Shown: positions 1 to 64,000 of the stretch, piece by piece | Numbering within the stretch: the first letter of the stretch is position 1 | How the letters are laid out: every line of letters begins with the position of its first letter | The notes under the pieces: generated by a model | Told to the model about the DNA's origin: nothing | Seen by the model: only the letters and a program-made list of their open reading frames with translations | The model's database searches: none | Made by a program: the position numbers and the translations under genes | Assembly: GCF_055900595.2 (NCBI RefSeq) | Contig: NZ_CM148325.1 | Reading direction: 5' to 3' (one strand) | Length of the DNA: 64,000 nt

Positions 1-24
1 TATCAGGTGGATTTGAGTAAGTAA
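1..24 (+). CDS. 3' terminal fragment of an upstream gene running off the window (7 codons ...YQVDLSK then TAA); position corresponds to cpdB in K-12 synteny
   Basis: Frame 1 is open from position 1 to TAA at 22-24; gene order (cpdB next to ytfH) recalled from E. coli K-12; too short to confirm by sequence. Confidence 0.3.
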   Translation, partial: YQVDLSK

Positions 25-49
25 AACACTTTTCCCGTCTATAAATATG

Positions 50-148
50 AACCGCATCCGGCATTTATTGGCGGATGCGGTGCTGCTGCATCTTATCCGC
101 CCTACAGGTCATGAACCGTAGGCCGAATAAGCGCAGCGCATCTGGCTG
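50..148. repeat. REP-like palindromic units (GC-rich imperfect inverted repeats, ccgcatccgg...ccggatgcgg style) in the cpdB-ytfH intergenic region
   Basis: Imperfect palindromes ccgcatccggca...gcggatgcgg and ...aggccgaataagcgcagcgcatctggc resemble E. coli REP consensus. Confidence 0.45.
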
Positions 149-529
149 TTATGCCGCACGTTCATCCCGCACTGCCAACACCTCAGGCAAATTCAACTCA
201 ATCCAGTCCGCCAGTGCAGCAACCTTTTCGCTCACCTGCTCGCCCAGCGGCGTGAGGCTGTATTCCACATGCGGCGGCACCACCGGATAAGAGATACGGT
301 TAAGAAACCCATCCTGCTCTAACGCCTGTAACGACTGCGCAAGCATCTTTTCACTCACCCCACCCATCTTGCGGCGCAGGTCGCTAAAACGGTGCGTACC
401 TTCGCGAAGCGCGACCAGAATCAATACCCCCCAACGGCTGGTGACGTGTTTCAACACCTCGCGCGACGGGCACTGTTCGGCGAAGAGGTTACCCTCTTTC
501 AGTTGTTGCGACAGGCTAGCCTGGCTCAT
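149..529 (-). CDS. ytfH: HxlR-type winged-helix transcriptional regulator YtfH
   Basis: 126-aa ORF; translation recognised as E. coli YtfH; divergent from qorB. Confidence 0.9.
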   Translation of the reverse strand: MSQASLSQQLKEGNLFAEQCPSREVLKHVTSRWGVLILVALREGTHRFSDLRRKMGGVSEKMLAQSLQALEQDGFLNRISYPVVPPHVEYSLTPLGEQVSEKVAALADWIELNLPEVLAVRDERAA

Positions 530-616
530 TCATACTTACCTTTTTGTACGTACTTACTAAAAGTAAGTTTAGGTGGTAGCGTATTTAAACACAAGACAAA
601 CCGATGGAGGCTTCCC

Positions 617-1477
617 ATGATCGCAATTACCGGCGCAACCGGCCAACTTGGTCACCATGTTATTAACTCCTTACTGAAAACCGTTCCTGCCAGCCAAATA
701 GTGGCTATCGCACGTAACCCGGCAAAAGCGCAGGCATTGAGCGCGCAAGGCATTACTGTACGTCAGGCTGAATACGGCGATGAGGCCGCACTGACATCTG
801 CGCTTCAGGGAGTGGAAAAACTGCTGCTGATCTCTTCCAGCGAAGTGGGGCAACGTGCCCCGCAGCATCGAAATGTTATTAATGCCGCTAAGGCGGCGGG
901 CGTGAAATTTATCGCTTATACCAGCCTGCTACATGCTGATACCTCCCCGCTCGGCCTCGCCGATGAGCACATCGAGACGGAGAAAATGCTGGCTGTTTCT
1001 GGCATCGCTTACACCTTGCTGCGCAACGGCTGGTACACCGAAAACTATCTCGCCAGCGCCCCGGCAGCACTGGAGCACGGCGTATTTATCGGTGCCGCGG
1101 GCGATGGCAAAATTGCCTCAGCTACGCGAGCTGATTATGCGGTAGCTGCGGCGCGCGTAATTAGCGAAGCAGGTCACGAAGGCAAGGTTTATGAACTGGC
1201 AGGTGATAGCGCCTGGACACTGACACAGTTAGCGGCGGAACTCACCAAACAGAGCGGCAAACAGGTTACCTATCAAAACCTGAGCGAAGCTGATTTCGCC
1301 GCGGCGCTGAAAAGCGTCGGTCTGCCTGACGGGCTGGCGGATATGCTGGCGGATTCTGACGTTGGCGCATCGAAAGGCGGCCTGTTTGATGACAGCAAAA
1401 CGCTTAGCAAATTGATTGGCCGCCCAACGACAACATTAGCCGAGAGCGTAAGCCATCTTTTTAATGTTAATAACTAG
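617..1477 (+). CDS. qorB: NAD(P)H:quinone oxidoreductase QorB (NmrA-like, YtfG)
   Basis: ATG at 617 preceded by GGAGG (606-610); N-terminal MIAITGATGQLG Rossmann motif; 286 aa; the longer track ORF from 392 overlaps ytfH and is rejected. Confidence 0.9.
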   Translation: MIAITGATGQLGHHVINSLLKTVPASQIVAIARNPAKAQALSAQGITVRQAEYGDEAALTSALQGVEKLLLISSSEVGQRAPQHRNVINAAKAAGVKFIAYTSLLHADTSPLGLADEHIETEKMLAVSGIAYTLLRNGWYTENYLASAPAALEHGVFIGAAGDGKIASATRADYAVAAARVISEAGHEGKVYELAGDSAWTLTQLAAELTKQSGKQVTYQNLSEADFAAALKSVGLPDGLADMLADSDVGASKGGLFDDSKTLSKLIGRPTTTLAESVSHLFNVNN

Positions 1478-1576
1478 TTAATTAAAGTGGCATCCTCCCG
1501 TATCCTCTCTGATAATGACGGGATGCGGGGAACGACTACGGTTGTTCCCTGAATATTTCTTCTGACAGATCAATGG

Positions 1577-2551
1577 ATGCCAGTAATGATTAGCGGCGTG
1601 CTGTACGCCCTGTTAGCAGGGTTGATGTGGGGGCTTATATTTGTCGGGCCGTTGATCGTGCCGGAATACCCGGCGATGTTGCAGTCGATGGGGCGTTATC
1701 TGGCGTTAGGGTTAATTGCGCTGCCCATTGCCTGGCTGGGACGCGTGCGTCTGCGTCAGTTGGCGCGTCGCGACTGGCTTACCGCCTTGATGCTCACTAT
1801 GATGGGCAACCTTATCTATTACTTCTGTCTTGCCAGTGCCATTCAACGTACTGGCGCGCCTGTTTCCACGATGATTATTGGCACCCTGCCGGTGGTGATT
1901 CCCGTTTTTGCCAATCTGCTTTATAGCCAGCGTGACGGTAAACTCGCGTGGGGGAAACTCGCCCCGGCGCTGGTTTGTATTGGCATCGGCCTTGCATGTG
2001 TAAATATTGCTGAGTTAGACCACGGACTCCCCGATTTTGACTGGGCACGTTATACCTCTGGCATCGTGTTGGCGTTAGTTTCCGTGGTCTGCTGGGCGTG
2101 GTATGCCTTGCGCAACGCCCGTTGGCTGCGGGAAAACCCAGACAAACATCCGATGATGTGGGCAACGGCGCAGGCGCTGGTCACGCTGCCGGTTTCTCTC
2201 ATCGGCTATCTCGTCGCCTGTTACTGGCTGAATACGCAAACGCCGGGCTTCTCCCTACCTTTTGGCCCCCGTCCGCTGGTGTTTATTAGTCTGATGATTG
2301 CGATAGCCGTGCTTTGCTCATGGGTTGGCGCACTCTGCTGGAACGTCGCCAGCCAGCGATTACCGACGGTTATCCTCGGACCGTTGATTGTTTTCGAAAC
2401 GCTGGCAGGTTTGCTGTACACCTTTTTACTCCGCCAGCAAATGCCGCCGCTAATGACGCTGAGCGGTATCGCGCTGTTAGTGATTGGCGTGGTCATTGCG
2501 GTCAGAGCCAAACCGGAAAAGCCTTTAACTGAACCTGTCTCAGAAAGTTGA
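1577..2551 (+). CDS. ytfF: Inner membrane transporter YtfF (EamA/DMT family)
   Basis: 324-aa highly hydrophobic ORF with multiple TM segments; synteny with ytfE and qorB; exact start (1577 or 1586) uncertain. Confidence 0.85.
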   Translation: MPVMISGVLYALLAGLMWGLIFVGPLIVPEYPAMLQSMGRYLALGLIALPIAWLGRVRLRQLARRDWLTALMLTMMGNLIYYFCLASAIQRTGAPVSTMIIGTLPVVIPVFANLLYSQRDGKLAWGKLAPALVCIGIGLACVNIAELDHGLPDFDWARYTSGIVLALVSVVCWAWYALRNARWLRENPDKHPMMWATAQALVTLPVSLIGYLVACYWLNTQTPGFSLPFGPRPLVFISLMIAIAVLCSWVGALCWNVASQRLPTVILGPLIVFETLAGLLYTFLLRQQMPPLMTLSGIALLVIGVVIAVRAKPEKPLTEPVSES

Positions 2552-2608
2552 CACGCTGGCAGTGAGTTAAATAAGCCTCTGCTACGTAAGGGTTATAGCA
2601 TTTGCCTT

Positions 2609-2632
2609 AAAGATGCATTTAAAATACATCTT
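2609..2632. promoter_or_regulatory. NsrR operator (11-1-11 inverted repeat AAGATGCATTT-A-AAATACATCTT) in the ytfE promoter
   Basis: Near-perfect inverted repeat read directly from sequence, 27 nt upstream of the ytfE ATG; matches the known NsrR binding motif; ytfE is an established NsrR target. Confidence 0.8.
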
Positions 2633-2658
2633 ATATTATTAAGAATGAGGTATCAGCT

Positions 2659-3321
2659 ATGGCTTATCGCGACCAACCTTTAGGTGAACTGGCGCTCTCT
2701 ATTCCTCGCGCTTCGGCTCTGTTTCGTAAATATGATATGGATTACTGCTGCGGCGGTAAGCAAACGCTGGCGCGTGCGGCGGCACGTAAAGAACTGGATG
2801 TTGACGTCATTGAAGCCGAACTGGCAAAGCTTGCTGAACAACCGATTGAGAAAGACTGGCGTAGCGCCCCACTGGCGGAAATCATCGACCATATCATCGT
2901 GCGCTACCACGATCGTCACCGCGAGCAGTTGCCGGAGCTGATCCTGCAAGCTACCAAAGTCGAGCGCGTTCACGCCGACAAACCGAGCGTGCCAAAAGGG
3001 CTGACAAAATACCTGACCATGCTGCATGAAGAGCTTTCCAGCCACATGATGAAAGAAGAGCAGATCCTCTTCCCGATGATCAAACAAGGCATGGGTAGCC
3101 AGGCGATGGGGCCAATTAGCGTAATGGAAAGCGAGCACGATGAAGCGGGCGAACTGCTGGAAGTGATTAAACACACCACCAATAACGTCACACCGCCGCC
3201 GGAAGCCTGCACCACCTGGAAAGCGATGTATAACGGTATTAATGAATTGATTGATGACCTGATGGATCACATCAGCCTGGAAAACAATGTACTGTTCCCA
3301 CGCGCGCTGGCGGGTGAGTGA
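2659..3321 (+). CDS. ytfE: Iron-sulfur cluster repair di-iron protein YtfE (RIC)
   Basis: 220-aa ORF; RBS GAGG upstream; translation recognised as E. coli YtfE. Confidence 0.92.
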
Positions 3322-3352
3322 TCTAAAAGCTGGATGGCATTGCGCCATCCAG
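3322..3352. terminator. Hairpin between convergent ytfE and cycA (ctggatggc-attgc-gccatccag), probable terminator mainly for cycA
   Basis: 9-bp perfect stem read from sequence; A-run on + strand upstream gives a U-tract on the minus-strand transcript. Confidence 0.5.
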
Positions 3353-3365
3353 CATGATAAAGCCG

Positions 3366-4778
3366 TTACTTCCGCAGTTCAGCAGTCCGCTTCTTACCAA
3401 TAAACAACCAGCCCAACCCCAGCGCGATAAACCACAGCGGGGTAACCAGCAGCGCCTGGCGAGTGTCATCTTCCAGTGTCAGCAACACGACCACGAACAC
3501 AAAGAACGCCATACATACCCAGCACATCAGCTTGCCGAGCGGCATCTTGTAGATCGACTTCTCATGCAGATGAGGTCGCTGTTTGCGATACACCAGGTAT
3601 GAGCAAAGGATAATCGTCCAGACGAACATAAACAGAATCGCGGAAACAGTCGTGATCATCGTGAACGCGCCAATTACACTTGGATTCACATACAACATCA
3701 CCACGCCGCCGAGCAGACAGATACAAGAGAAGGTCAGCCCTTTCGCGGGCACGGCGCGCTTAGAAAGTTTAGCGAACGCTTTCGGCGCAACACCTTCCTG
3801 GGCCAGACCAAACAGCATACGGCTGGTAGAGAAGACGCCGCTGTTAGCGGAAGACGCCGCAGAGGTCAGCACCACAAAGTTGATTACGCTGGCAGCCGCA
3901 GGCAAACCCACCAATACAAAAAGTTCAACGAACGGGCTTTTCTCCGGGACTACTGAACTCCACGGCGTCACGGACATAATCACAATCAGCGCGAAGACGT
4001 AGAACATAATGATACGGATCGGAATGGAGTTAATCGCGCGTGGCAGTGATTTCTCCGGATCTTTGGTTTCCGCAGCGGTTGTACCGACCAGCTCAATCCC
4101 CACGAAAGCGAATACCGCTATCTGGAATCCGGCAAAGAAGCCACTTAAACCTTTCGGGAACCAGCCGCCGTCATTCCACAAATGCGCAAACGACGCTTCC
4201 ACACCGGTCGGTGACTGGAAGTGCATCATGACCATGATCAAACCGACAACAATCAGTGACACGATGGCGACAATTTTGATCATCGCAAACCAGAACTCCA
4301 TCTCACCGAACATTTTCACGGTAGCGAGGTTGAGCGTCAGCAGCAGCACTATCACCGCCAGCGAGGCGACCCAGTCGGAGAGATCGGGGAACCAGAACTG
4401 AGCATAGGCCGTGATGGCCACCACGTCCGCCATACCGGTAACCACCCAACAGAACCAGTAGGTCCAGCCAGTAAAATACCCTGCCCACGGCCCCAGTAGA
4501 TCGGAAGCGAAGTCACTAAAAGATTTGTATTCCAGATTCGAAAGCAGCAATTCCCCCATTGCCCGCATCACGAAAAAGAGCATAAAACCGATGATCATAT
4601 AAACGAAGATGATCGACGGTCCGGCAAGACTGATTGTTTTACCGGAACCCATAAACAGCCCTGTACCAATGGCCCCACCAATGGCAATAAGCTGGATATG
4701 TCGGTTTGTGAGATTGCGCCGTAGCGACTGTTCAGCCGGAGCCTGTTCTTCGGCAACGACTTTTACCTGATCTACCAT
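3366..4778 (-). CDS. cycA: D-serine/D-alanine/glycine:H+ symporter CycA (APC family)
   Basis: 470-aa polytopic membrane ORF recognised as E. coli CycA. Confidence 0.93.
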   Translation of the reverse strand: MVDQVKVVAEEQAPAEQSLRRNLTNRHIQLIAIGGAIGTGLFMGSGKTISLAGPSIIFVYMIIGFMLFFVMRAMGELLLSNLEYKSFSDFASDLLGPWAGYFTGWTYWFCWVVTGMADVVAITAYAQFWFPDLSDWVASLAVIVLLLTLNLATVKMFGEMEFWFAMIKIVAIVSLIVVGLIMVMMHFQSPTGVEASFAHLWNDGGWFPKGLSGFFAGFQIAVFAFVGIELVGTTAAETKDPEKSLPRAINSIPIRIIMFYVFALIVIMSVTPWSSVVPEKSPFVELFVLVGLPAAASVINFVVLTSAASSANSGVFSTSRMLFGLAQEGVAPKAFAKLSKRAVPAKGLTFSCICLLGGVVMLYVNPSVIGAFTMITTVSAILFMFVWTIILCSYLVYRKQRPHLHEKSIYKMPLGKLMCWVCMAFFVFVVVLLTLEDDTRQALLVTPLWFIALGLGWLFIGKKRTAELRK

Positions 4779-5086
4779 GTTTTTTTCTTCCTGTACCTGT
4801 CTGTGTTGTTCAGGCTCTGCGGCCTTTAGTCAGTCTATGATACGACGAATCTGTATCGGGACTCATCGATATTAGGTAACAATACGCGGGATGAATACTA
4901 AGATTTAGATCTAATGTTAATTTTATGTTTAAAGTGAGTGTCATATCACGGTGATAACGCGAAACAGCTCACAAAAATACACGCTTACGTGGTCTTTGCA
5001 ACACAAAATAGCGCCATTTGGCAAACTGAAGGGTTTATTGCTGAATGCCTGCTCCCCTCTGGCTCGAGGGGAACAGAATGCGCTGC

Positions 5087-5707
5087 TTAGAGGATTTCCA
5101 GCAGTTCGACTTCAAACACCAGGGTGCTGAACGGAGGGATGGACGCGCCTGCGCCACGCTCGCCATATGCCAGTTCCTGCGGGATAGTCAGTTCCCATTT
5201 AGAACCTACCGGCATCAGAGTCAGTGCTTCAATCCAGCCAGGGATCACGCCGTTAACCGGGAATTCAGCTGGCTCGCCGCGAGCGACGGAGCTGTCAAAC
5301 ACGGTGCCGTCGATCAGTTTTCCGGTGTAATGAACACGAACGCGGTCGGTACGTGCCGGAATTGCGCCTGCACCCTGGTTGATCACGCGGAATTGCAGGC
5401 CAGATTCGGTGCTATTCACACCTTCTTTTTTGGCGTTTTCTTCCAGGTATTTCACACCTTCAGCAGCCATCGCCTGGAAACGCTGACGACGAACGGCATC
5501 GGCGCGTTCGTGGATTTCACGCAGCGCGCGGTGCACCACATCAACCGGAACAGCCGGATGTTTGCCTTCCAGCGCATCGGCAATGCCTGCAACCAGTGCT
5601 TCTGGCAGCAGCCCTTCCAGGCCTGATTCACTCAGTTGTTGCCCTACCTGCAAACCAATGCCGTAGCTTGCTTGCGCTTCGATGGTGTCAAAAGTTGGGG
5701 TGGTCAT
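5087..5707 (-). CDS. fklB: FKBP-type peptidyl-prolyl cis-trans isomerase FklB
   Basis: Start chosen at internal ATG (5705-5707) giving 206 aa [12 protein letters not shown]...; C-terminal FKBP domain; the track ORF extends 53 codons further upstream and is rejected. Confidence 0.9.
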
Positions 5708-5924
5708 CGTATTTCCTTTCTTAGGGTATAAAGTAGCGGGCAGCATATCAGCCACACTTCTTTGGGTAAAACTTTGTCGCGGGAATGATGACAAATCCCG
5801 GGGAAAAAGAAACAATAGCAATATCCCGTATGAATATAATAAAGGCGGGTTTACCACGGACATCATAGCGTTAGCTTATTCATAGGCTATGATTGAGGAA
5901 CAAGACGCGGAGCAGGAGGAAACC

Positions 5925-6563
5925 ATGCCCGGGCGCTTTGAACTAAAACCAACCCTGGAGAAAGTCTGGCACGCGCCGGACAATTTTCGCTTCATGGACC
6001 CGCTACCGCCGATGCATCGTCGGGGGATCATTATTGCCGCTATTGTATTGGTGGTCGGATTTCTACTCCCGTCTGATGATACGCCAAACGCGCCGGTGGT
6101 GACGCGTGAAGCACAGTTAGATATTCAGTCGCAATCACAACCGCCGACAGAAGAACAGCTGCGGGCGCAATTAGTCACACCACAAAATGATCCTGATCAG
6201 GTGGCTCCGGTCGCTCCAGAACCGATACAGGAAGGCCAACCGGAAGAGCAGCCGCAAACCTCGCAAGTGCAACCTTTCCAGCCAGATAGCGGAATTGACA
6301 ATCAATGGCGCTCTTATCGTGTCGAACCCGGTAAAACAATGGCGCAGCTGTTCCGCGACCACGGACTGCCCGCTACCGATGTCTATGCAATGGCGCAGGT
6401 AGAAGGCGCAGATAAGCCACTGAGTAATTTGCAAAATGGGCAGATGGTGAAAATCCGCCAGAACGCCAGCGGCGTGGTGACGGGCTTAACCATTGATACG
6501 GGAAATAATCAACAGGTCCTGTTTACCCGCCAGCCGGATGGCAGTTTTATTCGCGCGCGGTAG
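5925..6563 (+). CDS. ytfB: Cell-division-associated OapA-domain protein YtfB
   Basis: ATG at 5925 with AGGAGGA RBS (5913-5919); 212 aa; one TM helix then Pro/Gln-rich linker; in-frame upstream ATG at 5889 also possible. Confidence 0.85.
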
Positions 6564-7194
6564 ATGAAGGGTCAACCAGAAGCCAGCTAAGGATCGTCTC
6601 TTTGATGACCTTACGCCTGGCTTCCAGTGCCTGCGGTGAAACCATACTGATGTGATAAACCAGGCCAAGCGTATGTTGGTTGATCAAATAATATCCTCCA
6701 AGAGCAGCAATATTAATATTCACCTGCAACGGGTCGATATCTGGCTTAAAAATATTGCGCCGTTTGCCTTCAGCTAATAATGACTCCATTAACTGTAAGT
6801 GTGCGTGGTTAATTTCTAAAAGGCGCTGTGATTTTGCATAATGCACCCCTTTACTCTGGTTTTCACTATGCACAATTTTTAAAAACCAGGGGTTAGCAAT
6901 GTAATAATCCCAGGTGAAATCGATAATTTTCTCAATGGCTTTTTGTGGCGGAAGACCTGAGAAATCAAGGGATTTTTCTTTTTGCCGAATATCATTCCAG
7001 GTATATTCCAGCACTTCGATAAATAAATTTTCTTTATTACCAAAGTGATGATAAACCGTCTGTTTACTGCACTCCGCGGCCTTGACGATATTATCGACTC
7101 TGGCCCCTTCGTAACCATATTCGGCAAATTCATTAACCGCACATAACAACAGCTTTTCCTTCAGGCTTTGTACGTTGCTGGTATCAAGATACAT
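6547..7194 (-). CDS. TetR/AcrR-family transcriptional regulator, divergent from the downstream operon (possibly the full-length counterpart of the K-12 ytfA fragment)
   Basis: N-terminal HTH region [48 protein letters not shown] typical of TetR family; start set at ATG 7192-7194 (215 aa); upstream in-frame start at 7254 possible; low GC. Confidence 0.8.
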
Positions 7195-7316
7195 TCCGCT
7201 TCCCCACGTCTTCTTCGTGATGACTATCTTAACCCGATTTGTTAGAAGCTCCACTAAAATGGCTAAAAACTCGCAATTTCATCGGGTTATCAAATGCTCT
7301 GTGATCATTATCGCAT

Positions 7317-7338
7317 ATCAACCAACTAGATGGTTGAT
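7317..7338. promoter_or_regulatory. Candidate TetR operator: perfect 8-6-8 palindrome ATCAACCA-actaga-TGGTTGAT between the divergent regulator and SDR genes
   Basis: Palindrome read directly from sequence, about 70 nt upstream of the SDR start codon and 120 nt upstream of the TetR gene start. Confidence 0.5.
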
Positions 7339-7405
7339 CTTTCTTGCCACACATTGCAAGCTAATCGTCACTTAAGGAAATAATATTCAAAAAGAGGGTT
7401 ATTGT

Positions 7406-8197
7406 ATGAAGTCAACACGTCCTGTTGCTGTCATCACTGGAGCCGCACGTGGTATTGGAAAGGGCTGTGCACTGGAACTTGCGCGTGGCGGATTTAATCT
7501 GCTGATTAATGATCGTCCGGATGCCGACAGCGTAGAAAAATTACATGCCACACAACAAGAATGTCTGGCGGAAGGCGTGGAAGTGATTTGCTTCCCTGCT
7601 GATGTTGGCGATCTCTCCCTTCATGAAGAGATGCTCGACGCGGCGCAAAACCAGTGGGGACGTCTGGACTGTCTACTCAACAACGCAGGCATTTCAGTGA
7701 AAAAACGCGGTGACCTCCTCGACCTCGAACCAGACAGCTTCGACCAAAACATTGCCATTAACACCCGTGCGCCGTTCTTCCTTGCTCAGGCATTCAGTAA
7801 GCGATTACTGGCACAGCCGAAACCGGAAGCAGAACTGCCGCACCGCTCGATTATTTTTGTCAGTTCCATAAACGCCATCATGCTGGCGATGAATCGCGGC
7901 GAATATACCATTGCCAAAACTGCCGTCTCCGCCGCAGCTCGCCTGTTTGCCGCTCGCCTTTGCAATGAACAAATTGGCGTTTATGAAGTGCGCCCTGGCC
8001 TAATCAAAACCGATATGACCATTCCGGCAACGGCTTATTACGACGAACTGATTGCTAAGGGGTTAGTGCCGTGGGGACGTTGGGGTTATCCGGCTGATAT
8101 TGCCTCAACGGTCCGCGCGATGGCGGAAGGCAAACTGATTTACACCTGTGGTCAGGCGGTCGCCATCGACGGCGGCTTAAGTATGCCGCGCTTCTGA
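7406..8197 (+). CDS. Short-chain dehydrogenase/reductase (SDR) family oxidoreductase
   Basis: 263 aa; TGAARGIG cofactor-binding motif, NNAG, and catalytic Ser...YxxxK (YTIAK); RBS GAGGG. Confidence 0.85.
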   Translation: MKSTRPVAVITGAARGIGKGCALELARGGFNLLINDRPDADSVEKLHATQQECLAEGVEVICFPADVGDLSLHEEMLDAAQNQWGRLDCLLNNAGISVKKRGDLLDLEPDSFDQNIAINTRAPFFLAQAFSKRLLAQPKPEAELPHRSIIFVSSINAIMLAMNRGEYTIAKTAVSAAARLFAARLCNEQIGVYEVRPGLIKTDMTIPATAYYDELIAKGLVPWGRWGYPADIASTVRAMAEGKLIYTCGQAVAIDGGLSMPRF

Positions 8198-8206
8198 GGC
8201 TGAATC

Positions 8207-9049
8207 ATGAGAGATCTGTTACAACGCCCGGATTTATTCAGTATCAATACTGCGACACTGGGCTATAAAACACCGCTACCTGCCATTATTGATGCCTGCG
8301 CCGCACGCGGTATTGGCGCGATTGCCCCCTGGCGCAGGGAGTTACAGGGTGAAGATCTCCAACAAATCGCCCGCCAGCTTGCTGCCAGTAACATGAGCGT
8401 TTCCGGTTTGTGCCGTAGCACCTATTACACCGCGCCGACGCTGACGGAACGCAAACTGGCGATTGATGATAACCGCCGGGCGCTGGACGACGCCGCTGTA
8501 CTAAACGCCGCCTGTTATATGCAGGTGGTTGGCGGTCTGCCAATGGGAACAAAAGATCTGTACGAAGCGCGGGAACAAGTGAAACAAGGGATTCGCCAGT
8601 TGCTGCCACATTCGAAAGATGTCGGCGTGCCAATTGCGCTGGAGCCGCTGCACCCGATGACAGCTGCCGATCGCTCTTGCCTGTGCACGTTACGTCAGGC
8701 GCTGGACTGGTGTGATGAACTCGATCCCGATGGGGAGTTTGGCCTCGGCGTGGCGGTAGATGTCTACCACGTTTGGTGGGATCCGGATCTCGCCAGTCAG
8801 ATCCTGCGTGCCGGAAAACGCATCCTCGCGTTTCATGTTTCCGACTGGCTGGTGCCAACCACCGATTTAGTCAATGACCGGGGAATGCCGGGAGATGGCG
8901 TAATCAATATTCCGTCTATTCGTCGCCAGGTAGAAAATGCCGGATTTAACGGTGCTGTGGAACTGGAAATTTTCTCACCGTACTGGTGGCAGCAAGATAT
9001 TAACAGCACGTTGGATATTAGCGTCGATCGCATCGCGCATTATTGCTAA
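8207..9049 (+). CDS. Sugar phosphate isomerase/epimerase-like (xylose isomerase-like TIM barrel) enzyme
   Basis: 280 aa; family assignment from overall sequence character (judged by eye, less certain than neighbours); 9-nt gap after the SDR gene. Confidence 0.6.
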   Translation: MRDLLQRPDLFSINTATLGYKTPLPAIIDACAARGIGAIAPWRRELQGEDLQQIARQLAASNMSVSGLCRSTYYTAPTLTERKLAIDDNRRALDDAAVLNAACYMQVVGGLPMGTKDLYEAREQVKQGIRQLLPHSKDVGVPIALEPLHPMTAADRSCLCTLRQALDWCDELDPDGEFGLGVAVDVYHVWWDPDLASQILRAGKRILAFHVSDWLVPTTDLVNDRGMPGDGVINIPSIRRQVENAGFNGAVELEIFSPYWWQQDINSTLDISVDRIAHYC

Positions 9050-9052
9050 GGA

Positions 9053-9835
9053 ATGATCATGAGTGACCAACCCGTTCTGTTCAGCAGAGCGGCGGCTTCC
9101 TGCCGCCTGACATTGAACCGTGAAGATAAATGTCATGCTATTAATGAAGAAATGATCGAATCTCTCGACCATTATTTAAATGAAATTGAAAACGACACCA
9201 CATTACGATTAGTCGAATTAACGGCAACCGGCGATAAATTCTTTTGTGCGGGCGGCGATATTAAATCGTGGTCGGCCTATTCGCCATTAGATATGGGCAG
9301 AAAATGGATTAAACGCGGCAATGACGTTTTTAATCGCCTGCGCAACTTACCCCAATTAACGGTTGCGAATCTCAACGGTCATACCATCGGCGGCGGTATT
9401 GAACTTGCCTTGTGCTGCGATATTCGTATTGCCCGCCCCAGTGCGAAATTCTCTAATCCGGAAGTAATGCTCGGCATGGTGCCTGGCTGGATGGGCATTG
9501 AACGCGTGCTTAATCAGGTCGGTCCGGTGGTCGGTCGCCAGATGCTGATGCTGGGTAAACGCCTGACGGCGCAGGAAGCTCAGGCGGCGAATTTAATTGA
9601 TGAAGTGGTAGAAAAAGAACAGGTGGAAAGCTGGATGGCGAATCAGTTAGCGCAGCTGGAAAAATGCGGTCCGGTGGCGCTCGCACATATCAAGCAACTG
9701 ATTCTGGCTCTAGAAAATAAACATGCTGATTACCCGCACCAGTTACTGGCTGGATTAATGTCCGCCACTCAGGATTGCCAGCAGGCGACGCGCGCATTTG
9801 CCGAAAAAAGTAGCGTGAGCTTCCAAAATCAATAA
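9053..9835 (+). CDS. Enoyl-CoA hydratase/isomerase (crotonase) family protein
   Basis: 260 aa; FCAGGDIKSW and GHTIGGGIELALCCDIRIA crotonase signature segments; 3-nt gap after the upstream gene. Confidence 0.85.
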   Translation: MIMSDQPVLFSRAAASCRLTLNREDKCHAINEEMIESLDHYLNEIENDTTLRLVELTATGDKFFCAGGDIKSWSAYSPLDMGRKWIKRGNDVFNRLRNLPQLTVANLNGHTIGGGIELALCCDIRIARPSAKFSNPEVMLGMVPGWMGIERVLNQVGPVVGRQMLMLGKRLTAQEAQAANLIDEVVEKEQVESWMANQLAQLEKCGPVALAHIKQLILALENKHADYPHQLLAGLMSATQDCQQATRAFAEKSSVSFQNQ

Positions 9836-9844
9836 GGAAATTGT

Positions 9845-11386
9845 ATGCGTAAGATAACAACCGCCGAGACACTGGCGGCGCAAATTCAGGACGGCGCAAC
9901 CATTGCCATTAGCGGTAATGGCGGCGGCATGGTGGAAGCGGACCATATTCTGGCTGCTATTGAAGCGCGTTTCCTGCAAACCGGACACCCGCGCGATCTG
10001 ACATTAATCCACTCACTGGGCATTGGCGATCGCGACTGCAAAGGCACTAACCGCTTCGCTCATGCAGAGATGCTCAAACGCATCATTGCCGGACATTTTA
10101 CCTGGTCGCCCAAGATGCAGGATCTGGTGAAAAACAATGCTATTGAAGCCTACTGCTTCCCTGGTGGCGTAATTCAGGCACTGCTGCGGGAGATCGGTGC
10201 CGGACGTCCAGGGCTTTTTACCCACGTTGGGCTGGGATCGTTTGTTGATCCGCGCAACGGCGGCGGTAAGTCGAACGCTAGCAGCACTGAGGATCTGGTA
10301 GAACTGATTGAAATCGACGGTGAAACCAAACTTCGTTATCGCCCCTTCAAAGTGGACTACGCGATTTTGCGTGGCACTTATGCCGATCCGCGTGGCAACG
10401 TCAGCCTCGAAGAAGAGGCGATTGATATGGATAGCTATTCCATGGCGCTGGCAGCACACAACAGCGGCGGCAAAGTGTTCGTACAGGTGCGCGATGTGCT
10501 GGAAGCTGGTGCCATTGAACCACGCCGGGTCAAATTACCGGGCATTCTGGTTGATGGCATCGTTGAACACCGCGAACAACCGCAAACCTATCTTGGCGGT
10601 TACGACCTGACCATCAGCGGTCAGCATCGCCGTCTAAGTTCTAACGACGCAATTGAACTGGTTAGTCATCCGGTGCGCCGCCTGATTGCCCGTCGGGCAG
10701 CACGCGAACTGGTGGCTGGCGCTTCAACCAACTTTGGCTTTGGCATTCCCGGCGGCATTCCTGGGGTTGCACTGCGCGAAGGCGTGCCTTATCAAAGTTT
10801 ATGGCTGAGCGTAGAACAGGGTGTACATAACGGCATGATGCTGGATGATGCTCTGTTCGGCTGCGCCCGCAACGCCGATGCCATTATTCCATCACTCGAT
10901 CAATTCGAATTCTACAGTGGCGGAGGGATCGATATCACCTTCCTCGGCATGGGAGAGATGGATCAGTACGGTAACGTCAACGTCTCCCATCTCAATGGCA
11001 ATCTCATTGGCCCCGGCGGATTTCTCGAAATTGCGCAAAACGCCCGTAAAGTGGTGTTCTGCGGCACGTTCGACGCCAAAGGTAGCACGATTGATGTAAC
11101 ACCAGATGGCTTGCATATCGCCCAGTCAGGTCAAATCCCTAAACTGGTTACCCAGGTGGAAAAAATCACTTTTAGCGCCGCCTACGCACAGCAAAGCGGT
11201 CAGGAAGTGTTGTATATCACTGAACGTGCAGTATTCCAGTTAACAGCAGAAGGCGTTGAATTAATTGAAATCGCACCAGGTGTGGAGATTGAGCGCGACA
11301 TTCTGCCGCATATGGCCTTCCGTCCAATTATCAATCAGCCACGCCTGATGGAAAGTAGCCTGTTTACGCCGATGGAGGATGCATGA
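9845..11386 (+). CDS. Family-I CoA-transferase (fused alpha/beta, YdiF / propionate-CoA-transferase-like)
   Basis: 513 aa; N-terminus TAETLAAQIQDGATIAISGNGGGM and size match acyl-CoA:acetate/3-ketoacid CoA-transferases; RBS AAGGA. Confidence 0.75.
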   Translation: MRKITTAETLAAQIQDGATIAISGNGGGMVEADHILAAIEARFLQTGHPRDLTLIHSLGIGDRDCKGTNRFAHAEMLKRIIAGHFTWSPKMQDLVKNNAIEAYCFPGGVIQALLREIGAGRPGLFTHVGLGSFVDPRNGGGKSNASSTEDLVELIEIDGETKLRYRPFKVDYAILRGTYADPRGNVSLEEEAIDMDSYSMALAAHNSGGKVFVQVRDVLEAGAIEPRRVKLPGILVDGIVEHREQPQTYLGGYDLTISGQHRRLSSNDAIELVSHPVRRLIARRAARELVAGASTNFGFGIPGGIPGVALREGVPYQSLWLSVEQGVHNGMMLDDALFGCARNADAIIPSLDQFEFYSGGGIDITFLGMGEMDQYGNVNVSHLNGNLIGPGGFLEIAQNARKVVFCGTFDAKGSTIDVTPDGLHIAQSGQIPKLVTQVEKITFSAAYAQQSGQEVLYITERAVFQLTAEGVELIEIAPGVEIERDILPHMAFRPIINQPRLMESSLFTPMEDA

Positions 11387-13455
11387 GTCAGCTTGATGAC
11401 ACCCTCCTTGATGCGCTGACGCACGTCACTTTCCCGAAGGGTTTTGCACAGGCAGAACCCGCATGGGTTGTCACGGTAGACGGTGTTGATTACCCACTCT
11501 GGCAAACAGATGCCCTGGTAGTCGGCAGTGGTGCAGCCGGGCTGCGTGCAGCTGTGGAACTTAAGCGCCGCCAGCAAAATGTGCTGATCGCCACCGCCGG
11601 GTTATATATGGGGACATCGGCATGTTCTGGTTCCGATAAACAGACGCTGTTTACCGCCGCTACCGCGGGCAACGGCGATAACTTCGCCAAACTGGCAGAG
11701 GCACTGGCGAGCGGCGGCGCAATGGATCACGATACCGCTTATGTTGAAGCGGTTGGTTCCCTGCACACTCTTGGCGGGTTGCAATATCTTGGTCTGGAAT
11801 TACCGGAAGATCGCTATGGCGCAATTCTTCGTTATCAAACCGACCATGACGAAGCCGGGCGAGCAACCTCGTGTGGGCCGCGGACCTCAAGGTTAATGGT
11901 GAAAGTACTGCTGGAAGAAGTACAGCGTCTCGCCATTCCAGTGTTGACCAGTGCAACAGTAATTAAACTGCTGCATCAGCGTGACGAAAACGGTGAAGAC
12001 CGCGTGGCGGGGGCAATCCTCGCGACCGGTCATCGTGCCCATAACCCATGGGGGCTGGCAATTGTGACTGCGCCCAATGTGGTACTGGCAACAGGAGGGC
12101 CTGGCGAGCTTTATCGTGACAGTGTGTACCCACACAAATGTTTCGGCTCGCTGGGGCTGGCGCTGGAAGAAGGTCTGACGTTAACGAATCTGACCGAAAG
12201 CCAGTTTGGTATAGGCACGCCGCGCAGCACCTTTCCGTGGAATTTATCCGGGACTTATGTACAGGTGATCCCATACATCTATTCGGTGGATGCCGGGGGC
12301 AACGAGTATAACTTCCTCGCAGATTACTATCGCACCACCCAGGAGCTGGCTTCAAACATCTTCCGTAAAGGCTATCAGTGGCCGTTTCACGCCACACGAG
12401 TGATGGATTTTGGCTCCAGCTTGTTAGATATGGCAGTAGCGCAAGAGCAGCAATCAGGACGTCAGGTATTTATGGATTTCAATCGCAATCCTGAACCTGT
12501 GCCGGGTGACCTGCCGTTCTCATTAGATCGACTGGACGACGACGTTCGCGCGTATCTGGAAAATAACGACGCTCTGGCACCATCGCCCATCGAACGACTG
12601 CAACGAATGAATCCGCTGTCTATCTCGCTGTATAAGATGCACGGTTACGATCTCACCACGCAGCCATTGCAGTTTGCCATGAATAATCAGCATATGAATG
12701 GCGGCATTGAAGTGGATATCTGGGGGCAAACCTCCCTGTCCGGCTGTTTCGCCGTGGGGGAAGTTGCTGGCACACACGGCGTCACTCGCCCTGGTGGTGC
12801 GGCATTGAATGCCGGGCAGGTTTTTGCTGTTCGTCTGGCACGTTTTATTGGTTGCACGCAAAAACGTAATATTGATGGAGATATAGCACAGCTGGTAGCT
12901 CCGGCACTGGCTTCTATAAGAGAGATCATTACTCAGGCGCACGATAACGGGACCGGGATGCCGTTGTCGGTTGTGAGGGAAAAAATTCAGGCACGAATGT
13001 CTGACCATGCGGGATTTATTTGTCATGCCGATAAAGTCCGACGCGCCACTCGTGATGCCCTGCTATTGAACGAATTTGTGCAACGGCATGGATTGGCAAT
13101 CAAACATGTGGGTGAAGTTGCCGAGCTGTTTATGTGGCGGCATATGGCGCTGACTTCTGCCGCGGTATTAACACAATTAACGCATTATATTGATGCTGGT
13201 GGTGGTAGCCGTGGGGCGCGTATGGTTATTGATCCACAAGGCAAATGCCTACCACAAACTCGTCGCGGCGCAAAAGAAGAATGGCGTTTTCGCTCTGAAC
13301 TCGCTGAAGACAAAAATCACAAATTAACAATTCAATATTCGCAAGGTTCTTTTATTACCGAAGTAAAGTCTTTACGTATGCAACCGTGTATTAACGGTAT
13401 TTACTTTGAAAAAAACTGGCCAGACTTTTTAAAGGGAGACATTTACACACAGTAA
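11383..13455 (+). CDS. FAD-dependent oxidoreductase of the fumarate reductase/succinate dehydrogenase flavoprotein superfamily (soluble, stand-alone)
   Basis: 690 aa; ALVVGSGAAGLRAAVEL dinucleotide-binding motif after a ~45-aa N-terminal extension; C-terminal GEVAGTHGVTRPGGAALNAGQVFA resembles the FrdA/SdhA HGANRLGxNSL segment; start overlaps the CoA-transferase stop (ATGA). Confidence 0.8.
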   Translation: MSQLDDTLLDALTHVTFPKGFAQAEPAWVVTVDGVDYPLWQTDALVVGSGAAGLRAAVELKRRQQNVLIATAGLYMGTSACSGSDKQTLFTAATAGNGDNFAKLAEALASGGAMDHDTAYVEAVGSLHTLGGLQYLGLELPEDRYGAILRYQTDHDEAGRATSCGPRTSRLMVKVLLEEVQRLAIPVLTSATVIKLLHQRDENGEDRVAGAILATGHRAHNPWGLAIVTAPNVVLATGGPGELYRDSVYPHKCFGSLGLALEEGLTLTNLTESQFGIGTPRSTFPWNLSGTYVQVIPYIYSVDAGGNEYNFLADYYRTTQELASNIFRKGYQWPFHATRVMDFGSSLLDMAVAQEQQSGRQVFMDFNRNPEPVPGDLPFSLDRLDDDVRAYLENNDALAPSPIERLQRMNPLSISLYKMHGYDLTTQPLQFAMNNQHMNGGIEVDIWGQTSLSGCFAVGEVAGTHGVTRPGGAALNAGQVFAVRLARFIGCTQKRNIDGDIAQLVAPALASIREIITQAHDNGTGMPLSVVREKIQARMSDHAGFICHADKVRRATRDALLLNEFVQRHGLAIKHVGEVAELFMWRHMALTSAAVLTQLTHYIDAGGGSRGARMVIDPQGKCLPQTRRGAKEEWRFRSELAEDKNHKLTIQYSQGSFITEVKSLRMQPCINGIYFEKNWPDFLKGDIYTQ

Positions 13456-13547
13456 TTTTCAATATTTACTCTGTACCTGATTTTTATTGCCTATTACATG
13501 GAAATACCAACAACCAGGGTTTATTAATATAATTAAAAGGTTTAAAA

Positions 13548-14825
13548 ATGAATAAAATAAAGAATTATCGATGGCATATGATTGCCCTCGTATGCTTTAT
13601 CACTGTAATCAATTATCTGGACAGAACGGCGTTAGGTATTGCGGCTCCAACGATTATGGAGACAACCGGAATAACCAAAGAACAATATTCATGGATTGTC
13701 AGTGCATTCCAGTTGGCCTATACATTGGGGCAACCGGTAATGGGCTTCTTTATTGATACCGTGGGTCTGAAGTTAAGTTTTGCGATATGTGCCGCAATCT
13801 GGGGCCTGGCGACAATGGGGCATGCCTTGACAGGAACATGGTCAGGTCTGGCATTTATGCGCGCCCTGATGGGTTTCAGCGAAGCATCGGCAATTCCTGC
13901 GGGTGTAAAAACCGCATCAACATGGTTCCCGGCAAAAGAGCGTGGCGTGGCGACAGGTGTTTTCAATATGGGCACCTCACTCGGCGCGATGCTTGCTCCA
14001 CCGTTGATTGCCTGGTGCATTATGTTTCATAGCTGGCAATTTGCGTTTATTGTCTCAGGTAGCCTTGCTTTACTCGCGGCTTTATTTTGGTTCTTTTGTT
14101 ATAAAGATCCAAAAGATGCTAAACGCCTTTCTGATGAAGAGCGCCACTATATTGAGTCTGGGCAAGAACAGCATCTTAAAACAGATAAGAAAGAAAAAAC
14201 GTCAATCAAGCATATCCTCAGCCAACGTAATTTCTGGGGGATTGGCATCGCGCGTTTTCTCGCTGACCCGGCATGGGGAACCATTAACTTCTGGGTACCG
14301 ATTTTCTTCGTCGAAACGCTGCATTTTAGCCTGAAAGAAATTGCCATGTTCGTCTGGCTGCCTTTCCTGCTGGGCGATCTCGGCTGTTTAGCCAGTGGTT
14401 TTGTCGCGAAGTTCTTCCACGATCGCGGCGTGAGTTTAATTAACTCACGAAGAATTACCTTCACTATTGCAGCCGTCATTATGATGACGATTGGTCTGGT
14501 GAGTATTGTCGAAAATCCCTACATCGCCGTATTACTGATTAGCATTGGCGCATTCTCGCATCAATGTCTTTCTACTGTTGCAGCAACTCTGGGCGGTGAC
14601 CTATTCAAAAAAGACGAAGTAGCTACCGCTGTGGGTATGGCAGGAGCCTGTGCATGGAGCGGTCAGTTGATTTTCAACCTGTTTATCGGGGCATTCGTTC
14701 ACATTATTGGCTTCGCGCCGTTCTTTATTGCCCTGGCTTTCTTTGACATTATTGGTGCTATTGCGTTGTGGACGCTTATCAAAGTTAAAGATGAAGAACC
14801 ACAAGTACAGTTAGCTACCCACTAA
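13548..14825 (+). CDS. MFS transporter, anion:cation symporter (ACS) subfamily-like (ExuT/DgoT/GudP-type)
   Basis: 425 aa, about 12 TM segments; N-terminal RWHMIALVCFITVINYLDRTALGIAAP is characteristic of ACS-family organic-anion permeases. Confidence 0.8.
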   Translation: MNKIKNYRWHMIALVCFITVINYLDRTALGIAAPTIMETTGITKEQYSWIVSAFQLAYTLGQPVMGFFIDTVGLKLSFAICAAIWGLATMGHALTGTWSGLAFMRALMGFSEASAIPAGVKTASTWFPAKERGVATGVFNMGTSLGAMLAPPLIAWCIMFHSWQFAFIVSGSLALLAALFWFFCYKDPKDAKRLSDEERHYIESGQEQHLKTDKKEKTSIKHILSQRNFWGIGIARFLADPAWGTINFWVPIFFVETLHFSLKEIAMFVWLPFLLGDLGCLASGFVAKFFHDRGVSLINSRRITFTIAAVIMMTIGLVSIVENPYIAVLLISIGAFSHQCLSTVAATLGGDLFKKDEVATAVGMAGACAWSGQLIFNLFIGAFVHIIGFAPFFIALAFFDIIGAIALWTLIKVKDEEPQVQLATH

Positions 14826-14836
14826 TTATTTTAAAT

Positions 14837-14868
14837 AAAAACGCTATAATTGAGGTTATGGCGTTTTT
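14837..14868 (+). terminator. Intrinsic terminator after the MFS transporter gene
   Basis: Hairpin aaaacgctataa/ttatggcgtttt (one mismatch) with short loop, followed by a T-run, 12 nt past the stop codon. Confidence 0.55.
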
Positions 14869-15094
14869 AAAGAAGCTTGAGTTATCGAACCTAGCTTACC
14901 AACGCGTTGTCAGTCATCTCCCCCCTCCCTGGTGCATCGTTATATCCGTGATGAGCGATTTTTGATATTAATATCTTTCACCATCCGCTATTTTCACCAC
15001 TTCAGAAAACAAACTTATTTTTATTAATATCAATTCTTTTTCTTTGAACATTCAACTGCGATATTTGTAAAAATATTAAACAGGCAACAATAAA

Positions 15095-15889
15095 ATGACA
15101 TTACCAACAACTATTTATTCATTCCCCGCATATTTACCTCGTTTTTCGTCCACCGACAAACCAGCAAAACTAAAATTTCATCAATACGCACGCGCTACAT
15201 TACTGTCAAATCGTGGAAGAGATCATAATTGCGATGGCAGACGTACTGTTGAGATCCACAAACTAGATCTCTCAGACTGGCAAGCATTCAATAAGCTAGC
15301 GACGAGGTGTAATACTTACGATGGAATAACAATGAATGGTGATAATTCTTTTGGATGGAACCATGAAGCTACATTAGATAATATTCACGCCCAGAAATAC
15401 AATAAAGCTTACGCGGGTGCGCGGTTAACCGCAGAACTGAAATATTTATTGCAAGATGTCGAATCCTTCGAACCCAACAGTAAATACACAATACACGAAG
15501 TGGTTTTGGGACCTGGTTATGGTACTCCAGACTATACCGGCCAAACGATAGGATACGTTGTAACCCTTCCTGCCCAAATGCCTAATTGCTGGTCATCTGA
15601 ACTACCAACAATCGATCTTTATATCGACCAACTTCGCACTGTTACAGGCGTTTCTAATGCCCTCGGATTCATCATTGCTGCATTGCTAAACGCGTATTCT
15701 GATTTACCCCATGATTTGAAAATTGGTCTACGTTCCTTATCAAATTCAGCCGCAATCTACTCGGGTTTAGGTTTCGAGCGAGTGCCGCAGGACCGAGACA
15801 TAAGGAGTGATCGTATGCATCTAACGCCAGCAAACCATCCTGACTTATGGACACAAGAGAATGGTGAATGGATCTACTTGCGAAATTAA
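15095..15889 (+). CDS. yjfZ: Uncharacterised protein YjfZ
   Basis: 264-aa ORF, AT-rich, preceded by an AT-rich 270-bp intergenic region; size and position next to rplI match K-12 yjfZ. Confidence 0.75.
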   Translation: MTLPTTIYSFPAYLPRFSSTDKPAKLKFHQYARATLLSNRGRDHNCDGRRTVEIHKLDLSDWQAFNKLATRCNTYDGITMNGDNSFGWNHEATLDNIHAQKYNKAYAGARLTAELKYLLQDVESFEPNSKYTIHEVVLGPGYGTPDYTGQTIGYVVTLPAQMPNCWSSELPTIDLYIDQLRTVTGVSNALGFIIAALLNAYSDLPHDLKIGLRSLSNSAAIYSGLGFERVPQDRDIRSDRMHLTPANHPDLWTQENGEWIYLRN

Positions 15890-15911
15890 TGCCTGACGAA
15901 AAATAGAAAGC

Positions 15912-15938
15912 AAAACGCCGACCAATGGTCGGCGTTTT
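15912..15938. terminator. Bidirectional intrinsic terminator between convergent yjfZ and rplI (aaaacgccgacc-aatg-gtcggcgtttt)
   Basis: Perfect 12-bp stem whose A/T runs give a U-tract in both orientations. Confidence 0.75.
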
Positions 15939-15959
15939 TACGTCTCGTTGAATAACGAA

Positions 15960-16421
<462 letters not shown>

Positions 16422-16450
16422 TCAAAGTCGTATTAATGGACCGTGACCGA

Positions 16451-16997
<547 letters not shown>

Positions 16998-17003
16998 CAG
17001 AAA

Positions 17004-17520
<517 letters not shown>

Positions 17521-17726
17521 ACTCAAGGCCAGCCGACAAATAAATCTCATCTTTCACCAAATCGTACTAACACGCTGATTTGAAGTTCATCACACTTCAT
17601 CATGGTGTTTTTTTGAACAACTGCATCAGAAATGGTCACCATCCACTTCTTTATCATTGATTAAAATTAAATCAGAAGATCACCACAAGAGGAGAGCACA
17701 CAAAGTCAGCCGTCGAGGAGGTATCT

Positions 17727-18002
17727 ATGTTCAGCCGTGTTTTAGCCCTTCTGGCTGTGCTTTTGCTAAGTGCAAATACATGGGCAGCCATTGAAATTAA
17801 TAACCACCAGGCCAGAAATATGGACGATGTGCAAAGCTTAGGCGTGATTTATATCAATCATAATTTCGCCACTGAAAGCGAAGCGCGTCAGGCATTAAAT
17901 GAAGAGACAAATGCGCAGGGCGCAACGTACTACCACGTGATTCTGATGCGGGAACCGGGGAGTAACGGCAATATGCACGCCAGCGCGGATATTTATCGCT
18001 AG
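17727..18002 (+). CDS. yjfY: Secreted DUF1471 (YdgH/BhsA/McbA-family) protein YjfY
   Basis: 91 aa with N-terminal signal peptide MFSRVLALLAVLLLSANTWA; RBS GAGGAGG. Confidence 0.9.
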   Translation: MFSRVLALLAVLLLSANTWAAIEINNHQARNMDDVQSLGVIYINHNFATESEARQALNEETNAQGATYYHVILMREPGSNGNMHASADIYR

Positions 18003-18043
18003 CACCAGGTATAACCAACGAAACATTGCCATAGTTTGCTTTG

Positions 18044-18066
18044 CCCCCTTCTCAGGGGGCTTTTTT
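18044..18066 (+). terminator. Intrinsic terminator after yjfY (gccccc-ttctca-gggggc + TTTTTT)
   Basis: Perfect GC stem followed by a six-T run, read directly. Confidence 0.85.
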
Positions 18067-18075
18067 ATGCGCCAT

Positions 18076-18627
18076 TCAACGAATAACGACTTCCGGATCC
18101 GGCTCATGAGTAATGCGATTACGTAAGTCGCGGCGCATAATTTCTATTATCCAGAACCAGAAAATGTGCCCAAGGATTTCAGATGCATATTCGTCAAAAG
18201 GCAATTGAGTGAGCGGCGGCGTTAAATTCAGCGCCGGGCAAAATATACCGTGGACTGCCACTGTCACAATAAGCCCTGCTAATATCCCCTGCCATAATTT
18301 CACTTTCGGGAAAATTTCCGCGACCACACAATACCCTATCGCAAAAACCAGTGAGAAGATGATATGCGTCACCATCACCGGGTTGATAATATGTTCCGAG
18401 AATGTATACACAGTTTGGGTTGGGTCGATCCCTAAATAATCCCGTAGAAAGATATACGGCGGATTAAACTCATCGCGACCACCGGAAAATGTGCGCGGTG
18501 GCAAGGGAACTTCCGCTCCCCATTTAACAAATGCTGAAATAATTCCTGAAAGTACACCCACAAGTAACGCAACGCCATAACGGCGACGCTGCGGATCCGT
18601 TCTGACAAACAATCCGTTGATAGCCAT
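18076..18627 (-). CDS. Putative inner membrane protein, YagU/DUF1440-like
   Basis: 183-aa ORF with several hydrophobic helices; segments [37 protein letters not shown] resemble the YagU family as I recall it; I do not recall a gene at this position in K-12. Confidence 0.6.
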
Positions 18628-18723
18628 AAAAACACCTGTTGTTTATACGATTTTTTAACTGAAACGGCCCCGGAATCAGACCAATTACATCCCGCAGGAG
18701 GTAATAATTCCGGGGCGCACTGC

Positions 18724-19410
18724 TTACTTCTGCCCGTAATAGGCGTTAGGACCGTGCTTACGCATGAAGTGTTTATTCATGAGATAGCTGTCGATGTGAT
18801 TCAGTTGTGGGTTAATGCCGCGGGCAATCCACGCCATTTTCGCCACTTCTTCCATCACCACCGCGTTATGCACCGCATCGTGAGCATCTTTCCCCCAGGC
18901 GAATGGCCCGTGCTGATACACCACAATTCCCGGCGTATGCAGCGGCTCGGCGTCACCCAGCGTTTCGATAATCACTTTGCCAGTGTTTAGCTCGTATTCC
19001 CCCTGCACTTCTTCTTCGCTTAACCCGCGCGTACAGGGGATATCGCCAAAGAAGTAGTCAGCATGCGTGGTGCCTAATGCCGGGATCGCCAGCCCCGCTT
19101 GCGCCCATGCGGTGGCATGCGTGGAATGGGTATGGACAATGCCGCCAAGCGACGGATAACGACGGTAGAGTTCAAGATGCGTCGCAGTGTCGGAAGACGG
19201 ACGATACTCCCCTTCCACCACCTTGCCGCTCATATCAACCACCACCATATCGTTCGCTTTCATGCTTTCGTAGGCGACGCCGCTGGGCTTGATCACCACC
19301 AGCCCGCGTTCGCGGTCAATGGCGCTGACGTTGCCCCAGGTAAAGGTCACCAGCCCGTAATGCGGCAGATCCATATTGGCTTCAAACACCTGCTGTTTTA
19401 GCTTTTGCAT
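18724..19410 (-). CDS. ulaF: L-ribulose-5-phosphate 4-epimerase UlaF
   Basis: 228-aa class II aldolase/epimerase ORF at the end of the ula operon. Confidence 0.93.
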
Positions 19411-20264
19411 TATGCCGCCTCCACCATGCCGGCTTTAGCCATGCGCGCTTTCACCCAATCACGCGCTTTCGCCACTTCTGCCGCCGGGTCTTCCGCCGTT
19501 TCGCTCCACATCTCAATCAGGTACGGCCCGCAATAGCCACTCTGTTTGAGCGTTTCAAAGCAACGTTCGAAATCCACTACGCCTTCGCCAAACGGCACGT
19601 TTTTGAAGACGCCTGGTTTGGTGTCTTTCACATGCACCGCGACGATATGCCCGATCCCGGCCTGCAACTCCATCTGCACGTCGTTATCCCACGCCGATAA
19701 GTTGCCGATATCCGGGTAGAGCTGGAACCACGGGTTGTTGAGATAGTGCGCGTAACCCAGCGCCTTGCTGATGGAGTTCATCAACGGGTAATCCATGATC
19801 TCCATTGCCAGCGTCACCTGCGCGCGGCTCGCCATCTCAACGCTCTCTTTCAGGCCGTCACGGAAACGACGACGCGTTTCGTTATTGGCTTCCTGATAGT
19901 AAACGTCGTAGCCCGCCAGTTGGATCACGCGAATACCGACATCCTGGGCGAACTGGATAGCTTTGCGCATAATCTCCAGCCCCTGCGCCCGCACTGCGTC
20001 ATCTTCGCTGCCCAGCGGGAAACGACGATGAGCAGAAAGGCACATGGATGGTACGCGCACGCCGGTTTCAACAATCGCGTTCACCAGCGCCAGACGCTGC
20101 TCGCGGCTCCAGTCAAGGCGCGAGAGGCGATCGTCCGTTTCATCTACCGACATCTCGACAAAATCGAAGCCTAACGTTTTTGCCAGTTGCAGCCGTTCCA
20201 GCCAGCACTCCCCGGCGGGGAGCGCTTTTTCGTAGATGCCAAGCGGGATTTGTTTGGACAACAT
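19410..20264 (-). CDS. ulaE: L-ribulose-5-phosphate 3-epimerase UlaE
   Basis: 284-aa TIM-barrel ORF; stop overlaps the ulaF start by 1 nt. Confidence 0.93.
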
Positions 20265-20273
20265 ATCCGCTCC

Positions 20274-20924
20274 TTAGCCCCACAGTTCGGCGATGGAACG
20301 TTTGAACTGACGCGCGGCTTCAACCGGAGAGGCGGCATCACGGATACTACGCCCAGCGATAAACACATGAATCGGAATGCCTTTGAACAGCGGCAGGTCT
20401 TCCAGCGCCAGGCCACCGGTGACGGTGACTTTGAAGCCCATATCGGAAAGACGTTTGATCGCGGTGATATCCGCTTCGCCCCACGCCACGCCTGCGGCCT
20501 GCGCGTCACGGCTGCGGTGATAAACAACCTGTTGAATGCCTGCGTCGCGCCACTGCTGCGCCTGTTCCCAGGTCCAGTAACCGGTCAGTTCGATCTGCAC
20601 GTCGCCATTAAACTCTTTTGCCACGTCCAGCGCGCCTTTGGCTGTGTTGATATCTGCACAGCAAATTACGGTCACCCAGTCAGCGTTGGCTTCAAAGCAC
20701 ATACGAGAAAGGATTTTTCCGGCATCGGCGATTTTGGCGTCTGCCAGCACGATTTTGTGCGAATAAAGCGCTTTCAGATCGCGAACCGCACGCACGCCTT
20801 CGCCCACGCACAGAATGGTGCCCACTTCGATAATGTCGACTTCTTCGGCAATCAGGCGAGTAGTTTCGTAGGCGCTAGCCATAGTCTGGTTGTCCAGCGC
20901 GACTTGCAACATCGGTAATGACAT
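20274..20924 (-). CDS. ulaD: 3-keto-L-gulonate-6-phosphate decarboxylase UlaD
   Basis: Start set at internal ATG (20922-20924) giving 216 aa [11 protein letters not shown]...; the track ORF has a 51-codon upstream extension. Confidence 0.92.
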
Positions 20925-20937
20925 TTTCAATTCCTTC

Positions 20938-21402
20938 TTAAGCAGCCGCGTTGGTGCGGTCAATGAGATCCAGGACTTCCTGCTCGGTACGGCAGGCGCG
21001 TAAACGGTCGAAATTCTCTTCATCTTCAAACAGGTTGACGATCTGCATGATGCCCACTTCCTGATGCGTGTTGGCATCGACTGCCGCCATCGTGATGAGG
21101 ATATCCACCGGGTCGTTATCTTCGTGGTTGAACTCCAGCGGCTTTTTCAGCGTCACCAGTGCAAAACCGGTTTTCTTGACGCCCTCTTCCGGGCGACCAT
21201 GCGGCATTGCCAGGCCCGGTGCGAGCACAAAGTACGGGCCGTGTTGTTCAACCGCATCCAGAATCGCCTGGTAGTAACGCGGCTCGACAACATCCGCCGC
21301 CACCAGCAGGTCAACGCCGATTTTCACTGCGTCCTGCCATGTCTCAGCTTCAGCCTGCAGACGGATAGATTTATTCTCCGCCAGCGAATCACGTAATTTC
21401 AT
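20938..21402 (-). CDS. ulaC: Ascorbate-specific PTS EIIA component UlaC
   Basis: 154-aa ORF, PTS EIIA-2 type. Confidence 0.93.
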
Positions 21403-21411
21403 AGCGCGCCC

Positions 21412-21717
21412 TTACTTCACGTCCTGCGGGAAATGTTCTTTGATCACTTCCAGCAGTTTCGGGCCAAAGTCAGCAGGAGAGAGCATGTTGCGCACGCCAA
21501 CGACATATTTGTTGCCGGTCACGGTGATCTCGCCCGCGATGTGCGTAGAAGCGATGATGATATCCGCGCCGCTCAACTCGCTTTTGTATTCACCAACCGC
21601 GCAGCTGTTTACCGTGTGGTCGATGTTCGACTGGGTTAAAAACTGGTCCACTTTCATCTTCATGATCATGGAACTGCCTTGTCCGTTACCACACACAGCC
21701 AGAATACGTACGGTCAT
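21412..21717 (-). CDS. ulaB: Ascorbate-specific PTS EIIB component UlaB
   Basis: 101 aa starting [16 protein letters not shown] (phospho-Cys loop). Confidence 0.93.
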
Positions 21718-21732
21718 AATCAAAACTCCTTA

Positions 21733-23484
<1,752 letters not shown>

Positions 23485-24549
23485 ATGAGTAAAGTGAAAA
23501 GTATCACCCGTGAATCCTGGATCCTGAGCACTTTCCCGGAGTGGGGTAGCTGGTTGAATGAAGAAATTGAACAAGAACAGGTAGCTCCTGGCACATTCGC
23601 GATGTGGTGGCTAGGCTGCACCGGGATCTGGCTGAAATCTGAAGGAGGCACCAACGTTTGCGTCGATTTCTGGTGTGGTACTGGCAAACAAAGTCACGGT
23701 AACCCACTAATGAAACAGGGTCACCAGATGCAGCGCATGGCTGGCGTGAAAAAACTGCAACCGAACCTGCGTACCACCCCATTTGTTCTTGATCCGTTTG
23801 CGATTCGCCAGATCGACGCGGTACTGGCAACTCACGATCACAACGATCATATCGACGTCAACGTCGCTGCTGCCGTGATGCAGAACTGCGCTGATGACGT
23901 GCCATTTATCGGGCCGAAAACCTGCGTGGATTTGTGGATTGGCTGGGGTGTGCCGAAAGAACGTTGCATCGTGGTCAAACCGGGCGATGTCGTTAAAGTG
24001 AAAGACATTGAAATTCATGCCCTTGACGCGTTTGACCGTACTGCACTGATCACTTTGCCTGCCGATCAAAAAGCGGCTGGCGTACTGCCAGACGGCATGG
24101 ACGATCGCGCGGTAAACTACCTGTTCAAAACGCCGGGCGGTACCCTGTATCACAGTGGCGATTCCCACTACTCTAACTACTATGCGAAGCACGGTAACGA
24201 GCATCAGATCGACGTGGCATTAGGTTCATACGGTGAAAACCCTCGTGGTATCACCGACAAAATGACCAGTGCTGATATCTTGCGTATGGCAGAAGCGCTG
24301 AATACAAAAGTGGTTATCCCGTTCCACCATGATATCTGGTCAAACTTCCAGGCCGATCCGCAAGAGATCCGCGTACTGTGGGAGATGAAAAAAGATCGCC
24401 TGAAGTATGGCTTCAAGCCGTTTATCTGGCAGGTCGGTGGCAAATTTACCTGGCCGCTGGATAAAGACAACTTCGAGTACCACTATCCACGTGGTTTTGA
24501 CGATTGCTTCACCATTGAACCGGATCTGCCGTTCAAGTCGTTCCTGTAA
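23485..24549 (+). CDS. ulaG: L-ascorbate-6-phosphate lactonase UlaG (metallo-beta-lactamase fold)
   Basis: 354 aa starting [10 protein letters not shown]; HDHNDH metal-binding motif. Confidence 0.93.
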
Positions 24550-24656
24550 TCTGTCGTTTATACCGGATGGCGTGGAGAAGTTCGCGCTATCCGGCGTAGT
24601 ATTTCCTGGCTATTTCAAATATCATCTAAAAAAATCAAATTTTATCGGAATAGCTC

Positions 24657-25412
24657 ATGACTGAAGCACAAAGACATCAAATTCTCCTGGAAATGCTCGC
24701 ACAATTGGGCTTTGTGACCGTTGAGAAAGTCGTTGAGCGTCTGGGAATTTCGCCTGCTACCGCTCGACGCGATATCAATAAACTTGACGAAAGCGGCAAA
24801 CTGAAAAAAGTGCGCAATGGCGCAGAAGCCATCACCCAGCAGCGCCCACGCTGGACGCCGATGAATCTGCATCAGGCGCAGAACCATGATGAAAAAGTAC
24901 GTATCGCTAAAGCAGCCTCGCAGCTGGTGAATCCCGGCGAAAGCGTCGTCATCAACTGCGGTTCCACCGCGTTTCTGCTTGGGCGGGAAATGTGTGGCAA
25001 GCCAGTGCAAATCATTACTAATTATCTACCGCTGGCGAATTACCTGATCGATCAGGAGCATGACAGCGTGATTATCATGGGCGGCCAATACAACAAAAGC
25101 CAGTCCATCACCTTAAGTCCACAGGGCAGCGAAAACAGTCTCTATGCCGGGCACTGGATGTTTACCAGTGGCAAAGGACTGACCGCAGAAGGGTTGTATA
25201 AAACCGATATGCTGACGGCAATGGCAGAGCAGAAGATGTTGAGCGTGGTAGGGAAACTGGTGGTACTGGTTGATAGCAGTAAGATCGGCGAACGTGCGGG
25301 GATGCTCTTTAGTCGTGCAGATCAAATCGATATGCTGATCACCGGCAAAAATGCTAACCCGGAAATCCTGCAACAACTGGAAGCGCAAGGGGTCAGCATT
25401 CTGCGTGTTTAA
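24657..25412 (+). CDS. ulaR: DeoR-family repressor of the ula regulon UlaR
   Basis: 251-aa ORF with N-terminal HTH ([16 protein letters not shown]). Confidence 0.93.
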
Positions 25413-26158
25413 AGATGCTGCTGGAAAAATGTCACGGCAGCATCTAATGCCTCAGGCGTAATGCGGTGACGCACGCCTGGCTGCCATGAACAGGTTAGCA
25501 GTTTATCCCGTCCCGTCTCGCTTAAGGCCTGCTGCAAACGTAGTGATTCGTCGGCAGGCACGACGTCATCGTCAAGGCCATGCCACAGCAGTAGAGGTCT
25601 GTCACCAAGTTGTTCCAGGTGGTTTGTCGCTTCCCACTCTGCCAGCGGCGCGACAATGTTATTGAATTCATTCTGCTGTGCTGCCGTTTCAGGTATCAGC
25701 GGTGGAAACAGTGAACGGGCGAGCGATGTAAAATAGCCCGATCCCATCATGCTGGCGGTACATTTCACCGTGGGGTGGCGAGCGGTAATTCCCAGTGCCG
25801 TCATCGCGCCCATCGACGCGCCACCGACTGCCAGACGGTCAGCAAGCAGCCAGTTTTCTTCGGCTATTGCCGCACGTAAGGTAGTGAATTCCTGCATACT
25901 TTGTAGCAAAATTTGCCAAAATTGATTTAACCGCCGCGCTGCGTCGCCCCTAAAACGGCTACCGTGATCGGGCGCATCCGGCATGATCACCCGCAAACCA
26001 GCCTGCGCCAGCGCAACGGCAAAATAGCTATACACCAGACTGGACGAAGTAAAGCCGTGATAAAAAATCACGCACGGTAACGGGGTATCTTTTTGCCCGA
26101 CAGGATAAGCATGAAGAACGGGAATATCTGCCAGCACGCGCGAGTCTATTTCAATCAT
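25409..26158 (-). CDS. yjfP: Esterase YjfP (alpha/beta hydrolase)
   Basis: 249-aa ORF; GASMG nucleophile elbow; stop overlaps the ulaR stop region (convergent). Confidence 0.9.
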
Positions 26159-26339
26159 CTGTCTCTCCTTTTTGTCTGGTATGACATGAAGAAATCCTTA
26201 GCACAAGTTTCTGCTGGCGGTATTAGTTCATAATGTTGAGATGTGGGTTACGCTTTCATCACGTTTTCATTCGAAAATCGCGTACCAGGTAACAATTCGG
26301 GAACATTCCCCCAAAGTTAAATTAATAAGGCACTACACT

Positions 26340-26669
26340 ATGGTTAGCAGGAAACGTAATAGCGTTATTTACCGGTTTGCCAGTTTATTATTGGTGTTGA
26401 TGTTAAGTGCCTGTAGCGCACTGCAAGGTACGCCACAGCCAGCACCGCCAGTAACGGACCATCCGCAAGAGATTCGCCGCGACCAGACGCAAGGGTTACA
26501 GCGAATAGGTAGCGTAAGCACGATGGTTCGGGGTTCTCCGGATGACGCATTAGCAGAAATCAGAGCGAAAGCTGTCGCTGCAAAAGCTGATTATTACGTT
26601 GTCGTCATGGTGGACGAAACCATTGTGACAGGACAGTGGTATTCACAAGCTATTTTATACCGTAAATAA
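26340..26669 (+). CDS. bsmA: Biofilm peroxide resistance lipoprotein BsmA (YjfO)
   Basis: 109 aa starting MVSRKRN... with lipoprotein signal ...LMLSAC; DUF1471 C-terminal domain; track ORF extended 33 codons. Confidence 0.85.
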   Translation: MVSRKRNSVIYRFASLLLVLMLSACSALQGTPQPAPPVTDHPQEIRRDQTQGLQRIGSVSTMVRGSPDDALAEIRAKAVAAKADYYVVVMVDETIVTGQWYSQAILYRK

Positions 26670-26817
26670 ATCAGACAACTTATACAGCCAGCTTTACATT
26701 GCTTTGCGTCCCTATGCGTTTACCTGTGCACAATAAATTACCAGCTGGAAGCTCGGGCGTTTATTACCGCGATGGAATGCCCTGCAACATGTGGGGAAAC
26801 GAAAAATGGAGCTGACG

Positions 26818-27093
26818 ATGAAACAATTACTTGCCTCACCCTCGCTGCAATTAGTGACTTATCCTGCGAGCACCACGGCACAGTCTGCAGAATTCGCCAG
26901 TGCTGACTGCGTGACGGGCCTGAATGAAATAGGTCAGATCTCGGTTAGCAATATTTCAGGGGATCCGCAGGACGTGGAACGTATCGTGGCGTTAAAGGCC
27001 GATGAACAAGGTGCATCATGGTACCGCATTATTACCATGTACGAAGACCAGCAGCCTGATAACTGGCGCGTACAGGCGATCCTGTATGCGTGA
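26818..27093 (+). CDS. yjfN: DUF1471-family secreted protein YjfN
   Basis: 91 aa from ATG 26818 with GGAG RBS; upstream in-frame starts at 26791 (GTG) and 26806 possible. Confidence 0.8.
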   Translation: MKQLLASPSLQLVTYPASTTAQSAEFASADCVTGLNEIGQISVSNISGDPQDVERIVALKADEQGASWYRIITMYEDQQPDNWRVQAILYA

Positions 27094-27117
27094 GTGTCAT
27101 CTACAGCAAATGAACAA

Positions 27118-27152
27118 TGCCGGATGCGGCACCTGTGCCTTATCCGGCCAAC
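27118..27152. repeat. REP element (gccggatgcggc...cttatccggcc)
   Basis: Classic REP palindrome read directly, between yjfN and aidB. Confidence 0.7.
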
Positions 27153-27242
27153 AGTTCCTGAAATTTCATTGTGTTAGTTGATAACACGTAATGCTGCTGT
27201 TGCCATTATAAGACGCGCTAGAATCACATCTGGCTGACTCGT

Positions 27243-28868
27243 TTATAAACATACTCCCCCCGTCGCCCGCAGCAATAAATCATTCTGGATCTGCTCTGAC
27301 AACCGCACGCCGCCGCGCGTATCAAACATCATCTGACACCACGCCTGCGCCATTGGCGGAGAGGCATATTTCAACATTTGCGCGCCGCAACCCAGCAGGA
27401 ATAGCTGACGAGTAATCTCTCGCCCCATTTCTTCAGCTGGCTTACGCAGTTGCTGCTGCAAACGACGAACCGCGCGATCAAAATAGCGATCCTGCCCTTT
27501 CACTTCCATAAACGCTTCCGACAGTAAGTCGTATACACCCGCCTGCTTATTAAGAACGCGCAATACATCCAGGCACATAATATTGCCAGAACCTTCCCAG
27601 ATGCTGTTCACCGGCATTTCCCTGTAAAGCCGCGGCAGCTCGCTCTCCTCGCAATAACCAATACCGCCCAGCACCTCCATCGCTTCGGCCACAAACGGCA
27701 TACCACGTTTGCAGATAACAAATTTCGCCGCAGGCGTAAATAAACGCGCCCACAAGGCTTCTTTGGCATCGGCACGCCGATCCCACGCTCGCGCAAGACG
27801 AAACAGCAACGCCGTTTGCCCTTCAAGCTGGAGAGCCATGCGGCTTAAGACATGACGCATCAGAGGCTGTTGGATCAATGGATTACCAAAAACATGGCGT
27901 TGATGTGCATGATAAATCGCCAGTGAGAATGCACGGCGCATCATGGCATGGCTGCCCAGAGCACAATCAAAACGTGTCATCCCGCCCATTTTCAGGATCA
28001 GGTGAATTCCTTCCCCTTCCTGCCCCAATAACCAGCCTATGGCATCCTGAAACTCCACCTCGCCGCTGGCGTTGGAGCGATTGCCCAGCTTATCTTTCAG
28101 CCGCTCCAGGCGAATCGCGTTGCGTTGCCCGTCAGGCAAAAAGCGCGGCACAAAAAAGCAGGACAAACCGCCAGTGGTCTGCGCCAGTACCAGATGCGCA
28201 TCGCTTTGCGGCACCGAGAAAAACCATTTATGCCCCACCAGCCGATAAGAGCCATCGTCCAGACGCTCTGCGCGGGTAGTGTTGCTCATCACATCGGAAC
28301 CGCCCTGCTTTTCCGTCATGCCCATGCCAATCAACAAACCGCGTTTTTGCCCACCTGGCAATAAGTGGGAATCGTAGCGATCGCTCAACAGCGGCGTGGT
28401 CCAGTCCTGAAACGGTGCGGGTAACATCTGTAATAACAATGGCGTGGCGGCAAAGGTCATCGTTATCGGGCATAACGACCCAGCCTCAACCTGTGCGTGC
28501 AACATAAAACGCGCCGCTCGCGCCACAAATGCGCCGGAGCGAGCGTCTTCTTCCCAGGCCAGATTGTGTACCCGATTGGTACATAACGCCTGCATCAGCA
28601 GGTGCCAGGCGGGGTGAAAACGCACATCGTCCAGACGGCGTCCTTGCGCATCGTAGCGCAATAATTCGGGCGGATTCACATTCGCCAGTCGCCCCAGTTC
28701 AAGGGATTCAGCCGTTCCTAACTGCTGACCAATACTGGCGAGAAAATCGCTATCCCAGCCAGCACCTTCACGCGTTACCGCTTCGCAGAGCGCGCCATCA
28801 GACAGGTATAAGTTGCTGTTATTTAATGGTATAGGTTGATTAAAAACGGTGTGAGTTTGCCAGTGCAC
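27243..28868 (-). CDS. aidB: Adaptive-response acyl-CoA dehydrogenase-like protein AidB
   Basis: 541 aa if initiated at GTG (28866-28868, VHWQTH...); acyl-CoA dehydrogenase fold. Confidence 0.9.
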   Translation of the reverse strand: MHWQTHTVFNQPIPLNNSNLYLSDGALCEAVTREGAGWDSDFLASIGQQLGTAESLELGRLANVNPPELLRYDAQGRRLDDVRFHPAWHLLMQALCTNRVHNLAWEEDARSGAFVARAARFMLHAQVEAGSLCPITMTFAATPLLLQMLPAPFQDWTTPLLSDRYDSHLLPGGQKRGLLIGMGMTEKQGGSDVMSNTTRAERLDDGSYRLVGHKWFFSVPQSDAHLVLAQTTGGLSCFFVPRFLPDGQRNAIRLERLKDKLGNRSNASGEVEFQDAIGWLLGQEGEGIHLILKMGGMTRFDCALGSHAMMRRAFSLAIYHAHQRHVFGNPLIQQPLMRHVLSRMALQLEGQTALLFRLARAWDRRADAKEALWARLFTPAAKFVICKRGMPFVAEAMEVLGGIGYCEESELPRLYREMPVNSIWEGSGNIMCLDVLRVLNKQAGVYDLLSEAFMEVKGQDRYFDRAVRRLQQQLRKPAEEMGREITRQLFLLGCGAQMLKYASPPMAQAWCQMMFDTRGGVRLSEQIQNDLLLRATGGVCL

Positions 28869-28951
28869 TGTGTCTCCCTCCATCAATGGCAGTTACCATT
28901 AGTATGGTCACTGCCACGGATTCCTGACAGAAAGAGATTGCTAAAACATTC

Positions 28952-30115
28952 TTAGCCAGCAATATAATGCGGAACGAAACGTGAGGTGTCTTTGGTGATC
29001 AGCGTGTTATCTTCACGGATCCCCATTCCGCACGCTTCATCATCAACAATCCAGCTACCAATGAGTGTGTAGCTATCGCCAAATCGTGGCAGAGGTTGAA
29101 ATGCCTGGTAGATCATCGGTTCATCGGCATAATCACCCTCAGCGTGGTCAACGACGTTATTCTGACCATCGAAAATGGTGACGTTACCGCCCTCGCGTGA
29201 GTAGATCGGTTTACGCACATAGCTTTCGCCAGCGGCAATCTGCGGTTTTTCGCCATCAAACCAGGATGCAAGTAGGTTAGGATGACCAGGAAAGAAGCGC
29301 CAAAGCAGCGGCATTAACCCTTTGTTGCTCAAGATACTTTTCCATAACGGCTCCACCCATTGCTCGCGGCGCTTGCGCAGCAGCGGACCGTTATCGTCAC
29401 GCATCATCCATTCCAGCGGATACAGCTTAAATGCACGCTGGATGACATTATCATCAAGATCGGTCAGTACACCGCCGACGCCTAAACCGAGATCTTCAAT
29501 GTAGATAAACCGTGACTCCTGCCCAGCCTGCTGAGCGCAGTCCTGCAAGTACAGCACAGTACTCCTGTCTTCGTCGGTATCCTGACAACAGCAGAAATAA
29601 AACGGTTCCCGACTGTAAAGCTCGCTAAAACGCGAAATCAGGCGTTCCTGAATGGCATTGTACTGATCGGCATCACGCGGAATACTGCCGCTACGCCGCG
29701 CATCTTCCAGCCACAGCCACTGGAAATAAGCCGACTCATACAATGAGGTCGGCGTATCGGCGTTGTACTCCAGCAGCTTCACCGGCGCATTACCACACCA
29801 GGCAAAATCCATCCGACCATACAGCGAAGGATCGCGTGCGCGCCAGCTTTCAGCGATCACATCCCAGTACAGCGGGGGGATCGCCAGTTGCGTCAGGATC
29901 TCTTCGTCTTGAACCGCACGATCCACCACCTCAAGGCACATCTGATGCAGTTCCGCAGTTGGTTTTTCGATCTGCTCTTCTATCTGCCGCAGAGTAAAGC
30001 GGTAAGCCAGACTCTCATCCCAATAAATTTCATTATCGATGATATGAAAGTCGAAACCGTTGTCGGCGGCGATCTGGTCCAGATCCCGTCGTACAGGAAC
30101 GTTGTGTCTCAGCAT
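28952..30115 (-). CDS. yjfC: Glutathionylspermidine-synthase-like ATP-grasp protein YjfC
   Basis: 387-aa ORF, last gene of the yjfKLMC unit. Confidence 0.88.
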   Translation of the reverse strand: MLRHNVPVRRDLDQIAADNGFDFHIIDNEIYWDESLAYRFTLRQIEEQIEKPTAELHQMCLEVVDRAVQDEEILTQLAIPPLYWDVIAESWRARDPSLYGRMDFAWCGNAPVKLLEYNADTPTSLYESAYFQWLWLEDARRSGSIPRDADQYNAIQERLISRFSELYSREPFYFCCCQDTDEDRSTVLYLQDCAQQAGQESRFIYIEDLGLGVGGVLTDLDDNVIQRAFKLYPLEWMMRDDNGPLLRKRREQWVEPLWKSILSNKGLMPLLWRFFPGHPNLLASWFDGEKPQIAAGESYVRKPIYSREGGNVTIFDGQNNVVDHAEGDYADEPMIYQAFQPLPRFGDSYTLIGSWIVDDEACGMGIREDNTLITKDTSRFVPHYIAG

Positions 30116-30117
30116 GA

Positions 30118-30756
30118 TTAGCCTCCCCAGTGCCCACGGGCGCTGGAAGAACGACCATAGCCGCCGCGAGAAACAGTTGACGCTTTTCTGGTGGTAAAGC
30201 CGCCCGAGGAGTAAGACTCTTTTTTGCCAGAACCGGAGCGCCAGGAGTAATCACCGGAAGTATTGCGCCAGACGGGGCGGGAAGCAAATGAGGATCCACC
30301 GCTGTTATAAACGAACGGCTCATCGCGATCTTTACGAATAACCCGGCTTAATAAAAATCCAGAAATGACCGGGATCCAACTCTGTTCAACATTGTCGTAG
30401 TAGCAATTTTCGTACTTAGACTGACAATTCTGCTGAGTCATATTCTTCGGAACATCGGCATAAAATGCCGCTTTGGCATTGTTCCAGCCATGAGCACAGA
30501 TATCTGAATTATTACCGTCATCAATACAATCCTGCACTGTCGAGTAAAACGTTCCGTCACCGTCGTTATCGACATCACCACTATCGCCACAACCTTTCAA
30601 TACAAAAAAAGCTGCACCGCCCATTAGCGCCAACGTTAAGTATTTTTGTGCGTAGCGATTGCGTCGCGGCTCAAAAGGATTATTAGGTCTTCCAATGCGA
30701 CTGATCGCTCCGTGACCAATTTTACTGTTATTTCTTGATTTGCGTTTTCTGGCCAT
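30118..30756 (-). CDS. yjfM: DUF1190 protein YjfM
   Basis: 212-aa ORF with N-terminal basic segment and Gly/Ser-rich C-terminus. Confidence 0.85.
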   Translation of the reverse strand: MARKRKSRNNSKIGHGAISRIGRPNNPFEPRRNRYAQKYLTLALMGGAAFFVLKGCGDSGDVDNDGDGTFYSTVQDCIDDGNNSDICAHGWNNAKAAFYADVPKNMTQQNCQSKYENCYYDNVEQSWIPVISGFLLSRVIRKDRDEPFVYNSGGSSFASRPVWRNTSGDYSWRSGSGKKESYSSGGFTTRKASTVSRGGYGRSSSARGHWGG

Positions 30757-30765
30757 GATCGTCCA

Positions 30766-31164
30766 TTACCATGTCATACAAGCTGCGTTAAAAATACCGC
30801 CAGCCAGCGCGGCGGTTCCCATAAACATTCCTGCTGCGGTATTGTGATTAATAATTTTTTCGCTTAATGCTGGCATATAAAGTCTGACGCCAGCAAAAAC
30901 GAGTAACTGAATCACCAGTGCGATCCCGCCCCAGGCAAAATAATCCGGAATACTCACCGCATTGATTGCCGCACTAGATAATGGGATCACGTAACCCAAC
31001 AATGTACCACTGAACGCCAGTGCCGCCGCGGTATTATTGTTTTTAATTAACTGCCATTCGTTGTGCGGTGTAATTTTGGAGTAGATAAACAGAAAAATAA
31101 TCACCATAGCCACGCCAATAAAAAAATAGGCGCTAAAGGCAAGAAGTGAATCCAGTATATGCAT
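30766..31164 (-). CDS. yjfL: DUF350 inner membrane protein YjfL
   Basis: 132-aa hydrophobic ORF. Confidence 0.85.
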   Translation of the reverse strand: MHILDSLLAFSAYFFIGVAMVIIFLFIYSKITPHNEWQLIKNNNTAAALAFSGTLLGYVIPLSSAAINAVSIPDYFAWGGIALVIQLLVFAGVRLYMPALSEKIINHNTAAGMFMGTAALAGGIFNAACMTW

Positions 31165-31181
31165 CGTAAACGTCCTTGTAA

Positions 31182-31841
31182 TTAACCAATAATATGAAGT
31201 GATGTCAGTGGGATATCAACACCCAGTGCGCGCGAAAATAACCACTCCGGCTCGCCGAGATCGTTAAAAGATTCCTCACCATTTAACAGCAAATATTCAC
31301 AGGTATCTTCGGTCACCTGCCGTTCATAGCCCATGGTAAAATTATGCACTTCCCATTTGGCGTGGTTTTGATTTTCAACTTTTTCCAGCATATAGACGGG
31401 TTCGATATTCCCCGGTTCTTCGCTGTTAAAAAATCGCTGCCAGCGTTTTTCCTGCCAGTTTAAAGTCATTGCCCCCATCGCTTTGGCATTGATCGCCTCG
31501 CGCCAGTGGCTCTCTTTACTGATACCGTAGCTCTCTTCATAGACAAAGAGCTTGATATCATCAATGTCATCAATATCTTCGCCGCCGGTGGTATTGATTT
31601 GCAGAAATTCATCGCCCGAAGTGTAGTAGCGGAAAATCTGACTACCGCCGCCCAGATCGATGTGGCTGACAGCGGCTACCGTAAATTCTTCACCCGGCAG
31701 CGCAATCAGCAATTCATCTTCCAGCAAACGAAACGCTAACGTGTCGAGCGTAAAGCCGCTATTGAGATGAAGTCCCAGTGGGCCACGTGCGATTGCAGGT
31801 TTATCATCCTTACCAAACAGACGCTTGAAAAAACTTGTCAT
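31182..31841 (-). CDS. yjfK: DUF2491 protein YjfK
   Basis: 219-aa ORF; start codon overlaps the stop of the upstream channel-like gene (ATGA). Confidence 0.85.
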   Translation of the reverse strand: MTSFFKRLFGKDDKPAIARGPLGLHLNSGFTLDTLAFRLLEDELLIALPGEEFTVAAVSHIDLGGGSQIFRYYTSGDEFLQINTTGGEDIDDIDDIKLFVYEESYGISKESHWREAINAKAMGAMTLNWQEKRWQRFFNSEEPGNIEPVYMLEKVENQNHAKWEVHNFTMGYERQVTEDTCEYLLLNGEESFNDLGEPEWLFSRALGVDIPLTSLHIIG

Positions 31842-32908
31842 ATGCTTCCCTCAATGTCCTGCCATGCCACTTCTTCAGCCAAAATACGGTTATTGCCAAT
31901 AAGATGCAGCCACATACCGCCTTTAACTTCCGTTGCAATGACTGGATTCAGTTCCATTCCCCTACCATTTTTACAACTGCTTATTCCCAGGACGGTGGCA
32001 TCATGATGAAGTTTCATATAATGCATCAATGCGCCATAACGCATTGAGGTAACCCGTTCAGGAATCGGTAAAACAAACCCCGTATCCCCCAGCATTGGAT
32101 TCATAATCGATGCCACTGATTGAGATGAACCGGGATCTTGTATTGAACGGGAAAGTTGTTCTGCTGAAATATTTCGCACTATTTCAATACGTTGACAATG
32201 AACCTCTAATAAACGAGCGTAGCGTTCATCTTCCAGATAAGCGACGATATGGCATCTTTCAGGAATAAAATCCGCCAGGGATAGTGCGGTCGTGAACGTC
32301 TGCTCATCAGTTTGCGAAAAGATGATGACACTTTGGCAATTTGCCAGTCCCATGCGGGTATGTTCATGCGGATCATTAAAATTACTAATACGAATGAAAT
32401 CGACCCAATTATTTCCAGGCATCGGATGTTGAATATCATCCCGCTCACACAAAAGTACCCGGCCAAATGCTCTTCGGGAATCAAACAACAATAATGAAAT
32501 CATCTTTTCAGTCTGATGCCCGCGCCATCCAATGACCAGCATATGGTTGCGCAAATTGCTGTAGTCGCCCATTCCCGTCATTCCTTTCGCCAATATGTCT
32601 TGCACTAATGCAATGACTTTTCCCATTAAAGCGCCAAATAAACCAACACTCACAGGAATCTGCCAGAGCGCTGTGAACAGACGTCCCCCCACCGTTTGGG
32701 GTGTGATATCACCAAACCCCAGCGTTGATCCCACAACCGAGCAGTAATAAATAAAATTACTCAGTTGACCTACCAACGCCTCTTCATGCAACGCAGTTAA
32801 CACCAGATAACAAAACAGATACTGTCCTGTAAATAATCCAGTCAATGCCGGCCAGGTAAGCCTGGAAAGGTGACGTCGGCAGGTTTTAATGATCCATGAG
32901 AAGAACAT
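31838..32908 (-). CDS. Two-TM K+-channel-like membrane protein with a C-terminal cytoplasmic domain (possibly RCK/TrkA-like), inserted between yjfJ and yjfK
   Basis: 356-aa ORF; hydrophobic helix - pore-loop TLGFGDITP - hydrophobic helix; C-terminal soluble domain with VIGWRG segment; about 43% GC in sampled stretches and rare codons CGA/AGA/AGG/GGA/TTA seen; coupled by TAATG to yjfJ and ATGA to yjfK. Confidence 0.8.
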   Translation of the reverse strand: MFFSWIIKTCRRHLSRLTWPALTGLFTGQYLFCYLVLTALHEEALVGQLSNFIYYCSVVGSTLGFGDITPQTVGGRLFTALWQIPVSVGLFGALMGKVIALVQDILAKGMTGMGDYSNLRNHMLVIGWRGHQTEKMISLLLFDSRRAFGRVLLCERDDIQHPMPGNNWVDFIRISNFNDPHEHTRMGLANCQSVIIFSQTDEQTFTTALSLADFIPERCHIVAYLEDERYARLLEVHCQRIEIVRNISAEQLSRSIQDPGSSQSVASIMNPMLGDTGFVLPIPERVTSMRYGALMHYMKLHHDATVLGISSCKNGRGMELNPVIATEVKGGMWLHLIGNNRILAEEVAWQDIEGSI

Positions 32909-33606
32909 TACTCGCCCTGTTGGCGTTGCAGTCTTGCTAATACATCCTGGGCGCTACTTTTGTTGCTACCGCCAATTCCGGCTTCCGCCAGTTTTTCATC
33001 AAGATCGCGACCATCTGCCACTTTTTCCAGCTGTGCGGCAGCATCCAGGCGAGCTTGACGTTCGGCCTGACGCGTTTGCAGACGCTTTAAGGATTCTGCC
33101 GCTGTCGAAACGCTGGAAGATGCGCCAACAGTAGAGGTCGTTACGGCCTGTTGTGCACGCTGCATGGCTTCAGTAGCTTTAACGACTTCCATTTGTTGCT
33201 CAAATTGAGCGATACGCTGTGCTGTCGCTGTAACCGCTTTTTCCACACCATCGCGAGAGACTTCCAGATTCGACAACACTTGCTCTTCAGCGGTAATGAC
33301 ATTCTCAAGACGGGCGATTTCTTCAGCAACTTCGTTAATCAACGACGGATTAACATTCTTGCTTAACGCTTCCAGCGCGCGAGCTTCCAGACTGGCTTTA
33401 CGCTCACGCAAATCTTTCAGTTTATCGTTGCTCAATTTCACTCTTGCCAGTAGATCGACACGTGATTTACCGGCCTTATCCAGTTCTGCTTTGGCATCGC
33501 GTATATGCTGTTCAAGCATTCTAACGCCCTGTGCTTCTTCAATGGATTCTTCCGCTTGCGAGATCACCGATTTACCCAGCGTAAATAAAGTTTTTAAAAT
33601 TCCCAT
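32908..33606 (-). CDS. yjfJ: PspA/IM30-family protein YjfJ
   Basis: 232-aa coiled-coil-rich ORF. Confidence 0.9.
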   Translation of the reverse strand: MGILKTLFTLGKSVISQAEESIEEAQGVRMLEQHIRDAKAELDKAGKSRVDLLARVKLSNDKLKDLRERKASLEARALEALSKNVNPSLINEVAEEIARLENVITAEEQVLSNLEVSRDGVEKAVTATAQRIAQFEQQMEVVKATEAMQRAQQAVTTSTVGASSSVSTAAESLKRLQTRQAERQARLDAAAQLEKVADGRDLDEKLAEAGIGGSNKSSAQDVLARLQRQQGE

Positions 33607-33624
33607 AAATACCTGTCCTTGTAA

Positions 33625-34026
33625 TTAATGTGAATATTCTTCTGTAATTTCAGCAAGATCCAAAGCGTTATCTACCAGCGTGGTTATTTCCAGCAGGATA
33701 TCTTCAAGAGAAGATTTAAGCGATAACGCCCCGAAAACAATGTAATACTCTTCCTGTTGCACGCTGGAGATCCCTACCGATGACAACGGCATCATCTTCT
33801 GATTTCTTAATAAGAAGGTATGAAATTCATCTGGATTGCTGATACTACTTACCGGGCAAATAAAGGTTTCGATGATCATTTGGCGGGAAGTAAAAAGAAT
33901 ATTGATTTGCAAATCGCCATAATCATTCATTTTAATAATTAATGCGTTTTCATTATTTGTTACATCAATATTTTGTTCAGGTACAGTTTGCAGCGCCGTC
34001 GCCAGCGCCAACGGATTCCATGTCAT
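33625..34026 (-). CDS. yjfI: DUF2170 protein YjfI
   Basis: 133-aa ORF, first gene of the yjfIJ unit. Confidence 0.85.
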   Translation of the reverse strand: MTWNPLALATALQTVPEQNIDVTNNENALIIKMNDYGDLQINILFTSRQMIIETFICPVSSISNPDEFHTFLLRNQKMMPLSSVGISSVQQEEYYIVFGALSLKSSLEDILLEITTLVDNALDLAEITEEYSH

Positions 34027-34105
34027 ATATTATTCCATATAAATTAAGTTTAAATATTAATAAAATGAATATTTGTAGTACGTAATTATCTTACCAGCTA
34101 TAGAC

Positions 34106-34132
34106 AAAAAAAAACCATCCAAATCTGGATGG
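34106..34132 (-). terminator. Intrinsic terminator after rlmB (ccatcc-agattt-ggatgg followed by a U-run on the minus-strand transcript)
   Basis: 6-bp stem with the + strand A9 run giving T9 downstream on the minus strand. Confidence 0.6.
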
Positions 34133-34152
34133 CTTTTCATAATTCCGAGAAA

Positions 34153-34884
34153 TTAGCTACGCTGGCGTACCGCTTCAAATAAGCAAATGCCTGTCGCCAC
34201 AGAAACGTTCAGCGAAGAAACACTTCCTGCCATTGGGATGCTGATCAACTCATCGCAATGTTCACGGGTCAGGCGACGCATGCCTTCACCTTCTGCGCCC
34301 ATCACCAGTGCCAGCCGTCCGGTCATTTTGCTCTGATAGAGCGTATGATCCGCCTCACCTGCCGTACCGACGATCCAGATATTCTCTTCCTGCAACATAC
34401 GCATGGTGCGCGCAAGGTTAGTCACCCGAATCAGCGGAACGCTTTCTGCCGCGCCGCAGGCTACTTTTTTCGCCGTGGCGTTGAGCTGTGCGGAGCGATC
34501 TTTCGGCACAATCACCGCATGAACACCTGCGGCGTCCGCGCTACGCATACATGCACCCAGGTTATGCGGATCGGTTACACCGTCGAGGATCAGCAGGAAC
34601 GGCTGATCGAGCGAAGCGAGCAGATCCGGCAGATCATTTTCCTGATACTGACGTCCAGGCTTCACACGGGCGATAATGCCCTGATGCACGGCACCGTCGC
34701 TTTTCTCGTCGAGATATTGGCGGTTTGCCAGCTGGATAACCACGCCCTGGGACTCAAGGGCGTGAATCAGCGGCAACAGACGTTTATCTTCACGGCCTTT
34801 TAAAATAAAGACTTCCTGAAAACGTTCAGGGGCGCGCTCCAGCAGGGCCTGCACTGCGTGGATGCCGTAAATCATTTCGCTCAT
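34153..34884 (-). CDS. rlmB: 23S rRNA (guanosine2251-2'-O)-methyltransferase RlmB
   Basis: 243-aa SpoU-family ORF. Confidence 0.93.
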
Positions 34885-34908
34885 TAATGTACTCGTTGTT
34901 TACGTTTT

Positions 34909-35007
34909 GCCTGATGCGCTACGCTTATCAGGCCTACATGATCCCTGCAATGTATTGAATTTGCCTGATTATGTAGGCCGGATAAGGCGTTCACGCCGCA
35001 TCCGGCA
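34909..35007. repeat. BIME-type repeat: two REP units flanking an AT-rich spacer (gcctgatgcgctacgcttatcaggcctac ... gtaggccggataaggcgttcacgccgcatccggca)
   Basis: Classic REP consensus palindromes read directly, between rnr and rlmB. Confidence 0.8.
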
Positions 35008-35064
35008 TGAACAAAGCGCATTTTGTCAGCAATCTGCCCCTCTTCTGTTTGAAGAGGGTAATGA

Positions 35065-37506
35065 TCACTCTGCCACTTTTTTCTTCGCCGCACGCTTCGC
35101 TTTGGTCGCTGCGGCTATTTTCTGCGTTTTCGCCGATGGCTTTTTCGCTTTTCTCGCGTCTTTCTTCGCCGCTTTCGGCTTCGTTTTTTTCTCGCCGCGG
35201 AAAGCGCTGTCTGGCTCAAAGTTTACCTTTTTACCAACCTGACGACGCTTGCCGCCTTTTTTGCCTGCATCGCCTTTTTTCGCTTTCTCGCGCGCGGTTT
35301 TACCGACGTTGCGCGGTGCGCGTTCGCTGGAGATCAGGCTAAAGTCGATTTTGCGCTCGTCCATATTAACCGCTTCGACGCGAACTTCCACGCGATCGCC
35401 CAGGCGATAAGTCTGGCCGCTGGATTCACCCATCAGGCGTTGTCCCACCTGGTCAAAGCGATAGTAGTCATTGTCCAGCGAAGAGACGTGGACCAGACCA
35501 TCGATGAACAAGTCATCCAGGCGAACAAAGAAGCCAAAGCCAGTGACACTGGAAATCACGCCTTTAAAGACGTTACCTACCTGGTCGAGCATGAAGTCAC
35601 ACTTCAGCCAGTCAGCCACATCGCGCGTTGCTTCGTCGGCACGACGTTCCGCCATCGAACAGTGCTGACCCAGTTGCAGCATTTCTTCCATCGAATAATG
35701 GTAGCCGCCGGTTTCAGTGGTGTTGCCCTGATGCCCTTGCTCTTTCGCCAGCAGATACTTAATGGCGCGGTGGAGCGTCAGATCAGGATAACGACGAATC
35801 GGCGAAGTAAAGTGCGCATAGGACTGCAATGCCAGACCGAAGTGACCGCGGTTTTCCGGATCGTAAATCGCTTGTTTCATCGAGCGCAACAGCATGGTTT
35901 GCAGCATTTCTGCGTCAGGACGGTCAGCAACCGATTCCAACAGTTCCGCGTAGTCACGCGGTTCCGGCTTGTTACCGCCAGGCAATTCCAGCCCCAGCTC
36001 CGCCAGCACTGAACGGAAAGAGGTTATTGCTTCAGTGCTCGGCTTGTCGTGAATACGGAACAGTGCCGGTTCTTTGGCCTTCTCAACGAAACGCGCCGCC
36101 GAGATATTCGCCAGAATCATGCACTCTTCAATTAACTTGTGTGCGTCGTTACGCTGGGTCTGTTCGATACGCTCAATACGGCGTTCAGCGTTGAAAATGA
36201 ACTTCGCTTCTTCGCTCTCAAACGAGATCCCGCCGCGTTCTTCACGGGCTTTATCCAGCACTTTATAGAGGTTATGCAGCTCTTCGAGATGCTTAACCAG
36301 CGGGGAGTACTGCTCGCGCAGATCCTGATCGCCCTGCAGAATATGCCAGACTTTGGTGTAGGTCAGACGCGCGTGAGAGCTCATCACCGCTTCGTAGAAT
36401 TTGTAGCCCGTCAGGCGGCCTTTCGACGAAATGGTCATCTCGCAAACCATACACAAGCGGTCTACCTGCGGGTTGAGCGAGCACAGGCCGTTAGAGAGCA
36501 CTTCCGGCAGCATCGGGATAACCTGCGAAGGGAAGTACACCGACGTACCACGGTTACGCGCTTCTCTGTCCAGCGGTGTTGGCGGACGCACATAGTAGCT
36601 GACATCGGCAATTGCGACCCACAAACGCCAGCCGCCGCCGCGTTTTTTCTCGCAGTAAACTGCATCGTCAAAGTCACGGGCGTCTTCGCCATCAATGGTG
36701 ACCAGCGGTAAATCGCGCAGATCGACACGGCCAGCTTTCGCCTCTTCCGGTACTTCTTCTTTCAGCCCGGCAACCTGTTGCTCAACAGCCTGCGGCCAGA
36801 TGTACGGAATTTCATGGGTGCGCAGAGCGATATCAACCGCCATGCCAGTCCCCATATTATCGCCCAGCACTTCGACGATTTTACCCACCGCTTTGGTACG
36901 GCGAGTCGGGCGTTGGGTCAGTTCAACCACCACCACAAAGCCCATCCGCGCGCCCATGATCTGATCGGGCGGGATTAAGATATCGAAGCTCAAACGACTG
37001 TCGTCAGGAACCACAAAGCCGACACCCGCTTCGGTAAAGTAGCGACCAACAATCTGGCTGGTTTTTGGTACCAGTACGCGGACAATACGCGCTTCACGGC
37101 GGCCTTTACGGTCAGCGCCCAGCGGCTGTGCCAGCACCTGATCGCCATGAATGCATGTTTTCATCTGCTCGCTGGAGAGATACAAATCATCTTTACGTCC
37201 TTCAACCCGCAGAAAGCCGTAGCCATCACGGTGGCCAATAACGGTACCTTTCACCAGGTCGAGGCGTTCCGGCAGCGCATAGCACTGACGGCGAGTGAAG
37301 ACCAGTTGACCATCGCGCTCCATCGCGCGCAGGCGGCGACGCAGGCCTTCAAGCTGCTCTTCGCCTTCAATGTGCAGTTCTACCGCCAGCTCATCACGGC
37401 TGGCCGGTTTTTCACGTTTGGTTAAATGTTCGAGGATAAATTCCCGACTAGGGATGGGATTCGCGTATTTTTCAGCTTCGCGTTCCTGGAAAGGATCTTG
37501 TGACAT
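35065..37506 (-). CDS. rnr: Ribonuclease R
   Basis: 813 aa from ATG 37504-37506 ([10 protein letters not shown]...); RNB domain and Lys-rich C-terminal tail; track ORF extended 14 codons. Confidence 0.93.
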
Positions 37507-37544
37507 CTCGGTTCCTCCGTTGTCATCTCTGATGAAGATTTTCG

Positions 37545-37970
37545 TCACTCCACCAGCAATAATTTATAAAGCGGTTGATTCTCTTCAACCAAATCGGCAA
37601 GCGTGTAGTTATCCAGTTCCATAAGAAAACTTTGCACGGCCTTAGAAAGCGCCTGTTTCAACCGACAGGCAGGTGTAATGTGGCAAAACTCACTGCTGCA
37701 ATTCACCAGCGATAAGGGCTCCAGCTCGCGCACCACATCACCAATACGTATCGCACTCGCCGGTTTACCCAGGCGAATGCCGCCATTTTTTCCACGAACA
37801 GCAGTCACGTAGCCGGCACGACTAAGTTGATTGATTATTTTGACCATATGATTACGGGAGACGCCGTAGACGTCAGTCACTTCAGAAATACTGGTCATCC
37901 GCCCTTCTGGCAATGACGCCATGTAGATCAGCGCACGTAATCCGTAATCAGTGAAACTCGTTAACTGCAC
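37545..37970 (-). CDS. nsrR: Nitric-oxide-sensing Rrf2-family repressor NsrR
   Basis: 141-aa ORF with N-terminal HTH; three Cys for the Fe-S cluster. Confidence 0.93.
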
Positions 37971-38174
37971 ATCAACCTCAAAAGGGAAAGCGGGAAAAAA
38001 TACATTTATATTGATGATAAACCAGCCACAAGCTGTGTCGCTAATTTATTTCAGTTCGGGGAAGGAAAAAAGCGAGGATTTAACACTGTGTCGGATAGCG
38101 TAATGGCTTACCCGACACAGCAATGTATCACACTGTTAGCCCGGCAGGCAAAATATCTGCCAGGCGTACCAGAA

Positions 38175-39476
<1,302 letters not shown>

Positions 39477-39576
39477 TCAAAATCACCGTTTGCTTAAAAA
39501 TGGATTCTACCATCGCTTTTTCAGAGTTACAGCACTTTTTGCACTCAAAAATGACCTCGATCAGTCTGTTTTTTGT

Positions 39577-39774
39577 TCAGCCAATCGTTTTCCTCAACAT
39601 GTAGTAGACCACAACGCCCGCAACCACAAGTCCACCGCCAAAACGACGTAAAATATTATCGGGCAAATTGGTCATCGCAGCGATCATCTTCTTCCATGCC
39701 TTCGGGTAAAGCATCGGCCCTAAACCTTCCAGCACCAAAACCAGGGCAAGCGCCAGCCAGATTGTCGAATTCAT
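39577..39774 (-). CDS. yjeT: DUF2065 small membrane protein YjeT
   Basis: 65-aa hydrophobic ORF between purA and hflC. Confidence 0.8.
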   Translation of the reverse strand: MNSTIWLALALVLVLEGLGPMLYPKAWKKMIAAMTNLPDNILRRFGGGLVVAGVVVYYMLRKTIG

Positions 39775-39790
39775 TCATTATCCTTATAGA

Positions 39791-39826
39791 AAAAGAAAAC
39801 CACCGACATCCCTGAGGATGCGGTGG
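39791..39826 (-). terminator. Intrinsic terminator after hflC
   Basis: Hairpin ccaccgcatcc-tcag-ggatgtcggtgg (one mismatch) followed by a U-run on the minus-strand transcript. Confidence 0.6.
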
Positions 39827-39855
39827 CTTTATTGACCTGTACCGCAGTCGTTATA

Positions 39856-40860
39856 TTAACGCGTTGCGGAAGTCGGCGTCTTCATGTAGCGGAAGAAATC
39901 GCTGTCCGGGCTCATGACCATCACGTCCTGATTGCCAGAGAAGCTGTTCTCATAAGCACGCAGGCTACGGATGAATGCGTAGAAGTCCGGATCTTTACTG
40001 AATGCATCAGCAAACAGTTTGGCTGCTTCTGCATCGCCTTCACCACGCATGATGCGGCCCTGACGCTCAGCTTCTGCCAGCGTTCTGGTCACTTCATAGT
40101 CGGCAGTCGCGCGCAGTTTTTCCGCTTCTTCCTGACCTTGTGAACGGTGACGACGTGCTACCGCTTCACGCTCGGCGCGCATACGGTTGTAGATCGCTTC
40201 AGACACTTCGGTCGGCAGGTTAATCTGCTTGATACGCACATCGACAACTTCAATACCCAGCGCCGCCATACTGTTCGGGTTGATGACCGGAACTTTGCCC
40301 TTCGTCTCAGCCGTTACGCGCTCTGCCGCTTCGGCAATGGCGTTATCCGCTGCCGGGGTAGTAACTTCATCTTCTGTACCCGCAGAACCGGAGTTTAGCG
40401 CGTCACGCACTTCCAGGGTCAGACGACCACGGGAATCGGTGACGATATCTTTAACATCCAGACGACCAATTTCAGAACGCAGACGGTCAGAGAACTTACG
40501 TTTCAATAGCACTTCCGCTTGCGAAATGTCGCCACCACCCGTTGCCAGGTAGTAACGGCTGAAATCGCTGATGCGCCATTTGATGTAAGAGTCGACGATC
40601 AGGTCTTTCTTCTCTTTGGTCACAAAGCGGTCGGCCTGGTTGTCCATGGTCTGAATACGTGCGTCGAGCATTTTCACCGTTTCAATGAACGGTATCTTGA
40701 AATGCAGACCCGGCTCATAAACCAGAGGTTTGTTGTCATCGTCACGCAGTACCTTACCAAAACGCAGCGTAATACCGCGCTCACCTTCTTTGACGACAAA
40801 GACAGACATGTAAAGCACTACCAGCACGATGATGATAATCGCGATAACTGACTTACGCAT
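39856..40860 (-). CDS. hflC: FtsH modulator HflC (SPFH/band-7)
   Basis: 334-aa ORF. Confidence 0.95.
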   Translation of the reverse strand: MRKSVIAIIIIVLVVLYMSVFVVKEGERGITLRFGKVLRDDDNKPLVYEPGLHFKIPFIETVKMLDARIQTMDNQADRFVTKEKKDLIVDSYIKWRISDFSRYYLATGGGDISQAEVLLKRKFSDRLRSEIGRLDVKDIVTDSRGRLTLEVRDALNSGSAGTEDEVTTPAADNAIAEAAERVTAETKGKVPVINPNSMAALGIEVVDVRIKQINLPTEVSEAIYNRMRAEREAVARRHRSQGQEEAEKLRATADYEVTRTLAEAERQGRIMRGEGDAEAAKLFADAFSKDPDFYAFIRSLRAYENSFSGNQDVMVMSPDSDFFRYMKTPTSATR

Positions 40861-40862
40861 CG

Positions 40863-42122
40863 TTATTCCCCCTGACGCTGGTAGTCGTTACGCTGCGCGT
40901 TAGCGCGGCGTTGGTCCATAATATCGCCCTGACTGGTGGACGACGTGTTGCTTGCTCCACTGGTTGTGGAGGAAGAGGCTGGCGGCAGACGCAGCAGATT
41001 GCTGGCACCGTTATCGCTCTTCGCCGCAGGGGCGTTACCACCTTTCAGCATCTGGTCTAACGGCAGAACCATCAGGTTGCCACCTTTATCGTTAACCAGC
41101 ACTTTGCGGGTGTTGCCCAACACTTTTTCCATCGTCTCGATATACAGACGCTCGCGGGTAATTTCCGGCGCAGCTTTATATTCCGGCAGAAGTTTAGCAA
41201 AGCGTGCCACTTCACCCTGGGCTTCCAGGATAGTCTGAGCCTTGTACGCACGCGCCTCTTCGAGGATACGTTGCGCCTGACCGTTCGCACGCGGCTGAAC
41301 TTCGTTGGTATACGCTTCTGCTTCACGAATGTATTGCTGTTCGTTTTCACGCGCGGCAATCGCATCGTCAAACGCCGCTTTTACTTCTTCCGGCGGACGA
41401 GCTGCCTGGAAGTTGACGTCCAGCAGAGTGATACCCATGTCATACGGACGAATCGTCTCTTCCAGTTCGCGCTGAGTATCGCTACGAATCACGGTACGAC
41501 CTTCCGTCAGAATGCGGTCCATGGTGTATTTACCGATAACCCCACGCAGGGCGCTGTCGGTAGCCTGACGCAGGCTGTCATCCGGGCTGGTCACGCTATA
41601 CAGATATTTTTCCGGATTGGTGACGCGGTACTGTACGTTCATCTCAACGCGCACCACGTTTTCGTCCGACGTCAGCATCACACCGGAAGCAGCCAGTTCA
41701 CGCACGGCTTCCACGTTCACCGGTTTGACTTCGTCGATAAACGTCGGTTTCCAGTTCAGACCCGGCTCAACCAGATGGCTGAATTTACCAAAGCGTGTTA
41801 CCACGCCGCGTTCGGCTTCTTTAATGGTGTAGAAACCACTGGCCGCCCAAATAATGACAATCGCTGCCGCTGCGATGGTAACGACACGACCGCCAAGCTG
41901 CGGGCGCGGGCCTTGCGATGAATTACCACCGCCAGATCCGGTGCCTTTACCGCCGCCCAGACCACCGAGCTTTTTGCTCAGTTTGCGGAAGATATCATCT
42001 AAATCAGGTGGCCCTTGATCGCGACCGCCTTTGTTTCCATTTCCCTCAGAGTTGCCGCCAGGTTTGCTGCTTCCCCACGGGTCGCGGTCTTGTCCGTTAT
42101 TACCGGGCTGATTCCACGCCAT
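40863..42122 (-). CDS. hflK: FtsH modulator HflK (SPFH/band-7)
   Basis: 419-aa ORF with Gly-rich N-terminus. Confidence 0.95.
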   Translation of the reverse strand: MAWNQPGNNGQDRDPWGSSKPGGNSEGNGNKGGRDQGPPDLDDIFRKLSKKLGGLGGGKGTGSGGGNSSQGPRPQLGGRVVTIAAAAIVIIWAASGFYTIKEAERGVVTRFGKFSHLVEPGLNWKPTFIDEVKPVNVEAVRELAASGVMLTSDENVVRVEMNVQYRVTNPEKYLYSVTSPDDSLRQATDSALRGVIGKYTMDRILTEGRTVIRSDTQRELEETIRPYDMGITLLDVNFQAARPPEEVKAAFDDAIAARENEQQYIREAEAYTNEVQPRANGQAQRILEEARAYKAQTILEAQGEVARFAKLLPEYKAAPEITRERLYIETMEKVLGNTRKVLVNDKGGNLMVLPLDQMLKGGNAPAAKSDNGASNLLRLPPASSSTTSGASNTSSTSQGDIMDQRRANAQRNDYQRQGE

Positions 42123-42207
42123 GTTTGTGCTCCATATTTGTTATGCGGTGATCCCTGTTGTCTTTCGACGCCAGAGGATATGACTCCACGCTTCAGACGC
42201 TACGCCG

Positions 42208-43488
42208 TTAGATCAAGTAATCGATCAACGCCGGTTCTTGTTTGCAGAGGCGACGCCAGTCAACGATCGGCATACGAACTTGCAGACTTACGCTGCCGTC
42301 CTCCTCCATCCACTCTTTTTCTATTGCCTGAAGCTGATAAAAACGACTTCTCAGACGCCCTTCCTGCGGCGGCAGACGCAATGTATGCTGCGCCACCTCG
42401 CCGGAAAGCCGCTCCGTCAAAGCCTGAAAAAGCTGTGGTATCCCCGCTCCGGTCTGCGCAGAAAGCCAGACACGGATCGGTTTGTTCTCTTCGTCCCGAT
42501 CAATACGCGGTTCAAAATCTTCCAGCATATCGATCTTGTTCATCACCAGCAGGGTTGGGATCTCGTGAGCATCGATCTCTTCAAGAACCGTATTCACCGC
42601 TTCGATGTTTTCTTGTACTCGCACATCTGCCGCGTCAATGACGTGCAGCAGCAATGTGGCTTGCCGCGTCTCTTGTAACGTGGCTTTAAATGCCGCCACC
42701 AGATCGTGCGGCAGGTGGCGAATAAACCCTACGGTATCTGCCAGCACGGTTTCACCGACATCCGCGACGTCAATACGCCGCAACGTCGGGTCGAGGGTGG
42801 CAAACAACTGGTCTGCCGCATAGACCCGCGCTTCGGTGATGCGATTGAAAAGGGTAGATTTACCGGCGTTGGTATATCCCACCAGCGAAACAGTAGGAAC
42901 GTCGGCTTTGATACGCGATTGCCGCCCCTGCTCACGCTGTTTTTCAACTCTTTCCAGGCGCGACTGTATCTGCACGATGCGATTACGCAACAAACGACGG
43001 TCGGTTTCGAGCTGGGTTTCACCCGGACCACGCAAACCGATCCCGCCTTTCTGTCTTTCAAGGTGGGTCCAGCCACGCACCAGGCGCGTAGCCAGATGGC
43101 GCAACTGCGCCAGCTCAACCTGCAACTTACCCTCATGGGTACGCGCACGTTGGGCGAAAATATCTAAAATAAGGCCGGTGCGGTCGATAACACGACACTC
43201 GCACAAACGCTCCAGGTTACGCTCTTGCGCCGGGCTCAGGGCATGGTCAAAAAGAACGACCGAAGCACCCGTCGCTTTGACAGCTTCCGCAATTTCAACT
43301 GCTTTACCTTCACCTACAAAATACTTTGGGTGCGGCGCTTTACGGCTACCGGTAATCACCTGCAATGCTTCGACACCGGCGGAAGAAACCAGAGATTCAA
43401 ACTCCTGGAGGTCTTCCATATCTTTGTCTTGCGTAAAATAGATGTGTACCAGTACCGCCTGCTCACCAGCATCATAACGGTCAAACAA
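42208..43488 (-). CDS. hflX: Ribosome-associated GTPase HflX
   Basis: 426-aa ORF with G1-G4 GTPase motifs (GYTNAGKST). Confidence 0.95.
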
Positions 43489-43564
43489 GCGTATAACCCT
43501 CTAAATAGATCAGCGGGGAACGCAGGATCGCTGGCTCCCCGTGTAAAAAAAACAGCATGAAACC

Positions 43565-43885
<321 letters not shown>

Positions 43886-43958
43886 TTATATGCTTATTTG
43901 TACTTTGAACCTTTCGATTCTGAAAAAATTGCGCACGATACGTCTCAATTGTACACAT

Positions 43959-44909
43959 TCAGCCTGCGATAGCACCAACAACCTGTAATACTTCGTCACG
44001 CGCCTGTTCTGGTTTTTCACTGTCAAGCCAGTGAACCCCTTCCCAACCACGCAGCCAGGTTATCTGCCGCTTCGCCAACTGTCTCGTGGCGCAAACACCT
44101 CGATAAACCATTTCATCGTATGAGATTTCGCCTTCAAGGTAAGACCACATCTGGCGATAACCCACGCAACGAATGGAAGGCAAGTCCGTATGCAAATCTC
44201 CTCGGGCAAAAAGCGCCCGGACTTCTGCTTCAAAACCTGAAGCCAACATCTGATGAAAACGCTGCTCAATTCGTTGATGGAGCAGTTCACGGCTCGCCGG
44301 GGCGATGGCGAACTGATGCACCTGATACGGTAGAGCGTCTCCTGACGTTTGCGTCAGTTCCGTTAAAGTTTTACCCGAAATGAAAAAAACTTCCAGTGCC
44401 CGGGAAAGCCTTTGTGGATCATTTGGATGAATCCTTGCTGCCGCAACCGGATCGATCTCCTGAAGTTGACGATGCAATGACTCCCAACCTTGCTCTGCCG
44501 CCTGTTGCTCAATTCTGGCCCGCACTTCGGAGTCCGCCGACGGTAGCGGCGACAACCCTTCCAGCAATGCCTTGAAATACAACATCGTACCGCCCACTAA
44601 TAGTGGGATCCGCCCCGCCGCGGTGATATCGGCCATTTCCGCCAGCGCATCGCGGCGAAAATCAGCGGCCGAATAAGCCTGCGACGGATCGCGAATATCC
44701 AGCAATCGGTGCGGCGCGGCGAGTAACTCTTCAGCGTTCGGCTTCGCCGTCCCGATATCCATCCCTTTGTAAATAAGGGCAGAATCAACGCTTATCAACT
44801 CTACTGGTAAAATTTTACGCAGCTCAATGGCTAACGCCGTTTTACCGGAGGCCGTCGGCCCCATCAAAAAAATCGCCTTAGGCAGGCTCGCCTTACTGAT
44901 ATCACTCAT
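43959..44909 (-). CDS. miaA: tRNA dimethylallyltransferase MiaA
   Basis: 316-aa ORF with P-loop GPTASGKT. Confidence 0.95.
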
Positions 44910-46749
44910 CTTTCAGGGCTTTTATCGCCGGATGTAAATCAACAGATTGTAACAGACCACCCGGCGGCGTTTTCACAAGTTGCGGACATAACCGTTCCAC
45001 GTCCGCCAGCAGGGTGATGGCCTGTGCCATTGACCACTGCGCATGTTCGCTCATCAGATTTCGTGCAATCCACTGCGCAATATTGCCAGGTTCGAATACG
45101 GACTGCTTCGCCAGGTAGCCTATCAGTTCAGGAATCAAGATTTGTAAATTTTGTTGGCGTAAGGGTAAAGGCACGGCCCTGATGGTCACATACTGTGCAT
45201 CGGACTGGAAATCAATACCCAATTCCGCCAGGGCAGACTGCGCTTTTTCTAATGCCGATTTTTCTTCGCCAGAAACTTTTAGCCGCAACGGAATAAGCAA
45301 CGGCTGAGCGCAAACTGGCGTTTCACCCGGCGTCAACTGCGCCTGACGCAGCCAACGTTCTGCCACTGGCAGGGCTAAAAGTGAAATGTTGCCGTCGCGC
45401 TCCAGCAACGCACAGTCGGAATGGACGATAGTCAGTACCCGACCAAAACTCTGACTGTTCGCCGCAAGCGCTGGCTCCTGCGGTTCAGGTGCTTTTGGTT
45501 TTTGCATCGGCGCAGGCGTTTGCAAAAGCTGGCGATACACTTCACCTTGCTGTTTCTGGTAGCCTGGCTGCGCATTCGGCCAGGAAGCTGCTGGACGACC
45601 ACCAGAGGCGGGCGCAGGAGAGTAGCGGGGGGCTACCGGTTCACGAACTGCCGGTTCAGCAAAATGATTACGCCCGGCGGCCACGCGGTTCTCCGGAATG
45701 GTGCGCGGTGCAGGTTGAGGTTCATCGTCCAGTGGCAGCGGCGTTTCCAGCTGTTGTTGTAGCACACTCAGCACGCCCTGATAGATAAAGTCGTGCACCA
45801 GACGCGACTGATGGAAACGCACTTCGTGTTTGGCGGGGTGCACGTTGACGTCCACTTGATGTGGGTCGATCTCCAGATACAACACAAATGCCGGTTGCTG
45901 ATCGGCCCCCAGTTTGTCTTCACAGGCCTGACGGATCGCATGATTGATCAAGCGATCGCGCATCATGCGACCATTCACGTAGCAATACTGAATTTCTGCC
46001 AGTGTGGGCGTGGTGTGGTTTGGATCTGCCACCCAACCGCGCAGCGTGAGATCGCCGTGCTGCCATTCAATCGCCAGCGCATGTTCGAGAAAAGCGGTGC
46101 CGCAAATCGCGCCTAAACGCCGTTCTTTTTGCCCGCCTTCCGGCACTGCGCGGTACTGGCGAACTATTTTGCCGTTATGCGACAGATTGATAGTGACGTC
46201 GAAACGCGCCAGCGCAATGCGGCGGATGATTTCATCAATATGGTTAAATTCGGTTTTCTCGGTACGCAGGAATTTCCGCCGCGCCGGGGTGTTGTAGAAC
46301 AGATCCAGCACTTCCAGCGTCGTTCCCACCGGATGCGCCGCCGGTTTAACCGTCACGTCCATATCGCGCCCTTCGGCATACGCCTGCCAGGCTTCCTGCT
46401 GATCTACGGTGCGCGAAGTGAGCGTTAGACGGGAAACTGAACTGATACTCGCCAGCGCCTCACCGCGGAACCCCAGGCTGATAATAGCTTCGAGATCGTC
46501 CAGAGAGGCGATTTTACTGGTAGCATGACGCGCCAGCGCCAGCGCCAGTTCATCTTTTTTGATACCGCAGCCGTTATCACGAATGCGGATAAGTTTCGCC
46601 CCACCGCGTTCGATATCAATATCAATACGCGTCGCACCCGCATCGAGGCTGTTTTCCACCAGTTCTTTGACTACCGACGCAGGTCGCTCGACCACCTCAC
46701 CTGCGGCAATCTGGTTCGCCAGTTGTGGCGGTAAGACCTGAATTGGCAT
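44902..46749 (-). CDS. mutL: DNA mismatch repair protein MutL
   Basis: 615 aa from ATG 46747-46749 ([23 protein letters not shown]); overlaps miaA by 8 nt. Confidence 0.95.
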
Positions 46750-46758
46750 CAATCATCC

Positions 46759-48096
46759 TTAGTTTGGCAGCGTGCGATCTGGCGTCGTCACCGTGCTGGC
46801 CGTTTGTGCCGTTGCCCCCTGCGGCGCAGATTGCATCGGATGCGCAAGGAAATAATTGCGCAGGCCTTTGTAAATGGCTTCTGCCAGCTGTTGTTGGTAA
46901 TCGTCGCTCGCCAGCAAACGTTCTTCGCTGTTGTTGCTGATAAAACCGGTTTCGACCAGTACTGATGGGATATCCGGCGAACGCAGAACGCCAAGGCTGG
47001 CATGTTCTGGTCGACGTTTATGTATTTCGCCAATGCGTTGCAACTGACTGATCATACTGGTCGCTACATCATACCCTACCCGCTGGGAATGACCGAACTG
47101 TAAATCCAGCACCGCCTGGCTTAAATACGGGTCAGACTGACTGTTCGCCAGCACATCGCCCGCCCCACCCAGCAGCTCCGACTGTTTCTCATGCTGCTCC
47201 AGCCAGCTGGCCATTTCGCTGTTGGCGCGACGGTTAGAGAGCACCCATACGGAAGCGCCAGTCGCACTGCGGTTCGGTGCGGCATCAGCGTGAATCGACA
47301 CGAGGAAATTGGCGTTTTGCTTACGTGCCACATCGCTGCGCCCCATTACCGAGATAAAGTAATCCCCGTCACGGGTTAAAACGCCTTTAAACATTGGATC
47401 GTCATTGAGTAAAGTACGCAATTTACGCGCGATGGCGATGGTGACATTTTTCTCCCGCGTGCCACCAGGGCCGATAGCGCCAGGATCCTGACCGCCGTGT
47501 CCGGCATCAATAGCGATGATAATTTTATCGCCTGTGTTAGCCGTCGCGCGCGCTGCCGGACGCGTTACCGTATTACTGCTGATAACACCCGTAGTGCGGT
47601 TACTTTCCGTTTTAAACGGATTGCGCGCCGGTTCGCTGACGCGCGGTGCTACAACCGTAGGCGTTTCAACGCGCTTCGCAACCACAGGCGGCGGAGGAGG
47701 CGGGGGCGGCACATCGGCGTTAATCGTAAAGACGACAGTGTAATTGCTACCATTCTGCCGCTTCACCGCTTCGGTTTTACCGTTTTCGGTGAGATCGACC
47801 ACTAGCCGTAGCGTTTGTGCATCTTTAGGCGTTCCAGAGCGAATCGCCTTCACCAGATTATTACCGCTGAACAACAACGGTAGCCCCTGAATCACGCCCG
47901 TTTGTTTGATATCGAGCGCCACGGTGCGTTTGTTTTGATGGCTAAACGCGTAATCAGGATCGCCAGTAAAACTCAATGTTATTCGCGCCTGTTGATTACC
48001 GTTAGAAACCTGAATATCAGAGAGCGTAGCGGCGCCAGCCTGCGCGCACAGCAGCAGCAACGTCGCTACCAACCAATTTCTGATGCGATACATCAT
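46759..48096 (-). CDS. amiB: N-acetylmuramoyl-L-alanine amidase AmiB
   Basis: 445 aa from ATG 48094-48096 ([22 protein letters not shown] signal peptide). Confidence 0.93.
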
Positions 48097-48114
48097 CCCG
48101 CCACCTTTCAAAGG

Positions 48115-50093
<1,979 letters not shown>

Positions 50094-50095
<2 letters not shown>

Positions 50096-51233
50096 GTCAG
50101 AGCCCCTCGATCTCAATCAGTTAGCGCAAAAAATTAAACAGTGGGGGCTGGAACTGGGCTTTCAGCAGGTAGGTATTACCGATACCGATCTCAGCGCGTC
50201 CGAGCCCAAACTGCAAGCATGGCTGGACAAACAATACCACGGCGAAATGGACTGGATGGCGCGTCACGGTATGCTGCGCGCCCGCCCCCATGAGTTATTG
50301 CCCGGTACGCTGCGCGTCATCAGCGTGCGGATGAATTACCTTCCTGCTAACGCTGCATTTGCCAGCACGCTGAAAAACCCCAAACTCGGCTATGTAAGTC
50401 GTTATGCGTTGGGCCGTGACTATCACAAACTTCTGCGCAACCGACTCAAAAAGCTTGGCGAGATGATTCAGCAACATTGTGTTTCGCTGAATTTTAGACC
50501 GTTTGTCGATTCTGCGCCTATTCTCGAGCGCCCGTTAGCTGAAAAAGCAGGTCTTGGCTGGACAGGTAAGCACTCACTTATCCTCAATCGCGAGGCCGGT
50601 TCGTTCTTCTTTTTAGGTGAATTACTGGTCGATATTCCGCTGCCCGTGGATCAACCGGTCGAGGAAGGATGTGGTAAATGCGTGGCCTGTATGACGATTT
50701 GCCCGACCGGCGCCATCGTCGAGCCATATACCGTCGATGCTCGCCGCTGTATCTCTTATCTCACCATTGAACTGGAAGGGGCGATCCCGGAAGAGCTGCG
50801 TCCATTGATGGGAAACCGTATTTACGGTTGCGATGACTGCCAGCTTATCTGCCCATGGAATCGCTATTCGCAACTCACTACAGAAGACGATTTCAGCCCG
50901 CGCAAACCACTACACGCACCGGAACTCATTGAGTTATTCGCCTGGAGTGAAGAGAAGTTTTTAAAAGTCACGGAAGGTTCGGCGATTCGCCGTATAGGTC
51001 ACCTGCGTTGGCTGCGTAATATCGCCGTGGCATTAGGCAATGCCCCCTGGGATAAAACGATTTTGACAGCGCTGGAAAGTCGTAAAGGTGAGCACCCACT
51101 TCTTGATGAGCACATAGCGTGGGCGATTGCGCAGCAAATCGAGAGGCGAAATGCGTGCGTCGTAGAGGTACAACTACCGAAAAAACAGCGTCTGGTTCGG
51201 GTGATTGAAAAAGGGTTACCGCGTGACGCCTGA
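50094..51233 (+). CDS. queG: Epoxyqueuosine reductase QueG
   Basis: 379 aa from ATG 50094 (MSEPLDLNQ...); 4Fe-4S ferredoxin Cys clusters (CGKCVACMTICP, CDDCQLICP). Confidence 0.92.
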
Positions 51234-51502
51234 TTCATCCACAGCTTGTGAATAAAAATAAAAACGCATTGCAATTCAAGGCGAATAAAATCGTCAAGTG
51301 ATCGACTCGACAAAACGAGATCTTAATTTTCAACCTATATATCAATAAGTTAAAAAAATACTATTCACCGTGCGAAGTTTCTTTGAAATTAAGATTACGA
51401 CATGAGGCTGTGGATAACTCTGTTTACAAGAGTTTGTCAGAGACAACAAAAACCAGCAATAACGCATCGCGTCGCTGTGGATATTTTATTGAGAGAAGAA
51501 TT

Positions 51503-51578
<76 letters not shown>

Positions 51579-51613
51579 TTGGGTGGTCTGTGCTTTGCAG
51601 CACTTTCAAATTT

Positions 51614-51689
<76 letters not shown>

Positions 51690-51846
51690 TTAATCTTCGT
51701 CTTTCGAACCGCTACTGCCTTGGCTGCCTTCACTCACCTTAGTCACTTACTTTTGTAAGCTCCCAAGGATTCGTTCAGTTGCCGCCTTGTCACAATTCGA
51801 AATACTGCGATTGGGTGGTCTGTGCTTTGCAGCACTTTTCAAATTT

Positions 51847-51922
<76 letters not shown>

Positions 51923-52132
51923 GTACTACTTAATTTTGCTTTCGTAATTTTCGCATTTCTGCGTCGTTACGGGAGGCGCATTATACGAGAAATCTTTTCC
52001 TCTGCAACCCCCCTAAAAATTTTTTTTTGAGTTTTTATCTCAAGTGCTGAAATTATCAGCAAGACGTTCAATTTAGCGTCAAAATCACGCCGCCGCAAGT
52101 GGATTCCGGCGCTTACGTGACCAGGAAAAATT

Positions 52133-52678
52133 TTACAGCTTGATAAAATGCTCGCGGTAGTAAGCCAGTTCTGCCACCGACTCACGGATATCATCCATCG
52201 CCTGATGCGTCCCCTGCTTGGTAAAACCATCAAGAATTTCCGGCTTCCAGCGGCGCGCCAGCTCTTTCAGTGTGCTGACATCCAGATAACGGTAGTGGAA
52301 GTAGGCTTCCAGCTCCGGCATGTATTTAAACAGGAAGCGACGATCCTGGCCGATGCTGTTACCGCAAATCGGCGATTTTCCCGCAGGCACCCACTGTTTT
52401 AAGAATTCGAGCGTTGCCAGTTCAGCTTCACGATCGCCCATTGTGCTCGCTTTCACGCGCTCCACCAGCCCGCTGGCGGTATGGGTGCGCACGTTCCAGT
52501 CATCCATCAGCGCCAGCTGTTCATCAGACTGGTGTACTGCAATGGTCGGCCCTTCTGCCAGAATATTCAGGTTGGCATCGGTCACCAGCGTGGCAATCTC
52601 AATAATGCGATCGCGCTCGGGATCCAGACCGGTCATCTCAAGATCGATCCAAATCAGGTTGTTTTCATTGGCACTCAT
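52133..52678 (-). CDS. orn: Oligoribonuclease
   Basis: 181 aa from ATG 52676-52678 ([21 protein letters not shown], DEDDh exonuclease); track ORF extended 48 codons. Confidence 0.93.
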
Positions 52679-52772
52679 GCTATTTTCCACCCATTCACAG
52701 TGACTATATTGATCCACAATTGCGTGTATCATAGATGTTTTGCCCATCAGGGGCGACCAGGAGTCAGTACGA

Positions 52773-53825
52773 TTGAGTAAAAATAAACTCTCCAAAGGCC
52801 AGCAGCGCCGCGTGAACGCCAATCACCAGCGTCGTCTTAAAACGTCTAAGGAGAAGCCCGACTACGACGACAATCTGTTTGGCGAGCCTGATGAAGGTAT
52901 CGTCATCAGCCGCTTTGGTATGCACGCTGATGTGGAATCCGCCGATGGCGACGTTCACCGCTGCAATATTCGCCGTACCATCCGTTCGCTGGTGACCGGC
53001 GATCGCGTAGTCTGGCGTCCGGGTAAACCGGCGGCGGAAGGCGTAAATGTCAAAGGGATCGTGGAAGCGGTGCATGAGCGCACCTCAGTGTTGACGCGCC
53101 CGGATTTCTACGACGGTGTGAAACCCATTGCTGCCAACATCGACCAGATTGTTATTGTCTCCGCCATTTTGCCGGAGCTGTCGCTCAATATTATCGACCG
53201 TTACCTGGTGGCCTGCGAAACCTTGCAGATTGAGCCGATTATTGTGCTCAACAAGATAGACCTGCTGGACGACGAAGGCATGGAATTCGTCAACGAGCAG
53301 ATGGATATCTACCGCAATATCGGTTATCGCGTATTGATGGTTTCCAGTCATACTCAGGATGGACTGAAACCGCTGGAAGAGGCGTTGACCGGGCGCATCA
53401 GTATTTTTGCCGGGCAGTCTGGCGTCGGCAAATCCAGCCTGCTGAACGCGTTGCTGGGGCTGCAAAAAGAGATCCTGACCAACGACGTCTCGGATAACTC
53501 GGGGCTTGGTCAGCACACCACGACTGCCGCGCGGCTGTATCACTTCCCGCACGGCGGTGATGTGATTGATTCCCCAGGTGTGCGTGAGTTTGGTCTCTGG
53601 CATCTGGATCCGGAACAAATTACTCGGGGTTTTGTCGAATTCCATGACTACTTAGGTCTGTGTAAATATCGCGATTGCAAACACGATACCGATCCGGGCT
53701 GCGCTATCCGGGAAGCAGTTGAGGAAGGGAAAATCGCGGAAACCCGTTTCGAAAACTATCACCGTATTCTGGAAAGCATGGCGCAGGTAAAAACGCGTAA
53801 AAACTTTTCTGATACGGATGACTGA
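52773..53825 (+). CDS. rsgA: Small-subunit ribosome biogenesis GTPase RsgA
   Basis: 350 aa if initiated at TTG 52773 with CAGGAG RBS 10 nt upstream; G motifs [10 protein letters not shown]; C-terminal zinc-binding Cys cluster. Confidence 0.88.
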
Positions 53826-53921
53826 CAATTAAGCTAACCGTCGTTAGAATCGTCCCCTTTTTTTCAGGATCCGGCATGTAGGCCGGATCAGGAACGACAA
53901 AACAATGGCCTGGAGGCTACC

Positions 53922-54890
53922 TTGTTAAATTCATTTAAACTTTCGCTACAGTACATTCTGCCGAAATTATGGCTTACTCGCCTGGCGGGTTGGGGCGCAA
54001 GCAAGCGGGCAGGATGGCTGACAAAACTGGTTATCGATCTGTTCGTTAAATACTACAAGGTCGACATGAAAGAGGCGCAAAAGCCGGACACCGCCAGCTA
54101 CCGCACCTTTAACGAATTCTTTGTCCGTCCGCTGCGTGACGAAGTACGCCCAATCGATACCGATCCGAATGTACTGGTCATGCCTGCCGATGGCGTTATC
54201 AGCCAGTTAGGTAAAATCGAAGAAGATAAAATCCTGCAAGCTAAAGGCCACAACTACAGCCTCGAAGCTCTGCTGGCAGGTAACTATCTGATGGCGGATC
54301 TTTTCCGTAACGGTACGTTTGTGACCACTTACCTCTCCCCGCGTGACTACCACCGCGTACACATGCCGTGCAACGGTATTCTGCGTGAGATGATCTATGT
54401 GCCGGGCGATCTCTTCTCCGTTAACCATCTCACCGCTCAGAACGTGCCGAATCTGTTTGCCCGTAACGAACGCGTGATCTGCCTGTTCGATACCGAATTT
54501 GGCCCGATGGCACAGATTCTGGTCGGGGCGACGATTGTTGGCAGCATTGAAACTGTCTGGGCGGGCACCATTACGCCGCCGCGCGAAGGCATCATCAAGC
54601 GCTGGACCTGGCCTGCCGGAGAAAACGACGGTTCTGTGGCGCTGCTGAAAGGCCAGGAAATGGGTCGCTTTAAACTCGGCTCTACCGTTATCAACCTGTT
54701 TGCACCGGGTAAAGTTAATCTGGTTGAGCAACTGGAAAGCCTGTCTGTCACGAAAATTGGTCAGCCGCTGGCAGTATCTACCGAAACCTTTGTTGCGCCA
54801 GACGCAGAACCTGCCCCGCTTCCTGCCGAAGAGATCGAGGCAGAACACGACGCCAGCCCATTGGTTGACGACAAAAAAGACCAGGTCTAA
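53922..54890 (+). CDS. psd: Phosphatidylserine decarboxylase proenzyme
   Basis: 322-aa ORF. Confidence 0.95.
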
Positions 54891-54911
54891 TCCATCAAAG
54901 GAAACGCTGAC

Positions 54912-57900
54912 GTGCGCCTGATTATCACTTTTCTGATGGCCTGGTGCCTCAGTTGGGGGGCGTACGCCGCGACGGCCCCCGATAGTAAACAAATCACCCA
55001 GGAACTGGAGCAGGCAAAAGCGGCGAAACCCGCGCAGCCGGAAGTCGTAGAGGCACTCCAGTCCGCCTTAAATGCGCTTGAGGAACGAAAAGGTTCCCTT
55101 GAGCGCATCAAGCAATATCAAGAAGTCATTGATAATTACCCGAAACTTTCCGCTACTCTGCGCGCGCAATTAAACAACATGCGTGACGAGCCGCGCAGCG
55201 TATCGCCGGGAATGTCTACCGACGCGCTGAATCAGGAAATTCTCCAGGTCAGCAGTCAGTTACTGGATAAGAGCCGTCAGGCCCAGCAAGAGCAGGAGCG
55301 CGCCCGCGAGATTGCCGATTCGCTGAATCAACTGCCGCAACAGCAAACTGACGCCCGCCGCCAGTTGAATGAAATCGAGCGCCGCCTTGGAACGCTTACC
55401 GGCAATACCCCGCTTAATCAGGCGCAAAATTTTGCTTTGCAGTCTGACTCTGCGCGACTGAAGGCGCTCGTTGATGAACTGGAACTGGCACAGCTGTCTG
55501 CCAATAACAGGCAAGAATTAGCGCGTTTACGCTCAGAGCTGGCGGAAAAAGAGAGCCAGCAGCTGGATGCATATTTGCAGGCCTTGCGTAATCAGTTGAA
55601 CAGCCAACGTCAGCTTGAGGCGGAGCGGGCGCTGGAAAGCACCGAACTTCTGGCGGAAAACAGTGCCGATTTGCCGAAAGATATCGTCGCGCAATTCAAA
55701 ATTAACCGCGAGCTGTCGGCGGCGTTGAATCAACAGGCGCAGCGGATGGATCTCGTTGCCTCGCAACAGCGTCAGGCTGCCAGCCAGACGTTACAGGTCC
55801 GGCAGGCGTTGAATACGCTGCGTGAACAATCACAATGGCTGGGATCGTCCAACCTACTCGGTGAAGCGTTGCGGGCGCAGGTGGCACGGCTGCCGGAAAT
55901 GCCAAAACCACAACAGCTTGATACCGAAATGGCGCAGTTGCGTGTGCAACGGTTACGTTATGAGGATCTGCTCAATAAACAGCCGCTGCTACGGCAAATC
56001 CATCAGGCAGACGGTCAGCCGCTGACCGCCGAGCAAAACCGTATTCTGGAAGCACAGCTGCGCACTCAGCGTGAGTTGCTGAACTCATTGTTGCAGGGTG
56101 GCGACACGTTACTGCTGGAGCTGACCAAGCTGAAAGTCTCCAACGGGCAACTGGAAGATGCGCTGAAAGAAGTGAATGAAGCGACGCACCGCTACCTGTT
56201 CTGGACTTCTGACGTGCGCCCGATGACCATCGCCTGGCCGCTGGAGATCGCTCAGGATCTGCGTCGTCTCATTTCGCTGGACACCTTCAGTCAGTTGGGC
56301 AAAGCCAGCGTAATGATGCTGACCAGCAAAGAGACGATTTTGCCGCTGTTTGGCGCGTTGATTCTGGTCGGTTGCAGTATTTACTCACGCCGCTATTTCA
56401 CCCGTTTTCTTGAACGTTCGGCGGCGAAAGTCGGCAAAGTGACTCAGGATCACTTCTGGCTGACGTTGCGCACCCTTTTCTGGTCGATTCTCGTCGCCTC
56501 GCCGCTACCGGTGCTGTGGATGACGCTGGGTTACGGCTTGCGCGAGGCGTGGCCTTATCCGCTGGCGGTCGCAATTGGTGATGGCGTAACGGCCACCGTA
56601 CCGCTGCTGTGGGTAGTGATGATTTGCGCCACCTTTGCCCGTCCGAACGGCTTGTTTATCGCTCATTTCGGCTGGCCACGCGAACGGGTTTCCCGTGGGA
56701 TGCGTTACTACCTGATGAGCATCGGGCTTATTGTGCCGCTGATTATGGCGCTGATGATGTTCGATAACCTCGACGACCGTGAATTCTCCGGTTCGCTGGG
56801 ACGGCTTTGTTTTATCCTCATTTGCGGTGCACTGGCGGTGGTCACCCTCAGCCTGAAAAAGGCCGGGATTCCGTTGTATCTCAACAAAGAAGGCAGCGGC
56901 GACAACATTACCAACCATATGCTGTGGAACATGATGATTGGCGCGCCGTTGGTAGCCATTCTGGCGTCGGCGGTGGGTTATCTGGCAACGGCGCAGGCAC
57001 TGTTAGCAAGGCTTGAAACCTCAGTTGCCATCTGGTTCCTACTATTAGTGGTTTATCACGTTATCCGCCGCTGGATGCTGATCCAACGCCGCAGGCTGGC
57101 GTTTGACCGGGCGAAGCATCGCCGGGCAGAGATGTTAGCGCAGCGTGCGCGTGGCGAAGAGGAAGCGCATCATCACAGTAGCCCGGAAGGGGCAATTGAA
57201 GTCGATGAAAGTGAAGTCGATCTCGATGCTATCAGTGCACAATCCTTGCGGCTGGTGCGCTCAATCCTGATGTTGATCGCCCTACTTTCAGTCATTGTGC
57301 TGTGGTCAGAAATCCATTCCGCTTTCGGCTTCCTCGAAAATATTTCGCTGTGGGATGTCACTTCCACGGTACAGGGCGTGGAAAGCCTGGAGCCGATTAC
57401 CCTCGGTGCGGTGCTAATTGCCATTCTGGTGTTTATCATCACCACGCAGCTGGTGCGCAACCTGCCCGCGCTGCTGGAACTGGCGATTTTGCAGCACCTC
57501 GATTTAACGCCGGGCACTGGTTACGCCATCACCACCATCACCAAATATCTGCTGATGCTGATTGGCGGGCTGGTCGGCTTCTCAATGATTGGTATTGAGT
57601 GGTCGAAATTGCAGTGGCTGGTCGCCGCGCTCGGTGTTGGTCTGGGCTTTGGTTTGCAGGAAATTTTCGCCAACTTTATCTCTGGCCTGATCATCCTGTT
57701 CGAAAAACCGATTCGTATTGGCGATACGGTGACGATCCGCGATCTCACCGGTAGCGTGACGAAAATTAACACCCGCGCCACCACCATCAGCGACTGGGAC
57801 CGTAAAGAGATAATCGTGCCAAACAAGGCGTTTATTACCGAGCAGTTTATCAACTGGTCGCTCTCTGACTCGGTCACGCGCGTGGTGTTGACGATTCCGG

Positions 57901-58235
57901 CCCCAGCCGATGCCAACAGTGAAGAAGTGACGGAAATCCTGCTAACCGCAGCGCGTCGCTGCTCGCTGGTGATCGATAACCCAGCACCGGAAGTCTTCCT
58001 GGTGGATCTACAACAGGGGATTCAGATTTTCGAGCTGCGTATTTACGCCGCTGAGATGGGTCACCGCATGCCACTACGCCATGAGATTCACCAGCTGATT
58101 CTGGCAGGATTCCATGCCCACGGTATTGATATGCCATTCCCGCCCTTCCAGATGCGTCTGGAAAGCCTCAACGGTAAACAAACGGGGAGAACATTAACTT
58201 CTGCGGGCAAAGGTCGTCAGGCGGGAAGTTTGTAA
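54912..58235 (+). CDS. mscM: Miniconductance mechanosensitive channel MscM (YjeP, MscS family)
   Basis: 1107-aa ORF from GTG 54912; signal peptide, long coiled-coil periplasmic region, multi-TM region and MscS-like C-terminal domain. Confidence 0.92.
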   Translation: MRLIITFLMAWCLSWGAYAATAPDSKQITQELEQAKAAKPAQPEVVEALQSALNALEERKGSLERIKQYQEVIDNYPKLSATLRAQLNNMRDEPRSVSPGMSTDALNQEILQVSSQLLDKSRQAQQEQERAREIADSLNQLPQQQTDARRQLNEIERRLGTLTGNTPLNQAQNFALQSDSARLKALVDELELAQLSANNRQELARLRSELAEKESQQLDAYLQALRNQLNSQRQLEAERALESTELLAENSADLPKDIVAQFKINRELSAALNQQAQRMDLVASQQRQAASQTLQVRQALNTLREQSQWLGSSNLLGEALRAQVARLPEMPKPQQLDTEMAQLRVQRLRYEDLLNKQPLLRQIHQADGQPLTAEQNRILEAQLRTQRELLNSLLQGGDTLLLELTKLKVSNGQLEDALKEVNEATHRYLFWTSDVRPMTIAWPLEIAQDLRRLISLDTFSQLGKASVMMLTSKETILPLFGALILVGCSIYSRRYFTRFLERSAAKVGKVTQDHFWLTLRTLFWSILVASPLPVLWMTLGYGLREAWPYPLAVAIGDGVTATVPLLWVVMICATFARPNGLFIAHFGWPRERVSRGMRYYLMSIGLIVPLIMALMMFDNLDDREFSGSLGRLCFILICGALAVVTLSLKKAGIPLYLNKEGSGDNITNHMLWNMMIGAPLVAILASAVGYLATAQALLARLETSVAIWFLLLVVYHVIRRWMLIQRRRLAFDRAKHRRAEMLAQRARGEEEAHHHSSPEGAIEVDESEVDLDAISAQSLRLVRSILMLIALLSVIVLWSEIHSAFGFLENISLWDVTSTVQGVESLEPITLGAVLIAILVFIITTQLVRNLPALLELAILQHLDLTPGTGYAITTITKYLLMLIGGLVGFSMIGIEWSKLQWLVAALGVGLGFGLQEIFANFISGLIILFEKPIRIGDTVTIRDLTGSVTKINTRATTISDWDRKEIIVPNKAFITEQFINWSLSDSVTRVVLTIPAPADANSEEVTEILLTAARRCSLVIDNPAPEVFLVDLQQGIQIFELRIYAAEMGHRMPLRHEIHQLILAGFHAHGIDMPFPPFQMRLESLNGKQTGRTLTSAGKGRQAGSL

Positions 58236-58265
58236 GGTCTTTGTGGCCGGATGACCCCATCCGGC

Positions 58266-58580
58266 TCACAAGCAAAACTGATAGCGCAGAAAAAACTGCC
58301 ACAACCAGTAGCCGAAAATAGCCAGCGCGGTGGCGTACATAAACCAGCCGCGTTTTTTTCGCCACAAAGCGAACCAGAGAAAAGGGAAAAAGAGCGGTAA
58401 CGTCATTATCACACCGACATCGCGAGTATCGTCATCTTCGAGATACATCAAAACATCACAGACGTTGTTAATCCCGCGTCCATCAATCATCCACTCTTTG
58501 TCCAGCGCGGAGGTAATGGTTATCCAGAGGAACGCCACAATGAACCAGATGCAGCACAAGACAAACATGCGCGCACTCAT
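58266..58580 (-). CDS. yjeO: Small inner membrane protein, YjeO-like
   Basis: 104-aa ORF with three hydrophobic segments; assignment between the K-12 small genes yjeN and yjeO is from memory and uncertain. Confidence 0.6.
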   Translation of the reverse strand: MSARMFVLCCIWFIVAFLWITITSALDKEWMIDGRGINNVCDVLMYLEDDDTRDVGVIMTLPLFFPFLWFALWRKKRGWFMYATALAIFGYWLWQFFLRYQFCL

Positions 58581-58677
58581 GAGATAATCGGTCGCTTAAT
58601 TTCGCTATAGCGCATACGAAATCCCGCTAATTCCCTGTCATTGCGCCCTATCGTCAGGCAGACGATAGGGCATCGGG

Positions 58678-60180
58678 TTATTCCACCGCCCACTGCGGAT
58701 TTTTTGCCACTCTGCTGCAATAGTTCTGGTAAATCGCCATCGCTAACAGCGAGAAGAAGACAGGGCCGCCAATCATCCACAATGTGCTGTCCCAGTCTCC
58801 GGCTTCAACCACAGGTTGAATGATGGTGAAGACGTTCGCAAATGTCACCACCAGTACGACAACCACCGTCGCAATCATTGCCGACATACGCGTTTTGAAA
58901 ATCACAAACGGTCTGTCGAGATCCTGACGTGCTTTAAAGAATGGGAAAGCCAGCGCGAGGAACAAGTAAGGAAGCGTCATAGACACGTTCGCCATCAGCG
59001 TCAGCTTGTTAAAGAACGCCGATGCGGTACCGCCACCAAACGAAACCAGCAGGATGAAGATAGTAACCAGCCCACACTGCATCCACATGGCGATAGACGG
59101 CATCCCCATCGCATTCAGGCGCGTCATCGGTTCTGGCCACAACGCTTTCGGCGTCCCCTGGATGATGGCTTTCAGCGGTGAATAGCAAAGCGTAAAGAAC
59201 GCACCGGTATAAGCGAGGAACATCGAAAGTCCGGTAATACGCGCAAACCATACGCCCAGCGACAATGACGCTTCAGGTGACAAATGCAGTGCGTTACCCA
59301 GCGTCATCCCGAGGCTCTTCATCAGCACATAGGTAATATTGCCAAGGTTAACGGAACCATTACTTAATACCTGCTGCCAGTTTGTGCTGACGCCCCATAA
59401 AAATATTGCCAGCGAATAACCGATTGAAATAACAATAGCGGCAAAAACAATACCTTTGGCAAAGTTCTTTTCTGGATTTTCCGTTTTATCGACCAGACCA
59501 CCCACCGCTTCAATTCCGCCATAGGCAAAAATGGCAAATACCACAAACGATAGCATCGCCAGACCGGATTGATATCCAGGGTTCGGTGATGTCAGGAAAT
59601 TAATATCCTGCGCGAAATGCCCACCATTTAATAACAAAATAGTAATGCTTACTAACAGTAATACTAAATTCAGGCACATTACTGCAATACCGCCCACCGC
59701 AGTAATGCGGGCAATTTTATTAATCCCTTTTGAAGCAACGACGGTGACCAGAATCATCCATGCCACTGCCAGCAGACCAACCACCTGCGTAGGTTCCAGT
59801 CCGGCAATACGCCAGTGCTGGGTCATGTCGCTACCGTAGAGAAATGTTGAGAACGGTACCCAAACTTTCGCGGAGGTGCTCACCATCCAGATGATATAAG
59901 AGGAAAACCACATAAACGTACCAATGAAGGCAAAACGGGGTCCGACACTATTATTCATCCAGGAATAGATACCGCCTTCTTCTTTGCGATACGCAGCGCC
60001 CATTTCAGCCATCATTAAGGCGAATGGAATAAAGAATAACAATGCAGAAAATATATAAAAGGGAATCGCACTATAACCCATTAAGTAATAAGCCGATGGG
60101 CTATTGGCAAATCCAAATACGGAAGTAAAGATCATCAATATGAGTCCTATCAGACTCATCTTTTTTATCGTGTGAGGCAT
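58678..60180 (-). CDS. yjeM: APC-superfamily amino acid transporter YjeM
   Basis: 500 aa from ATG 60178-60180 (MPHTIKKMSLIGLILMIF...); polytopic. Confidence 0.88.
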   Translation of the reverse strand: MPHTIKKMSLIGLILMIFTSVFGFANSPSAYYLMGYSAIPFYIFSALLFFIPFALMMAEMGAAYRKEEGGIYSWMNNSVGPRFAFIGTFMWFSSYIIWMVSTSAKVWVPFSTFLYGSDMTQHWRIAGLEPTQVVGLLAVAWMILVTVVASKGINKIARITAVGGIAVMCLNLVLLLVSITILLLNGGHFAQDINFLTSPNPGYQSGLAMLSFVVFAIFAYGGIEAVGGLVDKTENPEKNFAKGIVFAAIVISIGYSLAIFLWGVSTNWQQVLSNGSVNLGNITYVLMKSLGMTLGNALHLSPEASLSLGVWFARITGLSMFLAYTGAFFTLCYSPLKAIIQGTPKALWPEPMTRLNAMGMPSIAMWMQCGLVTIFILLVSFGGGTASAFFNKLTLMANVSMTLPYLFLALAFPFFKARQDLDRPFVIFKTRMSAMIATVVVVLVVTFANVFTIIQPVVEAGDWDSTLWMIGGPVFFSLLAMAIYQNYCSRVAKNPQWAVE

Positions 60181-60398
60181 GAAACCATCCTTCATTTCAG
60201 CGCGTGTATAAAACGCGCCCACTGAACTGCACCGCCCAACATTGAGCGGGCAGCGTAAAAACCAATACAGAATTGATACCTGGATGATATCAAATATCCA
60301 GTCTTAAATTGTGGCCTTTAGCGGAAAAATGAAAACATATGCTACAGAATGGCGCTCATCACGCCATTCTTCGCTGTTAATTCAGTAATTTTTCAGAA

Positions 60399-61376
60399 TT
60401 ATGCCCGGTCAACGCTAAAGGCGATGACTTCAGCCAGTGTCTCCGCGCCCAGCGCCAACATCACCAGACGATCAACGCCTAATGCCACGCCGGAACAGTC
60501 AGGCATACCGACTTTCAAGGCTTCAATAAGATTCTGGTCAATGGGGTGCTGCGGCAAACCGCGCGCCGCGCGCTTACGGTTATCTTGTTCAAAACGTTGT
60601 TGCTGCTCACGGGCATCCGTCAATTCATGGAAACCATTCGCCAGCTCAATACCTTTATAATAAACCTCAAAGCGTTCAGCGACCCGATGATCTTCGGTAC
60701 TGATTTGCGCCAGTGATGCCTGGCTGGCCGGAAAGTGGTACACAAAGGTCGGTTTTTCTTTGCCAATATTTGGCTCTACGCCAAAGGTAAACAGCAGTTG
60801 TAGCAGCGTGTCGCGGTCTTCTTCGGTATCGGCAACGTTGCTCAAATCCAGTTTCGCTGCCACTTCCCGCAGTTGCGTTTTGTCGGCAGAGAGCGGGTCA
60901 ATTTCCAGATAACGCAAGAAAGCTTGTTGATAAGAAAGACTTTCTGCTGCCGGGCAGTCCAGCACCTGTTGCAAGAGATCGTCCACCTCGTTCATCAACC
61001 GGTACATATCATAGTGCGGTCGATACCACTCCAGCATAGTGAATTCAGGGTTGTGATAACGCCCCATCTCTTCATTACGGAAGCTGCGACACAGCTGGAA
61101 AACCGGCCCACAACCGGCAACCAGCAGGCGTTTCATATGGTATTCCGGGCTGGTCATTAACCAGAGATTCATCCCCTGCGAATGCCCGGGGCCAACGAAA
61201 CGCGTCTCAAACGGGACCAAATGAATATCGGTTACCGTCGCCTGGCTCATACAAGGCGTCTCCACCTCCAGCACTCCACGATCGGCAAAGAAACGACGGA
61301 TCTCCGCCATAATCGCCGCGCGTTTTAATAAGTTAGGAATGGATGCGCTCGGCTGCCAGGATGCCGTTTCGCTCAT
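60399..61376 (-). CDS. epmA: EF-P (R)-beta-lysine ligase EpmA (PoxA, lysyl-tRNA-synthetase-like)
   Basis: 325 aa from ATG 61374-61376 ([20 protein letters not shown]...); class II aaRS catalytic core. Confidence 0.92.
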
Positions 61377-61549
61377 AGTTAAATCTCCATTTTTTGACAA
61401 GGGCACGAAGTCTACTCGCAACGCGGCGGCGAGACAAATTTTACGCAGGTATCAATCAACGGTGGGCGGTGACTAAAAAAAGCACGATCTGATGGTTTAG
61501 TAATTAAATTAATCATCTTCAGTGATAATTTAGCCCTCTTGCGCACTAA

Positions 61550-61571
61550 AAAAATCGATCTCGTCAAATTT
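61550..61571. promoter_or_regulatory. Candidate FNR site in the frdA promoter region (aaaaTCGATctcgTCAAAttt)
   Basis: Imperfect TTGAT-N4-ATCAA-like dyad about 130 nt upstream of the frdA GTG; frd is a known FNR-activated operon. Confidence 0.35.
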
Positions 61572-61700
61572 CAGACTTATCCATCAGACTATACTGTTGT
61601 ACCTATAAAGGAGCAGTGGAATAGCGTTCGCAGACCGTAACTTTCAGGCACTTACCCTGAAGTACGGGGCTGTGGGATAAAAACAATCTGGAGGAATGTC

Positions 61701-63509
61701 GTGCAAACCTTTCAAGCCGATCTTGCCATTGTAGGCGCCGGTGGCGCGGGATTACGTGCTGCAATTGCTGCCGCGCAGGCAAATCCAAATGCAAAAATCG
61801 CACTAATCTCAAAAGTATACCCTATGCGTAGCCATACCGTTGCTGCAGAAGGGGGCTCCGCCGCTGTCGCGCAGGATCATGACAGCTTCGAATATCACTT
61901 TCACGATACAGTAGCGGGTGGCGACTGGTTGTGTGAGCAGGATGTCGTGGATTATTTCGTCCACCACTGCCCAACCGAAATGACCCAACTGGAACTGTGG
62001 GGATGCCCATGGAGCCGTCGCCCGGATGGTAGCGTCAACGTACGTCGCTTCGGCGGCATGAAAATCGAGCGTACCTGGTTCGCCGCCGATAAGACCGGCT
62101 TCCATATGCTGCACACGCTGTTCCAGACCTCTCTGCAATTCCCGCAGATCCAGCGTTTTGACGAGCACTTCGTACTGGATATTCTGGTTGATGATGGTCA
62201 TGTTCGCGGCCTGGTGGCAATGAACATGATGGAAGGCACGCTGGTGCAGATCCGCGCTAACGCGGTCGTTATGGCTACCGGCGGTGCGGGTCGCGTTTAT
62301 CGTTACAACACCAACGGCGGTATCGTTACCGGTGACGGTATGGGTATGGCGCTAAGCCACGGCGTTCCGCTGCGTGACATGGAATTCGTTCAGTATCACC
62401 CAACCGGTCTGCCAGGTTCCGGTATCTTGATGACCGAAGGCTGCCGCGGTGAAGGCGGTATTCTGGTCAACAAAAATGGCTACCGTTATCTGCAAGATTA
62501 CGGCATGGGCCCGGAAACTCCGCTGGGCGAGCCGAAAAACAAATATATGGAACTGGGTCCACGCGACAAAGTTTCTCAGGCCTTCTGGCACGAATGGCGT
62601 AAAGGCAACACCATCTCCACGCCGCGTGGCGATGTGGTTTATCTCGACCTGCGTCACCTCGGCGAGAAAAAACTGCATGAACGTCTGCCGTTCATCTGCG
62701 AACTGGCGAAAGCGTACGTTGGCGTCGATCCGGTTAAAGAACCGATTCCAGTACGTCCGACCGCACACTACACCATGGGCGGTATCGAAACCGATCAGAA
62801 CTGTGAAACCCGCATTAAAGGTCTGTTCGCCGTGGGTGAATGTTCCTCTGTTGGTCTGCACGGTGCAAACCGTCTGGGCTCCAACTCGCTGGCGGAACTG
62901 GTGGTCTTCGGTCGTCTGGCCGGTGAACAAGCGACAGAACGTGCAGCAACTGCCGGTAATGGCAACGAAGCGGCAATTGAAGCGCAGGCTGCTGGCGTTG
63001 AACAACGTCTGAAAGATCTGGTTAACCAGGATGGCGGCGAAAACTGGGCGAAGATCCGCGACGAAATGGGCCTGGCAATGGAAGAAGGTTGCGGTATCTA
63101 CCGTACGCCGGAACTGATGCAGAAAACCATCGACAAGCTGGCTGAGCTGCAGGAACGCTTCAAGCGCGTGCGCATCACCGACACCTCCAGCGTGTTCAAC
63201 ACCGACCTGCTCTACACCATTGAACTGGGTCACGGTCTGAACGTTGCTGAATGTATGGCGCACTCCGCAATGGCACGTAAAGAGTCCCGCGGCGCGCACC
63301 AGCGTCTGGACGAAGGTTGCACCGAGCGTGACGACGTCAACTTCCTCAAACACACCCTCGCCTTCCGCGATGCTGATGGCACTACTCGCCTGGAGTACAG
63401 CGACGTGAAGATTACTACGCTGCCGCCAGCTAAACGCGTTTACGGTGGCGAAGCGGATGCAGCCGATAAGGCGGAAGCAGCCAATAAGAAGGAGAAGGCG
63501 AATGGCTGA
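61701..63509 (+). CDS. frdA: Fumarate reductase flavoprotein subunit
   Basis: 602-aa ORF from GTG 61701; [22 protein letters not shown] motif; HTVAAEGG covalent-FAD His region. Confidence 0.97.
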
Positions 63510-64000
63510 GATGAAAAACCTGAAAATTGAGGTGGTGCGCTATAACCCGGAAGTCGATACCGCACCGCATAGCGCATTCTATGAAGTGCCTTATGACGCA
63601 ACTACCTCATTACTGGATGCGCTGGGCTATATCAAAGACAACCTGGCACCGGACCTGAGCTACCGCTGGTCCTGCCGTATGGCGATTTGTGGTTCCTGCG
63701 GCATGATGGTTAACAACGTGCCAAAACTGGCATGCAAAACCTTCCTGCGTGACTACACCGACGGTATGAAGGTTGAAGCGTTAGCTAACTTCCCGATTGA
63801 ACGCGATCTGGTGGTCGATATGACTCACTTTATCGAAAGTCTGGAAGCGATCAAACCGTACATCATCGGCAACTCCCGCACTGCGGATCAGGGTACTAAC
63901 ATCCAGACCCCGGCGCAGATGGCGAAGTATCACCAGTTCTCCGGTTGCATCAACTGTGGTCTGTGCTACGCCGCGTGCCCGCAGTTTGGCCTGAACCCAG
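63502..64000 (+). CDS. frdB: Fumarate reductase iron-sulfur subunit (5' portion; runs off the window)
   Basis: ATG 63502 overlapping the frdA stop; [23 protein letters not shown]...; 2Fe-2S Cys motif [10 protein letters not shown]; truncated by the window end. Confidence 0.95.

What the first reader, a model, noticed from the sequence alone, without database searches (positions are those of the whole stretch)
50093..50096. Divergent nnr and queG initiate from overlapping start codons on a shared CATG
The nnr ATG (minus strand, 50093-50095) and the queG ATG (plus strand, 50094-50096) overlap within the palindrome CATG, if the 515-aa and 379-aa forms are the real products. The 5' ends of the two mRNAs must therefore overlap extensively, which implies antisense interference or shared regulation.
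Basis: seen in the sequence. Interest (0 to 1): 0.3.

Follow-up and report, generated by a model that had tools for sequence, protein, structure and literature searches.

The report
Head-to-head nnr/queG start-codon overlap
Two real E. coli genes that point away from each other do share the four bases CATG as their start codons, and their messenger RNAs overlap, but all of this is already in the reference annotation and in published transcriptome surveys.

Summary
CATG lies at 50093-50096, the nnr ATG at 50095-50093 (-) and the queG ATG at 50094-50096 (+). RefSeq and MG1655 (b4167/b4166) annotate the same 2-nt overlap.

Both starts hold up in comparison across 30 Enterobacterales. All keep the CATG. 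All have a Shine-Dalgarno sequence (GAGGGG) 7 nt before the first nnr ATG. The downstream ATG (50080) is a start codon in only 15 of 30. queG has no conserved alternative start.

Each gene's expression signals sit inside the other's codons:
- The queG extended -10 (TGgTATACT, 50054-50062) is built from rare nnr codons that are fixed in all 30 taxa.
- The nnr Shine-Dalgarno sequence and a -10-like TAAAAT (50496-50491) lie in the two most synonymously constrained stretches of queG.

Published K-12 data cover a junction with no differences from -52 to +102 of the queG ATG. They give a queG 5' end 24 nt upstream, an nnr 5' end 388 nt upstream, a 413-nt transcript overlap, RNase III-processed double-stranded RNA, and a listing among 16 divergent excludons.

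No data I could reach show that the antisense overlap regulates either gene, and I found no direct mapping of the translation starts. Already known; low-to-moderate interest.

The parts
50093..50096 (.). Shared CATG: nnr ATG (50095-50093, minus strand) and queG ATG (50094-50096, plus strand) overlap by 2 nt
   Evidence: Sequence. RefSeq and MG1655 annotation. Kept in all Enterobacterales loci that have the two genes adjacent.
48548..50095 (-). nnr CDS (515 aa, NAD(P)HX epimerase/dehydratase), first gene of the nnr-tsaE-amiB-mutL-miaA-hfq... operon
   Evidence: ORF. Pfam YjeF_N residues 40-199 and Carb_kinase residues 258-496. Annotation. Operon description in PMC4161252.
50094..51233 (+). queG CDS (379 aa, epoxyqueuosine reductase)
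   Evidence: ORF. Pfam QueG_DUF1730 and Fer4_16. Annotation. N-terminus collinear in 80 gammaproteobacterial loci.
50103..50108 (-). nnr Shine-Dalgarno sequence GAGGGG, 7 nt before the first ATG; it is the antisense of queG codons Pro4-Leu5 (CCC CTC)
   Evidence: Sequence. A Shine-Dalgarno duplex of -4.5 to -12.2 kcal/mol in 30 of 30 taxa. queG codons 3-8 are the most synonymously constrained of 347 windows.
50078..50080 (-).
   Evidence: A start codon in only 15 of 30 Enterobacterales (ATG in 9), with a weak Shine-Dalgarno match, mostly -3.2 kcal/mol or weaker.
50054..50062 (+). queG extended -10 promoter element TGgTATACT, encoded by nnr codons Ser12-Ile13-Pro14 (AGT ATA CCA)
   Evidence: TGnTAnnnT lies 31-32 nt before the queG ATG in nearly all Enterobacterales, including those where nnr is displaced or missing (34 nt in one Xenorhabdus locus, 43 nt in Pseudescherichia after a 12-nt insertion). 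It is built from minority codons that are fixed in 30 of 30 taxa. nnr codons 9-14 are the most synonymously constrained of 354 windows.
50070..50093 (+). queG 5' UTR (about 24 nt, U-rich, with only a GG at 50086-50087 as a Shine-Dalgarno-like element), antisense to nnr codons 1-9
   Evidence: The boundary derived from the Conway RNA-seq study is 4392114 (U00096.2), which maps to window 50070. A queG-sense 22-nt read, UCAUUGUAUGGUCCGUCAUGUC, covers 50077-50098. nnr codons 2-7 rank fourth for synonymous constraint.
50491..50496 (-). -10-like TAAAAT of the distal nnr-operon promoter, inside queG codons 133-135; it includes the rare Arg codon AGA
   Evidence: It lies 8 nt upstream of the published 5' end 4391701 (U00096.2), which maps to window 50483. 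queG codons 130-135 are the second most synonymously constrained window. GGTCTAAAATTCAG is invariant in the 20 taxa from Escherichia to Mangrovibacter, but reads GAAAAT in five of the seven other taxa (Pantoea, Mixta, Brenneria, Budvicia, Pectobacterium).
50096..50483 (-). nnr 5' leader (about 388 nt), fully antisense to the first ~130 codons of queG
   Evidence: Values derived from the Conway study, reproduced in Table S1 of PMC7373196.
50070..50483 (.). Region transcribed on both strands (about 413 nt); a source of RNase III-processed double-stranded RNA
   Evidence: [quoted passage not shown] Listed as a divergent excludon in at least 50% of 58 transcriptomes.

Best explanation
This is a genuine head-to-head overlap of two real genes, and it has been kept for a long time. 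Nnr is translated from the first ATG (50095-50093). QueG is translated from the ATG at 50094-50096.

Because there is no intergenic DNA, each gene's expression signals are written into the other gene's codons. queG is transcribed from an extended -10 promoter (TGgTATACT, 50054-50062) made of nnr codons 12-14. This gives a leader of about 24 nt with a weak Shine-Dalgarno sequence. The nnr Shine-Dalgarno sequence (GAGGGG) is the antisense of queG codons 4-5. The nnr operon is transcribed from a promoter about 388 nt upstream, inside queG codons ~130-135.

The two promoters therefore face each other about 413 bp apart. The two mRNAs are complementary over that stretch, pair in vivo, and are cut by RNase III. 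These points are shown: by sequence and comparison here, and by published K-12 experiments.

The following is inferred. RNA polymerases should collide or occlude each other's promoter. Duplex formation should bury the nnr Shine-Dalgarno sequence and start codon together with the whole queG initiation region and its first ~130 codons. Expression of queG and of transcripts from the distal nnr-operon promoter should then be mutually antagonistic, as in a divergent excludon. queG would be the more exposed partner, because its coding region, and not only a leader, lies in the duplex.
For: Sequence and annotation.

Start codons:
- The CATG is kept, with nnr residue 1 and queG residue 1 abutting, in about 30 Enterobacterales taxa.
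- The nnr Shine-Dalgarno sequence is present in 30 of 30 taxa. Codon 6 is a start codon in only 15 of 30.
- The variable linker (nnr residues 5-11) stays in frame, including a 12-nt insertion in L012.
- queG has no conserved upstream start, and six taxa have an in-frame stop 9-24 nt upstream.

Embedded signals:
- The top-ranked synonymous-constraint windows fall on the predicted signals: queG codons 3-8 and 130-135, and nnr codons 9-14 and 2-7.
- The -10 uses minority codons. AGT makes up 5-36% of Ser codons, ATA/TTA 3-27% of Ile/Leu codons, and CCA 7-28% of Pro codons in these genes, yet they are fixed.
- Where the amino acid at the third codon varies (Pro, Ala, Ser; Thr in more distant gammaproteobacteria), the codon stays NCA, which keeps the TG of TGn.
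- The element persists at about the same distance where nnr is displaced or lost: Brenneria, Pectobacterium, Photorhabdus, Xenorhabdus.

Transcripts: three independent K-12 data sets give nearly the same boundaries, and 22-nt RNase III duplex reads span the CATG itself. The pair is a top-20 dsRNA cluster and is listed as a divergent excludon. The window shows no differences from K-12 between -52 and +102 of the queG ATG.
Against: No direct evidence for either translation start was reachable. The supplements of the ribosome-profiling and N-terminomics papers either do not mention these genes or are not held.

The transcript 5' ends come from RNA-seq coverage boundaries, not from dRNA-seq. The simple sigma-70 scan, which requires a -35 element, found no promoter.

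Synonymous conservation near the 5' ends of genes has other known causes, and the 30 taxa are not phylogenetically independent.

No data show that either gene's expression changes when the other's transcription changes. Overlapping 5' ends occur in 35% of divergent E. coli operons (PMC4161252), so overlap alone does not imply regulation.

The arrangement has been lost in at least three lineages without loss of queG. One metagenome-assembled genome (L020) carries a 1-nt insertion that leaves only the second ATG in frame.
Confidence: 0.75

Rival explanations
1. The architecture is real but has no regulatory role. The overlap is a frozen by-product of genome compaction. It is kept because any change at the junction would damage one gene's signals or the other's codons. 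The double-stranded RNA is harmless noise that RNase III clears.
For: 35% of divergent E. coli operons have overlapping 5' ends, and the authors themselves say conservation does not prove function. The overlap was lost in Brenneria, Pectobacterium and Photorhabdus/Xenorhabdus while the queG promoter was kept. The TAAAAT -10 of the nnr promoter is confined to Enterobacteriaceae, so the 413-nt overlap is younger than the CATG junction. No regulator site or RNA family was found.
Against: The cluster is among the 20 most abundant coding-gene dsRNA clusters in stationary phase, so the two RNAs coexist and pair at appreciable levels. The overlap was seen in at least 50% of 58 transcriptomes. The duplex covers both ribosome-binding regions, which should have consequences.
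Confidence: 0.4
2. In E. coli, Nnr is made mainly or partly from the second ATG (50080-50078, giving MKKNPV..., 510 aa). The coding sequences would then not truly overlap, and MTDHT would be untranslated leader conserved only for queG's sake.
For: E. coli and its close relatives do have an ATG at codon 6. Nucleotide conservation of codons 1-5 can be explained by the queG leader alone. The L020 MAG has only the second ATG in frame. Outside Enterobacterales, tblastn alignments of Nnr begin at residues 8-12. The Pfam domain starts at residue 40, so either form would be intact.
Against: Codon 6 is not a start codon in 15 of 30 taxa. The Shine-Dalgarno sequence is placed 7 nt before the first ATG in 30 of 30 taxa but would be 22 nt from the second. 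The frame from the first ATG is open in 30 of 30 taxa despite variable residues and a 12-nt insertion. In 11 taxa the first ATG is the only start between the upstream stop and the conserved S-[IL]-P-H motif. The tetracycline-profiling paper lists about 150 revised starts within 60 nt of the annotated ones, and yjeF is not among them.
Confidence: 0.1
3. queG starts elsewhere, either at the upstream GTG at 50049 (394 aa) or as a leaderless mRNA driven by the TATGGT at 50083-50088.
For: An in-frame GTG exists at 50049. TATGGT resembles a -10 element 5 nt before the ATG, and the queG Shine-Dalgarno match is weak at -2.2 kcal/mol.
Against: The GTG is not conserved (GAG and other codons in relatives), and six taxa have an in-frame stop 9-24 nt upstream. 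The published 5' end lies downstream of that GTG. The T and A of TATGGT are not conserved (GTTGGT, CCTGGT, ACCGGT). A queG-sense RNA read extends to 50077, so a leadered mRNA exists.
Confidence: 0.03

Closest known systems
Divergent excludon (overlapping 5' transcripts of neighbouring divergent genes; concept from Listeria, catalogued for E. coli by ExcludonFinder, PMC12288877)
   Same: The two neighbours are on opposite strands. A long leader of one (nnr, about 388 nt) is antisense to the other's mRNA. Double-stranded RNA forms and is processed by RNase III. This very pair is listed among the 16 divergent excludons of MG1655.
   Different: Here the coding sequences themselves abut and overlap, so there is no intergenic region at all. 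The reciprocal, mutually exclusive expression that defines a functional excludon has not been shown for this pair.
Head-to-head (divergent) overlapping protein-coding genes in prokaryotes
   Same: The two CDSs share nucleotides at their 5' ends. This is the rarest orientation class, with 2 of 663 overlapping pairs in E. coli (PMC4161906).
   Different: Many annotated divergent overlaps are suspected start-codon mispredictions. This one is backed by conservation of both starts and of the nnr Shine-Dalgarno sequence across an entire order.
Face-to-face (convergent) promoter pairs that cause transcriptional interference, such as coliphage 186 pR/pL (from my own knowledge, not checked here)
   Same: Two promoters fire toward each other, and each polymerase must read through the other promoter. 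Here they are about 413 bp apart.
   Different: Relative promoter strengths and any interference have not been measured here, and both transcripts encode housekeeping enzymes rather than a genetic switch.
Extended -10 (TGn) sigma-70 promoters
   Same: TGgTATACT fits TGnTAnnnT, the mapped 5' end lies 8 nt downstream, and there is no recognisable -35 element.
   Different: The element lies wholly within a coding sequence on the opposite strand, and its conservation can be read from codon choice. Promoter activity itself was not tested.

Membership tests
Head-to-head overlapping protein-coding genes | Both ORFs are genuine genes | tested here: met
   Pfam domains of Nnr and QueG score well above their cut-offs. 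Orthologues were found in 80 gammaproteobacterial loci. RefSeq annotates both.
Head-to-head overlapping protein-coding genes | The start codons that create the overlap are the ones supported by comparative evidence | tested here: met
   The CATG and the nnr Shine-Dalgarno sequence are kept in 30 of 30 Enterobacterales. The alternative nnr start is present in only 15 of 30. queG has no conserved alternative, and some taxa have upstream in-frame stops.
Head-to-head overlapping protein-coding genes | The start codons are shown directly, by initiation profiling or by an N-terminal peptide | not testable with these tools
   No accessible data set mentions either gene.
Divergent excludon | Adjacent genes on opposite strands that are transcribed divergently | tested here: met
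Divergent excludon | The transcripts overlap, so one mRNA is antisense to the other | tested here: met
   Published K-12 RNA-seq shows a 413-nt overlap, and the pair was seen in at least 50% of 58 transcriptomes. The window shows no differences from K-12 between -52 and +102 of the queG ATG. Both promoter elements are conserved.
Divergent excludon | Double-stranded RNA forms in vivo and is processed by RNase III | tested here: met
   This rests on the literature only: Lybecker dsRNA MS-212 and p19 cluster S-361, with paired 21-22-nt reads on both strands.
Divergent excludon | Expression of one gene lowers expression of the other (mutually exclusive expression) | not testable with these tools
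   I found no perturbation data. This is the feature that decides between regulation and a by-product.
Extended -10 sigma-70 promoter (queG) | A TG one base upstream of a TAnnnT -10 hexamer | tested here: met
   TGgTATACT at 50054-50062. TGnTAnnnT is present in all 34 Enterobacterales loci examined upstream of queG (L004-L037 and L043, apart from L038, whose queG start is not in the locus) and in most other gammaproteobacterial loci, against about 0.12 expected per 130 nt.
Extended -10 sigma-70 promoter (queG) | The transcript 5' end lies 6-9 nt downstream of the hexamer | tested here: met
   The published boundary maps to 50070, 8 nt after 50062. It is a coverage boundary, not a dRNA-seq start site.
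Extended -10 sigma-70 promoter (queG) | Promoter activity that depends on the TG motif | not testable with these tools
   This needs reporter fusions or in vitro transcription.

The most novel reading that the evidence does not exclude
The nnr/queG junction could be a selected control module that is older than the Enterobacterales. Very short or negative spacers and the embedded TGnTAnnnT are also seen in Tolumonas, Alteromonadales and Vibrionales loci. Writing each gene's promoter or ribosome-binding site into the other's codons would force reciprocal expression of queuosine tRNA maturation (queG) and the nnr-tsaE-amiB-mutL-miaA-hfq superoperon, linking two branches of tRNA modification and RNA metabolism through antisense RNA and RNase III.
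Probability: 0.2. Interest if true: 0.45.

Novelty: already known. Interest (0 to 1): 0.25.

Why it matters
The finding has three modest uses.

It is a clean, well-conserved example showing that a divergent overlap of start codons can be real rather than an annotation error.

It also shows how promoter and ribosome-binding signals can be read from codon choice in the gene on the other strand. Examples are the rare ATA and AGA codons fixed for a -10 hexamer, and an amino-acid position that is free to vary only among NCA codons.

Anyone who engineers or deletes nnr or queG should know that the first ~15 codons of nnr carry the queG promoter and leader. Likewise, the first ~135 codons of queG carry the nnr Shine-Dalgarno sequence, leader and distal promoter. 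Standard knockouts of one gene will therefore disturb the other and may disturb the downstream tsaE-amiB-mutL-miaA-hfq operon.

Whether the antisense overlap regulates anything is still open. It would be of moderate interest if it does.

Tried and rejected
- **Promoter and terminator scan, 49500-50700:** no hits. The scan requires a -35 element, so it misses extended -10 promoters; this says nothing against the promoters proposed here.
- **Rfam search, 49700-50800, at E-value up to 1:** nothing. The 388-nt nnr leader matches no known riboswitch or leader family.
- **Direct evidence for the translation starts:**
  - TRAINSPOTTER N-terminomics: no mention of either gene.
  - Retapamulin profiling preprint: no supplements held; the journal version is not held.
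  - Stringer 2021: not held.
  - Tetracycline-inhibited profiling tables: no entry for yjeF or yjeS, which I read as no revised start being reported.
  - Salmonella riboproteogenomics: no mention.
  - INRI-seq: only an irrelevant off-target entry for nnr.
- **Direct transcription start sites:** Thomason 2015 is not held. The Conway and ExcludonFinder supplements are not held as text. The Cappable-seq supplements have no matching coordinates. I therefore used the Conway boundaries as reproduced in Table S1 of the p19 paper.
- **Rejected: queG from the upstream GTG at 50049.** The codon is not conserved and lies upstream of the mapped 5' end.
- **Rejected: leaderless queG driven by TATGGT.** The T and A are not conserved, and a leadered RNA read exists.
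- **Rejected: nnr from the upstream TTG at 50116.** It is present only in some Enterobacteriaceae, and many taxa have a stop 6-24 nt upstream.
- **Rejected: TCGACA at 50509-50504 as the -35 of the nnr promoter.** The spacer would be only 7 nt.

Full report
**Observation.** The window is E. coli. It is 100% identical to strain Z0117EC0005 and about 95% identical to K-12 over 1 kb. The + strand reads ggtccgtCATGtcagag, with CATG at 50093-50096. The minus-strand ORF from ATG 50095-50093 encodes a 515-aa protein starting [15 protein letters not shown]. The plus-strand ORF from ATG 50094-50096 encodes a 379-aa protein starting MSEPLDLNQ. Pfam identifies them as Nnr (YjeF_N plus Carb_kinase) and QueG (DUF1730 plus Fer4_16). 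RefSeq/PGAP and the MG1655 reference (nnr 4394066..4395613; queG complement 4392928..4394067) annotate exactly this 2-nt overlap. CATG as a tetranucleotide is unremarkable, with 215 copies in the window against 249 expected. The configuration is what is rare: one survey counted 2 divergent overlaps among 663 overlapping adjacent pairs in E. coli (PMC4161906).

**Are these the real start codons?** I fetched 80 queG loci from one genome per species and located nnr in each by tblastn. In about 30 Enterobacterales taxa, from Escherichia, Citrobacter and Enterobacter to Pantoea, Serratia, Yersinia, Rahnella, Budvicia and Edwardsiella, queG residue 1 and nnr residue 1 abut on a CATG exactly as in the window.
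- **nnr, first ATG.** It is preceded by GAGGGG-like Shine-Dalgarno sequences at a 7-nt spacing in 30 of 30 taxa, with duplex energies of -4.5 to -12.2 kcal/mol.
It is ATG in 9, GTG or TTG in 6, and not a start codon in 15. The Shine-Dalgarno match there is weak.
- **nnr reading frame.** Residues 5-11 are variable, but the frame from the first ATG stays open in all 30, including a 12-nt insertion in Pseudescherichia. Upstream in-frame starts are absent in many taxa because a stop lies 6-24 nt upstream.
- **queG.** The upstream in-frame GTG (50049) is not conserved, six taxa have an in-frame stop 9-24 nt upstream, and the N-terminal sequence is collinear across Gammaproteobacteria.
- **Exception.** One metagenome-assembled genome (L020) has a 1-nt insertion that leaves only the second ATG in frame.

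I found no direct initiation-profiling or N-terminal proteomic evidence. The tetracycline-profiling study lists about 150 revised starts, and neither gene is among them.

**Signals written inside the partner's codons.** With no intergenic DNA, each gene's signals must lie in the other gene, and the conservation pattern shows where.
- **queG promoter.** On the + strand, TGgTATACT (50054-50062) fits the extended -10 pattern TGnTAnnnT. That pattern lies 31-32 nt before the queG ATG in nearly all Enterobacterales loci (34 and 43 nt in two of them), against about 0.12 chance matches expected per 130 nt. It is also found where nnr has been displaced (Brenneria, Pectobacterium) or lost (Photorhabdus, Xenorhabdus), and in most Vibrionales and Alteromonadales loci.
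- **Codon choice at that promoter.** In nnr the element is codons Ser12-Ile/Leu13-Pro14, written AGT-ATA/TTA-CCA in 27 of 30 taxa. Each is a minority codon in these genes: 5-36%, 3-27% and 7-28% of its synonymous family. Where the third residue varies (Pro, Ala, Ser, and Thr in more distant taxa), the codon stays NCA, which is what TGn requires.
- **Constraint in nnr.** A scan of synonymous-codon entropy ranks nnr codons 9-14 first of 354 windows. Codons 2-7, the queG leader, rank fourth.
- **Constraint in queG.** The same scan ranks codons 3-8, the antisense of the nnr Shine-Dalgarno sequence and spacer, first of 347 windows. Codons 130-135 rank second. They are the antisense of a -10-like TAAAAT at 50496-50491 that includes the rare Arg codon AGA. 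That TAAAAT is invariant from Escherichia to Mangrovibacter but reads GAAAAT in Pantoea, Mixta, Brenneria, Budvicia and Pectobacterium.
- **Within E. coli.** The 91-nt junction is at least 99% identical in 4717 of 5425 genomes, whereas the surrounding 1 kb reaches that level in only 13.

**Transcripts.** Published K-12 data apply directly, because the window shows no differences from K-12 between -52 and +102 of the queG ATG. Table S1 of the p19 study (PMC7373196) reproduces three data sets in U00096.2 coordinates. I verified the 1977-nt offset to U00096.3 against a read that spans the CATG.
- Conway RNA-seq: nnr-operon promoter at 4391701, overlap with the queG transcript to 4392114, 413 nt.
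- Lybecker dsRNA immunoprecipitation: MS-212, 4391717-4392100.
- p19-captured RNase III products: cluster S-361, 4391754-4392109.

In window coordinates the queG 5' end is about 50070, 8 nt after the extended -10 element, giving a 24-nt leader. The nnr 5' end is about 50483, 8 nt after TAAAAT, giving a 388-nt leader. Paired 22-nt reads (CAUGACGGACCAUACAAUGAAG and UCAUUGUAUGGUCCGUCAUGUC) cover the CATG on both strands, and another abundant read covers the nnr Shine-Dalgarno sequence. The cluster is among the 20 most abundant coding-gene dsRNA clusters. ExcludonFinder lists queG-nnr among the 16 divergent excludons found in at least 50% of 58 MG1655 transcriptomes, and lists yjeV-queG-nnr as a non-contiguous operon. 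Conway et al. describe the yjeF operon as the most complex in their data set. They also report that 35% of divergent operons have overlapping 5' ends, 168 nt on average.

**Mechanism.** Shown or strongly supported: both starts share the CATG, the queG promoter and leader lie in nnr codons 1-14, the nnr Shine-Dalgarno sequence, leader and distal promoter lie in queG codons 1-135, the promoters face each other about 413 bp apart, and the RNAs pair and are cut by RNase III. Inferred: polymerase collision or promoter occlusion. Also inferred: a duplex that buries both ribosome-binding regions and the first ~130 queG codons, making queG and distal-promoter nnr transcripts mutually antagonistic. The shared start codons do not themselves make ribosomes compete, because the two AUGs are on different mRNAs. 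'Shared regulation' has no support: no regulator site or RNA family was detected.

**Rivals.**
- The main open alternative (about 0.4) is that the arrangement is a neutral frozen consequence of compaction. Overlapping divergent transcripts are common. The overlap has been lost in several lineages while the queG promoter was kept. The long antisense leader appears younger than the CATG junction.
- Initiation of Nnr at the second ATG is unlikely (about 0.1).
- Alternative queG starts, or a leaderless queG mRNA, are very unlikely (about 0.03).

**Beyond Enterobacterales.** nnr and queG are often still divergent neighbours with tiny or negative spacers. Tolumonas and a gammaproteobacterial MAG have a CATG. 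Three Alteromonadales loci have CAATG, a 1-nt overlap if nnr uses TTG. Others have gaps of 3-86 nt, and two loci (Idiomarina and Aeromonas) have gaps of about 100-170 nt. The TGnTAnnnT element in the nnr 5' codons is again present. The head-to-head layout with the queG promoter inside nnr therefore seems ancient.

**Verdict.** The finding is real and correctly interpreted, but it is already annotated and already catalogued as an overlapping-transcript, dsRNA and excludon locus. What this analysis adds is comparative support for both start codons and a nucleotide-level map of the interleaved signals. Interest is low to moderate. The regulatory question is testable with synonymous promoter mutations.

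Noticed in passing
window 51216-51269 (-): The annotated 17-aa small ORF yjeV overlaps the 3' end of queG convergently by 18 nt. The literature lists yjeV-queG as a convergent excludon and yjeV-queG-nnr as a 'non-contiguous operon', so nnr-sense transcription may sometimes run antisense across the whole of queG.
   Followed up: partly
window 51503-51922 (-): There are three tRNA-Gly(GCC) genes. The spacer between the second and third copies is 157 nt in this strain but 36 nt in K-12, which implies an insertion of about 121 nt.
   Followed up: no
window 48548-48576 (-): The 3' end of nnr overlaps the annotated tsaE start (MMNRVIPL) by 29 nt on the same strand. The tsaE start was not evaluated.
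   Followed up: no
window 48986-49024 and 48905-48922 (-): nnr codons 358-370 and 392-397 are among the most synonymously constrained stretches of the gene. They may mark internal promoters or other signals for tsaE/amiB; Conway et al. report 8 promoters in this operon.
   Followed up: no
window 50084-50137 (+): The antisense of nnr His4 (CAT) puts an out-of-frame AUG in the queG leader, 14 nt from the mapped 5' end. It opens a 17-codon ORF across the queG start. It reads ATG in most Enterobacteriaceae but TTG, CTG or CCG elsewhere, and is probably not used.
   Followed up: no
L029 2354-2501; L032 1303-2501; L034 2329-2501: The overlap has been lost in three ways. Brenneria has a 146-nt spacer that still carries a relic of the junction (TGgTAAAAT, a T-rich leader and the CATG). 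Pectobacterium has a 293-aa ORF inserted between nnr and queG. Photorhabdus lacks nnr, and tsaE is directly divergent from queG; Xenorhabdus also lacks nnr upstream of queG.
   Followed up: partly
L020 2446-2504: A soil MAG has a 1-nt insertion between the -10 element and the CATG. It breaks the nnr frame from the first ATG and leaves the second ATG (MKKNPASIPH) as the only start. This could be an assembly error or natural evidence that the first five residues are dispensable.
   Followed up: no
L051, L061, L072 (near 2477-2482): Alteromonadales loci show CAATG at the junction. The only available nnr start is a TTG that shares one base with the queG ATG. This would be a 1-nt head-to-head overlap if the TTG is used.
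   Followed up: partly

Follow-up and report, generated by a model that had tools for sequence, protein, structure and literature searches.

The window, by which we mean the whole 64,000-nt stretch of contig NZ_CM148325.1 (RefSeq assembly GCF_055900595.2) that was analyzed, contains an array of three tRNA-Gly(GCC) genes, all on the minus strand and mutually identical according to both ARAGORN and the Rfam tRNA model, the latter giving 69.1 bits for each (Table 1). Its neighbors, queG at one end and orn with rsgA at the other, are those of glyV-glyX-glyY in K-12. Its two spacers are very unequal. The original prediction had read lengths of 35 and 157 nt from the letters and described the longer spacer as a 36-nt unit with about 121 nt added; the lengths are borne out by the ARAGORN and Rfam coordinates, and the composition by the short spacer, which the 36-nt unit repeats, and by K-12, where the glyVXY spacers measure 36 and 35 nt and the pairwise alignment leaves one clean 121-nt gap, with a placement ambiguity of 2 nt. 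The remainder of the long spacer, the 36-nt unit, is identical to the entire glyV-glyX spacer of K-12 and matches the short spacer of the window in register at 90% identity. The original prediction had also considered that K-12 might have the same long spacer, in which case it would simply be ancestral; the K-12 alignment lacks the 121 nt.

Judging by its sequence, a site upstream of the first tRNA gene is probably the promoter of the operon. Its TATAAT is followed by a GC-rich discriminator, an A/T-rich tract lies upstream, and the region is identical to that upstream of glyV in K-12. A consensus promoter scan made no call at this putative promoter, and the forward primer of the in vitro glyVXY precursor sits just downstream of it (PMC3985628). 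Each native spacer of the array is predicted to form a small hairpin (GUGCUGCAAAGCAC; 51822-51835 and 51590-51603, minus strand); in other genera, this is GUAUCGCAAGAUAC or similar, with both sides of the stem differing and the loop similar, and the Klebsiella-type spacers, 23-24 nt long, are without it. Two other Rfam matches in the window concern different matters: a sub-threshold hit to YrlA (Y RNA-like; 51526-51664, minus strand; 40.3 bits vs. a gathering score of 69) covers parts of two adjacent tRNA genes and was rejected as an artifact of the tandem tRNAs, and the RpsF leader (RF02893) at 17397-17481 on the minus strand, with 110 bits, is an ordinary ribosomal-protein leader.

Table 1. 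Features of the tRNA-Gly(GCC) array, in the order of transcription
Feature	Position	Strand	Evidence or remark
Probable operon promoter	51980-52007	minus	TTGCAG, 16 nt, TATAAT; read from sequence
Promoter-proximal tRNA-Gly(GCC), glyV equivalent	51847-51922	minus	ARAGORN, Rfam 69.1 bits, K-12 glyV alignment
Long spacer, 157 nt, between proximal and middle tRNA genes	51690-51846	minus	121 extra nt plus 36-nt unit
Native 36-nt spacer unit	51811-51846	minus	A/U-rich AAAUUUGAAA directly after CCA end
ERIC/IRU (RU-1) element, 121 nt including 2-nt flanking repeat	51690-51810	minus	Consensus alignment, fold, covariation
Middle tRNA-Gly(GCC), glyX equivalent	51614-51689	minus	ARAGORN, Rfam, K-12 alignment
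Empty spacer, 35 nt, between middle and distal tRNA genes	51579-51613	minus	Ends ...CACCCAA before tRNA
Promoter-distal tRNA-Gly(GCC), glyY equivalent	51503-51578	minus	ARAGORN, Rfam, K-12 alignment

For the additional 121 nt, the original prediction had offered three readings: a decayed fourth copy of the tRNA, a processed-spacer RNA, and the scar of an integration or excision event. The first of these, a pseudogene of tRNA-Gly left by duplication within the array, is a natural thought in a tandem tRNA setting, and GGTTCGAAA and CCAAGG-like strings recall the T arm and the anticodon arm. The strings that had been pointed out, GGTTCGAAA on the transcribed strand and tcgaac..ccttggc on the plus strand, are indeed present, but they resemble a tRNA no more than chance allows: aligned locally with tRNA-Gly, the element scores 10 at best, and 121 of 500 shuffles of the element did as well. 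ARAGORN, with thresholds ranging from 100% down to a relaxed 70%, finds no tRNA genes in the 157-nt spacer, and the Rfam tRNA model has no match there at E<=10; the Rfam models as a whole returned nothing for the spacer either, whether the region was searched at E<=10 or the whole window at the gathering threshold. The piece is instead homologous over its full length to a known repeat, ERIC, and the "T-arm-like" GGTTCGAAA turns out to be the 3' half of the basal stem of that repeat, changing to GCTTGAAA in about half of the orthologues while the partner arm covaries with it. A relic of a fourth tRNA gene is, in our judgment, practically out of the question.

The scar of a phage or genomic island, integrated into or excised from a tRNA gene, is extremely improbable as well. 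While tRNA genes often serve as integration sites and strains differ in whether they have the piece, an integrase leaves behind a second copy of the tRNA 3' segment, and no such segment is duplicated here, the only direct repeats being the tRNA genes themselves and the 36-nt unit. The extra piece directly adjoins the downstream tRNA at its 5' end, shows ERIC homology from one end to the other, and occupies one site across genera.

The extra 121 nt are a near full-length ERIC/IRU/RU-1 miniature inverted-repeat element. The ERIC repeat family was described in 1990-91. Its name stands for enterobacterial repetitive intergenic consensus, and its members are MITE-like, ~127 bp in size with terminal inverted repeats, sit in transcribed intergenic regions, and give a stem-loop transcript (PMC2759123, PMC2229807, PMC3184786, PMC10969869). 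Our reference was the Wilson and Sharp consensus for E. coli ERIC (RU-1), 127 nt long, as given in Table 1a of Delihas 2007 (PMC2759123). The plus strand of the 121 nt aligns globally with this consensus end to end with a score of 149, against 48 for the opposite orientation, and blastn finds 78.6% identity over 103 nt (E=2e-19), with orthologues of other genera reaching up to 86%. The homology takes in the conserved central inverted repeat, and the core of the element, read on the transcribed strand as ...GAATCCTTGGGAGCTTACAAAAGTAAGTGACTAAGGTGAG..., resembles the ERIC/IRU core. Transcription of the operon reads the element in reverse complement to the consensus as printed, the orientation with the better fold, and the element stops 2 nt short of +1 of the tRNA that follows.

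The same family is dispersed widely over E. coli genomes. A sensitive search with the 121 nt alone against 5426 complete E. coli genomes found matches at 38,783 places in 5026 of them (median 8 per genome), most of these family members being 70-80% identical to the query; none of the matches listed had an annotated feature under it. One example lies in the metR-metE intergenic region, where the K-12 annotation marks no repeat. A second ERIC copy was not found within the 64 kb of the window.

At its ends, the gly-array copy differs from the textbook picture. The comparison of filled and empty sites gives a flanking 2-nt repeat of AA on the transcribed strand (TT on the plus strand), while ERIC reports have TA, both at the termini and as the duplicated target site; being a match of only 2 nt, the AA carries little weight, and the termini are degenerate after long residence. 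The last letters ahead of the tRNA are ...TTAT or ...ATAT in some genera. On either side, the outermost 10-12 nt depart from the ERIC consensus, and the element is 119-121 nt long. In most other respects, the element is like the rest of the ERIC/IRU family: it has the size (~120-127 nt), homology over the full length, and a long imperfect hairpin, and it resembles them in its intergenic placement within a transcribed unit, its dispersed relatives, its internally deleted variants, and its presence in some strains but not in others. Unlike a typical ERIC copy, on the other hand, it has non-consensus ends and an AA repeat, lies between the tRNA genes of a stable-RNA operon rather than beside protein-coding genes, and is, as one and the same copy, held at one orthologous site across many genera.

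The last point comes from a comparison of orthologous loci, which were fetched from 80 species through the adjacent Orn protein and each analyzed with ARAGORN; the sample for the distribution consists of the 52 loci with at least two gly genes. A full-length element, alike in site and orientation throughout, is found at 15 of the 52, with spacers of 139-158 nt. The carriers are a divergent Escherichia lineage, six Citrobacter species, Leclercia, Klebsiella oxytoca, Enterobacter asburiae, Kluyvera, Silvania, Superficieibacter, Buttiauxella, and one further genus, and among them, the element occupies spacer 1, spacer 2, or both. In approximately eight further species, spacers of 68-94 nt contain internally deleted versions that retain the basal architecture ((((...(..(((((((...)))))))..)...)))). 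Of the 52 species in the sample, 23 lack the element, as do ~70% of E. coli genomes. The word "insertion" in the original prediction is correct in that the piece is extra relative to K-12, but it misleads about direction: with the element at one and the same site in many genera, a loss on the way to the empty K-12 array is no less likely than a gain in the filled ones.

The junctions are the same in every full-length copy, ...CCACC(C)AA / TCGCAG ... GAAGATTA(A/T) / GCGGG, and the empty spacers of all genera end with ...CACCCAA. Moreover, the termini AATCGCAGGATTTC... and ...GAAAGACGAAGATTAA are common to all gly copies and unlike the ERIC consensus. With junctions, orientation, and private termini all in common, a single ancient insertion is favored over repeated hits of a hotspot. 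Two of the fetched loci deserve a separate mention. The one labeled Escherichia coli SCPM-O-B-8794 (L003) represents the divergent Escherichia lineage, its orn DNA being 94.5% identical to that of the window and 85% at third codon positions, and has the element in spacer 1. Enterobacteriaceae bacterium UBA7338 (L069) has a full-length element (157-nt spacer) and a truncated one (77-nt spacer) in spacers 1 and 2 of the same array, with the termini ...GAATAT and ...GATTAA; the difference indicates that the two units have diverged from each other inside this one array.

Among the 5426 complete E. coli genomes, 1606 (~30%) have the whole spacer of 157 nt, and the spacer contiguous with the glyV leader likewise in 1606 of the 5426; none of the E. 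coli records listed has the element annotated at the gly site. The copies fall into two main allele classes, ~99-100% and ~97.5% identical to the window, and a close match to the window's element is absent from ERL06-2503 (probably O157) and ATCC 25922. The architecture of the array varies too. Counting only single-piece matches to synthetic junction queries and the loci that were fetched, the element stands directly before the last tRNA in 27 genomes, ETEC4077 (L083) and OkiPb01701 (L085) have two tRNA genes with a single, filled spacer, and A39 (L084) has three tRNA genes with both spacers filled. Such arrays are what recombination between identical 76-nt tRNA units produces when it duplicates, deletes, or relocates the unit bearing the element.

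In our judgment, it is highly probable, as regards both its identity and its history, that the 121 nt are an ancient and constrained ERIC copy in the glyV-glyX spacer that has been shuffled and lost by recombination of the array. An ERIC element would have inserted into the gly array once and then been inherited vertically, the variants in presence, absence, and position arising when the identical 76-nt tRNA units recombine unequally or undergo gene conversion, and not through fresh transposition. As array recombination explains the polymorphism among strains, no call for transposition is needed, and the within-locus movement of the gly copy is, in this respect, unlike what is expected of ERIC as an element mobilized in trans by a transposase. 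A competitor to this history is recurrent transposition, with ERIC elements independently hitting a tRNA-adjacent hotspot in each genus and E. coli lineage. ERIC is, after all, regarded as a mobile MITE (PMC2759123, PMC3184786), the occupancy is patchy, with spacer 1, spacer 2, both, or none being filled, even within Citrobacter, and some copies, those of Kluyvera and Superficieibacter, show about equal identity to the E. coli consensus of ERIC (86%) and to the gly copy of E. coli (87-89%). Against this, all the copies share the same non-consensus termini, junctions, and orientation. The nearest non-gly ERIC copy in E. coli is at most 81% identical to the window's element, whereas Citrobacter gly copies reach 89-94%. 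The divergence of the element also tracks that of the hosts (Spearman 0.65 between element and third-position divergence), as expected for vertical descent, and the two-tRNA and doubly filled arrays of E. coli demonstrate that array recombination alone is able to move or copy the element. We consider recurrent transposition very unlikely.

The element has changed slowly. Compared with the window, its identity in other species is 78.5-96%, while the third codon positions of orn range over 59-85%, the orn-glyV leader over 64-94%, and the native part of the spacer over 42-94%. Across 120 species pairs, the mean divergence is 11.7% for the element, 38.9% for the third positions of orn, and 15.4% for orn as a whole; the element is slower than the third positions in all 120 pairs and, taking these as the synonymous sites of orn, diverges about three times more slowly. 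Part of this slowness could come not from selection but from exchange of the array between species via the identical tRNA genes.

The RNA of the spacer is predicted to fold into a long imperfect hairpin with a small hairpin upstream, at -49.4 kcal/mol (z=-4.5 against dinucleotide shuffles). In the consensus structure of 17 copies, the 38 pairs are formed in 98.3% of the cells, and nine pairs have changed on both sides, compared with 3.6+-1.3 in column shuffles; none of the 500 shuffles reached as high, although, the species being related, 0/500 is not to be read as a probability. When the partners were slid by one to three columns, zero or one such pairs remained. Four G-U pairs are conserved, and as they turn into A-C on the other strand, the fold is asymmetric: the transcribed strand of the 17 copies folds at approximately -41 kcal/mol and its complement at approximately -21 kcal/mol, with a mean strand difference of -15.5+-3.3 kcal/mol and the transcribed strand being the better in every copy. 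The ERIC consensus shows a weaker asymmetry in the same direction (-61.8 vs. -45.2 kcal/mol). Finally, the unpaired columns are conserved to the same degree as the paired ones, and the pattern points to constraint acting on the sequence of the element as well as on its pairing.

An ancient ERIC copy without any role, changing slowly by hitch-hiking with the tRNA array, by exchange between species, or by correction of its quasi-palindrome, is a possibility that we take seriously without favoring it. Most E. coli genomes and many species do without the element, and tandem arrays undergo conversion. Template switching in quasi-palindromes can create apparently compensatory changes. Similarly, replication slippage across a palindrome gives symmetric internal deletions, and the truncated derivatives alone are no proof of selection. 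On the other hand, the native part of the same spacers is far less conserved than the element, and the unpaired columns are as well conserved as the paired ones. The four G-U pairs also count against a passive passenger: correction of the palindrome at the DNA level would erase them, yet they are kept, and the transcribed strand folds better, by ~15 kcal/mol, in 17 of 17 copies, which points to constraint on the RNA of the transcribed strand.

Returning to the ancient and constrained ERIC copy, we can outline what it might do. Within the operon, tRNA genes flank the element on both sides, and a scan detected no promoter- or terminator-like sites inside the spacer; a reading of the piece as an internal promoter or attenuator was dropped on this ground. 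In K-12, glyVXY yields one precursor RNA, which is an efficient substrate of RNase E in vitro (PMC3985628). The element would be co-transcribed inside the polycistronic pre-tRNA, where RNase E would cut in the conserved AAAUUUGAAA tract just past the CCA of the upstream tRNA and RNase P at +1 of the downstream tRNA. The two cuts would release a spacer fragment of ~150 nt with a 3' end 2 nt beyond the base of the hairpin. A helix of ~40 base pairs near the 3' end of the fragment may slow down 3' exonucleases and, being near the RNase P site, could alter the rate of 5' maturation of the downstream tRNA. The processed-spacer RNA of the original prediction may be correct, since the piece would have to be transcribed with the tRNAs and cut out of their precursor. 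The constraint on both its sequence and its fold points to a possible role of the hairpin as RNA: it may tune how the downstream tRNA is processed, or it may end up as a stable RNA of the spacer. The fuller proposal, that the captured ERIC copy is a selected structured spacer, tuning RNase P and RNase E or acting as a sponge-like RNA of ~120-150 nt, and switchable by recombination of the array, is one that we hold to be rather unlikely as it stands.

The idea of a working spacer is not without parallels. Lalaouna et al. reportedly described in 2015 that the 3'ETS of leuZ and the internal spacer of metZ-metW-metV serve as sRNA sponges in E. coli. The gly spacer is like these in being a spacer of a pre-tRNA, in its predicted release by RNase E and RNase P, and in its structure that putatively protects against 3' exonucleases; it is unlike them in being derived from a MITE and in being unrelated in sequence. 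Regulatory RNAs of this type are marked by a stable processed fragment, Hfq binding, and pairing with sRNA or mRNA targets; for the gly spacer, the predicted release and the protective hairpin are the points of likeness. Hairpins derived from repeats are found in transcripts elsewhere, too: the Correia/NEMIS elements of Neisseria and the REP elements form co-transcribed hairpins that alter the fate of the RNA (PMC10969869, PMC3184786), serving as RNase substrates or as barriers to exonucleases. They belong to other families and other hosts, and for the Correia elements, cleavage by RNase III has been shown. Closest to our case are the ERIC hairpins of Yersinia, which, as far as De Gregorio et al. 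2005 is relayed in later articles, alter the fate of transcripts in an orientation-dependent manner through an RNase E site in one terminal repeat (PMC2229807, PMC10969869).

Taken alone, one more ERIC copy is ordinary. What may be new is the long-term orthologous retention, under constraint, of a single ERIC copy in a tRNA operon, together with a natural series of alleles. In the literature searched, nothing linked ERIC to the glyVXY operon. Wilson and Sharp 2006 reportedly list 14 ERIC loci in non-K-12 strains, according to a later article (PMC10969869), and the glyV-glyX site may be one of them. With the tRNA-relic and integration-scar readings replaced by a well-supported ERIC identity, the common length polymorphism of glyVXY is explained; it will recur in comparisons of strains and in ERIC-PCR patterns. 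The gly-array copy is also well suited, as a clean example from nature, to the old question of whether ERIC has any function: alleles that are filled, empty, doubled, or truncated exist in nature and allow direct comparison of tRNA maturation and of the stability of the spacer RNA.

Some minor observations concern the region between orn and the array and the region upstream of orn. In five loci of the Klebsiella/Raoultella group (L016, L020, L022, L026, and L030) and in Salmonella enterica subsp. arizonae (L029), the distance from orn to the first gly tRNA is about 860-1000 nt greater than elsewhere, placing that tRNA near 4106-4255 in the fetched locus, compared with ~3230 in other genera; something has thus been inserted between orn and the gly array. 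ERIC copies also occur upstream of orn, in one genome each of Citrobacter (L005:1165-1287), Buttiauxella (L054:189-310), Serratia (L077:366-447), and "Enterobacter sp. 10-1" (L026:1200-1325), and these are nearer to the general ERIC consensus than to the gly-array copy.
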